Numbered from the stretch's first letter, positions 1 to 64,000 are shown. The stretch is 64,000 nucleotides of DNA from Utricularia gibba (GCA_002189035.1 NEEC01000002.1:1302001-1366000); one strand, 5' to 3'. Translations and numbers: made by a program. The notes: generated from the sequence alone by a model not told the origin.

Positions 1-1633
1 TCGAGCAGTTGAATCTCCAGAACTAAAAGTGCACATGAGCTGACACACTTAGACAGAAGAGAATGTAATACATCAAAAGCAACTAAAGGTCGATAACACA
101 AAAAAGAGGCTCAACATTTTGGCAACCTTACCCAGAAGCAAGGATAGACCCTGTAGGATTCCATGCACACGCAATAACCTGTGAGGAGCACAAGTTATAG
201 GCAGTTAAGAGACTACCGACATTGCTTGTAGCCTAAGACTGGGACCTTATGGCAAAGCACTCCTAATTTCACTTATAAACATCAATTTTTTTGGTTATTA
301 GAAGCACTTCTCCAAAAGATGATGAATACATTACATGTGCAAAATAAGGGTAAAACAGGAATGCAGCACTTACATGCAGCTAAAAAATAGAGAAAACAGA
401 TAAAAATAAGAACAAACCTCAGACGCATGACCTTGCAGAACTGTCACATCGGACTTTGAAATTTCACGGGTCACCAAATCATCTGGAGGACAAATATCCA
501 TCGGTTCCATTCCTGTTAAAATTTAATGAAAGTACCCAATCAGTACATGTCCTTGCCTTGACCCAAGAAGAGTTCACATTCATTTGATATTGCAACGGTT
601 ATTAGATTTAAATGTGGATACTAATACAACACCATATTTTGTATCCCAAACTTGAACTGGACATAATTTGCCCCATCACACTTATACATGAGTGAACCAG
701 TTCCGTCTATACTAATACAACATCATTCAGGTTATTCGTTATGAACAGATAGGGGGAAATATTTCAAAGCATTCTCACCTCTATCCCCTCTTTTATCATC
801 AACTACAACCTTGGACTCCTCCACAGAAAGATCAGCTGTCTCTCGAAACGACTTTTCCTTCTCTTTTACCTTTGCTGCATCCTTTTCCTTCTCCATCCTC
901 CCTTTATCTCGTCCTCTCTGCTGTTTTATCTTCCCCTTTACCATCTCAATCCCATCATCTTCAACATTTGCATTTTGCTTCTTACAGGATTTTTCTCTAT
1001 CCTTCTCTTTTTTTTCTTTAACTATATTTTGGAGTTCATCCACACCCTTGGTTATAAGATCAAGAGGATTAAGAAATTGAAAATCTTCATCTGCATCCAA
1101 ATCCTCCTGAAGCCCTAAGCAATAAAAAATCAGGAAGACATTCTCATACAACGTAAACACAAAAACAATAAAACTCCCACATCGCGCACGTACATCGCTT
1201 AGGTTAGCCTCTAATTCCAGATACATAATTCCCCTCTGAACAAATGTAACAAGAGCACCAGGGGGAACTAAGTTGCCATCAATTGTACTTTTACTGATTC
1301 CTGCTTCACATCCTAAAGTGAAAGCTGAATGGGTGAACCCTGAATACACGAACGGTGGAAGGTTAGAGCACATTTACTGCATACTACATCCGAGAAATTC
1401 TTTTAACAGGTGGTGCAGATTAGAAAACAGGCAGAATTCACAACACGAAAGTTGAAATCTTCGATAATGAATTCAAAACATCAATTGGATAGATGAAGAC
1501 GTGTACAAAATAAAGTTCGATTTACAAAAAAAAAATCACTAGAAAAAGGCAGAGTAGGGAGAGGAACTAGACCAGATTCATTAAGGTAGCGAAATATGAG
1601 GTAGTTCAACTCTGCAGACGTTATCGAGGGCAT
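1..1633 (-). CDS. HOS15: LisH + WD40 co-repressor (HOS15/TBL1 family), 5' part; gene continues beyond window start
   Basis: Spliced exons 1633-1573 (MPSITSAELNYLIFRYLNES), 1339-1194 (GFTHSAFTLGCEAG...ALVTFVQRG, LisH), 1106-779 (charged linker), 512-418 (DVTVLQGHASE), ~180-130 (VIACAWNPTGSILASG), 22-1 (SGDSTAR); GT-AG boundaries keep frame. Confidence 0.93.
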
Positions 1634-1744
1634 AGTTTCCAATCTCCCTTCGAATGTAAAAGTTCAATTCCCAGGTTGCCGTTGGCAAGCCTCCCTCCGC
1701 CGATGACAATCGACAGAGGTAGTTTATTTGTCATCGAAAAAGTG

Positions 1745-1783
1745 TGGGCCTGGGCCGAACTCATTCTAAATCTTACAAGCCCA
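1745..1783. promoter_or_regulatory. Site II (TGGGCY) motifs in short bidirectional promoter
   Basis: TGGGCC-TGGGCC tandem at 1745-1756 and AGCCCA at 1778-1783, between divergent ATGs at 1633 (-) and 1876 (+). Confidence 0.55.
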
Positions 1784-1875
1784 CCAAGTGATCCTGCGAA
1801 ATGTTTGCTATTCATTCCATCCCCTGGAATACATCTTCCGTAAAGACTCCCACCAGATCAAAATCTGCGGTCGCC

Positions 1876-2286
1876 ATGGCCGAATCCGAGCAACCACCGG
1901 CGCAATCTAAAGCTGCCTCCACATCAGAGAAACGCAATAATGCCGTCGCGACGTTCAGAATTTGGCCGCCGACCGAAAACACGCGTGACGGAGTAAGAAA
2001 CCTCCTGATCGAGACACTCTCATCCCCCTCCATTCTCCCGAAGCGACACAATCGCGATGAATTGATCGCCGCCGTGAAGATGATCGAACAAGACGCGTAC
2101 AATGCAGCGGCGAGCACCGCGGCGTCCGACGACGGAATCGCGATTCTGCAGGCTTACTCCAAGAGAATCACTATTCACATCCTGGACGAAGTCAAGGCCG
2201 CTAGATCCACCGACTCCGTCTCCTCTCAGCCCAAACCCAACGGCCCGACGCGTAAGGCGGCGGATACCGACGCGACGTGCAGTTGA
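1876..2286 (+). CDS. WPP: WPP-domain protein (MAF1/WPP family), intronless
   Basis: FRIWPPTENTRDGVRNLLIETLSSPSIL and DDGIAILQAYSK match the WPP domain; ATG at 1876. Confidence 0.88.
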   Translation: MAESEQPPAQSKAASTSEKRNNAVATFRIWPPTENTRDGVRNLLIETLSSPSILPKRHNRDELIAAVKMIEQDAYNAAASTAASDDGIAILQAYSKRITIHILDEVKAARSTDSVSSQPKPNGPTRKAADTDATCS

Positions 2287-2876
2287 TGCCTCATTCCGAT
2301 TCCTTCGTATCTTATTGAATAACGAAAACTATTTATTGCAATAATCATGTAGAAGAATCTAACACATGAACGCACATATTGGAATCGAACGGCGTAGCAA
2401 ACTCGGGAGGCGCTAGTGGCAACATTTATGTCATTTTCAAAAAGAGAAAAATGTTTTAAATAAATTATTTTTAAAAATATTAAATTCCCAATTATGAGCC
2501 CGGCACCATCGCCCTTATCATGTTATCAACTTGGTCTCCGGAGGAAGACGACGCCCGGAGCAGGCCCCGTCGATTCCTGTTTGAAGTTCTGTGTCAATGT
2601 AACAGTGAAACACCGGAATGTTTTCTCCGGCGTCGTCTTCTTCTAGAGTCGGAGCTAAACGATGAGAGTACACAACGCTAAATTTAATGAATACAGAGAA
2701 AGGTATACTGGTTGGCTAGGTTGGATCCATGAAGTGCGTACAGAAAGCTAGACAGACAGGCGATTTACCGGACGGGGGAGAAGGGAGGACTGATACATAC
2801 AGGGAGGTTGATTACCGTGCGGAGATGAATGAAGAATCACGGCGGCGGGAGGCGACCTGGGGACTTGAACCCAGAT

Positions 2877-3332
2877 TCAATTATCCTCAAAATCATCCTC
2901 CGGGGACGGGTACTCGTTCAAATCAGGTTTCTGCACGATGCGGGACGGCGTCGTTCCAGGTGCGGCGGTGGCGGCGGCGCCGGAGTGAAGCGCGTCTACC
3001 ATAGTCCCGACTTCGGTGGCCCTCTTCCGTATGGCGGCGGCGGAGAGATCCATGGGGCGGGCGTCGTTGAGGACGTACTCCGGGAAATTGAGACGCGCGG
3101 TGGGGCCCCTGAGGTAAAACAAGGCGGTGTCGTAAGCGCGGGCGGCTGCGATCGGGGAGGAGTAGGAACCCAGCCAGATTCGCGTCCGTTTGTTGGGTTC
3201 CCGGATCTCGGCGACCCATTTCCCCCACTTACGCATCCGGATGCCCCGGTACACCTTCTCCGACGGCTCCTGGTGCTTCCGTTTCGCGATCTCCGCCCTC
3301 GAGGGAGAGGAGGCGCAGCACACGGTTTCCAT
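2877..3332 (-). CDS. RAP2.1: AP2/ERF DREB subgroup A-5 repressor with EAR motif (RAP2.1/RAP2.10/DEAR-like)
   Basis: [30 protein letters not shown]...AARAYD AP2 domain; C-terminal DLNEYP (DLNxxP EAR); TATA-like TATATATATA at ~3444-3453. The exact paralogue is uncertain. Confidence 0.93.
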
Positions 3333-3644
3333 GCGAGGGAGGGCACTCGGAATTAGGGTTTGGCGGCGGCGGCGGCGTCTCCCCAGGGAATCATTTCATT
3401 TTCCTCTCGCGAAATCTACCCCGTTCCCCATCCCCGGCGCCCTATATATATAGCCAGGAAGGAAACCCCAAATTTGCAATTTTGACCCTCACCCGGTAGG
3501 GCAGGGCGGGGCAGGGGATCCTTTCAACGTCCATTAAATTAGCCCCGCCGTACATTCCCATTAAACCAGTCACCACTCCCCTCCCCTCCCCTCAAAGCAT
3601 CAAATTCAGGCCCATCGGAAGCATCGCCGGGGCGCGGAGGCGAT

Positions 3645-3831
3645 CACGTCATCCGCCTCCACGCCGACGGCGGTGATTCATTCATTCATTAATGGAGATG
3701 CAGCAGCAGCCATGAGGCATACGGGGGTTTGAATTAAATTAATGTAAGTTGGGGATGAGGACAACAAATAATGAAAGGGTGTCGGCGCAGCCGTCAGGAG
3801 AATGGGCGGAGATAAGTACAAGTCGGCCGAC
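3645..3831. promoter_or_regulatory. DRE/CRT cluster and ACGTG motif upstream of the DREB-A5 gene
   Basis: GCCGAC 3663-3668, GTCGGC 3781-3786, palindromic GTCGGCCGAC 3822-3831, CACGTC 3645-3650. Confidence 0.6.
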
Positions 3832-5490
3832 ACCGGGAGTTGGGGTCATGTCGTACAGCAGCCGCTGCCTCTGACAGCCACCGGCCCCTGGCCCCACCAC
3901 CCCTCGATCCGATCATATGCCTTCCATGTTCTTCAACCACCCCTTTGTTCTCCTCCGCACTCCCTCTCTGTCTGTCATTACGCATGAACCAGCAGCCACC
4001 TTCCCCACGCAATGCAACCCGACTTCATCCCCTGCTACAATCCATCCAAATAATCCTATCTGAGATTTTTTTATTCCTAGATATTGAATGCACAAAACGC
4101 ATAATATTCTATATGATAAAATTGTGATATGTTACATCACTATTTGGGATTTTTTTTTAATTAGATTATGTAGTTTTAAAAGTAAAATTATAAATTATAG
4201 AGTATTTAATTGATAAATTTAAATAAATTTTGAATTATATGAGTTTTTTTTAATCTTGCCTACATAGATTTATTAAAAACCACATCCCATTATTTTACTT
4301 AAATCAATTTATCTAATTTCTAATTCCAGTAACTAAATACTAAATACAAAATTAATCTTTATACATAATTTTTATTTAAATCCAAGTAAATTAAATTTGG
4401 AGTTATCGAGAGTTAAGAGTTCTAAATGGAAAAATAAGATGAGATTTAAGTTAGTTGTCAATTTTAATTACAATTTTATCGAATCTCTATAATTATTACT
4501 AATTTAGACCATACTTGTAATTTATGATGAAATGTTACAATGGGGTCCACCTCTGAGGCTATAATAATGTTTTTACTGGGATAAATAAGGCAAGTCCAAG
4601 CAGGCCTTTCTATTTCATTTTAGGGGGGTAAGTCGGCAAATGATGTTCGCGTACCGTACAGCTCAGCGACGGATAAAGATGGAAATATTTAATTTCAGAA
4701 AAATCACTAAAGAAGAAAAAAAAAGTGTCAACCGAGGTTAAGAATATCCCTTGGGAAGTCGACATTATTCCTCTTGGACCACATGACACTAATTTCCCGG
4801 GATGTAATAACAACAAGTACAGGAGGAGAAAGCCATGGCATGAGTTCACTAGTTTTCAATGCCTGATGGTGAACACCTCCAACCATGGTATTTAACCATG
4901 GTTAGTTGCGGTAAATAATAATCATAATTTGTGTGTAACTGTTGAAACAGCTCACTGAAAAGGAGCCGACCGATGAGTAGTAGTTGCAACTTGGCACTGC
5001 AACCTTTTCAATTCGGATGCAGCATCCCCAGCAAAGGAATTAACCCTTTTTTAACCCGGGGCCACGGGGGAGCTGGTAAAAAGTAAAGGCATTTACCATC
5101 CTCAGTGAAAAATTTTGGGTGGAGTGAGTAAATCCTCCACCCGGTTACGTGGCTGAGTCCTGATCGGAGATATTTGATCGGCGGCGATATAAATGATGAT
5201 GGTACGGACACCGCCGGTTTTGAGACTCCTTTCTGAATGACAAAGCAAAACGGTGGTCTCACAGAGTTTGTCAGCATAAAATAGATCAGGAGTTTATTAA
5301 GGAGATAAAAGTGGATGCATATAATAGCAGGGAAATGAAGATGATGCAAAGCTGAGGCAGATGGAGTGGTACTAAGAATCAAGTATGCGGCAAGTCCGCA
5401 TTACTAGAGGATTCATAAACAAGTTATATGGAAAAGCTGTCTAAAAATCATCAGGACAACTGCAATGTTACAATCGAAGGGTTGGCAGAT

Positions 5491-6843
5491 TTATGGCCTG
5501 AGCTCAGACGCAACGGAGCTTGTTTCATCAGATGGTGCTGGCTTCTTTCCATAGCGCTGAAACAGAAAAGCTAGTGTATGGGACATGAAGAAGAAATACA
5601 AAAATGTTGTGCTGGTTCAAATGCAAGTTTAGAGCACCAACCTGCTTTCCAAATGTGAAGGGCACGTACTTGTATTTGATCATATGCATAATCTGTCTTT
5701 TCATGGTGGAAACAAAGAGAACTACCCAGTAGAATAGGAGAACCGGCCAGAACACGGGCACATCGAAGGCGCTGAAGAATGTCAGCATCATAGAAAAGCA
5801 TATGGCCTTTGCAAGTGAATGCCTGCATTCATGTTTACCGACAAAAAGCAGAAAAACTTCGGAATATATCAGCAGCTCTAATTAATAATTTATCATGGGT
5901 GCAAACAGAAAACTTAAAACTGTATCTTACGAAGAGATCACTTGATTAGAAGTCACACACACTGATTGCCAGTTAATGTATCAAATAAACTCTGAAGGCA
6001 TGGATATCCCTAGACCAACACCTCTAAGAGAAAAACAAGATTAATAAAACACAGGCAATGCTCAAATCTTTTCAAAAATCATTGCGGGTCAATTTTTTTC
6101 CCACAAGCCAGAATGCAGGCATTTGAGTGCAAATCTAGGATGACGAAAACCTCAGCTGGCAGCCTAATAGCCTTCATCCTTAACAAGGATTAACACGAAT
6201 TTAGCTCAGATTATGAAATTAAGGAAGAATGCACAAATGGATTTCAATGACTTTATCATCAAGACTAGGTCATCTGACAATTCTTACTAACAGCTATGCA
6301 ATTTCCTTCCGAATTCCAGAAATGTATATAAATCAGAATCAGGTAGAACCTAATTCGTCAGAGGGTTGCCTCATAACGCACAGGAAACGGCTGCGATTCC
6401 CACAGTATGGTCAACGCATACAAAATCCACATAATCGCTGAAGCCGAAAGCAGTAGCAAGAAAATCCCATCTCACCAGAACTTAAACTCCGGAAGTCGTC
6501 GAACGAAAGGGCGGAACTCATCGGAGCCCAAGGTGGGCAATTTAGGCCCATCGAGAAGCTCCTGCATCTCAGGGTCCACCTGCGGCGACAAGAACGCGAT
6601 GAGCAGTTGGAGGATGTAAATCCCAAGGGCGTACGTCACGACGTAGAATCCCTCCAAAAGGTAAACGCGCAGCGCATAAACGAAGGCGATCGCCATCAGA
6701 AAGATCCATCTATACAGAACCAGGGGCGTCGTCTTGTCCAGAAAATGCTGGTACCGCTGCCATATGGAATGGCTGAACTGCGTGAAGGCGGAGCCGGCGG
6801 TGTCATCGCCGCCGGGAGCCAAACCTCCGCCGACCGTAGTCAT
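5491..6843 (-). CDS. RER1: Golgi-to-ER retrieval receptor RER1 (3 exons)
   Basis: Exons 6843-6476, 5822-5642, 5556-5491; [72 protein letters not shown]. Confidence 0.96.
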
Positions 6844-7429
6844 TATCCTCCGTATCTAACCTCTAGCTACGGATCGATTCATCGACTATCATGAATTCAA
6901 AGAAATACGCTCCTACCTAAATGCAGGGACCCAATTGGGCCACGCATTTCAAAGCCCAATTACCCCATGTGGGCCGATCGCCTAAGGGCTTGCCCCCAAT
7001 TTCCACTTCTACCCTTACAAATATCAGCAACAGGATGTGAAATGTCGCAAATACCCATGCATCGTAATAAAATGTTTTAATTTTTATGATAGTATAAATG
7101 TTATTTTGTGTATTTTGTAGAAAATATGATTAAAAATTGTTTTATTAGAATCAATTTTCAAAATTTAATGAGTCATTTAAAAAAATAATCATCATAATTT
7201 TCCTTCACACACACTAAAATTAAATTTTTATGCATACAATGATCATTTTTATTATACATTTAATTTTTTTACTCCTGTAATCAATGGTCACAATGTAGAC
7301 ATGGATTCAGAAATCACATAGTCGAACAAAGGAAGACAATTTAGATTAGATCGTCCATCCACTCGAACAATGTTTCAAGGGAGAAGCAACAACTCTCCTT
7401 TAACCAAGAGATAAAGAAAGAACATACTT

Positions 7430-8695
7430 TGATCTATCCTTTTCCTAGTTTCTGCATCTTCTCTTCCTCAAGGTCGCCATCCTCAGAAGTTCTGATCCAT
7501 CACCTCTGTTTTAAGACTAGCATAAGCCATTTTCTATCTCTGAAAGTAATCATTGCATGCAAAAGAATAAAGCTTTGATCTTGAAACAGCTACCTGCGTA
7601 GCTGTGGATGGCGTCCTGGTTCTGGAATCGATGCTCGTTCCGGGGGTATGGTTGACAGCTAAACAACGGAGGTGGGGTGGAGCTTTTGCATTTGAGGTTG
7701 AGAATTCTCCATCTGATTCACCTTGCATCAGTTTGCACAGCTGCACACAAGGTTTTTGCAGAGTCAGGCCATGATTTTTAATTCTAAGTACTTTGGTTAA
7801 GTTTCACCCCAGCATTGGAAATCCGGCTTTCAGTGCAGCAGTCACAAAAAACACACTAAAAAAACAAACAAGTTAGTCATCTGGCAGCACTTCCTGTCAA
7901 ACCTGATTCCGGTGTTTCGATGTTGTCAATCCCACCTGGTGGTTTCGATCAGTGTCGAGGTCAAGCGACTCGTATAGCTGATCAACAAACAACGCTTCCA
8001 TGGTTTTGAGATACAAGGTATGCTTTTCATCAGTCCACTCTGTTGGCTTTGGCTCAACTGCTTGATAATGCTGCAAAATATGGAAGCAAGCAGTTTTGTA
8101 AGACAAAGTAAGTGCACTGAAGCAGAAGAAGCCATCTGTTGCCACAGACCGTATTCAATGTCAGATAATGTCATGCAGTTTTACAAAACGATGAAATTTA
8201 GGCAAATCTGCTAGGCACATACACTCTCAGTGTCAGAACTGTAATCTACACAGGCAAATTTGGAATCAATCGTGCGATAAGAAAACAAACGACGAGAACA
8301 TTTCTGAGAGTTGGATTCCTTCACATCTGTTCACAGTGGGGACAACGTGGGATCCCGTGAACAGTCTCAAATCTATCAATTTTCCAAGATCCAACTACTT
8401 TTAAGACGATTCTCAGTTCTGAGATCAAAATTGCAGATTCTCAAGCCTCACTAATTTATGACTATAACACACCTCTTCACATTCATCGCTCATCCTCCTA
8501 GACACTTCATGAACACATCCAGAAACCCAACAAAGACGGCCTTGAAAAATAACCACCAACAAGATCAAAACCTCGAAAAACGAACGGCACTACCCATACT
8601 CTCGTTTCACAAGGAGAAACGAAACTCACCGCAGAGTTAGGCTTCCCCCTCTTCAGATCACCACTTCTCGCGAAAAAATCAAACGATTCTTCCAT
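7430..8695 (-). CDS. COR27: COR27/COR28-like protein; 3' half appears degenerate
   Basis: Exon 1 8695-~8630 (GTGAG donor); exon 2 from 8070 has TEWTDEKHTLYLKTMEALFVDQLYES; distal EVMDQNF motif at ~7487-7507 is followed directly by TGA. The middle exon could not be joined in frame. The 3' coordinate is approximate. Confidence 0.65.
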
Positions 8696-8885
8696 ACCCA
8701 GAAACTTCGAAGCCAGACCGAAATGAGATTTTATTGTGGCTCTGCTCAAAGCAGGGGATTCGCTTCAACGCGGGGGTCCGCTTTGGGTACTCGAGTCTTG
8801 TGGTTCGGAGTGCCAACTCGTTTGGCGCTTTTGCGAAAAGGTCAGCGGATCACCACATAGCCTGCGGCCGTCAAACTCAAGAATC

Positions 8886-9031
8886 AGATATTTCGGGGTC
8901 CCAGAAATATCGGGCCACGAAAAATATCTCTTTTGTCATGGGCCCCACTCACCCCTCTCTCTTCATCTACCACTTGTCGTATTTTTCTGCTCCGCCATGT
9001 AAATGCACTGATATTTCTCTACAAAAAATCT
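8886..9031. promoter_or_regulatory. Evening element / CCA1-site cluster upstream of COR27-like gene
   Basis: AAAATATCT 8921-8929, AGATATTT 8886-8893, GAAATATC 8904-8911, AAAAATCT ~9024-9031. Confidence 0.6.
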
Positions 9032-9996
9032 CCTGTTTTTTTGGGAAAAATAAGGCCACTAAATTCAAATAAAATTAAACATGAGCGCACTTTATCCACA
9101 AAAATAACAACTAAATGATTCTTTTAAAATGTGGTTTTAAATTATTTAAAATTTTAAAATAAAATATTCTCCTCTTCTTATTTTTCATAAATATACCTAA
9201 AAAATTTCAAATTAAATTATTTATTTATAAAAATAAATATTTAATATAATATCTATCTCTAGATATCCTGTTATTTTAAGTACTAAAATTTAAAAATCAT
9301 ATTTACATTGTAAGTATCAACAATGAAATATCTATTTTGGTAGCTTAATATCCACTCGTTTTATTATTAGATAATTAAAAGATATTTTTTTTGAAAAAAA
9401 TATCAGCCCCCGATGCAGCAACTTGAGCGGATTTTTTTGGGGCGCTTTCAGATGGATTTTTCCATTCAGATATTTTTGGGTGGTCTGGTTTCTATTTATT
9501 ACAAATCATTATCATTAATAATTCCTACCTTCCATTCCATTTTTATTTTTTATTTTCTTATTTTATTTCTTTATTATTATATTTTATAAGACAGCAAATA
9601 GATGTCTTTCTATGCAGGGATTCTCATGTTTTTTTTTTCAGAAAAATAAATTTATTGTAAAAAATGTCATTTTCAATTTTTATTATTTATTGAAAAGGTA
9701 TCATTTAATGGGAGATCTGAATACGTGATTGATGCCCACCACGTTCGTGGGGTTGGGTGGTCGTTAGTTACGCCCATAATTATTAATTAATCAATAAATG
9801 AGGGTAATTATCTTAGCGTGCCACGTGTCGGAATCTTATAGGACTAGCGGACGGGAAGATATTGTGCTGATTAAGTAGATAATTAAAATAATTATATTAA
9901 AATAGATAAGGGTGTATGTTTTTACTTAATTGCCCCTACGGTCGGGTTTGTTTGGGGAAATTGGGCTCCTCGTGTTTGGTGTATTGGGCCGGGATT

Positions 9997-12403
9997 TCAG
10001 TTTGTTTTGGACGAGGATTTCCGTCTCCCCAGGAACATGAAGAAGCGAGGGAAGAATGATTTCTTCTTCTTCTTTGCGGCTTTGGTTTCTGCAACTGGAC
10101 CCGTTTCTGAGTTGCTTGCGGATCCCGTTGGGCTTGATCTCTGATGCATGATGGAAGTTCCTGGAACTGTGATGAAGTTTCTATGCTGACTTTGCGTTGT
10201 GTTGGCCTGTCGTTGTTGTTCATGTTCAGCTCGCCATCTTCGGAGGTCTTGTTCAACGGCAAGTTTCGCTTGTTGGGCTTCCTCGGCTTTCTCGGAAGCA
10301 GCTTCAAGTTCGCATTTTCTTGCACACATTTCACGGGTCACTTCCTCTAGCTTTTGCAAGCTCCTTGTTTCGGATTCCTTCGCCTTTTCGATTTCGGAAG
10401 CTACAGCGGCTACCCTGGCGTTTGCTTCTTCTTCAGCTTCATGACTTCTTTTGCTCAGCTCGTAGTACTCTTCGAGGGAAAGTTCGACTCCAGCAGAGGA
10501 GTTTTCGTCTTTAGAAGCTTCGCTTTCAGCTAATGCATTTATAGCTGCCAAGGCAAGTTTTTCAGATGCCTTTGCCGCTTCCATTTCCTTCACAGCAGCT
10601 AAAAGTTTAGTCTTTGTATCTATTGCTTTTGCTTTTGCTTCCTCTGCTTCTTTCTTAGACTCTTGTAGCAATTGTTGTGCACCTTCAACTTGTTTTTTAG
10701 CTTCTTCTGCATCTTGCTCGGCTTCTTGTAGCTGCATCGGTAATTCGGCCATCTCATCCCTTTCTTGTTGCTCTTTTCGTTGAATTGCAGTGATTTCAGA
10801 ATGTATTTTTTGTAACTCTTTCTCAACAGATGTAACCGCAATCGATGCCATTTCTTCCCTTTTCTGAACTGTTGCGAGTTCCGTGGTTTCTTGTTCGAGT
10901 TCTAACTTGAGTGACGCTTCTGCCACCTTCAGGATTCGAGCTTCACTTCTAGATCTCTCCATTCTATCCTTCATTTCATCTAGTTTTTTGTTTGCCGCTG
11001 CAATGGCTGCCTTAAACTCGGCTCGCCTCATTTTCTCTGGTTCCTTGAGAACGTGTTCGAAGCTTGGTTCTGGTTCATTTCCTTCTAACTGTGATTCCAT
11101 ATATGCTGCCAATTCAGCCTTCAAATCCCTCATCTTCTCTGTCGCATTGTGCAGCTTTGATTTCAGTTCCTTTTTCGATTGCATTTCTCGGGTTAGCCTC
11201 CCAAGCTCCTGTTCAGCTTCCCTCAGCTCCATTTCCCAGTTGAGAGTTTCTTGTTCTTTCGCCATGACCGCCCCGATTCGATGCTCCTCGGCCTCCAAAT
11301 GCTCAGAATGAGCAGACTCCAAGGTCTGCTTCAGAGCAATGAGTTCAATTGTCAAGTCCTCCACAGACTTGTCAACTTGTTTCAATGATGAAGCCGATTC
11401 TTCAGCCATTGCAACAGCTGAATCTCTCTCAGCCACCATAACAGCGTAATCCTTCTTGAGCTGATCCAATTCAGCATTCACGTTCTCAAGCTCGGAAGCT
11501 GCAGTCGCATACCTCGCTCGGGCGACCTCAATCTGTGCCTTGGCTGCAAAGCTCGACTCATCTGCTATTCCTTGTTCCATCTCATCCACTCGTAGTGATG
11601 CAAGTTCTGAATCCTGTCTCGCCTGCTCTTCTTCAGTTTTCGCTCTTTCCAGGTTCAACTTGAGCTCTTCTATCAGCCTTTTTGTGCTGTCGAGCCTCTT
11701 CAGAACCTGCAGTTTTTCCTCCTCTGCAGCCACACATTGCTGCTTGTATGATGGCAGTTCTTGCTGTGCCTTCTCTAGCTCCTGCTCTATGAACTTCCTT
11801 CTCTGTACGCAACGCACAAATTTCAGGCGAATGACGAAGCAATGTTCTGACAACACGAACGCGGTATAAAGAAGCTGCACCAAACATTACCTCCACCGTC
11901 TGCACACGGTGAGCCTTCCAGTCCACAATCCCACCAAACTTCGAAACAGCTGCTTTTACAGATTCAAATGGCGCATCCGTGTCTATCTCAACGTTGCTCA
12001 AGTCGATATTCTCCATGCTTTTCAAGCGGCTAGTTTGTTTAGTAGCCATGGCAGGATAGTTGCCCGGAATCTTGGCAACTATATGATCGATGCTGCTACT
12101 TCTTCTATGATGACGATGACGACCAGGGGATGCCGACGGCACAGCAACCATCGGCACAAAATCATCCTCCGGTGAAGGCTTAGCAACAATTTTAACCAAC
12201 CCTTCTGTGCTTCCCGCACCCTCAGGATCCACCCCATTTGTTGCAGAAGCAGAATCAGGAGACAGAGCAACATTCCAATCAAGCGAAGATGGGAATGGAT
12301 CATTCTCGTTATCTCTCTGCTGTTTCGAACTTGGGTCATTTGCGCTCGAGCCCTCGTTCCGATCTTCGTCTTCCTTTGCGAAGCTTCCGGCGGCGGCCTC
12401 CAT
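9997..12403 (-). CDS. WEB1: WEB family (DUF827) coiled-coil protein, WEB1/WEL-like
   Basis: Exon 1 ends 11891 ([27 protein letters not shown]), 88-nt intron, exon 2 11802-9997 (long coiled coil, [36 protein letters not shown]). Start codon placement is tentative. Confidence 0.92.
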
Positions 12404-13676
12404 TTAGAATGTTGATCGAGGGTTGTATTGCCTACAAGGGATTGATCAACATATGGAAGTTGCAGGCCTTGGGAGAGAAGAAGAAGAGGTTTTGATTGGC
12501 AGGAGATCACTTTTCCGTTATATATTCATGGATGGTGGATAAGCAGTACACGTGTGGCGCTGCGGATTCATAGCCGTTGGATTCAGTTTTCGTAAAACAA
12601 GTTAACGTTATTATTTGCTATATTTTAATTTAATATAAAAAATAATCCACGTGTAATAACGTCTGACAATTGCATTAAATGCCTCCTCGGCATAATATTT
12701 CGCCGAATATATCGGAATAAAATAATGTGAAAATAAAGTCTATAAGGGATGGCTTGAAAAATCCAAAAACCCGGTGCCAAGTGCACGAGATCGTGCTGAT
12801 TCTTCAGTGGGTGAATTCTGCGTCAAGGCTGGCGTCTGGATCGGCGATCCGCCACCGCGTTCCTGGTCTCTGATACGCATTCTTTATTGAATTATGTAGT
12901 TTTCGCGTTGTGTGTGAACGACGGCGCGTGGGGGAGTGGGTTCGTTAAAAGGGGTGCAGTGACTTTTCGCTACGTGTGAGCTGGCGAATCGTTAATTTCT
13001 TATTTTGGTTTTGATTTGATTTTTCGTGTCGACAGAATTTTGGAGCGTAATTTATAGAGGAGGCGAAACAGCAACTGGGCCATCTCAGTTTGTGATCTCC
13101 ATTCTTGATCGGAGGTGAGTACGGGATCCCGATTCCCGATCGTCAGGCTTTTGGTTTTTTGTTGAGTTATTGCGGAATTGAGTCTGTTGGCCCCGTCACT
13201 GACGAATTTGGGTGTTTCCCCGGCACGGATCTTTTTGGGATTGTTGTTTAGGTGGTATCTATTCATTGGATCAAAGTGATCGAGGATTTCATTGCGAATA
13301 GTTGTGTGTGTTGCCGATACAGAGCACGATTTATCTCCCCAAGAAACGTAAATTTACTTGCTTCAGATTTCTCAAAATTTTCTTGGAAGTAATTCTGGGA
13401 TTCCTCAGAACTGCGTTAGTTATAAAAATACACTATCACTTTTAGGTCGCTGATCTGCATTTGATTCTGCCGAACTGTGGGCAGGAAGTGTTTTCTTTCA
13501 TGGTGATCTCTCTAGTCGTTGTTAATTTGGAAGCAGTAATTGAGTAATATGATTTGTTTTGATCTGTTCTCTGTCTTAGTGATCTTTTGATTAGCTTTTT
13601 TTTTTCGAGAGAGGTTAGGCTGTTCTAATTCAGTGTGGTTTTGGTATTGTTAGAGAAGTTCTCAGGACCTTCAATC

Positions 13677-15024
13677 ATGTTTTCTCGCAAGAAGTGCATT
13701 GGACAAGCCAATGGGAATGTGGAGAATCTAGAGTTGAAAAAGGTGACAATAGGCAGCTTTATATGCATTTTCTTCTTGTTTTTGTGGTTGGTTGGGTAAC
13801 TTCAAAAATGATTTATTAAACTTGTCTGCAGATTAATGAGCTTAAAGCTTCTTTGGGGCCACTTTCCGGTCGCAATCGACAGTACTGCACTGATGCATGT
13901 TTGAAAAGATACCTCGTAGCACGAAACTGGAGTGTTGACAGAGCTAAAAAGATGTTGGAGGACACACTCAGATGGAGAGCTTCTTATAAGCCAGAAGAAA
14001 TCCGCTGGGTATGTGGAACATAACTCTTTCGCCTTCATGGCTCATTCATTATATTCATCTGAAATTCAGTGTTGGATCCGATGCTGATCCACTTCGAAAT
14101 GCAAACTTGGTTTACTTTTCATGTGTAGTATTTTGCGTTTCATTGATTCTAAGGATCTCTTGCAGCATGAAGTTGCAATTGAAGGTGAGACAGGCAAGGT
14201 ATTCAGGGCAAATTTCCATGACCGCTATGGTAGAACTGTCCTTATACTCAGACCAGGACTGCAGGTTGTTTTAAGTATCCCTTTTAACTAGCTACAACTA
14301 ACGCATCATGGCTTAGGCATTATAGTTGAAATTGAATCACGGGCACTCATTTATTGTCTTGCCTTATCTTAAATTGAAATGGCTCGTTAAACTTACCTTT
14401 GTTGTTTTTGGTTACTCAGAACACAACTTCCATTGAAAACCAGATAAAACATCTGGTGTATCTCATTGAAAATGCCATACTCAACCTTCCACAAGGGCAA
14501 GAACAGATGGTATGGTTGATTGACTTCAATGGTTGGTCTTTCAGCACAAAGATTCCTCTCAAGTCTGCTAGGGACTCAGCCAATATTCTTCAGAATCACT
14601 ATCCGGAGAGACTTGCCATTGCATTTCTCTACAACCCCCCTCGCATGTTCGAAGCATTTTGGAAGGTTTGTTACAAAAAGATCTTTATATAGCAGCCAGG
14701 TAACTCCCTCCCTCTCTCTCGACACTGCTTTTCTTACACCGTCCTTGTATCCTATCCCAGGTGGTTAAGTATTTTCTGGACCAGAAAACCTTCGACAAAG
14801 TGAAGTTTGTATACTCAAATAACAAGGAGAGCATCGAGCTCATGAGTACCTTCTTCGATGTTGATAATCTTCCCACAGAGTTCGGAGGCAAAGCAACTCT
14901 GCAATATGATCATGAGGAGTTCTCCAGGCAAATGACGGAGGATGACTTGAAATCTGCAAACGTATGGGGCTCTGAAGTAGCTACTGAGCTTGATCTTAAT
15001 CCTGTTGCTCAGCCAGTGAACTAA
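13677..15024 (+). CDS. Sec14p-like CRAL-TRIO lipid-transfer protein
   Basis: Spliced exons encode CTDACLKRYLVARNWSVDRAKKMLEDTLRWR, GETGKVFRANFHDRYGRTVLILRPG, EQMVWLIDFNGW, LQNHYPERLAIAFLYNPP, LPTEFGG. Confidence 0.93.
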
Positions 15025-15453
15025 TTTTAGAACTACAGGCAACCTTTTATAATAAAACGGGATTAACCGATCAATTACTTTCTAGCCTCTATGGCTTGTT
15101 AACTGTGCACTGGATATAGTATGAATCATGGTTTACTACATTACTCTCTCATTCCATAACCGAACATATGGTTTAGGTGCGCTTCAATGGAAAGCAGATT
15201 TGGTTGTATTTACAACACCTGGGAGACTCAGCAGTAAGAAAAATAACATTATCACGATTCTTGTATCGTGCATCCATCATATACATTGCCGCACACAGTT
15301 AGATATGTGAGTAAAATACTAATGATCCGGCTATCGAAATATGGAAACAAACAGCAAGCTGAAACATAAACAATTTCTAAGCATCAGGGTAGCTAACTGT
15401 TTGCTTTGATTGATGCTCCGCTCCAGCCAGTTGATCCCTCAGCTCAACTGAAA

Positions 15454-16735
15454 TCATACCTTATCATCATGGAACCACCATCTTGTCTCCTTTGGAGATC
15501 GGCCATTCTTGCAGTTCTTTACATAACGATCGTTGTCAGTGGGACGTTGCTACAGGTCAAGAGGGGTGAGATGAGTGCCACCATATGACGCAAGTCTAGT
15601 TTATCTGGAAAATGGAGCTAGATACCTTTTCTGTAGAGCTTGATAGCATGGAGAGAATGCTGATGCAGATCGAACTCACTGTCATGGCTGGTGACCACGA
15701 GTCGTATAGGATATCTGCAAGAATGGATACATATATGTACAACTTTCAATTTCCATACAACTCACCAGTTGAAAAATCATATCTTTTTTGAGCTTGTAAC
15801 GAGTGAACGTTGATGATATCAAAAACTTCGAAATGATAATTTCAGAACTGTCTTTCAGTTGATGGTTAGAAAAGAAGTCTTAACACGTCCAATCCAGCCA
15901 ATAAAGAATGAATGCTCATGCAACAGCAGACCTACCCAGAATAGTCCTCAAAGGCAATAGAGAGGTTCATAAATAACTACAAAAGTTCAGCAGGACTGCA
16001 CGAAAGATCCCCTTCATGGGATCTCAAAAGTAATTTCTTTCTGATATCCCAAACAAGAAAAACGACCAAGCATAAATGACAAAAAAGATCATGGCTTTGA
16101 GAAAACTCACCTAAACATATATGGCCATTACTATAAATGTGAGGATGCATGGGAGCAGGGGGAACAAATATGACCTGTTGAACAAGACATCACAGAACCT
16201 TTCAGTTCATCACTAATACAACCAGAAAATTCGCTACTTTCAACTTCTTCCCAAAATTTGCGAAAGGAAAACACAAAACTGAACCTGTGGGGCCTCCATC
16301 GGGTAATGTTCTGGAAAATCTACTTGAAGCTGATAAGTTTCGCCCGCATAAAGCGTACCCGGGGCCCCGCTCACTTCAATCACCCATCTAATCATATGGA
16401 TGGTGAATCAATTAGATGCCGGATTCAGAAAAAAAGAACAATGAACACATAATCAAGACCCGCACCTCTGAAGATTATCAGTAACCTTGTGCTTGAAACC
16501 CGCTGGCGGATTCACCTGCCATTCCACAAGCTCTTTCTGCAACCGATTGCATGCGATCTTGCTCAGCGCCTTCGCAGCCCCAAAATCGAAACCCACAACA
16601 AAAAACCACAAACAGGCAGCAATCAATAAATGAAATCGCACAATCACTGATCCATAGACGCCGACGCAAACTACCAGAGGAATATTCAACAGATAAAAGG
16701 GAAACCTTGCGTGAAGAAGCCGAGTGGGAGGTCAT
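15454..16735 (-). CDS. UBC18: Ubiquitin-conjugating enzyme E2, UBC16/17/18 (UBE2W-like), 6 exons
   Basis: MTSHSASSRK|ALSKIACNRLQKELVEWQVNPP..|WVIEV..FPEHYPMEAPQ|VIFVPPAPMHPHIYSNGHICL|DILYDSWSPAMTVSS..|..RWWFHDDKV*. Confidence 0.95.
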
Positions 16736-17404
16736 GGCGAATGCAGAAAATTCGAGAAGCTTTCCAAGAAGAAAGTCGAGATGCAACGATGTGAAGGGTG
16801 TAATAAACAAATGGCTTTGTCTTGCGGAACATAATTCAGATATTTTCAATAAACACAATTTGTAATAAAAAAAAAGTATTTCTTTAATTTATTTCCTAAT
16901 AAAAAATAGTTAAATATTATTTAATGATGGATACTTTTTGGGATTGCCAATTAAAATAAATTATTATCTGTATTTTAAACGCGCGGAAAATGATCAAATT
17001 GATGTACTTTGAAATAAAAATAATGAATTAATATCCTTTTATTGTATTTGTATTTTTATACGAAAAAATGCATTTTAAAAAATGAAATGCAAAGTTGAAA
17101 GGAAAAGGAAAGCACACCGGTTTTGTTGTCGTCCGCCACACACAAGAACTTCAATGGCTTCCGCCGCCACCTCCTCCACGGAAACCCCTCCTCTACTGCA
17201 ACGGCGCTGCCCGAACTCTGCATTCTTCTCCATGTTCCTCGTCCACTTCCTCCTCACTCTCACACTTAAGCCCATCTCCTCCCCTTTTCCGTAACTCCAT
17301 TTCTCCGACCGCCGACGGCGCACAGCCTCCCTCCGCTGCCACTCACACCACACTAGCATCTCCTCCCATGATCTGGTTGAGCTCCCTCTTCTCCCTCTCC
17401 CGGC

Positions 17405-17655
17405 TGTTGAACGTCGCCTTGAGGTGTTGTCAAGTAAGCAAGAACCGCAGGTGTCTACGGTGAAGGATGATGCTGGTTCTGTGGTGAAAAAATGAAGCCA
17501 TGGGCATTATCAATTGGGCCGTTTTGTTCTCGTGAACCCTTAGATATAAATAGAACTTATCTCATGTAATTTTTTCCATCTTTTTCTTTTTTGCGGCAAT
17601 GAATAGTGTTTCCCTATCCTGTGCTCTCTGTTCTGTAAACGTATGAACCTCTTCA
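17405..17655 (+). repeat. 5' LTR (251 bp)
   Basis: TGTTGAACG...CCTCTTCA; direct repeat of 22115-22367; internal TATAAATA. Confidence 0.96.
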
Positions 17656-17667
17656 TGGTATCAGAGC
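17656..17667 (+). other. Primer-binding site complementary to the tRNA-iMet 3' end
   Basis: TGGTATCAGAGC immediately after the 5' LTR. Confidence 0.95.
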
Positions 17668-17721
17668 TTCAGTCTTCCATTCCTGTGCTCAAACTTCAAT
17701 CTTAATGCTGTCATAGCTATT

Positions 17722-20700
17722 ATGAATCCCATTGGTGCACCCACGTTGCCAATATTTACTAGTAGCAACTACCCTCAATGGGTTTTCAAGATAACACCTT
17801 ACCTGAAACTAAAACATCTTTGGTCAGTGGTTATCAAAGAACCCATTGCACCCATCTTACCCAAAGAGCCTACAGATGCCGAGCTCAAGTTGTTCGAGCA
17901 GTTTGAGGACTCAAAAGTATGCTGCTGTTACCATTCTTCATGCTGCCCTATCTGAAGATGTTTTTGACAAAATAGCTACTTGTAGTACTCCCAAACAGAT
18001 ATGGGACAAGCTGCAAGAGATATATGGAGGTGGAGACAAAATGAAAAAATACAACAGACGAAGCTTAATGGAAGAGTTCTAGCGCAACGAGATGGGAGAT
18101 CATGAGACTCTCAAGTAGTACGCCGACAGAACATCCAAGCTCGTCAATGAGATTCGCGCGCTAGGAGAAGATCTTCCAGATTCCAAGGTCATTGAGAAGG
18201 CCATGATGAGTCTGCCAGAGCATTTTGAAGCTAAGTTATGTGCTATAGAACTTGAAGAAAAAATCAGAAAGATTACAGGGCATGAAGAAGATATGACTTT
18301 CTCTGAATTTATCGGCGAATTGCAGTCCTCTGAGAAGCGCATGCAGCTTCGTGAAAAAAGAAGTTCCAATATCCAAGCTGAATCTGTGTTGTTTACAAAA
18401 GGAAATATGGCATCCGAGAATACAGGAAAAGGATCCGCAAGTAACTCATCAACACTCACAGCAAGAAAATGCAGTTATTGCTGGAAAAAAAATGCCCCTT
18501 GTGTATGCATTGCAAGAAACCATTTCATAAGTCAGAGCTATGCTGGTATCACCCTGAGGCTAAATGCAGTCATTGCAAGGCCAAAGGACACGTCGAGAAA
18601 GTCTGTCCCACAAAGACAGCAACTAAGAGTGAAACAGCAAAGTCAGATAAGAACACAGGACAGGATCAATCCGCAGCACTCACCTATTTTGAAGGTTCAA
18701 GAGAAATATCTCTCCTAGATGTTGGTGATGTTGAATTCGTCCTCATGTCCAGAATAGATCCATCAAAAAAGGGATGATACGTGGATAGTGGAGCCACTTG
18801 TCATGTGTGCGCAAATTTAAAATACTTCATTTCCATAACTAAAGTTGTTGATAGTAATGTATGGGGATCAACCGGACACGCTATCAAGATTCTAGGTAAA
18901 GGGACTATTAGACTACCTGCTCAAACCGGGTTCTTCATTATCGAAAATGTGTGTTATGCACCTGAAATTGTGCAAAATCTCCTCAGCATAGGCCAACTCC
19001 AACGTCAAGGATTCAATCTACAACTGAAAAAAGAAGGAGTTTTGATTACAAGTCCGAACAAACTTCAATCTATGGTGGCCATGTGCTTACACAACAACTT
19101 GTACAAACTGAGCTTCCCGGACCCTCTAATTCTAGCTTCTTCAGTCTCAGAAGACTCACGGTTATGGCATAAACGTCTGGGACACTGCAGCATAAACAAC
19201 ATGAAGATCATGCAACAAAATGGAATTATCAGTGAATTAAAGGATATCAAATTTGCTGATTTTTGCTGCGATACGTGTCAAAAAGGCAAGCAGTACGCAA
19301 GTCATACCGGATTAGCAACACAGTCAGCACTACTAAACTTGAGTTGATACATACCGATTTATGTGGTCCATTCAAGGAAGCTTCATTGAACGGCAGTAAG
19401 TACCTATTGACTTTTATTGATGATTTTTCGAAATACTGTTGGATTTTTTTCTGCAATCAAAGTCTGAAACCATCACCAAGTTTAAACTCTTTAAAGCCAT
19501 GGCAGAAAAACAGAGTGAGAAGAAAATCAAGGTGCTTCGATCTGATAATGGAGGTGAGTATACCTCCAAAGCCTTCACGGATCTATGCTGCAATGAAGGT
19601 ATTCTACATCAATTTACTGCGCCGTATACTCCTGAACAAAACGGCGTGAGTGAACGCAAAAACCGCACCATTCTGGAAATGACTCATTGCCTTCTATTCG
19701 AAAAAAAATTACCTCTCTGTTTCTGGGCAGAAGCCGCATGCACAGTTGTGTACTTGTTGAATATGTTGCCATCTCGAGTTATTAATGGTAGGTCTTCTTA
19801 TGAACTTTGGACAGGAAAACCTGCAACCATTGGGCATCTAAAAGTATTCGGATCATTGTGTTATGTGCATGTGCCCAAGGAGAAGCGGACTAAGTTGCAA
19901 GAAAAGGTTCAAATTGGTATTTTTGTTGGTTACAGCTTAGCCACAAAGGGCTACCGTGTTTATGTACCTGATACACAGACGTTACTCATCAGCAACGATG
20001 TGACATTTGATGAATCTGCAGCATATACTATGCTGAACGCACACATTGCCCTGCCAGGTCATGATCCTTCTCGTGGCCAGCCATCTTCCGCACCTGAGTC
20101 AACTCCTGAACGGTCTACACATCGTGTCCAACTTCCTGCCATTATTAACAGCCAGATATTATCAGAGAATATGCTAGAAGGTCAAGCACCTGAATTCGAC
20201 AACATCACTATCACTAGAGAACATCAAGATGACTCTACTCCTACTTCTCAAGATGAGATACAGAGTGTTAATGATGAAGGATTCTCTTCAGCCAATCATA
20301 TAGGGGTTACAAGGTCACCTGTTCCTGTTGCTGAACATGAGGAATATCATGGTACCCAAGACTCTGATAATACTTCCTCTGACACGGATGATTATGATCG
20401 CCCTACTGAAGTTAAACGTAAGTGGCCTCTGTTTGATGTGTTGAATTCTTCATCAGCCGTTAGACCTAGAACAGTGTATAGCTCATCAGATGAATCATCA
20501 GCTTACAGTGTGGATGTCTTATCCTGCTACGCTGTATCTGATCCTTCCAGTTATGTTGAGGCATGCAAAGACAGAAGCTGGGTGACTGCTATGGATGCTG
20601 AGATGGAATCCATTAAAGAAAATGATACATGGGACTTAGTTGATCAACCGAAGAATATGCCTGGTAAACTGATCGGTACAAAATGGATCTACAAGACTAA

Positions 20701-22074
20701 ATTCAATGCGGATGGTTCAGAAAATAAAAAGAAAGCAAGATTGGTAGCCCAAGGTTTTTCACAAATAGCTGGCGTAAATTACCATGAAATCTTTGCTCCA
20801 GTTACCCGATTGGAGACTATTAAACTCCTTCTCGCTATCGCTGCAAGTCAAAACTGGGAGGTTCATCACATGGATGTAAAGACCGCATTCTTGAATGGAA
20901 TCATTACAGAAGATATATATTGTCAACAACCTGAAGGCTATATTAAACCTGGACAAGAACATAAAGTCTTGAAGTTAAAAAAGGCATTATATGGTCTGAA
21001 ACAAGCCCCAAGGGCCTGGAATGAGCGCATAAATATTTTTTTCGAGTCACATGGATTGATTCCAGTATCTGGAGAGCAAACTCTATATCACAAAATTGAT
21101 GGAGATGACAAACTATTAGTGAGTATTTATGTTGATGACCTGCTGATCACCTCCAACAATACCAAATTGATTTGTGAATTTAAAGAAAAACTCAAGACTG
21201 AGTTCAAAATGACAGATTTGGGACATATGCATTATTATCTTGGTATAGAGGTTCATCAGACCAAGAACACCGGTTTTTTTCTAAGTCAAAAAAAATATGC
21301 ACTTGAGCTAGTGATGAAATTTGGCATGAGTGATGCTAACAGCTGCAGAACACCGATGGAAGCAAAGAAAACAGTAACAATGGATGAGAGTGAGCCGTTA
21401 GCTGATCCTAGTCTGTATCGAAGCCTAATTGGGAGCCTGAATTTTCTATCTCAAACTAGACTAGACATATGCTATTGTGTTAATGTCCTGTCTAGACATA
21501 TGAAAAATCCGAGAACAAATCATCTAAATTATGCTCGAAGAGTTCTGAGGTACATCAAAAGAACAGCAGATTTTGGCATCTTCTACCCATATTATGAAGG
21601 AACCTATCCACGACTCAGAGCATATACTGACAGTGACTTTGCAGGAAGTCAAGATGCAAGGAGCACATCGGGTTATATTATTTACCTCAATGAAAGTCCA
21701 TTTTCTTGGTGTACAAAAAAACAGTCTGTTGTTGCGTAATCCACTGCTGAGGCTGAGTACATTTCAGCATCTTTGGCCTCGAATCAGTGTTTATGGCTCC
21801 GTCAACTTCTGGAAGATATTGGATTTCCACAAACAGAAGCGACGCCCTTACATATTGATAACCAATCTGCTATTCAGATAGCCAACAAATCATGTCAATT
21901 CAGCAAGGCTAAGCATGCAAGTGAAGTTTCATACCATCAGACATGCTGTAAAAGCAAAATTTGTTACTCTGGTATATACCCAATCCAAGGAACAACTTGC
22001 AGATATTCTTACCAAACCACTTGGAAGGATTGAGTTTGAAAGACTAAGAAAGCAAATTGGAGTAAAAGAGGAAG
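17722..22074 (+). pseudogene. Copia gag-pol polyprotein, interrupted by stops and frameshifts
   Basis: Two CCHC knuckles (CMHCKKPFHKSELC, CSHCKAKGHVEKVC), protease VDSGATCHV preceded by TGA, LWHKRLGH, integrase CDTCQKGK / IHTDLCGP / RSDNGGEY / [18 protein letters not shown], RNase H DSDFAG, SWCTKKQSVVA*STAEAEY. The 3' end is approximate. Confidence 0.93.
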
Positions 22075-22103
22075 CAGACTTCTGTAGCCTCACCTCCTCA
22101 GTC

Positions 22104-22114
22104 GACAGGGAGGC
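22104..22114 (+). other. Polypurine tract
   Basis: GACAGGGAGGC directly precedes TG of the 3' LTR. Confidence 0.75.
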
Positions 22115-22367
22115 TGTTAAACGTCGCCTTAGAGGTGTTGTCAAGTAAGTAAGAACCGCAGCTGTCTACGTTGAAGGATGATGCTGGTTCTGTGGTGAAA
22201 AAATGAAGCCATGGGCCCTTATCAATTGGGCCGTTTTGTTCTCGTGAACCCTTGGATATAAATAGAATTTATCTCATGTAATTTTTTCCATCTTTTTCTT
22301 TTTTGCGGCAATGAATAGTGTTTTCCTATACTGTGGTCTCTGTTCTGTAAACGTATGAACCTCTTCA
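22115..22367 (+). repeat. 3' LTR (253 bp)
   Basis: TGTTAAACG...CCTCTTCA; by manual alignment about 10 substitutions and 2 one-base indels versus the 5' LTR. Confidence 0.96.
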
Positions 22368-23100
22368 CCGGCGCGATCTTGCCTCTTCAGATTTTCGAAT
22401 TCCGTTATCGAATGATGATGCCCATCTACTCCGACTCCGCCGCCAACGTCGGCTGCGAAGTCATCAACCATTAGCGTCCTGGTCTGCAAAGTGCAGGAGC
22501 GCTTCCAGGTCCGCTCCAAACACGATCTGGATTCACTGGCGAACGAAGTCCAGAGCTTCATGAAGGATGTGATCAGGCCCTCCAATCGACAGAACCGGAA
22601 AGCCGGCGAAAAAGAAGGAACCTTTTCCCGACGCCGTTCTCCTTTTTCGGGAGCAGCAAGCACTCCTGGAGCTCGTGGATACTGCGTCGAGGTTGAAAAG
22701 GGAGAAGGAGACTCTGAGGTTTACAGTTTACTTGACCGCTGCTTCTGCTATCTACATAGCAAACAGCAGCACTCTTTGTGTAGGCTTCCTTTGCTTTTCC
22801 GGTCCCCACGAGTAGTCGCATAGTAGAAAATAGAGTTGAAATAAAAATTAATTTTTAATTGTATTTATTATAAAATATTTAGAAACGTGAAATTTATAAT
22901 TTCTTTTTTTCAATTTTATAAAATATATTAAATCTAATATAATAAATCATGGGTTCAAATTGAATGTATTGATTTTAAAATGTTATCCTAATAAAATTAA
23001 ATTGGAATCGTTAGAAAGATTATGTAACCCTGGATTGGAATGTGTCGACTATGGAGCACATTTTTTGTCTTATTTTTTAAAAAAGAAATAAATAAAAAGA

Positions 23101-23115
23101 GGGGGGGGGGGGGGG
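23101..23115 (+). repeat. Poly-G tract (~15 nt) upstream of COPA
   Basis: Run of G after an A-rich stretch. Confidence 0.8.
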
Positions 23116-23456
23116 AGAAAGTTATTGTTTAATTTAGGAGGGGTCATGGTGCAATTACCTAGAAATGAGTGGCTAAGGCAAGGGTTGAATTTGACAGAAA
23201 TCGACCGTACTCCATATACTACAAATTTGGGACGGTAATCCTCCTCGCCGATGAGATTTGAAGAAAGTGAAATCCGATTATCATTCCACGGATCCTGAAA
23301 TTTTACCTCTCCGGATCGAAACGTGACGCCCCACAAACAAAGCCGCCACTTGTGCAGCCTGCAATTACCTCTCCGGATCTCGAGTCGTGCGTTCGAGAGA
23401 GCTTTGGCTGGAATCGGGATCCCGTCTTTTGGAAATTCCATAAGGGAGATTGTGAA

Positions 23457-26400
23457 ATGTTGACCAAGTTTGAGACGAAGAGCAATAGAGTGAAGGGTTT
23501 GAGCTTCCATTCCAAGAGGCCATGGATCTTGGCGAGTCTTCACAGTGGTGTGATCCAGTTGTGGGATTATCGTATGGGAACGCTCATTGACCGGTTCGAT
23601 GAGCATGATGGGCCTGTTCGAGGCATTCATTTTCACAAATCACAGCCGTTGTTTGTTTCTGGAGGTATGGATCAAGCCCGATTTACTTTAGTTTCTTTCT
23701 GAAGAACATGTTTTGATTGGATTTCCTTGCTGTGTGGGGTTGCCTATTACGCTTCTGGTGATTCCTATGCTAAGAGCTGCTTTGGATCTTGGAGGATGTA
23801 GATCTGTTTCGTTATTTTTACTATAGTTTGACTGGTTCGACGATCTCTCCTTAAACATCATTTGCCTTTGGCCCCAAATTATGCCACTATATCACGCAGA
23901 AGTACCAGTGATGGAAATGTACCGATTTGCTTATGTAAATATTTTAGATTTTGCGTTAATTCTTTGCCCATTTCATGAGTGTAGCTTGTATCGTAATTAT
24001 TAAGGGATTGTTTGGCATAAGTTGATTTATGTATTGTTGGTTTCCGCAGGTGATGATTATAAAATCAAGGTGTGGAACTACAAATTGCACAAATGCCTAT
24101 TCACTCTTCTGGGCCATCTTGATTATATACGCACCGTACAGTTTCATCACGAGTATCCCTGGATAGTTAGTGCAAGTGATGATCAGACGATTAGGATATG
24201 GAACTGGCAGTCAAGAACTTGCATTTCTGTGTTAACTGGGCACAATCATTATGTCATGTGTGCCTCGTTTCACCCCAAAGAGGACTTGGTCGTTTCAGCC
24301 TCTCTTGATCAGACTGTTCGTGTTTGGGATATTGGTGCGCTGAGGAAGAAGACCGTATCTCCAGCTGATGATGTTCTGAGATTGCCTCAGATGAGTACTG
24401 AGTTATTTGGTGGAGTTGATGCTGTCGTGAAGTATGTTTTGGACGGCCATGATCGAGGGGTTAACTGGGCTTCTTTTCATCCTACTCTTCCACTAATTGT
24501 TTCTGGGGCAGATGACCGCCAAGTGAAGATCTGGCGCATGAATGGTATGTAATCTTGCCATAATTTAGCTTATGTCTTGGGTGAACTACTTCAGTGGTTG
24601 TTAATTTTGACAATGGTTTCTGGTAAGGGGACGCTCCCAGTCAATTGTTACGAGTGTGAATTTCCTTTCCCAACTAACATGCATGCGTCTTTTGCTAGAT
24701 ACAAAGGCTTGGGAAGTTGACACCTTGAGAGGCCACATGAATAATGTCTCTTGTGTTTTATTCCAGTCTAGACAAGAAATTATTGTATCAAATTCAGAGG
24801 ACAAGAGCATTAGAGTCTGGGATGCTACCAAGAGAACTGGCTTGCAGACTTTCCGCAGGGAGCATGACAGGTTTTGGATTCTAGCAGCCCACCCTGAGAT
24901 GAATCTTCTGGCTGCAGGCCATGATAATGGGATGATAGTTTTCAAATTGGAAAGAGAACGCCCAGCATTTTCTATGAGTGGTGATTCCGTCTTCTATGTG
25001 AAGGATCGGTTCTTGCGAACTTTCGAGTATTCAACTCAGAAAGATACACAGTTGATACCAATACGCCGTCCTGGTTCAAACAGTTTGAATCAGGGTCCCC
25101 GAACTCTTTCCTATAGTCCCTCAGAGAATGCTGTCTTGATTTGTTCTGACACGGATGGAGGTTCCTATGAACTGTATGTTATACCCCGAGATAGCAGTGG
25201 CCGAGGGGATACTGTACAGGATGCAAAAAAGGGAAGTGGGGGTTCGGCAGTTTTTGTGGCCCGAAATAGATTTGCTGTGCTCGAGAAAAGTACCAACCAT
25301 GTTTTGGTCAAGAATCTGAAAAATGAAATTGTGAAGAAGAGCCCTCTTCCTGTGCCCACTGATGCTATCTACTATGCTGGAACTGGGAAGCTGCTGTGTA
25401 AGACTGATGACAGGGTTATGATTTTTGAACTTCAGCAGCGAATTGTTCTTGGGGATCTCCAGACATCCTCTGTTAGGTATGTTGTTTGGTCTCAGGATAT
25501 GGAGAATGTTGCTTTGCTCGGGAAGCATTGTGTTGTAATTGCTGACAATAAGCTTGCGCATCGGTGCACCCTTCATGAGACTATTCGTGTCAAGAGTGGA
25601 TCTTGGGATGATAATGGCGTTTTCATATATACCACGCTAACACACATTAAGTACTGTCTTCTGAATGGGGATAGTGGGATTATCAAGACGCTTGATGCCC
25701 CAGTGTACATCACAAAAATATACGGTAACACTATCTTTTGCTTGGACCGGGATGGGAAAAATCGCCCCATCATAATTGATTCGACAGAGTACATCTTCAA
25801 GCTGTCTCTTCTAAGGAAGAGATACGATCAGGTGATGAACATGATAAAAAATTCAGAACTATGTGGACAGGCCATGATAGCATATCTGCAACAAAAGGGC
25901 TTTCCTCAAGTGGCCCTTCATTTTGTGAAGGATGAGAAACTTCGATTTGAGCTGGCCATTGAAAGTGGTAATATTGAGAAAGCCCTTGAGTCCGCTAAAA
26001 AGATTGACAAGAAAGATCACTGGTATAAGTTAGGAGTGGAGGCCCTTCGACAGGGAAATGCAGGAATTGTTGAGTATGCTTACCAGAGAACCAAGAATTT
26101 TGAGAGGCTCTCATTTCACTATTTGATAACTGGTAACCTCGACAAACTGTCAAAAATGATGAAAATTGCTGAGGTGAAGAATGAAGTTATGGGTCAGTTT
26201 CATGATGCTTTGTACCTTGGTGATGTACAAGAGCGCGTGAAACTTTTGGAGGCTTCTGGTCATCTACACCTTGCCTATGTGACAGCTTCTCTGCATGGCC
26301 ATTCTGACACAGCAGAGCGATTAGCTAGCGAGCTGGGGGATAGTACGCCTGCTTTGCCCAAGGAGGGCAAAGCTTCTCTTTTGATTCCTCCCCGTCCAGT

Positions 26401-27649
26401 GCTATGTGCTGGAGATTGGCCTCTGTTGATGGTGAGCAAGGGTGTCTTCGAGGGTGGCCTCGGTGATACAACAAGGGATGGTGATGAAGATTATGAAGAG
26501 GCTGCAGATGCCGACTGGGGAGAGGCATTGGACATTGGTGAGGTTAACGGTATCCATGTTAATGGTGATGTGAGTGAGCTAGTGGACGAGGATGGCGACA
26601 AGGAGAATGATGAAGAGGGGGATGGGACCTCGAGGATCTTGATCTTCCTCCTGCTGCTGACACACCACGAACTGCTCCAAGCGCTCGATCTGCTTTGTTT
26701 GTGGCCCCAACACCGGGCATGCCTGTGAGCCAAATTTGGGTCCAGAAATCATCTCTCGCTGCCGAGCATGCTGCTGCTGGAACTTTGATACAGCCATGCG
26801 TTTATTGAGCCGTCAACTTGGGATACACAATTTTGCACCATTGAGATCGCTGTTCATTGATCTTCAGCTTGGAAGTCATAGTTACTTGCGCGCCCTTACT
26901 TCAGTGCCCGTGATCTCCACTGCCATTGAAAGAGGATGGAATGAGTCGGCAAGTCCCAACGTGAGAGGGCCTCCAGCCCTTGTATTCAATTTCTCCCAGT
27001 TGGATGATAAACTCAAGGCTGGTTACAAGGCTACCACTGCTGGGAAGTTTTCAGAAGCTCTTAAACATTTCCTAGCTATTCTACAGACAATCCCAGTGAT
27101 CGTGGTTGACACACGAAGGGAGGTTGATGAAGTGAAGGAACTGATACTCATTGCGAAAGAATATGTTCTTGGTCTCCAGATGGAGCTCAAGAGGAGGGAA
27201 TTGAAGAGCGATCCAGTCCGCCAGCAGGAACTTGCAGCCTATTTCACTCATTGCAACCTACAGCTGCCACACTTGAGACTCGCTCTTCTCAACGCCATGA
27301 CAGTTTGCTTCAAGGCTCAGAATCACAGCACTGCAGCCAACTTTGCCCGGCGACTTTTGGAGACAAATCCGAGTAACGAGAATCATGCGAGGACAGCTCG
27401 CCAGGTTTTGCAGGCTGCTGAGAAAAACATGAATGATGCTACCCAGCTCAACTATGACTTCAGAAACCCTTTCGTGGTGTGTGGAGCCACGTACGTCCCT
27501 ATCTATCGTGGACAGAAAGATGTAACTTGCCCATACTGCAGTACACATTTTGTTCCCTCCCAGCAAGGCAAGCTGTGCACTGTGTGTGATCTTGCAACCG
27601 TGGAGCTGATGCTGCTGGCTTGCTCTGTTCCCCTTCTCAGAAACGATGA
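23457..27649 (+). CDS. COPA: Coatomer subunit alpha (three apparent -1 frameshifts in the last exon)
   Basis: Exons 23457-23664, 24050-24544, 24699-27649; [20 protein letters not shown]40 repeats, [36 protein letters not shown]; the frame-restored end reads [21 protein letters not shown]. Confidence 0.97.
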
Positions 27650-28127
27650 TTCCATCGTTGGGTATTTTTGGTTCTCACAGGCTTTCCTCTCCTCAAAGAG
27701 CACTCCAGATCCACCGCGAAAGGAGAAACAAAGAGGCCTGTCAGTTAGGAAAGACTCGAGATTGTCTGTCACCCCACCTGTTCATCTGTTTGGATACGTG
27801 CTTCTTCTTTCTTCCCTCTAATCCAGCCCTCCTCCCTTTGTCTATTTCTTCCATGGGAATTACAGTTTTTGTTGTAATAAGTCAATGACACATTATTTAG
27901 ACATTGCCCACTATGGGGGAATTTGTATGTGTGAGAACTTGGTTGCCCATGATATGTTTGTTCTTGTAGAAGTCAAGTTTTCGTTCCTGTTGATGTTTAG
28001 TCAAAAGTTTACTCACAAATGCTGAAGTTGTTCAAAGAGATTAAGACAACCAGACAATAGTTACATATACACTACACATGCGTACAAGGTCCATGCATTA
28101 AACCATCTGGAATTGGAGTGAGTTGCA

Positions 28128-29945
28128 CTACGCAGAAACAAGGCCTTCTGGGAGAGGAGACTCACTGGCATGGTTAGAAGACACAAACTTGCTGCAGCCA
28201 TGTAATACAGCGGAATGGAAACCGCGAGGATTCTCTATGAAAACGAAATGCCCTGCCTGAAAGACAGAACCTTTTTAGTATATGATCCGTTTGTAGGAAT
28301 GCAGCAGTAAAAGGAGCCAACCTGAGGAACTCTGATGATCTCGCATGGAACATTCATCTGCTTTCGAGCTTCTTGGGCACCTTGGTAGCTCATCCAATCT
28401 TGGGTGCCATATATGAACGTCGTCGGGACCTTCCATTCGGATGAACTAAATAGGGGACATAGGTTCAGTAGAATGTAGCCATGCCTTGCCCCAGTGGAGC
28501 TCGAATCACAAGCCAAAAAAAAAAAAAGAAAGAGGAACTCACTGGTGTAGAAGTGGCTTCCGTGCGAATGCCCCGAAGGAGAATATATATTTCAAGCATA
28601 ACTCCCCACTGGCTTTGGCAGCCAAGGTGTGATATGCATACTCTATAGCAGAAGATGCAAGAAAGATCAGAAAAAGGATGAAGAAATCAGAGAGGTATTT
28701 CCTGGGAATGAGCTGCTACGGCACTTACCTGTAAGTAGTGTTGATTCTTCCTCGGTCATTGCATCCCCATTCGCAGCTAGACTAAATCTGTTACTTGTGT
28801 ACTTACGAACTAAACCCATGCCCCAAGGGCCTAAACCTCTGAATGAATTACGCAAAAGTTTCAGGAGAAATGGCATGAACAAAAACGTGAATGCTTCAGT
28901 GATATAAGTACCTCACTATCCTTTGGGGAGTAAAGTTGGATTCCCAGAGATGATTCAGAATGGCACCTTTCCAAGTTGCTCGAAATCGAATAAGCCGTTC
29001 AGACATCTCTGTCTCCGCTGAAAATCCGGCGGGCCCAACTAAAATCAAGTGTTGAACGTGCTCGGCGTGCTGAAAGAAGAAGCATTTCAAGTCATGAGCA
29101 GTGAGTGAGACATCTTTCTGTAAAATTCTACTGTTCGAACAAAGAGATCAACGTTGGCAGGACAAGGTAAAAGAGTCAAATGCTGAAGTGCAGCACCTTG
29201 AGAGCATACTTGGAAGCAACATAGCCTCCAAATGAATGTCCAAGTAGAATGAAGTTGCTAAGGTTTTTCTCCTTCCGCCATTGCTCGAAGGAATCAATGA
29301 ACCACGCTTCAGTTTCTGCATATGTAAAACTTCAGTAAAGCGAACAGATAAAAAAGAAGCAAATTCACTTGTACCTTCGGTACTTTTGCAAGTAAAATCA
29401 GGCCTACTGGAGCCACCCCAACTGAAACATCATAATGAATCAATCAAACAACGCCACCATTAAAAAAAATCAAGGTAAGCAGGGGATCAATCCATACGTA
29501 CCCAAGCTGGTCAACGGCGATTACTCTGAAATGTTTAGAGAGTTCCTGGAAATTACGGAAGAAAAAACCCTGAGATGCGCCATATCCGTGAATCATGACC
29601 AACGTCGGCGCCCCTTCATTGCTATCAAACGTCACCGTGTTGATGAACCTCGGCGCGTCGCTCGCTGACCGAAACCAATGGGTCTTGGACCCAGGCGGAC
29701 CAGACCCGATATTGACGCGCTCCTGATGATAAGGAGTCCTGTAAAATTCAATTCAACCCAAGATCAGGATGCACGTCCAAATGGGATTCCTCATTCTATC
29801 AACCATCTTTCGATTACTTGACAAGGGAGAGGAGGCGCTTCTCAGAATCGATGATTTCATCGGTGGAAGAAGGAATCCATCGGAGCGAATTCCACAACGA
29901 GCGCTTCTTCGCCGCCGCGGCTGTTGCGACGATTTCCTCCGCCAT
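28128..29945 (-). CDS. CGI-58: Alpha/beta hydrolase, CGI-58/ABHD5-like acyltransferase/lipase
   Basis: [47 protein letters not shown] nucleophile elbow, [27 protein letters not shown]; 8 GT-AG exons recognised. Confidence 0.94.
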
Positions 29946-30676
29946 CGACGGCAATGATGATGATGATGATGCTGAACTGTAAAAGCTCCGGAGAGCAATC
30001 AGCATAAAAATCAAAGCTTTCCCGCAAAACAACCCAACTTCTGTGGAATATATTGTTGAAGAATATACAAAACAACGGAAAAGGAACCTTCCCAATCTCC
30101 CACCGTCCCACGTCATGCATTACCTTCGTACGGTATCTTCCCCTCTCGATTGCATACGCGCGCGATGACGCACGCGCTCCCGACCGACCTGAACCGCCCT
30201 ACGATTTATCTTCACCGTCCCGGTCCGACCGCCACCCCTTATACTATGGCCCAAATCCGTTGTTGTTCTGGGCCACCTGATCTAAAGCATCGGCCCAATA
30301 AGGTTTCAGATTTATCAATTTTCATATTTAATTAATTACTAATATTTATTTTTTTTTATTCAAATTCATTATAGTCATGGATTTAAACTTGGTTAAATAA
30401 TTTTTAATTATATTTATCATTAAAATATTTTTAAAATCTAATTTTTTATTAAAAATTGATGGATGGATTCCCATTTCACATAGAAAGCAAGTGGAATATA
30501 CAAGGAAGTTGAAGTTGAACATGAGGTTGAACTTCACACACACACGAAAGAAACCCAAGTACAGAAAAAGAAGCATTTTATTCATTGGTTTGATGGAATT
30601 TCATTCACAGCAGCAGCAACGAGGAGCAGGAGGGAGCGAGGATCAGGAGGGGCAGTTGGCTGTGTCTTGTCAATCT

Positions 30677-31162
30677 TCAGGGGCACTTCTTCCGGCCGCC
30701 GTGGGTCGTCTGAGAAGCCCAGCAGGGGCAGAGGTTCTGGTTACCGTAGGTTCCCGGAGGAACGCAACTGCAGCGCGCGCAGCAGGTGCCACAAGCTCTG
30801 TAGCACACATTCTTCCTCCTCACCAATGCGCATCTTCTCACGCACTCGCCCCCGCAATCTAGAAATCACAGAAACAAGCATCACCCATGGAGACACCAAG
30901 TTTCCATATGAACAGACGCGCCCATACACAAGTTGGGAATGCGAACTCACTTATTTTCACTTCAGAGGCGACTCCGGTGCCATTCACCAGGGGGGTCTCG
31001 AACCCATCAAAATTCTGAAACAGAAAGAAAATCCATGTAACGTTGAACATGCGTGAAAATAAGCAGCGGCAGATGGGTGCGTACAGTAGGAGCTGCATGT
31101 GGTAGAGCCATGAAGGCGAGGAGGAAGAGAGCAACGAGGAGCCTGGAGAAGGTGATCGCCAT
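30677..31162 (-). CDS. GASA: GASA/Snakin gibberellin-regulated secreted peptide (3 exons)
   Basis: Signal peptide MAITFSRLLVALFLLAFMALPHA; last exon (frame not listed in the ORF track) CGGECVRRCALVRRKNVCYRACGTCCARCSCVPPGTYGNQNLCPCWASQTTHGGRKKCP* with 12 Cys; TATAAATA upstream. Confidence 0.95.
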
Positions 31163-31420
31163 TCTGATACCACGCAACACAACAAGATAAGCAAGGAACT
31201 TAGCGGTGCATTGGGCTGAGAGGAAAGCCTGGTATTTATAGGAAATAAAGAAAGCAGCCAATTATTCTTTTTTTTTGTTTAAAAAAAAAGGAAAAATCTG
31301 GGAAAACAACCTATCCAATCTAGTGTACTCGTCACATCCTTCTTTTATCTTATAATATTTTAATTTTCACTTAAAAATACATAATCGAAAGGGATGAGTG
31401 GCCCCACCAATTTCCATGTC

Positions 31421-31482
31421 AAAACCCTAAACCCCGAAGTAGTAGCAAACCCTAATCATCCCCGTAGAAAAATTTAGGGTTT
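31421..31482. promoter_or_regulatory. Telo-box cluster
   Basis: AAACCCTAA at ~31422-31430 and 31447-31455, TTTAGGGTTT at 31473-31482. Confidence 0.6.
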
Positions 31483-32951
31483 GAGTTTCTAAATTTGGAG
31501 AAAATAAACTGGTTTTTACCTATTTTGGATACAGGGTTACACTCGAATTTGAGCAACGCGTTTTCCTTTTTCGGAATAATATAATAAATAAATAAAACAA
31601 ATAAAAGAGCGGATTCGGTGTGGGGTGTCTTTCATGAGCTGTGGATCACCTGGCGAGAGAGCGACATTTAAGGAAGACACCTGGATGATGAGCCGAGCCG
31701 AGGGATCTCCATTCCATTTCCATTCGTGTCGTCTTCAATGATTGTATGAATGATGACGTGAACATGTCTTGAAAGCATCTCAAATTTTCCATCAGTACAA
31801 CACCACAAGTGCAGTTGAGTCGAGTTGTGCCCTTGCCTTTGCTGTCGTGTAGTGTGTTTTCAGCTCATGATAATCAAATTATTCACCGCCGACCCGTTTG
31901 AGTTATCGGGTCGGGCCCCATTCGGTGACGACGTCGTGCTTGGCGTGCTCATGATTGGGAGGGACGGACAGAGACTGAGGGGGCGAGCAAGTCCGACCCG
32001 TCCATTTCCCCCATTAATAAACCAGGCGACGCCCCACGACTCCTAAGAGTCCTTGTACTTGACTTCAATGCACCCGCATCCACATACCCACAATACTTTA
32101 CAAAATATAAAATTGCAATAAAAACATGTTAAAGTTTAGATCATTATAAATAATTTACCTTCAATTTTCAAAAATCCAACAAAATTTTTAAAAAGTAAAT
32201 TGATTTATGACATAATAAACCCATTTTGATTTCAAATCTAATAAAATTTCATGTTAGAGTTTTTCATATTCATGTTTGGAATTAGATGATTTGAATCATA
32301 CTTTTGTTAGGATTATATCTTGTTCTCATTTTACATGATACATTACTATAATGATATTAAGATTAAAATCGATTAATTTTGATAATATAAAAATTAAATA
32401 TATAATTTCATAAGTATAACTTATTTAAAAATAAATAAATTGATAGATGTATAATATAATTTTGAAACTTAAATAACATCCACAACTCCATCCTTTATAA
32501 AAATATTTTTAATTTTTTAAAATAAAAAAATTACTGACAAAAAATTTATAACCAACTGGAACGTTGATACTAGTTATTATAAAATAAAACAAAAACTCGA
32601 AATTTTGACGGAATTGATGGGATAAAAAAATAATTTGCGTCAATTGTGTGGGTCAACCCAGAAATCTCATTCTGGGATTCGCGAGGTGGACTGGTCCTGT
32701 CGTTCAAACAGGCGCAGAAAAAATGTTCTCAGGGGAAGAAGCTGTCTGCCGGCGGATGGAGAAAATCAATACTACACTTTGGAACCGTCTTTACAAAGCA
32801 CCACGGGATCATACCCAATTCAAACCAATTCAAACTAGCGCTGTAGTTCTACGGGTAAAATATCTCCGGTCATCAGATCAGACCCTCATCCATTCATTCC
32901 CCCACATTATTCTATCAATCCGCCCGCCCGAGGCGGCTGTGTATCGATGGA

Positions 32952-35804
32952 TCACTTCCATGGGGGAGTATGGTGTTTAAAAGGGTGTGGTTCCCATGCA
33001 TTTTCAGGTTCTTTACGCTTCCCAGTAACAAATGGAGCAAAGGGGATAGAGCTTGTTGACCTTAGAAGATGCTCCTCGGTCGGCCGGACCTGACCCAAGT
33101 TCAGGAACTGGGTGAAGCCACCAGGAGGATCCCCGCTTCCTCCAACCTCGGGCATCAATCCACCGTTGAGATCGAAGCTGCCCCCCTGAGGTGAAATAGG
33201 TGCAAGTCCATTTGAGGGACCCGGGCCGGGTGGGATGTTCATGAAAAAGGGTATTTGGGGGAATCCGGAGGGCATTGTTGTGGCAGGGGCTATGATCTGA
33301 GGGATAATTGGTGCCCCTCTGGAGTCCACCATGTAGGGAATAGGTCCACCAGGAGGATACATTGTGGAGGTGAAAGACACGGGAGGGCCAGGCGCCATGT
33401 TTTGGTAACTGTAACCTGGAAAACGGTTGTAAGGAAGGACAGAACCAGTCCCCAGGAAACTCCCACCCCTTCCCATGTTGACCACATCGAATGACAGCTC
33501 TGGTGTTTGCAATCTAGGTACAGATGGCCTTGGAGAAACAGAGTCCTTCTGATTGACCTTCACTGATGTGCCCATTATGGAAATGACGGACTCATCTGGT
33601 TTCATGCCTACGGGGGCTTTGAGTGTCTGAAGAGACTTGCTTGAACTTGAGTGATCAGAAAAGTCGCCAACAACAGCAGGTTGATCGTTCAAATCGAAAC
33701 CCGCTGACGAAGGCTGCTTTGCTGGTGCTGCGTGGGAGCTGCTTCCCCTAGGAAACTGACCAATGTGTAAATCTGAAGGACAATTGCTGTCATCACTCAA
33801 GCAGTTCAAATCCAACTTGAATCTTTCAGATCTTGTTTGACTTGTTTCAATGGAGCATCCCCCAGACAGAATGCCTGACAAGATGGGAAGTTTCTTATCT
33901 GGTAAGAGTGCTCCCATTTTACCATCATTAATCTCCACTACATTCAAGTCTATATCAAGACACTCTTGTCTTTGTGTTGAATTTGTAATGCTCTTGGCAG
34001 CAGAAATATCCTTGTCATTTTCTAAAAATCTCTGGAATGTGGAGCGAAATGCACTTGCCCCAGCAGAACCTTTCCACCCTGGAATTCCATCAAACTGCAG
34101 GGGGGCGACAACAGGAGCTGCAACTTCTCCAGACGCTGAGACAACTGAAACTGGGGCCAAAAGGTGATCAGCAGGACCATCAACATCTTCTGATGAAAGT
34201 TCTAGATTCAGATCAAAATTACGACGGGGCTTTTCAGTGTTCTCTTCTTGAGACACTTCAGTGACTAAGGAATTCTCCAACTCCTGTGCTTCATTTGCCT
34301 GATCCACCTCTGGATTCTCAATGCTACTAAAAGACTCGTGTCGCATTGATGAAGTCTCATCAGACAAATCAGTGTCACATGCCCCCTTGGATTGCCTTGC
34401 GCTTTCGGAATTTGGGCTAGATGGCTGCTTTTCATATTGTTCTGCAGGATTTTCAGAAGAACTACAACTTTGATCTCTGGATTCCACAACTTCCCTTTGC
34501 ACTTCTATGGCAACTTGCCTGGCAAGTTCTAGAGGATCCACGATCCCGTATACATCAATATCACGTATCTTATCAGCAAGATTGTTCTCCCTAGTGACTT
34601 CTGATTTCATAAACTTAAAGTTCCTCGTGATATTGTCTCCAGATACACGCAGTTCAGGTTTTTCAGCCTTCACACGATCTCTTAGTGTTTGTTTCTTTAA
34701 CTTTTCCCAGCTCCTTTGGTCATACGAGGACTTCAACAACGTAGGATTTTGACCCCTTTCTTCCATGGTAGAAGGACTAGAACTTTTTCCGTGATTTGCA
34801 GAGCTGCTAGACTCATCAATCTGGATGTTCTGTGAACTAGGGTCTGTTCCTGATGCCATGTGATTAAAGGATGCAGAATCCACACGATGACTATTGTTAT
34901 CTGATTTTAATCCTTCAGGCGTTTCTCCTTCTGTTGATGGCCTTTCAAGTTCTGAGCTATTTATAGTGCCTATGATTGAAGGGATTTCAGCAACTGCACC
35001 ATCATTGACAGAAGCATCACATGATTCAACAGACTTCATAGCAGAAGTGCATGGCTGCATTAAGAGAGGTAACCCAACTTGAACAGAAGGTTGGTCAGCA
35101 CAAGGAGAGCTCTGAGTCACATCTGTAGCTTGCGTACTTTCCAAGTTTCTAGGTTTGACTTCATCAAAACTGGTACACATCGCATTACCCCCTGGTGACT
35201 CATTGTCCATTCCTTTAACACACGTGCCTAATGGAAATGACATATCAGCCTCACCAGGTGACAAAGTCCCACTACCTCCCACTGTATCTTCAAGTTTCTG
35301 AACGTTTTTGTCTGTTAAAGTCTCGCCAACATCTGAAGGGGATGCATCTGCAGCTTTTCTGCTTTCCCATGTATCGAATACCATTTGAGCTTTTTCCTGT
35401 ACCTTCAAACTGCTGTGAACAAGAAAACCCTTCAAAATGGTCCACAGATCACTAGAAACCCGTTCCCCGTTCTCAACCTGAAGCTTCTCAAGTGCCTGCA
35501 GCAAATGAACAATTGCATCTTCCAAACAGGTATCATTTGAGCTAGCTCCAAATTTGACAGCATCCTTCAACCACTTCTCAAAAAAATGAAGACCATCTAA
35601 ATGAAGGAAAAGAGAAATACATTCCCGATTCTCTGTTGCAGCTATTGCACAAGCAACTGCTGACCACTGCCTGGTGACTTCACTAACATCATTCACAACA
35701 GAATCACTCTCCTTCTGCATGACATCCACCAGCCCCTTGACTCGAGACGGAATTGTAATCCCATAATTCCTCTCGGCCAACGTAAAGAAATCGTCAAGCA
35801 TCAT
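32952..35804 (-). CDS. TFIIS N-terminal (TFS2N/LW) domain protein with multiple DLN/EAR-like motifs, single coding exon
   Basis: 950-aa ORF; RQWSAVACAIAATENRECISLFLHLDGLHFFEKWL, VQEKAQMVFDTW, DPLELARQVAIEVQREV, repeated FDLN/LDLN. Confidence 0.88.
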   Translation of the reverse strand: MMLDDFFTLAERNYGITIPSRVKGLVDVMQKESDSVVNDVSEVTRQWSAVACAIAATENRECISLFLHLDGLHFFEKWLKDAVKFGASSNDTCLEDAIVHLLQALEKLQVENGERVSSDLWTILKGFLVHSSLKVQEKAQMVFDTWESRKAADASPSDVGETLTDKNVQKLEDTVGGSGTLSPGEADMSFPLGTCVKGMDNESPGGNAMCTSFDEVKPRNLESTQATDVTQSSPCADQPSVQVGLPLLMQPCTSAMKSVESCDASVNDGAVAEIPSIIGTINSSELERPSTEGETPEGLKSDNNSHRVDSASFNHMASGTDPSSQNIQIDESSSSANHGKSSSPSTMEERGQNPTLLKSSYDQRSWEKLKKQTLRDRVKAEKPELRVSGDNITRNFKFMKSEVTRENNLADKIRDIDVYGIVDPLELARQVAIEVQREVVESRDQSCSSSENPAEQYEKQPSSPNSESARQSKGACDTDLSDETSSMRHESFSSIENPEVDQANEAQELENSLVTEVSQEENTEKPRRNFDLNLELSSEDVDGPADHLLAPVSVVSASGEVAAPVVAPLQFDGIPGWKGSAGASAFRSTFQRFLENDKDISAAKSITNSTQRQECLDIDLNVVEINDGKMGALLPDKKLPILSGILSGGCSIETSQTRSERFKLDLNCLSDDSNCPSDLHIGQFPRGSSSHAAPAKQPSSAGFDLNDQPAVVGDFSDHSSSSKSLQTLKAPVGMKPDESVISIMGTSVKVNQKDSVSPRPSVPRLQTPELSFDVVNMGRGGSFLGTGSVLPYNRFPGYSYQNMAPGPPVSFTSTMYPPGGPIPYMVDSRGAPIIPQIIAPATTMPSGFPQIPFFMNIPPGPGPSNGLAPISPQGGSFDLNGGLMPEVGGSGDPPGGFTQFLNLGQVRPTEEHLLRSTSSIPFAPFVTGKRKEPENAWEPHPFKHHTPPWK

Positions 35805-38003
35805 GAATCAACAAGTAATTCCAAGCTCATTTTCCCCAAATTCCCTTTGATTGATCCCCTGAACAAGCATATAAAGGGTCTAAAGCATTTGAAAGACAAG
35901 AAAAAAAATCCATTTTAGTTTGCTCACACATGCCTCTTCCTTTTTGTTTATCTTTTTATACTCATAAAATCAGGCCAAGAAAAACGTCACTGCAACTACA
36001 TATAGGTTCCAGAAGCACAATAGCCCAAGAAAAAAGATTTAGAAATCTAGGGTTCAGCACTGCAAATGCCCAAAATCCCATCTCCTAAGCTACCAAATAC
36101 CACTGCAGGAGAAAAAACCGAATAACGTCCAACCCTAGATGAACCCACCACCTCTCAAATCACAAAAGCACGCAATTTAAGGCAACTGATACATTTGAAA
36201 TCCCCGTACTAAATGCATCTCAATAGCAAATCGTGAACACCCTAAATACAGAAAAAGGCAATACCCCTCAACAAACCTGGATATTTAAAGAAAAAAAAAA
36301 TCGCGGCTCCGAATTCCTTCCCGCCCCGGCAAAAAGTCGTCCAAATCCTCACGGCTTACAGGCAGCAAAAGCCAACGGCGTAGTTGAACTGAAGTTGGTG
36401 ACACAACTTTTTCCTCCCCAAGTATCGATCGACACGGTTGGATATTCTTCAGTGAATCCCAAGCATGGCCTTTCCGTTTACGAATCACAAGTGGGGAATT
36501 CAGATCATCGAATTAAAGGCAAAAGAGAGAAGGAACCCGGCCCTTTTGACTGGACCGACCATGTCGGGCCTCAAAGGTGGGCCCACTAGGGTTCCGGCCT
36601 TTCATCTCACGAAAGCGTCTTTTCTCGCTCACATTTTTCTGTCACATGCTCATTTCTTTCCCCCATTCGACAGAGACATTTTCGGCCTTTTCGAGTTTAT
36701 CCGCTACAGCCCATCGGCAAGCATGCCCATGAAAACCGATTAACTGAATAACCAGGTACACGAGCATTAGTGAAAGAGGAATGCAGGGACAGATCCCTGC
36801 CGTGATCCCATATGTGCATCTGCAAATCTGAGAGCGCCGGACGGCGAGCAAGATTGCTAGTTTAAAGATAACACTGCATGAATCAACTGTCAATGAGTTT
36901 CCAAGTGCAAACATAGAGCCAGGACCCCAACACCGTCAGCAGCCGGCATCTAGGCGAAAGCAAGAAATGGACAGGAATGGAGGAGATATCTGTCTAACTT
37001 GGTTGGTCGTATCCTACTGACCATTTGACAAGTATGTGAGATGGGAGTTGGCCGGGAGTCTGCATTGATATTCAGATGAATAATGATGCATGCCGATCGT
37101 TCTTTACTTCTACTTTTTCCCCTGTAGTGCTACAAAAACTGTCTTTGGAGGATGCTCATCAAGGCTTGCCTTGGAAGGGTTGAGTATCCAGGATCCATTA
37201 CGAGTTTTCAGATTGCCTGTGAGCATAACATCTGGCCTCCATCCACAGAACGAATCCGAGCAGATATATGTGGTGTGTGAGAAGAGGAAGCAAGCAGAAT
37301 GAATCTGGAGAAAGCTCAAAAGTGGATGGATAGGGCTCAGAGACATTCCCTGTCTAGCAACATAAGCCATAGACATATGATGGAAAGCCTTGCACTTCAC
37401 CTTGCAATCCTGATGGATCAACGAACATTAGATAAGTATTGCAAGTAGACACAAGTCAAGGCATGCTCAAGTCTCTTAAATTCAGTCCCTGCTTAAGTTT
37501 TCATCATTTTACAAATTTCTGGTATATTCAGCTGTTCACAAGACCTACAAACACCTTAAAGAAGCAATCTTATTACTTATACCACTGTTTGATAAACAAT
37601 GAATAACTCATAAAAACGCCCACATACCTCAGCGCCGATAGTATAGCCAATCTTGCGGGAACTGTCTGGTAGAGGTGGGTTGAACTCCAGAATGACCCAA
37701 TACCTACAAATTTTGTGAATCGGTGCGTTGCCTTTCAATCGCAAAGTCAAATTTCGAGGGATTGGGAAAGATTAACTCGTGCAAAGATTCCGAATTTAGG
37801 GTTCTTCGAGTAGAACTAAGAAATATAGGCATAGGCCTAGTTTTTCCTATTGGGACAGCGTTCAATATACATAATCCTATGTATCAACACCACCGCCTTG
37901 CTTCTGATGAAAAGTAGCAGCGGTGTAAGACAGTACCCAGCACTACTTCGACGAGCTGCACTGCGGCGATGCCATGCCGCCGCACCAGAATTGGGGCGGT
38001 GCG

Positions 38004-38993
38004 TCATGAATTGAAACCATCATCACCTTGCTTCAAATGAAAATCATAAGCAGTAAACCCTGCGTACCATGCAACTCTCATTAGTTGCACCCCGAGAACC
38101 AACACCCAGCCACAAACCAGTCCTCGGAGGGCATCCATCGACCATGATGGTGCGGAAAGTTCCAATCCAAGCTTGAGCCCTCTCATCAGCTGGACCAGAC
38201 GGTACGCTTCGTAGACTACTGGAGTAACTAGCCAAACTGGTGACTCCCATCGCCAAGTCAGTGATTCTGTGATTATCTGCACTGATAAAAGCAGCAAGTA
38301 TGGAGCTAACATTACACCAAATGCAATGAAAGGTAGTTGAGGTTGAAGTAATCCTTTTTCAGAAGCCAAGAGGATCGCCAGGGGGGCGATGAATCCGACT
38401 ATGTTTGCAGTCATGTTCCAGTATTGGTAACCGGATGGGGGCTTGCTTTTGGATAATCTACTATTGCCATTCGAACGAGCAGTTGAATCTGCCATGAGAA
38501 GAAAAAGAGATGCTCCAAGATTGAATATGCAGTCAAGGCCAATGAGGCAGAGGAGGCTAGCTACGTTTGGACCAAGAAAAAAAGATGAAACTGGCAACCA
38601 CAACGTGGGAATCACTCCGGTGATGAGAAGAAGCACTGGACCAAGAATCCATAAAGGCTTTCTCAGTAAACTGGGCCATACAGGTGATGGCAATTCAACC
38701 GTATTCATTCTCTCTTCCACTTGAGTGGTGATCAAGGTGCCTTCATCTGCCCCGCTCGAAGAATTTATCTCTTCGAAGATATTACTAGCCTCTTTCAGCA
38801 ACGAAACTTCACTGTTAGAGGCATATGATAATGGAGCATGTCCCAACTTCGACCGGGATATGTCAAACCGGTAGCTTCCTAGATATGCAAAACTGTTCTC
38901 CCTAAGGGGAATTCGAGAGGTATGTAGCTTCAGATGCCTACTATATATTCTAGGATCCCGAAGCACAGGTAAAATATGAGGAATGGATGCCAT
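38004..38993 (-). CDS. Conserved uncharacterised plant multi-pass membrane protein with transit-peptide-like N-terminus
   Basis: 329-aa intronless ORF; PTLWLP, SLLCLIGLDCIFNLGASLFLLMADS, WESPVWLVTPVVYEAYR, LGVQLMRVAW recalled as At3g60590-like. Confidence 0.82.
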   Translation of the reverse strand: MASIPHILPVLRDPRIYSRHLKLHTSRIPLRENSFAYLGSYRFDISRSKLGHAPLSYASNSEVSLLKEASNIFEEINSSSGADEGTLITTQVEERMNTVELPSPVWPSLLRKPLWILGPVLLLITGVIPTLWLPVSSFFLGPNVASLLCLIGLDCIFNLGASLFLLMADSTARSNGNSRLSKSKPPSGYQYWNMTANIVGFIAPLAILLASEKGLLQPQLPFIAFGVMLAPYLLLLSVQIITESLTWRWESPVWLVTPVVYEAYRLVQLMRGLKLGLELSAPSWSMDALRGLVCGWVLVLGVQLMRVAWYAGFTAYDFHLKQGDDGFNS

Positions 38994-39725
38994 CTCCCAA
39001 TCAACACAGCTTCAAGTTGCAAGTCTTTAGAATCGAACTTGAAATTCCCTAACCGAAACCAAATGAATAGCATCAGATACAGCAACCAGCAAATCGATCA
39101 ATCATCAAGAACATAAATACAAGCGCACATAATCACAGAATATTAACAAAATCATGAATCGAACATAAAATCCCAGCGTAAACACAATGAAAAATAAATC
39201 CAAGCATAATCTGGAGGAACACGGCATGATCTGATTCTAAATACTTCATCTCACAGACTATTATAAATCCAAGCACGAATCGTACCTAAGAAGATGACGC
39301 CGATTCACCATCTTCACAAACTATATCCACCAGCAGCGCAGAAACGTTTAGAGGATACCAATGATCCAAATGAACGAGAAAGAATGCACGAGAAAATCCA
39401 CCAGGCCCGTCTGAAACTCTCTATATGGGCCTGGCCCATACTTTAATGAAGCCCAAATGAGTAACCTATGGTCTTGAGACTAAATGACAAAATGCTTAAA
39501 TGAAGCCCAAATGATGAATTTCAACGCATTGAATTTCAATTTTAAATCAGTTGGAATACTTCAACAGCACAGAAGCAAACAGCTCACAAGGCCTGCTTGT
39601 CCTTGCAAAAGCTAAAAGAAATGCAAGACATTAGCATGATTCGATCATTAGGGAAGAGTCTGATCACTCTAACTACAAAAGCCAAAGCAGTAAGGAAGGA
39701 AAACCAAAAGAGATGGAGATAGTCT

Positions 39726-41703
39726 TCACTTCGACAGCCAGTAAATGATGAGGAAAAGTGTACAAGCAGCGATAACAGCTGATAAGATGAGGGTGTCAGT
39801 TGATTTCTTTCTCCTTATTGAGCCTGCGAGGATCATCAACAGGGAGCATGGTAAAAATGGTAGTCTGGTAGCGAGTCCGGGTTTGGAATTTTACCGATCA
39901 GGCCACGAACAACAGGGAGTTTGTCACCCAGTTGCTTCACTTTTCCTTGAAGGTCACCAAACAATGCCCTCTGCGAACCCAGGGCAGCTCGTGTTGCTTG
40001 AGCTTGACCAATAACATCATCAATCTAGAAGAGTTTTTCATCAGTGTTGATTTATGCTGATAAGGAAACTCCTGTATGAGACTTGAAACAAAGATAGCTT
40101 TTTTATCTGAAAATACCAATGAAGGATGAAAAATATCATTATACATGCATCAAATGTGATGGTGCGCCAATGTGAAGTGCTGTTAATAAGATCTGGTCTT
40201 AGATGGGAAAGCATAAATGATTTATCCACGTTTTAAACTGTACTCAAATATGTCTTACATGACTAATGCTTCCATGTATGGCAGCTCGTTCCCTTAGCAT
40301 GTGCATTCTTGGAGAACTAGTACCTGAGCCCTGCATATACACTCAGCATACTTATCATGTAAAGTTCAGCTTGTTTTCCAATACTAACTAAGAATCCAAC
40401 CTTATACTCGCTGATATCATCTCGAACAGAAGTGAGAAGTTCAGCATGTTCTGACATAGAGTTGATATTTCCCTTGATTCGTCTGAATTCCTGGATTAGT
40501 AGTTGAAATAATTTCAATCCTGGATCCCGGGTCAAATTTTCGACAGAAGGTGAGGGGGTAAACAAACAAACATGTGCTCCATAGATGTGACAAAAACATC
40601 CCAGAGCATAGAAACAACCCATCTGATCCAGGACTCGTCACTCTAGATGGCAAGTAAGTTGCTATATTCGGACAACTGGTAACCAAGGAGCACATACAAA
40701 TCACAGACCATATAGAGGTTGATGCTCCTTAACTAGAAGCAGCTAGAACCATCAGAAAAGTTATAATCTCACCACATTTGGTGCAAGAAACATACTAAAA
40801 TACTCTCATAAACACATGTATTTGGCTTATTCTTGCATTACTCTTGTTTTCTACTTGTAAAATCATCAGTCACATAGACTAGGTTTGCAGTAGTACAAGT
40901 CACCTGTGTAAACTCATGAAGTATATCCCTGTGTCTAGCAAGTTTTTGAGTTACTGAGGTTGCGGGCGCAGCAGAAGCAGCACATCGGCTCATGGAGTCA
41001 TTTATATCGAGTAGCTTCTCGAGGAGTGACTGAATCTCCATCTCCATAGATTTCCATGACCTGCTGGATCCCAGGGTTGGTGAGCCACCTTCCACATGAC
41101 CTGCATGACAACAACTTTGGATGATTAGAGATGAAAAACAGGGACTTTCCATTGGAATGAAATTTGACACTGAGGAAGTGTTAAGATGATGAGATGTGGG
41201 ACAATTTATCCTAAAAAATGGCATCTTTGCTTCTCTTAAGATGCGGGGATATGAGTTCCATCATCGCAATCGAAGCTCTCAAGGCCCACTTTCAATCAAA
41301 AACAGCAAAATGATCATTAGATGCGAAATTGCATAACAGAAAACTCCCCCAAATAAAACTTGATAGCATCCAAGCCACCATATACAATAACAAGGCCAAT
41401 GTCTGACGATAACTACAATGTCGCTTTGATCTCGGATCATATCAAATCAGAATCTAAGAACTCGTGATCCCCGAACAAAACCCATATAAAACAAAAGAAT
41501 ATTCAGCCACTTGACAGCATAATCCAACACCCAGAGTTTCCAATTTGAAGTAATCCTCGGCAGAAGCCAAAATTCATCGTACCTCCTTGGCTGAATCGAG
41601 CACCGAGCTTGGCATAAGACGACAGCTTCACATCAAGATCGCCCTCGATCTTCCTAGCCTCTCTCCGGAGCTCCTCCCAACCCGACTCCTGCAACGCATC
41701 CAT
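39726..41703 (-). CDS. GOS12: Golgi SNARE GOS1 family (GOS12)
   Basis: WEELRREARKIEGDLDVKLSSYAKL, KLARHRDILHEFTQEFRR, IDDVIGQAQ, DTLILSAVIAACTLFLIIYWLSK*. Confidence 0.95.
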
Positions 41704-42847
41704 ACCCGGATCCGAGTCCTAATCCCGTCAAATTTTCACCTCCTCCAACCGATTCACATAGCAGCTTTTCCAGAATCTCTGGATTCAGCCCGCATCCAAT
41801 CACACGCAGAGGCACACACACTCGATGTGTAAGTAACCACAGTGAGTCGGACCCAGACCGACCCGGCCCGGCCACAATCTATTATCATGTTTTCATCTCG
41901 ATTATTTTCAATTAAAAAAAGAATTAATGTATCTCTTTTCATCTCAATATTTTAAAAAGTAAAAAGAATTAATAATAATTATAAGAATAATAAATAGGGA
42001 AATCCCGTCTCTTATGCCGGCAGGCTTGAAGGATGTGTTCGAAATGTGGATGGAGTGGGGCCCAGGGGGCGCTGTCACGAGAGCGGGGCCCAGCCACCAT
42101 TTATGAGATGCTGTGTCTCGCTCACCATCTGTAGCTGCTGCTGCTTGAATTATTGGGGTGTTTTATGAAAACACTCCTCCTCGGATTAATTAACTGGTAA
42201 TCAAAATGGGGTGTTGATTATCTTTGAGAATTAAGGATTTAATCAGTTCATTAATGATTACTGAGAGGGATTTATTGATGGGGTAAATGCAGTTAAAAAA
42301 AACATGGTAAATAGCTAAGAGGTGAAGGGAGGGAGTGAATTGATGATGCTCTGAAGCAAGGCGGATTGTAGGAGAAGTAATAAATGATATGAAGGGGGAG
42401 GAGGGCAGTAAAAAATGGGAATGGAATAATTACAGTGCCTCTAGGCTTTGTAATTAATGATGTGGGATTGTGGATTACTCTCTTAATCATGGTCATTATG
42501 AGGAGGTCTAGACCTCCCCATTGCCGATCTCTTCCTTCATTCACACGAGCTCACCTTGGGGTTGTCTCTTTCGCGCTCACCCATTTGTGTGTGGGTGGGT
42601 GTGTTTTTTAATCTTGTTTGCTTCTCGACCCATTCTTTGACAACCCAACTCGCATTCGTTGTTGTGAAGGGAATCCGCGTTTCATTGGGGGTTAGCTGTA
42701 CAAGAGAAAGAAAAAGATAGGATCTTTTCCGCATTTGGTATTCCTTGCTTGCGATATAGTTTGGGGGTGAAGAAAGGTAGTGGATTGGACATCGGGGGAG
42801 AGGAATCTGGACTGGGCGTTTGCGGGGTTTCGGTTTAATCCTTAGAA

Positions 42848-44137
42848 ATGAAGCACATGGACAGCGCGCCATCGACGCCTGGGAAGTGCAAGATGGAGAA
42901 ATCTTCCTACAAGAGACTGCATTCTTCCCTTGCTAAAACATTTTGGTGTGTGCTTTTTCTGGGTTTGATGTTCGTCTTCTTTTTTAGATCACCCACTTCA
43001 TCGTCCCCTGCCCAATCAGATCTCTCCAGAAGATCCCTTAGGACAACTTCCTATGGAGGTCATAAATTTGAGAGCAAGGTTCAGGCATCAGCTAAGGTAA
43101 GATCAGGTCGCAGAATGTCTGTTTTGGTAACTGGGGCTGCAGGTTTCGTTGGCTCTCATGTCTCGTTAGCTCTCAAACGTAGAGGCGACGGTGTTTTGGG
43201 GCTTGATAATTTCAATGCTTACTATGACCCTTCTTTGAAAAGAGCAAGACAAGCACTCCTGGATCGTAATGGTGTGTACATTGTTGAGGGTGATATAAAT
43301 GATGCTGAGCTATTGAAGAAGCTCTTTGACATTGTGCCGTTTACTCATGTTATGCATCTAGCTGCGCAAGCCGGTGTTCGTTATGCCATGGAGAATCCAA
43401 GCTCCTATGTGCATAGCAACATTGCAGGGCTTGTCAGCTTGCTTGAGGTGTGCAAGAGTGCAAATCCTCAACCTGCAATTGTGTGGGCATCAAGCAGTTC
43501 AGTTTATGGATTGAATAAAAAAGTACCATTTTCAGAAGGGGATAGAACTGACCAGCCGGCAAGCTTGTATGCTGCAACCAAGAAGGCTGGAGAAGAGATT
43601 GCACACACTTACAACCATATTTACGGCCTTTCACTTACTGGTTTAAGGTTCTTCACCGTCTACGGGCCATGGGGGAGGCCGGACATGGCATACTTCTTCT
43701 TCACCAGGGATATTCTGAAGGGTAAAGGCATTCCAATATTTGAGGCTCCAGATCATGGAACTGTTGCTCGGGATTTCACCTACATTGATGATATAGTAAA
43801 GGGCTGTGTGGCTGCTCTTGATACGGCTCAGAGAAGTACTGGTACTGGAGGGAAGAAGAAGGGGCCGGCGCAGCTGAGAGTTTTCAATTTAGGGAACACA
43901 TCTCCGGTTCCGGTTATGGATCTTGTAACCATTCTGGAGAGGCTGCTGAAGGTAAAAGCCAACAGGGTGGTTATGAAGTTGCCAAGAAACGGGGACGTGC
44001 AGTTTACACATGCTAATATAAGTTTGGCTCAGAGAGAGCTTGGTTACAAACCTACAACTGATCTGCAGACAGGATTGAAGAAATTTGTTCAATGGTATCA
44101 CAGTTACTACGTTGAAGGGAAGAAAAATGTGCAGTGA
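42848..44137 (+). CDS. GAE3: UDP-D-glucuronate 4-epimerase (GAE2/3/4 clade), intronless
   Basis: PSTPGK, TM anchor, VLVTGAAGFVG, HLAAQAGVRYA, YAATKK, FFTVYGPWGRPDMAY. Confidence 0.97.
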   Translation: MKHMDSAPSTPGKCKMEKSSYKRLHSSLAKTFWCVLFLGLMFVFFFRSPTSSSPAQSDLSRRSLRTTSYGGHKFESKVQASAKVRSGRRMSVLVTGAAGFVGSHVSLALKRRGDGVLGLDNFNAYYDPSLKRARQALLDRNGVYIVEGDINDAELLKKLFDIVPFTHVMHLAAQAGVRYAMENPSSYVHSNIAGLVSLLEVCKSANPQPAIVWASSSSVYGLNKKVPFSEGDRTDQPASLYAATKKAGEEIAHTYNHIYGLSLTGLRFFTVYGPWGRPDMAYFFFTRDILKGKGIPIFEAPDHGTVARDFTYIDDIVKGCVAALDTAQRSTGTGGKKKGPAQLRVFNLGNTSPVPVMDLVTILERLLKVKANRVVMKLPRNGDVQFTHANISLAQRELGYKPTTDLQTGLKKFVQWYHSYYVEGKKNVQ

Positions 44138-44608
44138 GACTTACTTTTTTTGTCGTTGTCTCCAGATATATTCCTATAACTATTTTTCATCTGTATCCTG
44201 TATTCCCATTCCACGGAAGACACAATCCTTAATACCTCCCTGTATGCTTGTAAGACATGCTCTCTGTTCACTGATTCCATTGCATTCTGTTGTAATTTGA
44301 TCCTTATAGACAGGTTCATTATGGATAGAGAACATTTCATTGTCATTCATGTGTATCAACTGAATTCATTTGAGATCTAAATTCTTGGAATCTTCTCTAG
44401 AAAGCAAGATTGCTGTTCACATGAACGTTTGAAGAATACCATAATGATCATTCATGCTCAGGAGAGCTAGGAAATCAAGGAATCAGTGAAAATTCCAGTC
44501 ATACAAGAGTATGCATGAGGAACTACTTTTACTTGGGATCTGGTTCTAATATGGTGTACAAGGAAAGATGGATTCTTCATTTCGATGCCAAAGCTTTAAT
44601 CTTACCAC

Positions 44609-46316
44609 TCAAAACGGTATGGACTCCCTCTTTGGCCATGATTCTATCTTTTGGAAGTACTTCACAGGCACAACTCCATCAAAACCCTCTGTTAAAATCA
44701 CCCTGTTGTCTGAGATGTAAAGTTTCATCCCCTCTGTTTCAAAACATGAGTCTGTGAATAACAAGTAGACAAAAGAGGCTGTTTTTTTTTTAAGTAATTG
44801 AAGGTCATTTTATACACACTTTACCTTCCAAAGCCTTTCTGACATCCAGAAATATTAACACATTAACATCTCGTCTCATACCTGAATGTACACAGAATAT
44901 AATGTGAGAATGTGTAAAACGCATCAACATTTCTATCGCTTCTTATTGTAGGATATTAACCAACTATTACTTGAATTCATTGCAAGCCAGAAAATTACCA
45001 CTAATAACTTCTCCATCAGTCGGCAAGCCAGATGAGAAGTGTACGTGTAATCTCTTCATGCGCTTGAGACCCTCACGGAGTATGGACTCCAGGCTCCTCT
45101 TATAGGTTCCGTGCGCACAAACTACAGTTGAGGAAAGGATAATGCGAGATATCAAGACTCAGAACCTTCCCTCGAGGGAAAAAAGGATATAGTACTAAGA
45201 ATGGTAAAATTAACCTGGAATGTCTTCAGGTGAGAGTATGGGCCTCAGCAAACTCTCCGTTTCAACAATCTATTGAGGTTTCAACAAGAAAAAAAGATGG
45301 GAAAGATTAGAGTCCCTAATTAAAGATGTTTTATCTAACAGTCAACAGAAAAGGAACAAATAATCCAATGCAGACTCGGCGTAGAAACGGCAAAAGCGAG
45401 TACCTCTACGGTGTGACCTTGATTTGCACGTATCAGAAGCTCTCCGTTTTCTTCCACGAGACTAAACCGCTGCTTGTTATCTTTTCTAACAGCCTACAAG
45501 CAATTCCTAATCAGATTCTCTTAAGCCTCTGAAATAAACTACTACAAGATGAAACTATACCAAATGAGCTTCAGGAGAAAGCATCATTATGCCTCATTGA
45601 GGATTCTTCAACAAACTACTTCATCTAAAACGACTAGCGATTATCACTACAGCTTAAGAATCATGAAAATAACAAGAGCTGCACCTCTTTAACGTCATCA
45701 ACGGTGTGAGACCGAATGGGAATATTGGCGAAGGTCTTTAAGTTCAACTTCAGGAGATCCTGGACATTGACATATCCATCACTCCTCATATTCAATTTCA
45801 ACTCAGAAGCCATATGCCGTAGAACACGTGTCCTGAAATGCTGATCGTGAGAAGCTTACTAATAACAGCCGAAATGCTAACCTGGAACAACTCACAAGAT
45901 AAGAAGTCGTGAAAACAGATAAACTTTCGGTCAATTACCATTCCGCATATCAGAGAAATCAATGAAAGTGGAATGACAGAATTCCATCAGTGCGCGTGAA
46001 ATGGAAAACCACAACACGAGATCAAAACTAATAAATAGTGTAGTGTATACGTACAATAATCTGCCAAGGGCATCAATTTTCTGCGTATCAGAAGAATCTC
46101 CTACACCCCGTCCTCTTGATCTCTGGCGAGTATCTTTAGTCTCAAAACCTCTGCCTCTGCCGCCGCCGGCGCTGCCACATAGAAAACAGGGAACCCGTGT
46201 AAAAGAAAAAAATCCTAACGAGAAAACATGGAAAATTGACGTACGAACCTGCTTCTTGAATGGGCAGAAGCTGCAAAAGTTGATTTTCCGACGGCCGGCA
46301 CATGAAGATTGTCCAT
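44609..46316 (-). CDS. TPT1: tRNA 2'-phosphotransferase (Tpt1/KptA)
   Basis: KIDALGRLL|TRVLRH, DGYVNVQDLL, CAHGTY, GLKRMKRLHVHFSSGLPTDGEVISG, KYFQKIESWP..IPF*. Confidence 0.93.
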
Positions 46317-47119
46317 AAATCCAAATCTAGGAAGAGAGAACACCAGGCGGTTTCGAATTATTCGTAAGCCAGTGCCGGCGAGCATACCCCACGCGCGAAA
46401 ACCGAACCTTTGACTGACTACGGACAGCCGGAGCTTCGCAAAAATTCCACCAAGATAACAATTTTACAGATGTTATATATTCATACCACCGTCCGGTCGC
46501 GTGAGCCGAGGTGAGGTGGACGAAACGAAGAAACCAGATTTTTTAATTAAATTAATTAAAAAAACAAAATTTTGCAGGCTGAGCATTTTTTAAAAGCGAT
46601 AGTGAAGGCAAAATCTTCAGGCCATGCTTCATGTAGGCATAAAGGGATCATGGGGTTGGATCACTCTTAACACAATACCTGTTTGCTATCTTCACTGTAC
46701 TTGGATGCGACTGAGCTCCGGTGCCAAAACTGTATTCGACAGATGATGCTGAAGCCATAGATAAAATCTAAGCCTGCATCTGCAAGCCCCAAATGATGGA
46801 GTGCTGCAGATGGAAGAAGAGCTCCTTGATACAGAGCAGCCTCTGCTCATTGAAAATTGAGCACCGCATCATAAAAACGACAATTAGTTTCAAATGGCAA
46901 GTCCTTTCGGATATGTGCAGAGGGGCCAGGATGGCTGGCTGGACTTCACAAATTACAGAGAAGAAGGTGACCTATGAAGACTGGACTCTGTGCCTAGGGG
47001 TGTAAAAGCATTCTTGTAGTGTATGGCACAAGTTCAAATCATTCCATCCGTGAATTAAGATGAATAATACAAGGGAACTAGAATTACGTTAGAGAGGGAA
47101 CATCAAGATGAGATTACCT

Positions 47120-49056
47120 CTATACAATCCTGCCATTGCGGGATAAACCATTACTGCAATCACCTCCGGCATCAAGCCCACAAGGGGAGTCAAACCATTT
47201 GGGATTTTCATGATAGAAACTATCAACCTGTACAACTGGATCAATCGTTTCATCATGTCTCAAGGGCTTGATGGGATTTTCGGGACTGCCACAACCAAGA
47301 ATGCTTTTCTGATCAAAATCACTATATTTCAGCCACTTCTCCTCTTTGCAGGCCTCACCAAGAAGGTCTCTTTCGTTCCTGCACTCTGTCCTCATTTGAC
47401 CCCAAGATGCAACTTCCCCTAGAGTTCTCCCGAAGCTGTCCTCATCATCTTCGATAACATCCGTTTCCTTGGCGACTCCATATATCCTTGCATGATGATC
47501 ATCACCCCAATCAGACAAATCATGTTCCACTACCAACAGATCCTCTAAATGCTGCTTCTCTGATAACATGCCACTGGATTTCAATCCATCATCCCCAACA
47601 CTTCTTAGCTTATTAGCAATCTCAAACAGTTCACGAGACACTGAACCTAGAAGCGGAGATGGCATTTTGGAAATTCTCTCCTCGAGTAAGCCCAATTCAT
47701 TCCTCAACTCCTGCAGCTGTTGCAGAACTAGATCTGCTGAGTCATTACCGTAAAACCCAAAACCTTCAGTTTCTCCATCTTCTGCCATCCCATACACAGT
47801 CTCATGATCAATTTCGTACCCCCCCTTATGCCCAACCATACGGTGCATTATCCTGGCATTTCCATCCAATGGCCCAGGTTCATGCCCAGAATGCACAGCA
47901 TATAGCTTAAACACGGCTGTTCCTTCCTCCTCATACACAAATGTCTTGTCCTTCTCGTTATAATTTGATATTGGAACTATAGCCCTTATCCGAAATCCAC
48001 ACCCACATCTTTTTGATGTATATGGCTCTCGTTTCAAAATCCGAGACTTCTTTGATGAAGCAGGTTCCCCAGCTCTATGGCAGGCATAGTCCTTTACCTC
48101 GGCCATAAATGGCTTATACCGAATGTACTTTTGTCGGATGCACAGCACAACCTTATGCTTTGCAGCCAATTGTTGCAACTTTCTAGGAACTTCCTTGGCT
48201 GGAACTTCAAGAGACTCAGTATATTCAAACCTCCGTCTCTTGGACCTTGGAGCACATCCAGAAGATTCATCAGAGCAAATCGGGCAAGAAGACAAACATG
48301 TCCTGATATAACTCTCCGGTATTCCATAAAATTTGGCCCCAACTGTCCAAAACTGTTTAATTTTGTCTATGGTTTCTTTCAATCCCAAGTGTTTAAAATC
48401 CGCATCGCTATGGAATGACATAACAATGTCCTGCCACTGATCAATATGGGAAACAAATTGATTGGAATTGTTCTTAAAACATATGTAATGACTGCCGTTA
48501 CCCGTGACATTGGCAGCCTGCTGCGGCACTTGCACAGCCAATTTATCCTGTATGCGCTTCCATGCCGTTAAATAGGCAGTATCCTCATTACGATCCTTCC
48601 ACACAGAGCGCCAGCTGGACAGTAGGGGCGGGGGCGTAGCACCACGAATCTCCTCCGGGTCGCTAATCGGCCCTCAATTAGGCATTGGATCATTAGGGCA
48701 TGCGATTCCTTGTTGAAGGTATAAAATTGGGAAGAAATATGCGGCTCCGGACTAACGCATAGCGTCTGCTGATTCATCAGCCTCTTATTCTGCATCATCA
48801 TGGAGTGATTTGGTAAGCTAGGGTTCTGAAACAGTTCTCCTCCGACCGTCGCCCGGAGAGGGAGCTCGGCATCGGAAGAGTTTGGGCTGACTTCATCATC
48901 CTCTTCATCACGGAGAAGGTCGATCTCAGCCAGGGAGAATGCTTCATCGTCCACTGAGGGATGGGCGTGTGGCTTCGGAGGCACGATGAATTGCTCATGC
49001 GCCTGCGGCGGCCCTAGATGTTGAAAAGGATCATCCTCAATCTTGCTCGGATTCAT
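47120..49056 (-). CDS. Uncharacterised intronless protein with integrase-H2C2-like and FAR1/GCM-like zinc-finger motifs (one -1 frameshift at ~48657)
   Basis: ORFs 48568-49056 and 47120-48604 join if one C is added in ACCCGG (gives LATPEEIRGATPPPLLSSWRSVWKDRNEDTAY). Confidence refers to the gene existing; the domain calls are less certain. Confidence 0.85.
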
Positions 49057-49481
49057 GCTTCCGCCGGTGAATTGTGGAGATGGAGACTCTCAGCTGCCGC
49101 CTGTGGAACTCGCCCCGCGGACTTTCACTCTGAACATAGAGATAGAGAGAGAGAGGATCCGCCGAATCTCTCCGGTCCCAAACCTTTGCTCTTTATATAC
49201 TCCCCTTAATAAATAATAAAAATAATCCTAATAATTTATTTTTCTTGACTATGTTTGCATTTCCACAGAATGAACACTTTTCTTTTGAAAACCAACGCAT
49301 CTTGCTCCGTGGCACTCGAATTCCATGCTATGCGTTATAGCTATGGAGTATGAGGTTGGTGTGATGTAATGTAACAGTAGTGGAATGGAGCAAGTGCTGT
49401 AACGTAAAATTTCGGCTTCTCTGAAGTTTTTAACGCGTGCGTTTTCATCGGGGCGACGAAAAGGTGAGATTTTTTGTGACA

Positions 49482-51926
49482 ATGGGATTGATTTCTGGGA
49501 TTGTAATGGGGACGCTGTTTGGGATCGCGATAGTGATAACCTGGGCGCACATGATGAGCTACCGCGCCAACAAGAGAATCACCAAGGTCTGGTCTTGATT
49601 CACGATCGTTTCAATTTCCGAATGCGAAAATGATTCTTGGTTCGCAGATTAGAGCCCTGCGATCAGATTGAATTTGGGTGTTCGTATTTGTGTTGGCAGG
49701 CGGTAGATATTAAGCTGTTGAGCACATTGAACAGGGATGATATCAAGAAACTGTGTGGAGATAACTTCCCAGACTGGATATCGTTCCCAGTTTTTGAACA
49801 GGTATTTTATTTGACTGTGTCTATACATATTGGCGTTGATGTTGCAAATGAAGATGCGGTATCTTCATATTTTACGTTCATTTGGGGAAGTGTTTTTGTT
49901 TCACTTGGTAAAATGGGAGAAGAATGCAATGCCTGTTTAAGATTTCTGAATAATGAGTGGATCTTTTTCCTGTTGGTTTTAGTTTTATCTATGCTTATGC
50001 ATCCAATTTTCAGGTGAAGTGGTTGAACAAGCATCTGAGCAAACTATGGCCGTATATCGCAGATGTATGCTCTGTCTTTTCCCCTACATTGTCTGGCTCA
50101 GTGTCGAAGTCATTTTCTTTTTACTAGGCAGGGGAAGCAATAATAAAGGAGACTGTGGAGCCATTGTTGGAAGACTATCGGCCTCCTGGGATCACTTCAC
50201 TCAAGTTCAGTAAATTGTCTTTAGGAACCGTGGCTCCAAAAATTGAGGGTTCGCCATTTGCTTCACATGTTTATGCAGCTATCTGTTTCTCTGCTTCACA
50301 ATTTAAAGTTTTTATCACAGGAATCAGAGTCCAGAGTCTGAAGGAAGGCCAAATAACTATGGATATTGATCTCCGATGGGGTGGAGATCCGAGCATTATC
50401 CTAGGTGTTGAAGCAGCACTTGTTGCATCGATTCCCATTCAAGTTAGCTCTGGTTTCCTTATCTTCCTTCACCTCTCAAGCTATTGATTGTTCAGTGGAA
50501 GCTTACTCAGCACCCTTGTTTTCAGTTGAAAGATCTCCAAGTTTTTACTGTCGTCCGCACAATTTTCCAGCTCACAGATGAAATCCCCTGCATCTCTGCA
50601 ATTGTCGTGGCTCTCCTTGCAGAGGTAGTGTTTTACAAGCTCTTAAAATGTTCCTGCTTCTGATCTGAAGTCTACTTATTGTACTGGTCCTGGCCATTCA
50701 GCCGAAACCGAGAATAGATTACACCCTTAAAGCTGTAGGTGGAAGTTTAACAGCACTTCCTGGAATCTCAGACATGATAGATGTAAGATTCTTCCCTTCT
50801 CGTAATCGCAGCTATGCAATGATACTGAATGGGAAATGACCCGTTTTCAGGACACAGTTAACTCGATCATTACAGATGCACTGCAATGGCCACACCGGAT
50901 TGTGGTTCCAATCGGTGGAACGCCTGTAGATACAAGGTCTCGCTTTTCTTACTGGAATAGCCTTTCCTTTTGTTGAAGAAGTTGCTTTTCTTTAAACTGG
51001 TAACAAAACCTGCAGCGAGCTAGAGCTGAAGCCCGAGGGAAGCTGACGGTGACGGTGGTGAAAGCAAGTGCCCTGAAAAACATGGAGTTTATCGGAAAAT
51101 CGGATCCCTACGTGACGCTGCACATCCGTCCAATCTTTAAAATGACAACACGGGTGTTGGACGATAACCTGAACCCTGTCTGGAACGAGACCTTCGAGCT
51201 CATCGCAGAAGACAAAGAGACCCAGTCTCTGATTCTCGAGGTTCCCTTTTTGTTCTTTTGTGGAAATTCAATGTCGGATTTCCTGCAACTTCTCCCTCAT
51301 TGTCGAATAATCAATCAGGTTCTGGACGAGGATATAGGACAAGATAAACGGTTAGGCATAGCTAAGTTGCCTCTGGCAGAGCTTGAACCTGAATCCTCAA
51401 AGGAAATCGAGCTCCGGCTTCTTCCCTCACTGAATATGCTTATGATCAAGGACAAGAAGGATCGTGGGACTCTAACGATTCAGGTAAGGAATGATACTTG
51501 TAGTGGTCGACAATGTTCGAGTAGTACAATTTGTATGTCATGGCAGATACTCTTTTGCAGGTGTTTTACCACCAGTTCAACAAAGAAGAGCAGCTGGCTG
51601 CGCTGGAGGATGAGAAGCGGACTTTAGAGGAACGAAAGAAGCTAAAGGAATCAGGGGCAATCGGCAGTACGACGGACGCTGTTGATGGAGCAGTTTCCAT
51701 GGCTGGCTCCGGCGCTGGTTTAGTGGGTAGCGGAATTGGCGCCGGAGTTGGCCTCGTCGGGAGTGGCCTCGGAGCTGTCGGCAGTGGGATCAGCAAAGCC
51801 GGTAAGTTCATGGGACGCACAATTACCGGACACGCAAGTGCATCGCGGAGGAGGGTCAATTCTACCTCCGCCGCGGATCATTTGGTTTCGGAAAACGGCG
51901 TCGACATGCCTCGCCCATCCGCTTGA
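49482..51926 (+). CDS. SYT7: Synaptotagmin-like SMP-C2 protein (SYT7/CLB1/NTMC2T4); one -1 frameshift at ~51038
   Basis: MGLISGIVMG.., FPDWISFP, VKWLNK, SKLSLGTVAPKIEG, LQWPHRIVVP, GKSDPYV, NLNPVWNETF, Gly-rich C-terminus; ~11 exons. Confidence 0.94.
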
Positions 51927-52080
51927 AGCGCGGTTTCTTGAAAATCAAGAACCTCTTAGTTGAAACTATTTCCACGAAAGTTTCCCATGATACTTTTGGG
52001 TGAATTCAGTGACATCGGAGACGACATTAAAAAAGAAAGAGCACAAAGAACAGAGCATGCAGACATCTGCAGGGTTGCTG

Positions 52081-53401
52081 CTATTCCCTGTCCTGAATCC
52101 ATGCCACGAAGGCTCGAAGTGTTTCTTCGTCTGCTCGATGATGTTTCTGGGTGAATTCCAACAACTCCGGCCAGGTAAAATCAGGGTACATTCGTGGATT
52201 CTCTTCTGAGACAAGGCATGTCGGTGGGCAGACAAGCCGTTCTCTGCTCGGACAGAGGAAAAAAGCCACAGACTTCCTTGAAGCATCGCTGTTCACCACG
52301 GCTCTATGCAAGCATCCCTTGTAAACTCCATTCGACAGCGCCTGCAAAACATTCGGACTGAGTTCAGTTTTATCACAAGACGGAAGCAGTTTCTTGATGC
52401 GATGACGAAGTTACAGTGAAAGTATCCCCGATGTTGACGACGAAGTCTCGAGGGTTTGGAGGAATAGATCGCCATTGTCCATCTACGAACACTTCCAGCC
52501 CGGGGACATGATCCTGATGGAGAACCGTGACGGCGGTCGGGTCGCAATGTGGGCCGGTCCCCATAGTGAGCTCCGGCGCCGGACAACTGGGGTAGTGATT
52601 GAATCTAATGATGGAGTCATGATCCTGAAAGAATTCCTTGAAATACTCAGCTCCCACCCCCAAGCTCTCCCCAAGAACCCCAACACTTTCAGACAGAGAC
52701 CGTAAACAGCGTCCCCGTACTTCTGCAACGTCCTCCTATTGCACCCATGAATCAATTGAACACGTTATCACTTTCGCATGCACACAGCCATTGAATTGAG
52801 CTCAGTGTAGGGTTAGAGGAATTTCTGGGCGTTCGTGCTTATGAAAGTTTAATTCAAAAAAGCATTTTGTACCCAAATGCAGCATAAGGATGGTGTTCAT
52901 CTTTCTCCATCACTTCCATGAAAAACTTTTCCAGATCGCCCTCCACTGTGTGGCGAAACGTCAGCGTTTCCTTCCACGGAAGCTTAGTCTCGAATCGGCC
53001 GATGAAGGCACTCGAATAGCCATCCCGGGCGCCCGGTTGCCTTGTAGCCCGCCTTTTCTCCTCCATCGGCAGTTGCATGAACATGTCAATGCCACGGTGC
53101 ACCTCCTCCACCAGCTTCATATCGAAACCATGGTTCACCACAACGAAGAAACCATGGTGACGGCACGCCTGGTCCACCACCCTCGCCGCCGCGTGGTCGA
53201 AGTTCTGCAGGTCGACCTGCGGGACGTCCAGCGGTGGAGGTGGAACGGGGCCGCGTCTGTAGCTCTCCGGCCATACGAATTGGCCGGAGGCGGTGAAGGG
53301 GGGTGTCTGAGAGAGCATTTTTCGGGATGATGAAGTGCGACGGAGATAACTTCAATGTCTAAAGAGGAGTGGAAGTTCAGGTTTCCCATGTGTCGTCGCA
53401 T
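52081..53401 (-). CDS. GA20ox: Gibberellin 20-oxidase (2OGD), 3 exons; -1 frameshift at ~52670 and uncertain start
   Basis: QFVWP, HGFFVVVNHG, LPWKET, FNHYP, GPHCDPT (HxD), VVNIGDTF, LSNGVYKGCLHRAVVN, RKS, YPDFTW. Confidence 0.9.
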
Positions 53402-54689
53402 GCAGGATTCTCGTGTTGGTTAGTTCTCTGCCAACACGATCCTAGGAAACAAACGCTGTTAAGGACACACCAGTTTCCTTTCTTTCTTCTGTTGTTTGTT
53501 TGTTAGAGCAACAACACATCTGCATGCTTTTTTCATGCAGGGATTTGGCCCTAAATCCTTCTTCTAACTCCAAAAATCACTCATCCCGGCGGTCGCCTCC
53601 CTAAAATTGTTAAAAAGTATTACATGTTATCTAAGTTATTTGTAATAAATTACATAAGCATTTTAATATTAATTTTATTATCAAATATGAATGAATTATC
53701 TTTTAAAAAATTTAAAAACTTAAAAAAAATCTTATTTTTAAGAATAAATAATATCTCAACTACTATAGTTTTAAAATTAATTTTTTAATTTAGAAATCTC
53801 ATTTTTTTTTAATATCGGCAACAAAAAAAATATTATTTTAAGTTTTAAGGTTATCATATGATATATTATTTCTTTTTGGCCCCAGTAATAATTGGCATGG
53901 AAGGTTGGCCCATACTATAGAAAGCCCATTTCTATACCCCGGATGACTATCCCGGATAAGCTTAAATTCAATTATCCAATAATAGTTGGGGGTTTATTGA
54001 AATTAAAAAAAGAGGAGTGATGTAATTACGATGTTCTTTTGGATTGAAATGTAATTAACTGCTTTTTTTTTTCTTGTGAAGTATGAAATGGATTCTGCGC
54101 AAGAGTGATTTTGGCTCTAACCTTCATCAACGGTCTTCCGATTCATCTCTCAGGCAATTCCGTTTTCCGAACGGGGGAGAAAGCGCCTTCTTGCGCTTGA
54201 ACAGAGAGCATCCTTAATTTGTTCAAGCATCACTGTCGTTTGTACTGCACTTGCAGATCCACGCGAGTTATTTGGATAATTTCTTGTTCCAGTGATTTGA
54301 TATACGAGTGATGGGATTTGGCAGTTTGTTGTCATCGTTACTGCATATCTGAGGATTGTGGGATTCTTAACAGGTAGTTCATACACTGATGTGAGGATTG
54401 TGGAATTTTAGTGGTTCTGAGTTGGTGAAGCTTTTAATTTTTGGTTTGACGGTGTTGAATGATGTAATTCTCTTACTGTGGCTCTTTGTTTCTTTTTATT
54501 TTTGTGGTCCTTTACTTGAGGGCAAGAATTATGGGAAGATGTTTTGTAGTTTTGGTGGTTTGGAAAAACCTCAGTCACACATTCACCAGCCAACAACCAC
54601 CTATCCAGATGGCCCTAAAAGCCCTCTTCTCACAAGAGCTCTGAGTGGCTTCTTCTTCTTTCATAAAGCTCTAATCTTCACTTCTGCGC

Positions 54690-56243
54690 ATGGCATACCC
54701 TATTCGAACCCCATCAAAATTGTCTCCATCTTCTTCTTCTCCCAAGTTCATTTCAATAACGCTGTGCAAATTTCTCCATTCACCTCTGCCTTCTCCCTGC
54801 AAGACTACTCCTAGGTTTCCCTTGTGTTGCCAATCCCCAAGACAACAATACTCTTCAACAGCTTCAGATTCGGCCCTCTTGTCGTTTTTTCGAGCAATCC
54901 CGGATTGGGCTGATGGGGTGAAGGAGAGGGGAATGAAACAGAAAAGGGTCTTGTATGATCATGAAAAATGGCTTGAGCACAGGAGCTCCACCAGACATTT
55001 GAGGCATCTCCTTAACAGCTTGAGTTCCAGAGTAATTTTGTCATTGGTTCCACCGGTGATCGTTTGTACTTTCTTGGCTGTAGTGATTGCGAGTTATAAT
55101 TCTGCGGTATCCACACATTGGTTGCCTGAGTTCTTCCCTACTCTGAGATCCTCTTCTCTGCCTTATCAGCTCACAGCCCCCGCCTTGGCTTTGCTATTGG
55201 TTTTTAGGACGGAGGCATCATATTCCAGATTCGATGAAGCGAGAAAAATTTGGTCCAGGATTACTGCAGGAGCCAATGATTTAGCTACACAAGTTATTGT
55301 CATCTCCGAAAGTCCAGCTGATGAGAAACTCAGAAGGGTCATCTTGAAGTATATTGCGGCTTTCCCAGTTGCACTCAAGGTTCGTTCAGCTTTACCCCTT
55401 TATGTTGAATATGTGAAAGGAAAGGTTCCATACTGATAGCTTCTCGTTTGCAATGCAGTGCCACATCATTTATGGCTTAGATATTGCAAAGGATCTTCAA
55501 GGTATACTTGAAACTGATGATCTAGCCATGGTTCTCCAATCAAAGCATCGCCCTCGTTTTATCATCGAGTTCATTGCTCAAAGCCTAAACATGCTTGATG
55601 TGGAGGCCCCAAAGCTCAATGTGCTGGTACCTTTCTTCCCATGAAGCATCCATAACCTTGAGCATAGCCCATCTGTTAAAGATTGTACCTATCCGCTTGC
55701 TTCCATTTGCATTCCTCTTGAGCTGCGGGCATCTTCTTCCACTTGCAGGAATCAAAGCTAACCTGCTTCCACGAAGGAATCGAGACATGTGAGCAGCTTA
55801 TAGGCATACCCATCCCTCTATCCTACACCCGTTTGACATCAAGAATTTTAGTTCTCTGGCATTGCACCCTCCCAGTTGTCCTGTGGGATGAGTGCCACTG
55901 GATCGTCGTTCCTGCTACTCTCATTAGTTCTGCGGTCTTATTCGGCATAGAGGAGGTAAAACCACATCTAACTAAACCTACAGCTCTCTCCCCAACATCT
56001 TGAGCTTACTGTAAACCCAAAGCATGATGTTTCCAGGTGGGGGTCCTCATAGAAGAGCCTTTCCCAATGCTTCCTCTTGATGAAATCTGCCAAGGGGTTC
56101 TCAGAAATGTGGATGAGACTCTCGGGAACGGTAAGGTGATCAGAGAACATGTCAGAAACAAGTCCCTGCGCCTGCACCGTCGTCATCATCCTCCACTCAA
56201 CGGCCGCCGGAGCTCTTCTCCTCTCCAAGATTCACATGGCTGA
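54690..56243 (+). CDS. VCCN1: Bestrophin-like thylakoid chloride channel (UPF0187; VCCN1/Best1-like), 4 exons
   Basis: Transit peptide, IPDWAD, HRSSTRH, LLLVFRTEASYSRF, KHRP, PIPLSYTRLTSR, IEEVGVLIEEPF. Confidence 0.94.
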
Positions 56244-56717
56244 CGAGGTGTCTTCGTCCCTGAACACACAGATCCTGATAGCCTCCTCACGCAGCAGAGA
56301 GGTATCTTTAATGATCTCAAGTTTTGGCTTAGAAGGATGCTTTCTTTCTTCTCTAGTGTTGTAGATATGTAGTGCATTCCTCTGTGGGAGTCCATCAAAT
56401 TGCTTTCTCCTTTGGACACACCACTACTGAGTTGGGATGAACATTGTAAATGGGAACTATTAATACACCACTATCAAACAGTCGAAATTGAACATGTTCG
56501 ATATTTAGATTATGTTTCACATTTATTTTTTAGGTTAATTCTACTTCTACAACTATAAAATTGTGATTATCATCACAAAAATAAATATTTTTCTTTTATT
56601 TATTTTAAAATATTACTTTCTCCTTTTTCATTCATTTACTCTATATAAACATGAGGATTAATTATATCAAACGATATTTAGTGCCAAGTGAACGGGGTTA
56701 AAATTAACTAAGGCTGA

Positions 56718-56741
56718 TTTTTTTTTTTTTTTTTTTTTTTT
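56718..56741 (+). repeat. Poly-T tract (~24 nt)
   Basis: Homopolymer in the intergenic region. Confidence 0.85.
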
Positions 56742-56973
56742 GCTGATAAAAAAATTTGCTCAGGCTGAAAATGATAACAGTAACTTGGTTAAGGTGGGAA
56801 TTTTGGAAATGAAAAATAAAATATTTATTTAATGGGGGGAATATGATTCCTGTCTTGAAAGCCGCCATATAATAAAGCTTATTAATTCAAATTTCGGTCT
56901 TCTTCTTTCGGAGAATCCAATTCTGCAAACCCTAATTCCCACAAGTTCTTGTGTTGTTTGAGTGGAATTTCAA

Positions 56974-57618
56974 ATGTCAACTGCGACGAGCTCTGTGGAA
57001 CTCCCAGAGCCTGTAGAGGAAGAGGAGCTGATGAAACTGGAGGAAGAGGTTCACCAGATGGCGCAGAGAATTCACGAATTCAGAGCCACGCTGCCGGATC
57101 AACTGGCGTCCACTTTGTCTTCGCTGGTAGAATCTCAAAGACCAGTTTCGCCCCTCATTTCAGTGGAAAACCGTGGAGGCCGTGTTTTGGCAGCACCGGA
57201 GTCCGTGGCTGGATCAGGTGAAGGTTGCTGTAGCTCTATCTTGCTGTTTTCGATGACTCAGAAAGTAGATCTTGAGCTTAAATGATGCATTGATCTGGAA
57301 AAATCGGAGACTTGTGTGGCTAATAAAGATTTCATGTTTTCTTATTCACTGTCATTATGCCTGCTTACTCTCATTTACATGACAGGTTCAATGGGAGATA
57401 ATGATTCCTCTATTGAAAACGGTAGCCGGGAAGAAGCTGAGAGAATACAACTCCTCAAGCAGAAGATTTCAAGTAATACCTCAACCCTGCCTGTTGTGTT
57501 GAAAAGAATGAAGGAGTGTATGCAAAGAGTAGATACACTTGAATCCTCTAGTGAAAACATCCCTCCAGTCTTCAAAAGAAAAAGAACCACTTCATCCTGC
57601 GGTGCATGTCTTCATTGA
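56974..57618 (+). CDS. Small conserved coiled-coil protein of unknown function (2 exons)
   Basis: KLEEEVHQMAQRIHEFRATLPDQL, LKQKISSN..LPVVLKRMKEC..VDTL..IPPVFKRKR recalled as At3g61370-like; intron ~57218-57384; telo-box AAACCCTAA at ~56927. Confidence 0.8.
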
Positions 57619-57991
57619 GATTGCTATAAGTGAGCTCCCTAAAGTAATCCAGATTTGGCGGGGGGCAGAAATTGTGCAACACTCTAGAAATGGTTGTGTT
57701 ATTGGTAGGGATTGGAACAGGAGGTTCAGTACAGAAAGATTGCAACTTTCTGTAGCTGACCATGAGCCTTGTGTGTTGCACCATTTGAAAGTTAGATTGC
57801 CTTGTATGTGTATTGCTTGCACTCCCTGTTCTCTTTCAAGGAGTGCATGAAATGTAATGTAAAATTTGATTATCAGAATCAACAAACTGCATCCTTGTTG
57901 ATTATCAGAATGCAGTGTGGTTGCTTCTTCATTGTGATCCATGAAGTTCATTGTGTCCTTTAACTTTTATGTTCCCAGTTCTAGCATTGAA

Positions 57992-58304
57992 TTAAGTTAA
58001 GCATGCAGTGTACTGATACATTCCTGGTTTATCAGTCCGAGAAGCGCTGGTGCTTATGATATGGTAACTAAGGAGTGTGAAGTGAGAAAACTGACAAAAG
58101 GGATGAACTGATGGTTTTGCTTTGGTTTCTGAACAACTCACCGTTTGGGGAAGCCCAGGGCGCGCGGCGTGGTTGTACCTCGATGCTGAGGTGTGCATAA
58201 ATTTCTGCAATAATTATAATTATATTCATGATGTAAATAAAATTTTTACAACGGTGATAAAATAAAATCAAGTGTGCTCACTGTAAGATTTCTTCTTCAC
58301 GCAT
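57992..58304 (-). other. Candidate unannotated three-exon minigene (53-aa ORF) or spliced ncRNA
   Basis: Two introns (58205-58281 and 58068-58141), both with GTGAG donors and YAG acceptors; spliced ORF is open. No homology recognised. Confidence 0.35.
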
Positions 58305-58834
58305 TTATTAGGTGCTTTTTTAATGAAATGTGTTTAGTGATGGACGGATATCTCTGCAGACCGCGACGAACTCAATCGGGAAAACGGCATTTCCTGAGTC
58401 CGAGGTGGGAAGGATGGGCTGGAGCAGGATCAAGATCAGGATCAGTTTTTCTAGTTGAACTGAAGCCATTAGATTTACCAAGTATTTGATGTTCTTGAGT
58501 TCCCTTCAGCACTTCGTTTTTTCGGATAAAGCTGGGCTCTATATCGTTGTTACCCATCTTCTCTTCAGGGTTAAATTGGGTGTGCTTGAAATTTCCGTTT
58601 GAGATCTGGAAACCCATTTGCTCTTTCGGTGTTTAAACTACTAAACCTGCCCAATTTTCTCTGTATGCTAATGTAAACGAAGTACTTGGCCTCCGTTCTG
58701 CTTCAGATTTTGGAACCAGAGCTGCGTTTACAAATCCGAGCTCAGCTGGGTTAATTTGGGTTGGTGTAATAGTGTTTCTTCGTCGTCTGAATAGGGTTTT
58801 GCTCTCAATTTTGCATCTAGCTTATCAGCTGGAA

Positions 58835-60158
58835 ATGGATTATCGCCAAGAAAATGGATTTTCGGTTGGGAATGTTGTCCAAGTTCTTGGTGAGAACTCT
58901 ACAGAAAACTGGGGCGCTATTCCTGCGACTCGGGTTCCAGAATCTGACAAGGATTACGTTATGTGGAATGCTGATTCATCAATTAACAGCAATTTGACTC
59001 CGAATCATGAGGAGCGGAGCAGATCAGGAAGCGAGCCTCCAAACAAAAGATCAAGAAACTCAGTTTCAGGTGATTTGATTGCTTCTAACCGTGCCAAGGC
59101 AATTGGGAAGATGTTTTATAAGACCAAGTTATGCTGCAAGTTTCGAGCTGGAACATGCCCTTATGTAACCAACTGCAATTTTGCTCATAGTGTTGAAGAG
59201 TTAAGAAAACCTCCCCCTAATTGGCAGGAAATTGTAGCAGCACATGAGGAAGAAAGAACAGAGCCCAGGGAGGAATTTCAGATTCCTATCCTTGGTGTCA
59301 CTGATGAGCCTCACAGATCTCACAAAGGGAGGCACTGTAAGAAGTTCTATACTGATGAGGGATGCCCTTATGGCGATACTTGCACTTTCCTTCATGATGA
59401 ACAATCAAGAGCAAGAGAAAGTGTAGCAATAAGCTTGGGGCCAGGTAGTGGTGCGGGATATGGAACTGGTGGCAGTGAATCCACTTTAAAGCCTTCCAAT
59501 TGGAAAACAAGGATTTGTAACAAATGGGAGCTTACGGGGTATTGTCCCTTTGGTAGCAAGTGCCATTTTGCTCATGGATCTGCAGGTGCGACTGGTAGTA
59601 ATCTCAAGTTACAATCCCTCTTGTTTATTTTTATCTCCTGTTTCAGCAAACTGAGTTTCCTGTTTTCATGGTTTACGATGCGTTTCCCTTCCTTGTGATT
59701 ACAACATTGCATTCTGCTATGAGTTTATCGTGCATACACTTGAGACATTCTTTTCCAAGACATGGAAGTAGGATTACAAGTTAAAAACAAGTCCGGAGAA
59801 CATCAGCTTGTACCTTAATGCTTTGTATATGCAAGTTCCATTCTTTTCCAAGTTGTGGATTCATCTCGCATTAGAATTGCTTTTACTTGTGTCTTTAGCA
59901 GAACTGAATCGATCTGGCGGAGGGCCATCGGACCCGGATTTCACAGATGCAACTGCAAGTGCTGATGCCAAGCAAGGATCAGCAGCACCCATCAACTCTG
60001 TTGCTTCATCTGCCGCCAGTGTTCCTGATCTTGATGGCTATCGTATCGGAGCTGCATCACAACCGGTGATGCCGAAGACCGGCCTCCCAACTGCACAGAA
60101 ATGGAACGGTCCGAACAAGATTAGCAAGATATACGGTGACTGGATCGACGACCTCTAG
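58835..60158 (+). CDS. CCCH zinc-finger protein (three C3H fingers; C3H12/56-like)
   Basis: KTKLCCKFRAGTCPYVTNCNFAH, CKKFYTDEGCPYGDTCTFLH, KTRICNKWELTGYCPFGSKCHFAH; last exon ends KISKIYGDWIDDL*. Confidence 0.94.
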
Positions 60159-60566
60159 TTGGCAACTACCCAAACCACACCAGCACCGGAGCGTCTCTTA
60201 CATTCACCACAGAGCTTGAACGACCAGCAAAACGGTGTCGTTCCCGAATGGTTGCAGGTATGTCCTCAGCCACTGTTGTTGTACGGATATGTAGCTGTGT
60301 GCAATAAGCCATATATGAGCTTCAAACTCCTGTACTTTGAGCTTAGACTGGTCAGTGGAAGGTGGCGAACCCAGATTCAGATTCGGGTCGGGTCGGGTCG
60401 GTAAGATATATTTAAAAAATGGATATATGATCGCTGTCGTTGGGTAGGGGATCTAACCCAACTACCTTTAGCCGCCATTTAAAACGCTGAGGAAGGCTAG
60501 GCGTTGTTATTTAAAGGAGCAGCCGAGGGTGCTATTGAGAGCAGACTGGTTCAGAGGAAAATCGGA

Positions 60567-62460
60567 ATGGCGAGAAACGCCGAAGCAGGTGCCGGCTCGG
60601 CGAGCCGTTTTCCGTCGATCGAGAAGTGCGACGTCACCGGAGCTAACCGGAAATCGATAGCGGCCGACCTTGACGGTACTCTCCTTATCTCGCGCTCCTC
60701 GTTCCCTTACTTCATGCTGGTCGCGATCGAGGCTGGAAGCCTCCTCCGCGGCCTCGTACTCCTCCTGTCTTTCCCGCTCATCGCCGTCGCCTACATCTTC
60801 ATCTCCGAGGCGCTCGCCATTCAAATGCTCATCTACATCTCCTACGCCGGATTAAAGGTGCGTGACATTGAGCTTGCGTCGCGAGCGGTCCTGCCTCGAT
60901 TCTACGCCTCCGACGTCAGGGCTGAGAGCTACGAGGTGTTCCGGAAGTGCGATCGGAAGGTGATAGTCACCGCGAATCCGACCATTATGGTGGAGCCGTT
61001 TGTCAAGGACTTTCTAGGCTGCGATAAGGTGATTGGAACCGAGATCGAAGTAGATCCGAAGACCAGGAAAGCGACTGGTTTCGTCAAGAAACCGGGTGTT
61101 TTAGTAGGAAAATGGAAGAAACTGAACCTCCTCAAAGAATTCGGCGACGAAACACCGGAAATCGGCATCGGAGATCGTACATCAGATCACGATTTTATGT
61201 CCATTTGCAAGGTTAGTCCGTTCATTTTCAGTTTGAGAAAATTCACGGTTTATTCATCCTCTATTTCCTCTTTGTTGCGTTGCGCCGAGTGACACAGAAA
61301 AAGTCCATCTTCACATGGTCGCCTTTACTGAGGGAACCACAATTTATTGTAGTTGTTGGAATCTGCTGGCTGTAATTAATTCCTTGAGTTCCTTGGAAGG
61401 GGCCACTGCATTTACCCCCCTCACAGTTGGTTGGGATAATGGGAACTTTTCAATATTTACAGCTTCTACAGTACGTAGAGAATAATGTGAAATTTCCCAT
61501 CTGAGTGATGAATGCAGGGATTAGTCTTCATGTTTGTTTGGATGATGACAGCAACTGTGCTTATTTCACTGGTTCTTTCTTCATCAGGAGGGGTACATGG
61601 TGCTTCCTACCAAGGAAGCGAAGCCGGTCCCGTTGGACCAACTGAAAAGCCCGGTGATCTTCCACGACGGCCGTCTTGTTCAGATGCCGACGCCGATCAA
61701 CGCACTGATCACCTATATTTGGCTGCCATTTGCATTCCTGCTATCCCTATTCCGTGTCTACTTCAACCTTCCCCTCCCTGAACGCATCGTCCGCTACACC
61801 TATCCAATGCTAGGGATCAACCTTGTTATCAAAGGAACTCCGCCACCACCGCCGTCCCAGGGATCCCCGGGGAACCTCTACGTCTGCAACCACCGCACTG
61901 CTCTTGATCCTGTCGTCATTTCCATTGCTCTTGGCCGTAAAGCATCCTGCGTCACCTACAGCGTCAGTTGGCTTTCCCGCTTCCTGTCCCCAATTCCCGC
62001 CATAGCTCTCACTCGTGACCGTGAAAAAGATGCTGCAAGGATTAAGTCCCTCCTGGAGAAGGGGGAGCTCATCGTCTGCCCCGAGGGTACTACCTGCAGA
62101 GAGCCGTATCTACTGAGATTCAGCGCATTGTTTGCAGAGCTAAGCGACAGGATTGTCCCGGTGGCTGTAAACATCAAGCAGAGCATGTTCCATGGAACAA
62201 CAGTGCGTGGTGTCAAGTTCTGGGACGCATACTTCTACTTCATGAATCCACGGCCTACTTACGAGATCACATTCCTGGAGCGGCTGCCGGAGGAAATGAC
62301 CTGCGGTGCCGGAAAATCAGCCATCGAAGTAGCGAACCATGTGCAGAGGGTCCTTGCTGCTTCATTAGGATTCGAATGCACCCAGTTGACGAGGAAGGAT
62401 AAGTACATGCTTCTTGGTGGAAATGATGGTAAGGTGGAGTCCATGTACGGCAAAAAATGA
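60567..62460 (+). CDS. GPAT4: sn-2 glycerol-3-phosphate acyltransferase/phosphatase, GPAT4/8 clade (2 exons)
   Basis: HAD motif DLDGT and GDRTSD; [20 protein letters not shown]; exons 60567-61211 and ~61588-62460; C-terminal [13 protein letters not shown] typical of GPAT4/8. Confidence 0.95.
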
Positions 62461-62929
62461 AATGAAACTCTGCCCCCCTGCCCCCCTCTATGCTGCTGCT
62501 ATTGTTCTCCTGAGTTTTCTCCTATTCATCAGACCACCCCCAACGCATTACATGTTAAAGCATGAACAGCTTGGTGTTCCTTCTTGACGTTGGTTTGATC
62601 CAATTAGGACCTCTTCGCTTCGTTTCGAAACCATTACTTGGTACTTCCCCAAAATGCAAGAAATTTTCAACCTATGGCACATAATTCTCCAGTTCCTTCA
62701 TGGAAAACAGATCCAGGAGTTCTTAACTGCCAAGGAAATGTAGCCTGAAGAAGGATCAGGATATTAGGTACTACAGCTGCTGTTATTCATGAAATGCAAA
62801 TACATACAGGTGTCGGTCCCCTTAAGCAATAACATGTGTTTCCAACTTTATTCAACAACGATGCTGCTACTATTTAAAGGAAACTGCTAACCAACAAGTG
62901 ATCAGCCAGCCTCCTGCTGCAGGTAGGAG

Positions 62930-63762
62930 TTAATTTGCAGATGCGCCATCCTCCGGTGGTGCGTCGGTGGCCGCGACGCCATCTGCCAAGAAAGCTGAGG
63001 GAATGAGACCGTGTTACATTTCTTCAAGTTTTTGAACTTCATAAGGCGATTCCGGTGTGAACGAATTCTCCATTGGTAATCAAATGCATTGATTCATGAA
63101 ACTTAAAAGCTTCAGAGATCTAGCAAACCTTCATCTCCTGATGGTGCGTAATGAGATTTACGGTATCTTGTTTGCTGCCGTGTTGGCTGGAAAATATTTC
63201 ACGGGAAACAACATATAAACAAGCCATCAACAGAATATGGCAACAAGAAGATACAGAAAGGGCGTGCTCTAGCTGGCCTACCTGTAACTTGGGTCTGAGA
63301 GCCTCCAGAGGTCCTTTAGGCTTTTCTACTCCTTGCTGAAGGCATGGAATATGGATTAAAAGGAATATCATGACCTCGAAACCCACATATATATACGCAG
63401 ACAGACCTTTCCCAGTGCCCAGTCAGCAGAATCAAAATAGGCGCGTTCATGATCCTGAAAAGAAATGGAAGTTCTTGGCATATAAGGCGTTCATGATCCT
63501 GAAGATAAGTTCTGTTACCTTTGATATCAGTGGTGGCTTTTTCGGCATTAATCCTCCATACTTCTTCTTCACTACTTCTTCCTGAAAGCCAGGAAAACCG
63601 ATAATCTTGGTGAAACATGGGAGAATAGTTAGTAGCAAGGAAGAACTAAAAAGCCCAAGATGTGAACACTACTTCCTGCTTAGTTAACTGTTCAGCCTTC
63701 TCAGCATCCTCCATGGCAACTTCCACTGCTTCTTCTTGTTTGATATCGTCAGAGCTCGACAT
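62930..63762 (-). CDS. ENSA: Endosulfine / cAMP-regulated phosphoprotein 19-related protein (6 small exons)
   Basis: KKKYGGLMPKKPPLISK|DHERAYFDSADWALGK|QGVEKPKGPLEALRPKLQ|PTRQQTRYRKS. Confidence 0.93.
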
Positions 63763-64000
63763 ATAAATGCCACAAGCAAACCAAATGGATTCACTGGAAA
63801 AAGCAAGGACAGTAAGCAGATGAGTATTCTGACATACAAGAAACTGATTTCCAACCTTTCTCAGCATCACAGACTGGGAAATTTTGTCAAGTTACGCCAA
63901 GGAACAAACACAAAAAAAAAAAAGAAAAGAAAATGAGAGGTTCTTAATGTGAATCTACTCCAAGATTTTCAGCAATCAAAGACACTAATCCCTCAGCAAC

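What the first reader, a model, noticed from the sequence alone, without database searches (positions are those of the whole stretch)
47120..49056. Candidate domesticated-transposon transcription factor combining integrase H2C2 and FAR1/WRKY-GCM1 zinc fingers
Seen: at 48412-48275, IVMSFHSDADFKHLGLKETIDKIKQFW..YGIPESYIRTCLSSCPIC, an H-x6-H-x34-C-x2-C pattern with the H.G..T signature. It is followed by a basic NLS (PRSKRRR). At 48088-47882, IRQKY..YACHRAG..SKRCGCGFRIRA..HSGH. Then a coiled coil and an acidic tail. There is no DDE core, no terminal repeats and no TSD, and it sits head-to-head with SYT7. Known: the first pattern resembles the Gypsy-type integrase zinc-binding domain (Integrase_H2C2). 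The second resembles the C.R.G..R.gC..H..H fold of FAR1/Mutator and WRKY-GCM1 DNA-binding domains. Inference: a host gene built from retrotransposon-like and DNA-transposon-like modules, possibly an unrecognised sequence-specific regulator or TE-surveillance factor.
Basis: inference. Interest (0 to 1): 0.8.

Follow-up and report, generated by a model that had tools for sequence, protein, structure and literature searches.

The report
Ancient transposase-derived zinc-finger gene (At3g60850 family)
This is an intact, intron-free plant gene found across vascular plants: a Mutator-like transposase that lost its cutting domain but kept two zinc-binding DNA-recognition modules, so it is most likely a nuclear DNA-binding regulator whose function nobody has yet studied.

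Summary
The two ORFs (49056-48568 and 48604-47120, minus strand) are one intronless gene of about 645 codons. The frame break is one base missing from the assembly: contigs from three other studies of the same organism carry the extra base.

The gene is the orthologue of Arabidopsis At3g60850, an unnamed family:
- one or two copies per species, 67-82% identical across eudicots;
- 63% identical in the core to Selaginella and Diphasiastrum;
- core dN/dS of 0.03-0.055.

Both proposed folds are supported, each only moderately. The evidence is recurrent sub-threshold Pfam hits (Integrase_H2C2, FAR1, AFT), conserved metal ligands, and an AlphaFold model (pLDDT 85.6). Its best structural matches are foamy-virus and Ty3 integrase N-termini, and WRKY and AFT2 domains (Z 5.4-6.5).

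The "two-source chimera" idea is not supported. The whole N-terminal module sits in front of a MULE DDE core and a SWIM finger in fern and lycophyte proteins. In Adiantum these are multi-copy at 94-98% identity. The gene is therefore a single, very old domestication of one MULE lineage that lost the catalytic core.

I found no paper on this family. DNA binding and any regulatory role are inferred, not shown.

The parts
47120..49056 (-). Whole gene: one intronless coding sequence of about 645 codons (ATG at 49056, stop at 47122-47120). The window reads it as two ORFs because one base is missing.
   Evidence: (colinear with 600-680 aa homologues).
48656..48659 (-). Frame break. The window has CCC where other runs have CCCC (ACC CCG), or ACA CCG in a second form. 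Both forms read ...GRLATPEEIR... in frame.
   Evidence: G put in behind 48656 in X1, X7, X9; T behind 48658 in a variant contig; X4 has a hole at 48638-48658; translations.
48751..49056 (-). Poorly conserved, acidic N-terminal region (net charge -12 over the first 100 residues), probably disordered.
   Evidence: dN/dS is highest here (0.14-0.34).
48413..48750 (-). Conserved helical region (PEPHISSQFYTFN... to QWQDIVMSF) that precedes the HHCC. In the model it aligns, together with the HHCC part, to the N-terminal extension plus N-terminal domain of foamy-virus and Ty3 integrases.
   Evidence: (4bac_A Z 6.5, 87 residues, model 17-164; 7q5b_A Z 5.4, 104 residues).
48275..48412 (-). HHCC zinc-binding module, H-x6-H-x34-C-x2-C, with the HLG..T signature.
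   Evidence: coordinates; ligands kept in 72/74, 69/76, 74/78 and 74/78 sequences; Pfam Integrase_H2C2 at E<=0.1 in 26 of 80 family members, best 1.1e-5; one distant member passes Pfam's cut-off.
48230..48250 (-). Basic stretch PRSKRRR, a likely nuclear localisation signal. KRRR is invariant in 15 angiosperm sequences.
   Evidence: function inferred from composition only.
47882..48229 (-). WRKY-GCM1-type zinc finger of the insert-containing (FAR1/AFT) kind: a helix plus a beta-sheet, with ligands C(HRAG), (CG)C, H-x2-H.
   Evidence: model; WRKY33 Z 6.5, AFT2 Z 6.3 at 22% identity, WRKY1 Z 5.9, GCM Z 4.2; WRKY18 and RRS1 WRKY are the best Foldseek rows, not significant; ligands 52/58, 41/47, 33/37, 35/37; (FAR1 in 8 of 80 members, AFT in 3 of 80).
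47672..47725 (-). Leucine-rich heptad-like stretch (LQQLQELRNELGLLEERI), conserved as far as Selaginella. Possible coiled coil or interaction helix.
   Evidence: not modelled.
47123..47749 (-). Acidic C-terminal half (net charge -20) ending in a conserved motif (QVDSFY..NPKW.DSPCGLD..DC...). No detectable similarity to the MULE core.
   Evidence: (hhalign probability 0.2%).

Best explanation
The locus is an intact, intronless host gene, the orthologue of Arabidopsis At3g60850. It descends from the N-terminal, DNA-recognising part of a Mutator-like (MULE) transposase.

That ancestral transposase lineage still exists with its DDE core and SWIM finger in ferns and lycophytes. Its N-terminus is unusual: an integrase-like helical region plus an HHCC zinc module, followed by a FAR1/AFT-type WRKY-GCM1 zinc finger. 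The domesticated gene lost the DDE core and the SWIM finger before lycophytes and seed plants diverged. It has since been kept at one or two copies per genome under strong purifying selection.

Inferred mechanism, not shown:
- the KRRR stretch takes the protein to the nucleus;
- the WRKY-GCM1 finger reads a specific DNA motif through its beta-sheet;
- the HHCC module adds DNA contacts or self-association, as it does in integrases;
- the acidic C-terminal half, with its conserved helix and end motif, recruits partners or activates transcription.

In short, it would act as a transposase-derived transcription or chromatin factor, in the manner of the FRS-RELATED FACTOR (FRF) proteins.
For: Intact gene:
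- Contigs from three other studies carry the missing base, and a second form is also in frame.

Host gene:
- 351 homologues, typically one or two per species, 67-82% identical across eudicots.
- The Salvia, Paulownia and Sesamum orthologues are intronless. Sesamum and Paulownia share the neighbours LOB and PCC.
- dN/dS is 0.07-0.15 overall and 0.03-0.055 in the core.
- There are no repeats around the gene and no DDE domain.

Age:
- Selaginella P0123 is colinear with the angiosperm protein to the C-terminal motif (46% identity, E 3e-160) and 63% identical in the core. Diphasiastrum P0128 is also 63%.

Folds:
- Integrase_H2C2, FAR1 and AFT are the only Pfam families that recur among 80 members.
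- One distant member, P0190, passes the H2C2 cut-off (26.0 vs 25.5 bits).
- The metal ligands are conserved.
- The model has pLDDT 85.6. Its top structural matches are the PFV integrase N-terminus, WRKY33, AFT2, WRKY1 and Ty3 integrase.
- ESM Atlas neighbours include GIN1, FAR1-RELATED SEQUENCE and MULE+AFT clusters. Foamy-virus Pol is top in BFVD.

MULE origin:
- The family profile hits Adiantum P0174 (E 4e-12) and Selaginella P0135 (E 1e-37) over the N-module.
- P0174 has a Pfam MULE domain above threshold (36.5 vs 27.6 bits). Its C-terminus aligns to the C-terminal region of P0135 and P0173 that carries the C-x-C...C-x-H motif, which I read as SWIM by eye (P0135 is named SWIM-type in UniRef).
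- P0174 aligns with P0135 over 633 residues (E 2e-99).
- Adiantum holds about 15 copies at 94-98% identity on different contigs. Two copies share 3.8 kb at 96% identity, flanked by inverted arrays of a GTAAACTCGGG motif.
Against: - Fold matches are only moderate: Z 5.4-6.5, which the tool itself calls a middling range. No Foldseek E-value is below 0.02.
- The window's own protein scores 13 bits against Integrase_H2C2 (cut-off 25.5) and does not hit FAR1 or AFT at all.
- A profile search of PDB sequences found nothing.
- DNA binding, zinc binding, nuclear localisation and any regulatory role are untested.
- Transcription is only suggested, by contigs of runs guessed to be RNA.
- The C-terminal half has no detectable relative, so how the protein acts after binding is unknown.
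- The direction of evolution (loss of the DDE core, rather than a MULE capturing a host N-module) is inferred from parsimony, not from a rooted tree.
- The window copy shares no neighbours with the three Lamiales loci I fetched.
Confidence: 0.7

Rival explanations
1. The zinc modules no longer read DNA. The protein would be an adaptor that uses the HHCC and WRKY-like folds for protein or RNA contacts, for example in chromatin or silencing complexes, as some other plant transposon-derived genes do.
For: No DNA-binding data exist. The most conserved part includes long invariant stretches outside the ligand positions. The acidic C-terminal half and its conserved end motif look like interaction surfaces. 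One structural neighbour of the WRKY-like part is a non-DNA-binding subunit of the KICSTOR complex (Z 6.1).
Against: Every characterised WRKY-GCM1 domain among the top matches (WRKY, AFT2, GCM, FAR1) binds DNA. The domain is basic (net +7 over residues 111-285 of the second ORF) and sits next to a basic nuclear signal.
Confidence: 0.15
2. One reading: a chimeric host gene assembled from two sources, a Ty3/gypsy integrase zinc finger and a separate Mutator/FAR1 DNA-binding domain.
For: The HHCC module is closest in sequence and shape to retroelement integrases. The second module is closest to MULE, FAR1 and AFT fingers. A capture of an integrase N-terminus by an early MULE remains possible for the deeper history.
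Against: Both modules, in the same order and with the same linker helix, are found in front of a MULE core in fern and lycophyte proteins that match the family profile at E 1e-12 to 1e-37. The combination therefore predates the host gene and was not made by it.
Confidence: 0.1
3. A decaying pseudogene, or an ordinary, possibly still mobile, Mutator-like element.
For: The window sequence has a frameshift. Distant relatives in Adiantum are multi-copy elements.
Against: The frameshift is absent from contigs of three other studies, and the remaining 494-codon frame has no further defect. Core dN/dS is 0.03-0.055. There is no DDE domain and no terminal or flanking repeats. There are one or two copies per species.
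Confidence: 0.04

Closest known systems
FAR1/FHY3 and the FRS-RELATED FACTOR (FRF) proteins of plants (MULE-derived transcription factors)
   Same: Derived from a Mutator-like transposase. The N-terminal DNA-binding finger is of the insert-containing WRKY-GCM1 type. FRFs likewise keep only the DNA-binding part and lack the MULE core and the SWIM finger. They are host genes under selection.
   Different: FAR1/FRS/FRF have no HHCC module in front of the finger. The window protein does not hit Pfam FAR1 at all; only 8 of 80 family members do, below threshold. It comes from a different MULE lineage, has an unrelated acidic C-terminal half, and is kept at one or two copies instead of a large family.
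GIN1 (gypsy retrotransposon integrase-like 1) of vertebrates and the N-terminal extension + HHCC domain of Ty3 and foamy-virus integrases
   Same: HHCC zinc module with the H..GH.G..T...W...C..C signature and a preceding helical region. Structural neighbours in three libraries.
   Different: GIN1 and integrases carry an rve (DDE) core after the HHCC. Here the HHCC is followed by a WRKY-GCM1 finger, and in the fern and lycophyte relatives by a MULE-type core rather than rve.
Fungal Aft1/Aft2/Rcs1 iron-responsive transcription factors (Pfam AFT)
   Same: Best single-domain structural match with sequence signal: AFT2-DNA complex 4lmg, Z 6.3, 22% identity over 72 residues. A WRKY-GCM1 finger with a long insert between the first two ligands.
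   Different: No HHCC module, a different kingdom, and no detectable homology outside the finger.
MUSTANG (MUG) genes of angiosperms
   Same: Domesticated MULE transposases conserved as host genes.
   Different: MUG proteins keep the MULE core and SWIM finger. This family lost them and is much older, already present in lycophytes.

Membership tests
Integrase_H2C2 (Pfam PF17921) / integrase HHCC N-terminal domain | H-x(3-7)-H-x(23-35)-C-x2-C ligand pattern, conserved | tested here: met
   H-x6-H-x34-C-x2-C at 48412-48275. Ligands kept in 72/74, 69/76, 74/78 and 74/78 sequences.
Integrase_H2C2 (Pfam PF17921) / integrase HHCC N-terminal domain | Score above Pfam's gathering cut-off (25.5 bits) | tested here: not met
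   The window protein scores 13.0 bits, E 0.11. 26 of 80 family members score at E<=0.1. Only the distant member P0190 passes, at 26.0 bits.
Integrase_H2C2 (Pfam PF17921) / integrase HHCC N-terminal domain | Helical HHCC fold like solved integrase N-terminal domains | tested here: inconclusive
   PFV integrase 4bac_A is rank 1 (Z 6.5, rmsd 2.7, 87 residues) and Ty3 integrase has Z 5.4. Foamy-virus Pol is top in BFVD at probability 0.96 but E 0.02. These Z values are in the range the tool calls middling.
Integrase_H2C2 (Pfam PF17921) / integrase HHCC N-terminal domain | Followed by an rve-type catalytic core | tested here: not met
   No rve hit in any member.
WRKY-GCM1 superfamily, insert-containing FAR1/AFT/MULE type | C...C...H-x(1-2)-H ligands on a four-stranded sheet | tested here: met
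   C, C, H-x2-H kept in 52/58, 41/47, 33/37 and 35/37 sequences. The model has the sheet. WRKY33 Z 6.5, AFT2 Z 6.3, WRKY1 Z 5.9, WRKY4 Z 4.3, GCM Z 4.2.
WRKY-GCM1 superfamily, insert-containing FAR1/AFT/MULE type | Pfam FAR1 (28.1 bits) or AFT (21.6 bits) cut-off | tested here: not met
   Best FAR1 E 0.0016 (8 of 80 members) and best AFT E 0.0013 (3 of 80). P0174 scores 17.9 bits for AFT and 14.2 for FAR1. The window protein has no hit.
Autonomous Mutator-like element (MULE) | DDE transposase core (Pfam MULE PF10551) and SWIM finger | tested here: not met
   Absent from the window protein and all angiosperm members. Its C-terminal half is unrelated to the core. A MULE core is present in the fern relative P0174 at 36.5 bits.
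Autonomous Mutator-like element (MULE) | Terminal inverted repeats, target-site duplication, many copies | tested here: not met
   No repeats of 20 nt or more in 44000-52000. One or two copies per species.
Domesticated (exapted) transposase gene | Low copy number, orthologues across deep lineages, purifying selection, loss of mobility features | tested here: met
   angiosperms through Selaginella; core dN/dS 0.03-0.055; shared neighbours in Sesamum and Paulownia.
Domesticated (exapted) transposase gene | Expressed, and with a phenotype | not testable with these tools
   Contigs of runs guessed to be RNA cover the gene. No paper mentions At3g60850.

The most novel reading that the evidence does not exclude
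The At3g60850 family would be the DDE-less survivor of an undescribed Mutator-like clade whose transposases carry a retroelement-integrase-type N-terminus (helical extension + HHCC) fused to a WRKY-GCM1 finger. It would have been domesticated before lycophytes and seed plants diverged and kept almost unchanged since, making it one of the oldest and most conserved transposase-derived DNA-binding regulators in land plants, with no function yet assigned.
Probability: 0.5. Interest if true: 0.65.

Novelty: new variant of a known kind. Interest (0 to 1): 0.55.

Why it matters
Plants have a handful of well-studied transposase-derived regulators (FHY3/FAR1, MUSTANG, DAYSLEEPER, ALP1, HDP). This family appears to be another one.

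It is older and more conserved than most of them: 63% core identity between Selaginella and Sesamum, and core dN/dS of about 0.03-0.05. It is low-copy, so a knockout should be informative.

Its architecture joins an integrase-type HHCC module to a MULE-type WRKY-GCM1 finger. That links two DNA-recognition modules usually assigned to different classes of mobile elements. The related fern elements, still multi-copy, offer a living model of the ancestor.

It is directly testable in Arabidopsis through At3g60850.

Tried and rejected
- First structure prediction, with 15 close homologues: poor (pLDDT 53.5). It was replaced by an 80-sequence alignment.
- Profile search of PDB sequences: no hit even at E 10.
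- Foldseek against PDB and BFVD: nothing below E 0.02. The right families top the lists but are not significant.
- C-terminal half: no Pfam hit, no ESM Atlas feature hit, and no profile similarity to the MULE core region (hhalign probability 0.2%).
- Synteny of the window copy with the Salvia, Paulownia and Sesamum loci: no shared neighbours within 8-10 kb. Synteny is therefore shown only between Sesamum and Paulownia.
- dS between the window gene and other Lamiales is saturated (about 2), so only the dN/dS values among the other three species are reliable.
- Pfam on short exons of the upstream neighbour gave nothing. The SYT-like call rests on reading the C2 exon.
- Exact ends and target-site duplication of the Adiantum element could not be fixed, because of tandem subterminal repeats.
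- Literature: no paper holds At3g60850; none joins Integrase_H2C2 with FAR1 or MULE; the gene is not in the two held supplements of the 2021 FAR1 survey or in the text of the WRKY-GCM1 natural-history paper. The Hoen and Bureau 2015 list of exapted TE genes is not held, so I could not check whether the gene is listed there.
- Complex prediction was not used: I make no binding claim.
- Pseudogene and active-transposon readings were considered and rejected (see rival explanations).

Full report
**Observation.** On the minus strand, two ORFs in different frames cover 49056-48568 (162 aa) and 48604-47120 (494 aa).
- H-x6-H-x34-C-x2-C at 48412-48275;
- PRSKRRR at 48250-48230;
- YACHRAG...KRCGCGFRIRA...HSGH at 48088-47882;
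- a leucine-rich heptad-like stretch at 47725-47672;
- an acidic C-terminal half, net charge -20 over 208 residues.

Pfam finds no DDE domain. There are no direct or inverted repeats of 20 nt or more in 44000-52000.

The divergent upstream neighbour starts about 400 bp away. It contains a C2-domain exon (51049-) typical of plant synaptotagmin-like genes (read directly, as Pfam on short exons was silent).

**The frame break is an assembly fault.**
- Full-length homologues of 600-680 aa run straight through the junction as ...IEGRLATPEEIR...SWRSVWKDRNED.
- I laid contigs of four public runs of the same organism on 47000-49300. Contigs from three independent studies are identical to the window (X1, X7 and X9 over the break; X1 elsewhere too) but carry one more G behind plus-strand 48656. 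That gives CCCC instead of CCC on the coding strand.
- A second contig form, with 9 listed substitutions (10-12 differing letters per contig) confined to roughly 48548-48658, has a T behind 48658.
- Both forms translate in frame, as GRLATPEEIRGATPPPLL... and GRLATPEEIRAATPPAVL....
- The 2013 DNA run has a hole exactly at 48638-48658.

The window therefore lost a base inside a small two-form bubble (alleles or paralogues). The gene is a single intact, intronless coding sequence of about 645 codons.

Contigs of runs guessed to be RNA cover the gene and stop near 47013, about 105 nt past the stop codon. This suggests transcription but does not prove it.

**A conserved host gene.**
- The 494-aa part finds 351 proteins at E<=1e-3. 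The best 120 are 67-82% identical and cover eudicots from Lamiales to Nelumbo, typically one or two per species. They are named 'uncharacterized', sometimes 'Transposase' or 'Integrase zinc-binding domain-containing', and once 'like AT3G60850'.
- The ESM Atlas cluster closest in shape to the model is itself named At3g60850.
- The Salvia, Paulownia and Sesamum orthologues are intronless. The Sesamum and Paulownia loci share the same neighbours (LOB upstream, PCC downstream). The window copy shares none of these.
- Nei-Gojobori dN/dS among those three species is 0.07-0.15 for the whole gene and 0.03-0.055 for the core. Against the window gene, dS is saturated (about 2) and dN is 0.11-0.13.
- The family is much older than angiosperms. 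Selaginella P0123 (515 aa) and P0124, and Diphasiastrum P0128, are 63% identical to Sesamum in the core. P0123 is colinear with the angiosperm protein through the heptad-like helix to the C-terminal motif (E 3e-160).

**The two zinc modules.**
- *Sequence.* The window protein gives only 13 bits against Integrase_H2C2 (cut-off 25.5). I then scanned 80 family members one by one. The only Pfam families that recur are Integrase_H2C2 (26 members, best E 1.1e-5), FAR1 (8, best 0.0016) and AFT (3, best 0.0013). Every other family is a singleton. One distant member, P0190, passes the Integrase_H2C2 cut-off at 26.0 bits.
- *Ligands.* In the same alignment, which reaches down to 20-30% identity, the HHCC ligands are kept in 72/74, 69/76, 74/78 and 74/78 sequences. 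The second cluster (C, C, H-x2-H) is kept in 52/58, 41/47, 33/37 and 35/37.
- *Structure.* A first AlphaFold run on 15 close sequences failed (pLDDT 53.5). With the 80-sequence alignment, the model of the Sesamum orthologue's core (90% identical to the window's) reached pLDDT 85.6.
- *Exhaustive structural search of 48,161 PDB representatives.* For model residues 17-164: rank 1 is the prototype foamy virus integrase N-terminus (Z 6.5, rmsd 2.7, 87 residues; chain 8-100, which I take from general knowledge of that integrase to be its N-terminal extension plus HHCC domains), and Ty3 integrase has Z 5.4. For residues 175-296: WRKY33 Z 6.5, the AFT2-DNA complex Z 6.3 at 22% identity, WRKY1 Z 5.9, further WRKY domains, and GCM Z 4.2.
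- *Other libraries.* Foldseek puts WRKY18 and the RRS1 WRKY domain on top in PDB, and foamy-virus Pol on top in BFVD, but without significant E-values. The Atlas shape search returns GIN1 clusters (Integrase_H2C2 in 98-100% of members), FAR1-RELATED SEQUENCE clusters and MULE+AFT clusters.

Each line is moderate on its own. The 25-27 residues between the first two ligands of the second module place it in the insert-containing FAR1/AFT/MULE branch of the WRKY-GCM1 superfamily, as that branch is defined in PMC1702500.

**Origin.**
- A profile of the core searched against 1.84 billion representative proteins found only 105 hits. This is a narrow family, not a large transposon family.
- Beyond the orthologues, the hits are fern and lycophyte proteins of 670-1200 aa.
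- Adiantum P0174 has the same N-module at residues 43-310, followed by a Pfam MULE transposase domain above threshold (36.5 vs 27.6 bits). I read a SWIM-like C-x-C...C-x-H motif at its C-terminus.
- P0174 aligns with Selaginella P0135 (named SWIM-type domain-containing) over 633 residues (E 2e-99), and with Selaginella P0173 at 40% identity over the core.
- P0173 and P0174 keep the DSTF / IDKS / WVE positions, read from the alignments, while P0135 has lost the two aspartates.
- In Adiantum nelumboides the family is multi-copy: about 15 proteins at 94-98% identity on different contigs. Two loci share 3.8 kb at 96% identity. The shared block is flanked by arrays of a GTAAACTCGGG motif in opposite orientation. 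These are the marks of a recently active DNA transposon.

The N-module (integrase-like helices + HHCC + WRKY-GCM1 finger) is thus the N-terminus of one MULE lineage. The host gene is most simply explained as that transposase without its catalytic core and SWIM finger.

The C-terminal half of the host protein shows no similarity to the MULE core (hhalign probability 0.2%) or to anything else.

**How it probably works (inference).** By analogy with WRKY, AFT2, GCM and FAR1, the finger should read a specific DNA motif with its beta-sheet. By analogy with integrases, the HHCC module should add DNA contacts or drive self-association. The invariant KRRR stretch should direct nuclear import. The acidic C-terminal half, with its conserved helix and end motif, should bind partners or activate transcription. 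None of this was tested, and no paper in the held library mentions At3g60850.

**Comparison with known families.** The gene works like, but is not a member of, the FAR1/FRS/FRF family. It has the same superfamily of finger, the same MULE origin, and the same loss of core and SWIM as in FRFs. It differs in three ways: an additional HHCC module, no FAR1 Pfam match, and a different MULE lineage. It is not an integrase or a GIN1 relative in the family sense, because there is no rve core and the Pfam cut-off is not met. It fails every test for an autonomous MULE.

**Novelty and caveats.** I found no description of a MULE lineage with an integrase-type HHCC N-terminus, or of this host family. However, the main published list of exapted Arabidopsis TE genes is not held and could not be checked. 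The gene's existence is already recorded in databases.

What is new is its nature, its age and its source. I rate it a new variant of a known kind (a domesticated transposase), of moderate interest.

Noticed in passing
window 48548-48658: Runs of the same organism hold two forms of this short stretch. They differ by 9 listed substitutions (10-12 differing letters per contig), and both are in frame (GATPPPLL vs AATPPAVL). They are either alleles or a second, near-identical paralogue. The window's missing base sits at the edge of this bubble.
   Followed up: partly
L002 7700-7952 and 11500-12000; L005 7718-12327 (Adiantum nelumboides): A multi-copy MULE-type element: 3.8 kb shared at 96% identity between two loci. 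Several direct GTAAACTCGGG motifs lie at one end and ten or more inverted copies (CCCGAGTTTAC or CCCAAGTTTAC) at the other. Exact termini and target-site duplication were not resolved.
   Followed up: partly
P0135 (Selaginella moellendorffii, 928 aa): A full-length MULE-type relative that keeps the SWIM finger but has lost the first two catalytic aspartates (VVSRLL and VIEKS where relatives have IDSTF and VIDKS). It may be a second, independent domestication in lycophytes.
   Followed up: no
P0224 (Nematostella vectensis), P0190 (IMG metagenome): Weak hits to the N-module outside plants. P0190 has helices + HHCC + the start of the CHRG finger and passes Pfam's Integrase_H2C2 cut-off. P0224 matches only the helical + HHCC part, at E about 1e-3. 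The module may be wider than land plants.
   Followed up: no
model mec290f6a5f89 (ESM Atlas search): Two animal clusters are closer in shape than the GIN1 clusters: chordate NOL4 (Pfam HTH_NOL4_2nd, TM 0.44 over 186 residues) and an arthropod 'genetic suppressor element-like' cluster (TM 0.42). A shared origin was not examined.
   Followed up: no
L003 and L004; P0089: In Sesamum and Paulownia the orthologue lies between a LOB-domain gene and a PCC (AT-hook PPC) gene. The Hibiscus syriacus homologue is named 'LOB domain-containing protein 31-like'. I did not check whether this name reflects a neighbouring LOB gene.
   Followed up: no
window 47120-49056 vs L001, L003, L004: The window lineage is fast-evolving. 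dS to the three other Lamiales is about 2, against 0.4-0.8 among them. The window gene also has small deletions in the C-terminal half. Genes in this window are tightly packed.
   Followed up: partly
window 42848-44137 (+), 45661-45813 (-), 52081-53318 (-), 54690-55436 (+): Neighbouring genes. There is an intronless NAD-dependent epimerase (Pfam Epimerase, E 1e-51) and an exon of an RNA 2'-phosphotransferase (Tpt1/KptA, sub-threshold: 23.3 bits vs cut-off 26). Read by eye, there are also a 2-oxoglutarate-dioxygenase-like gene and a bestrophin-like membrane protein.
   Followed up: partly
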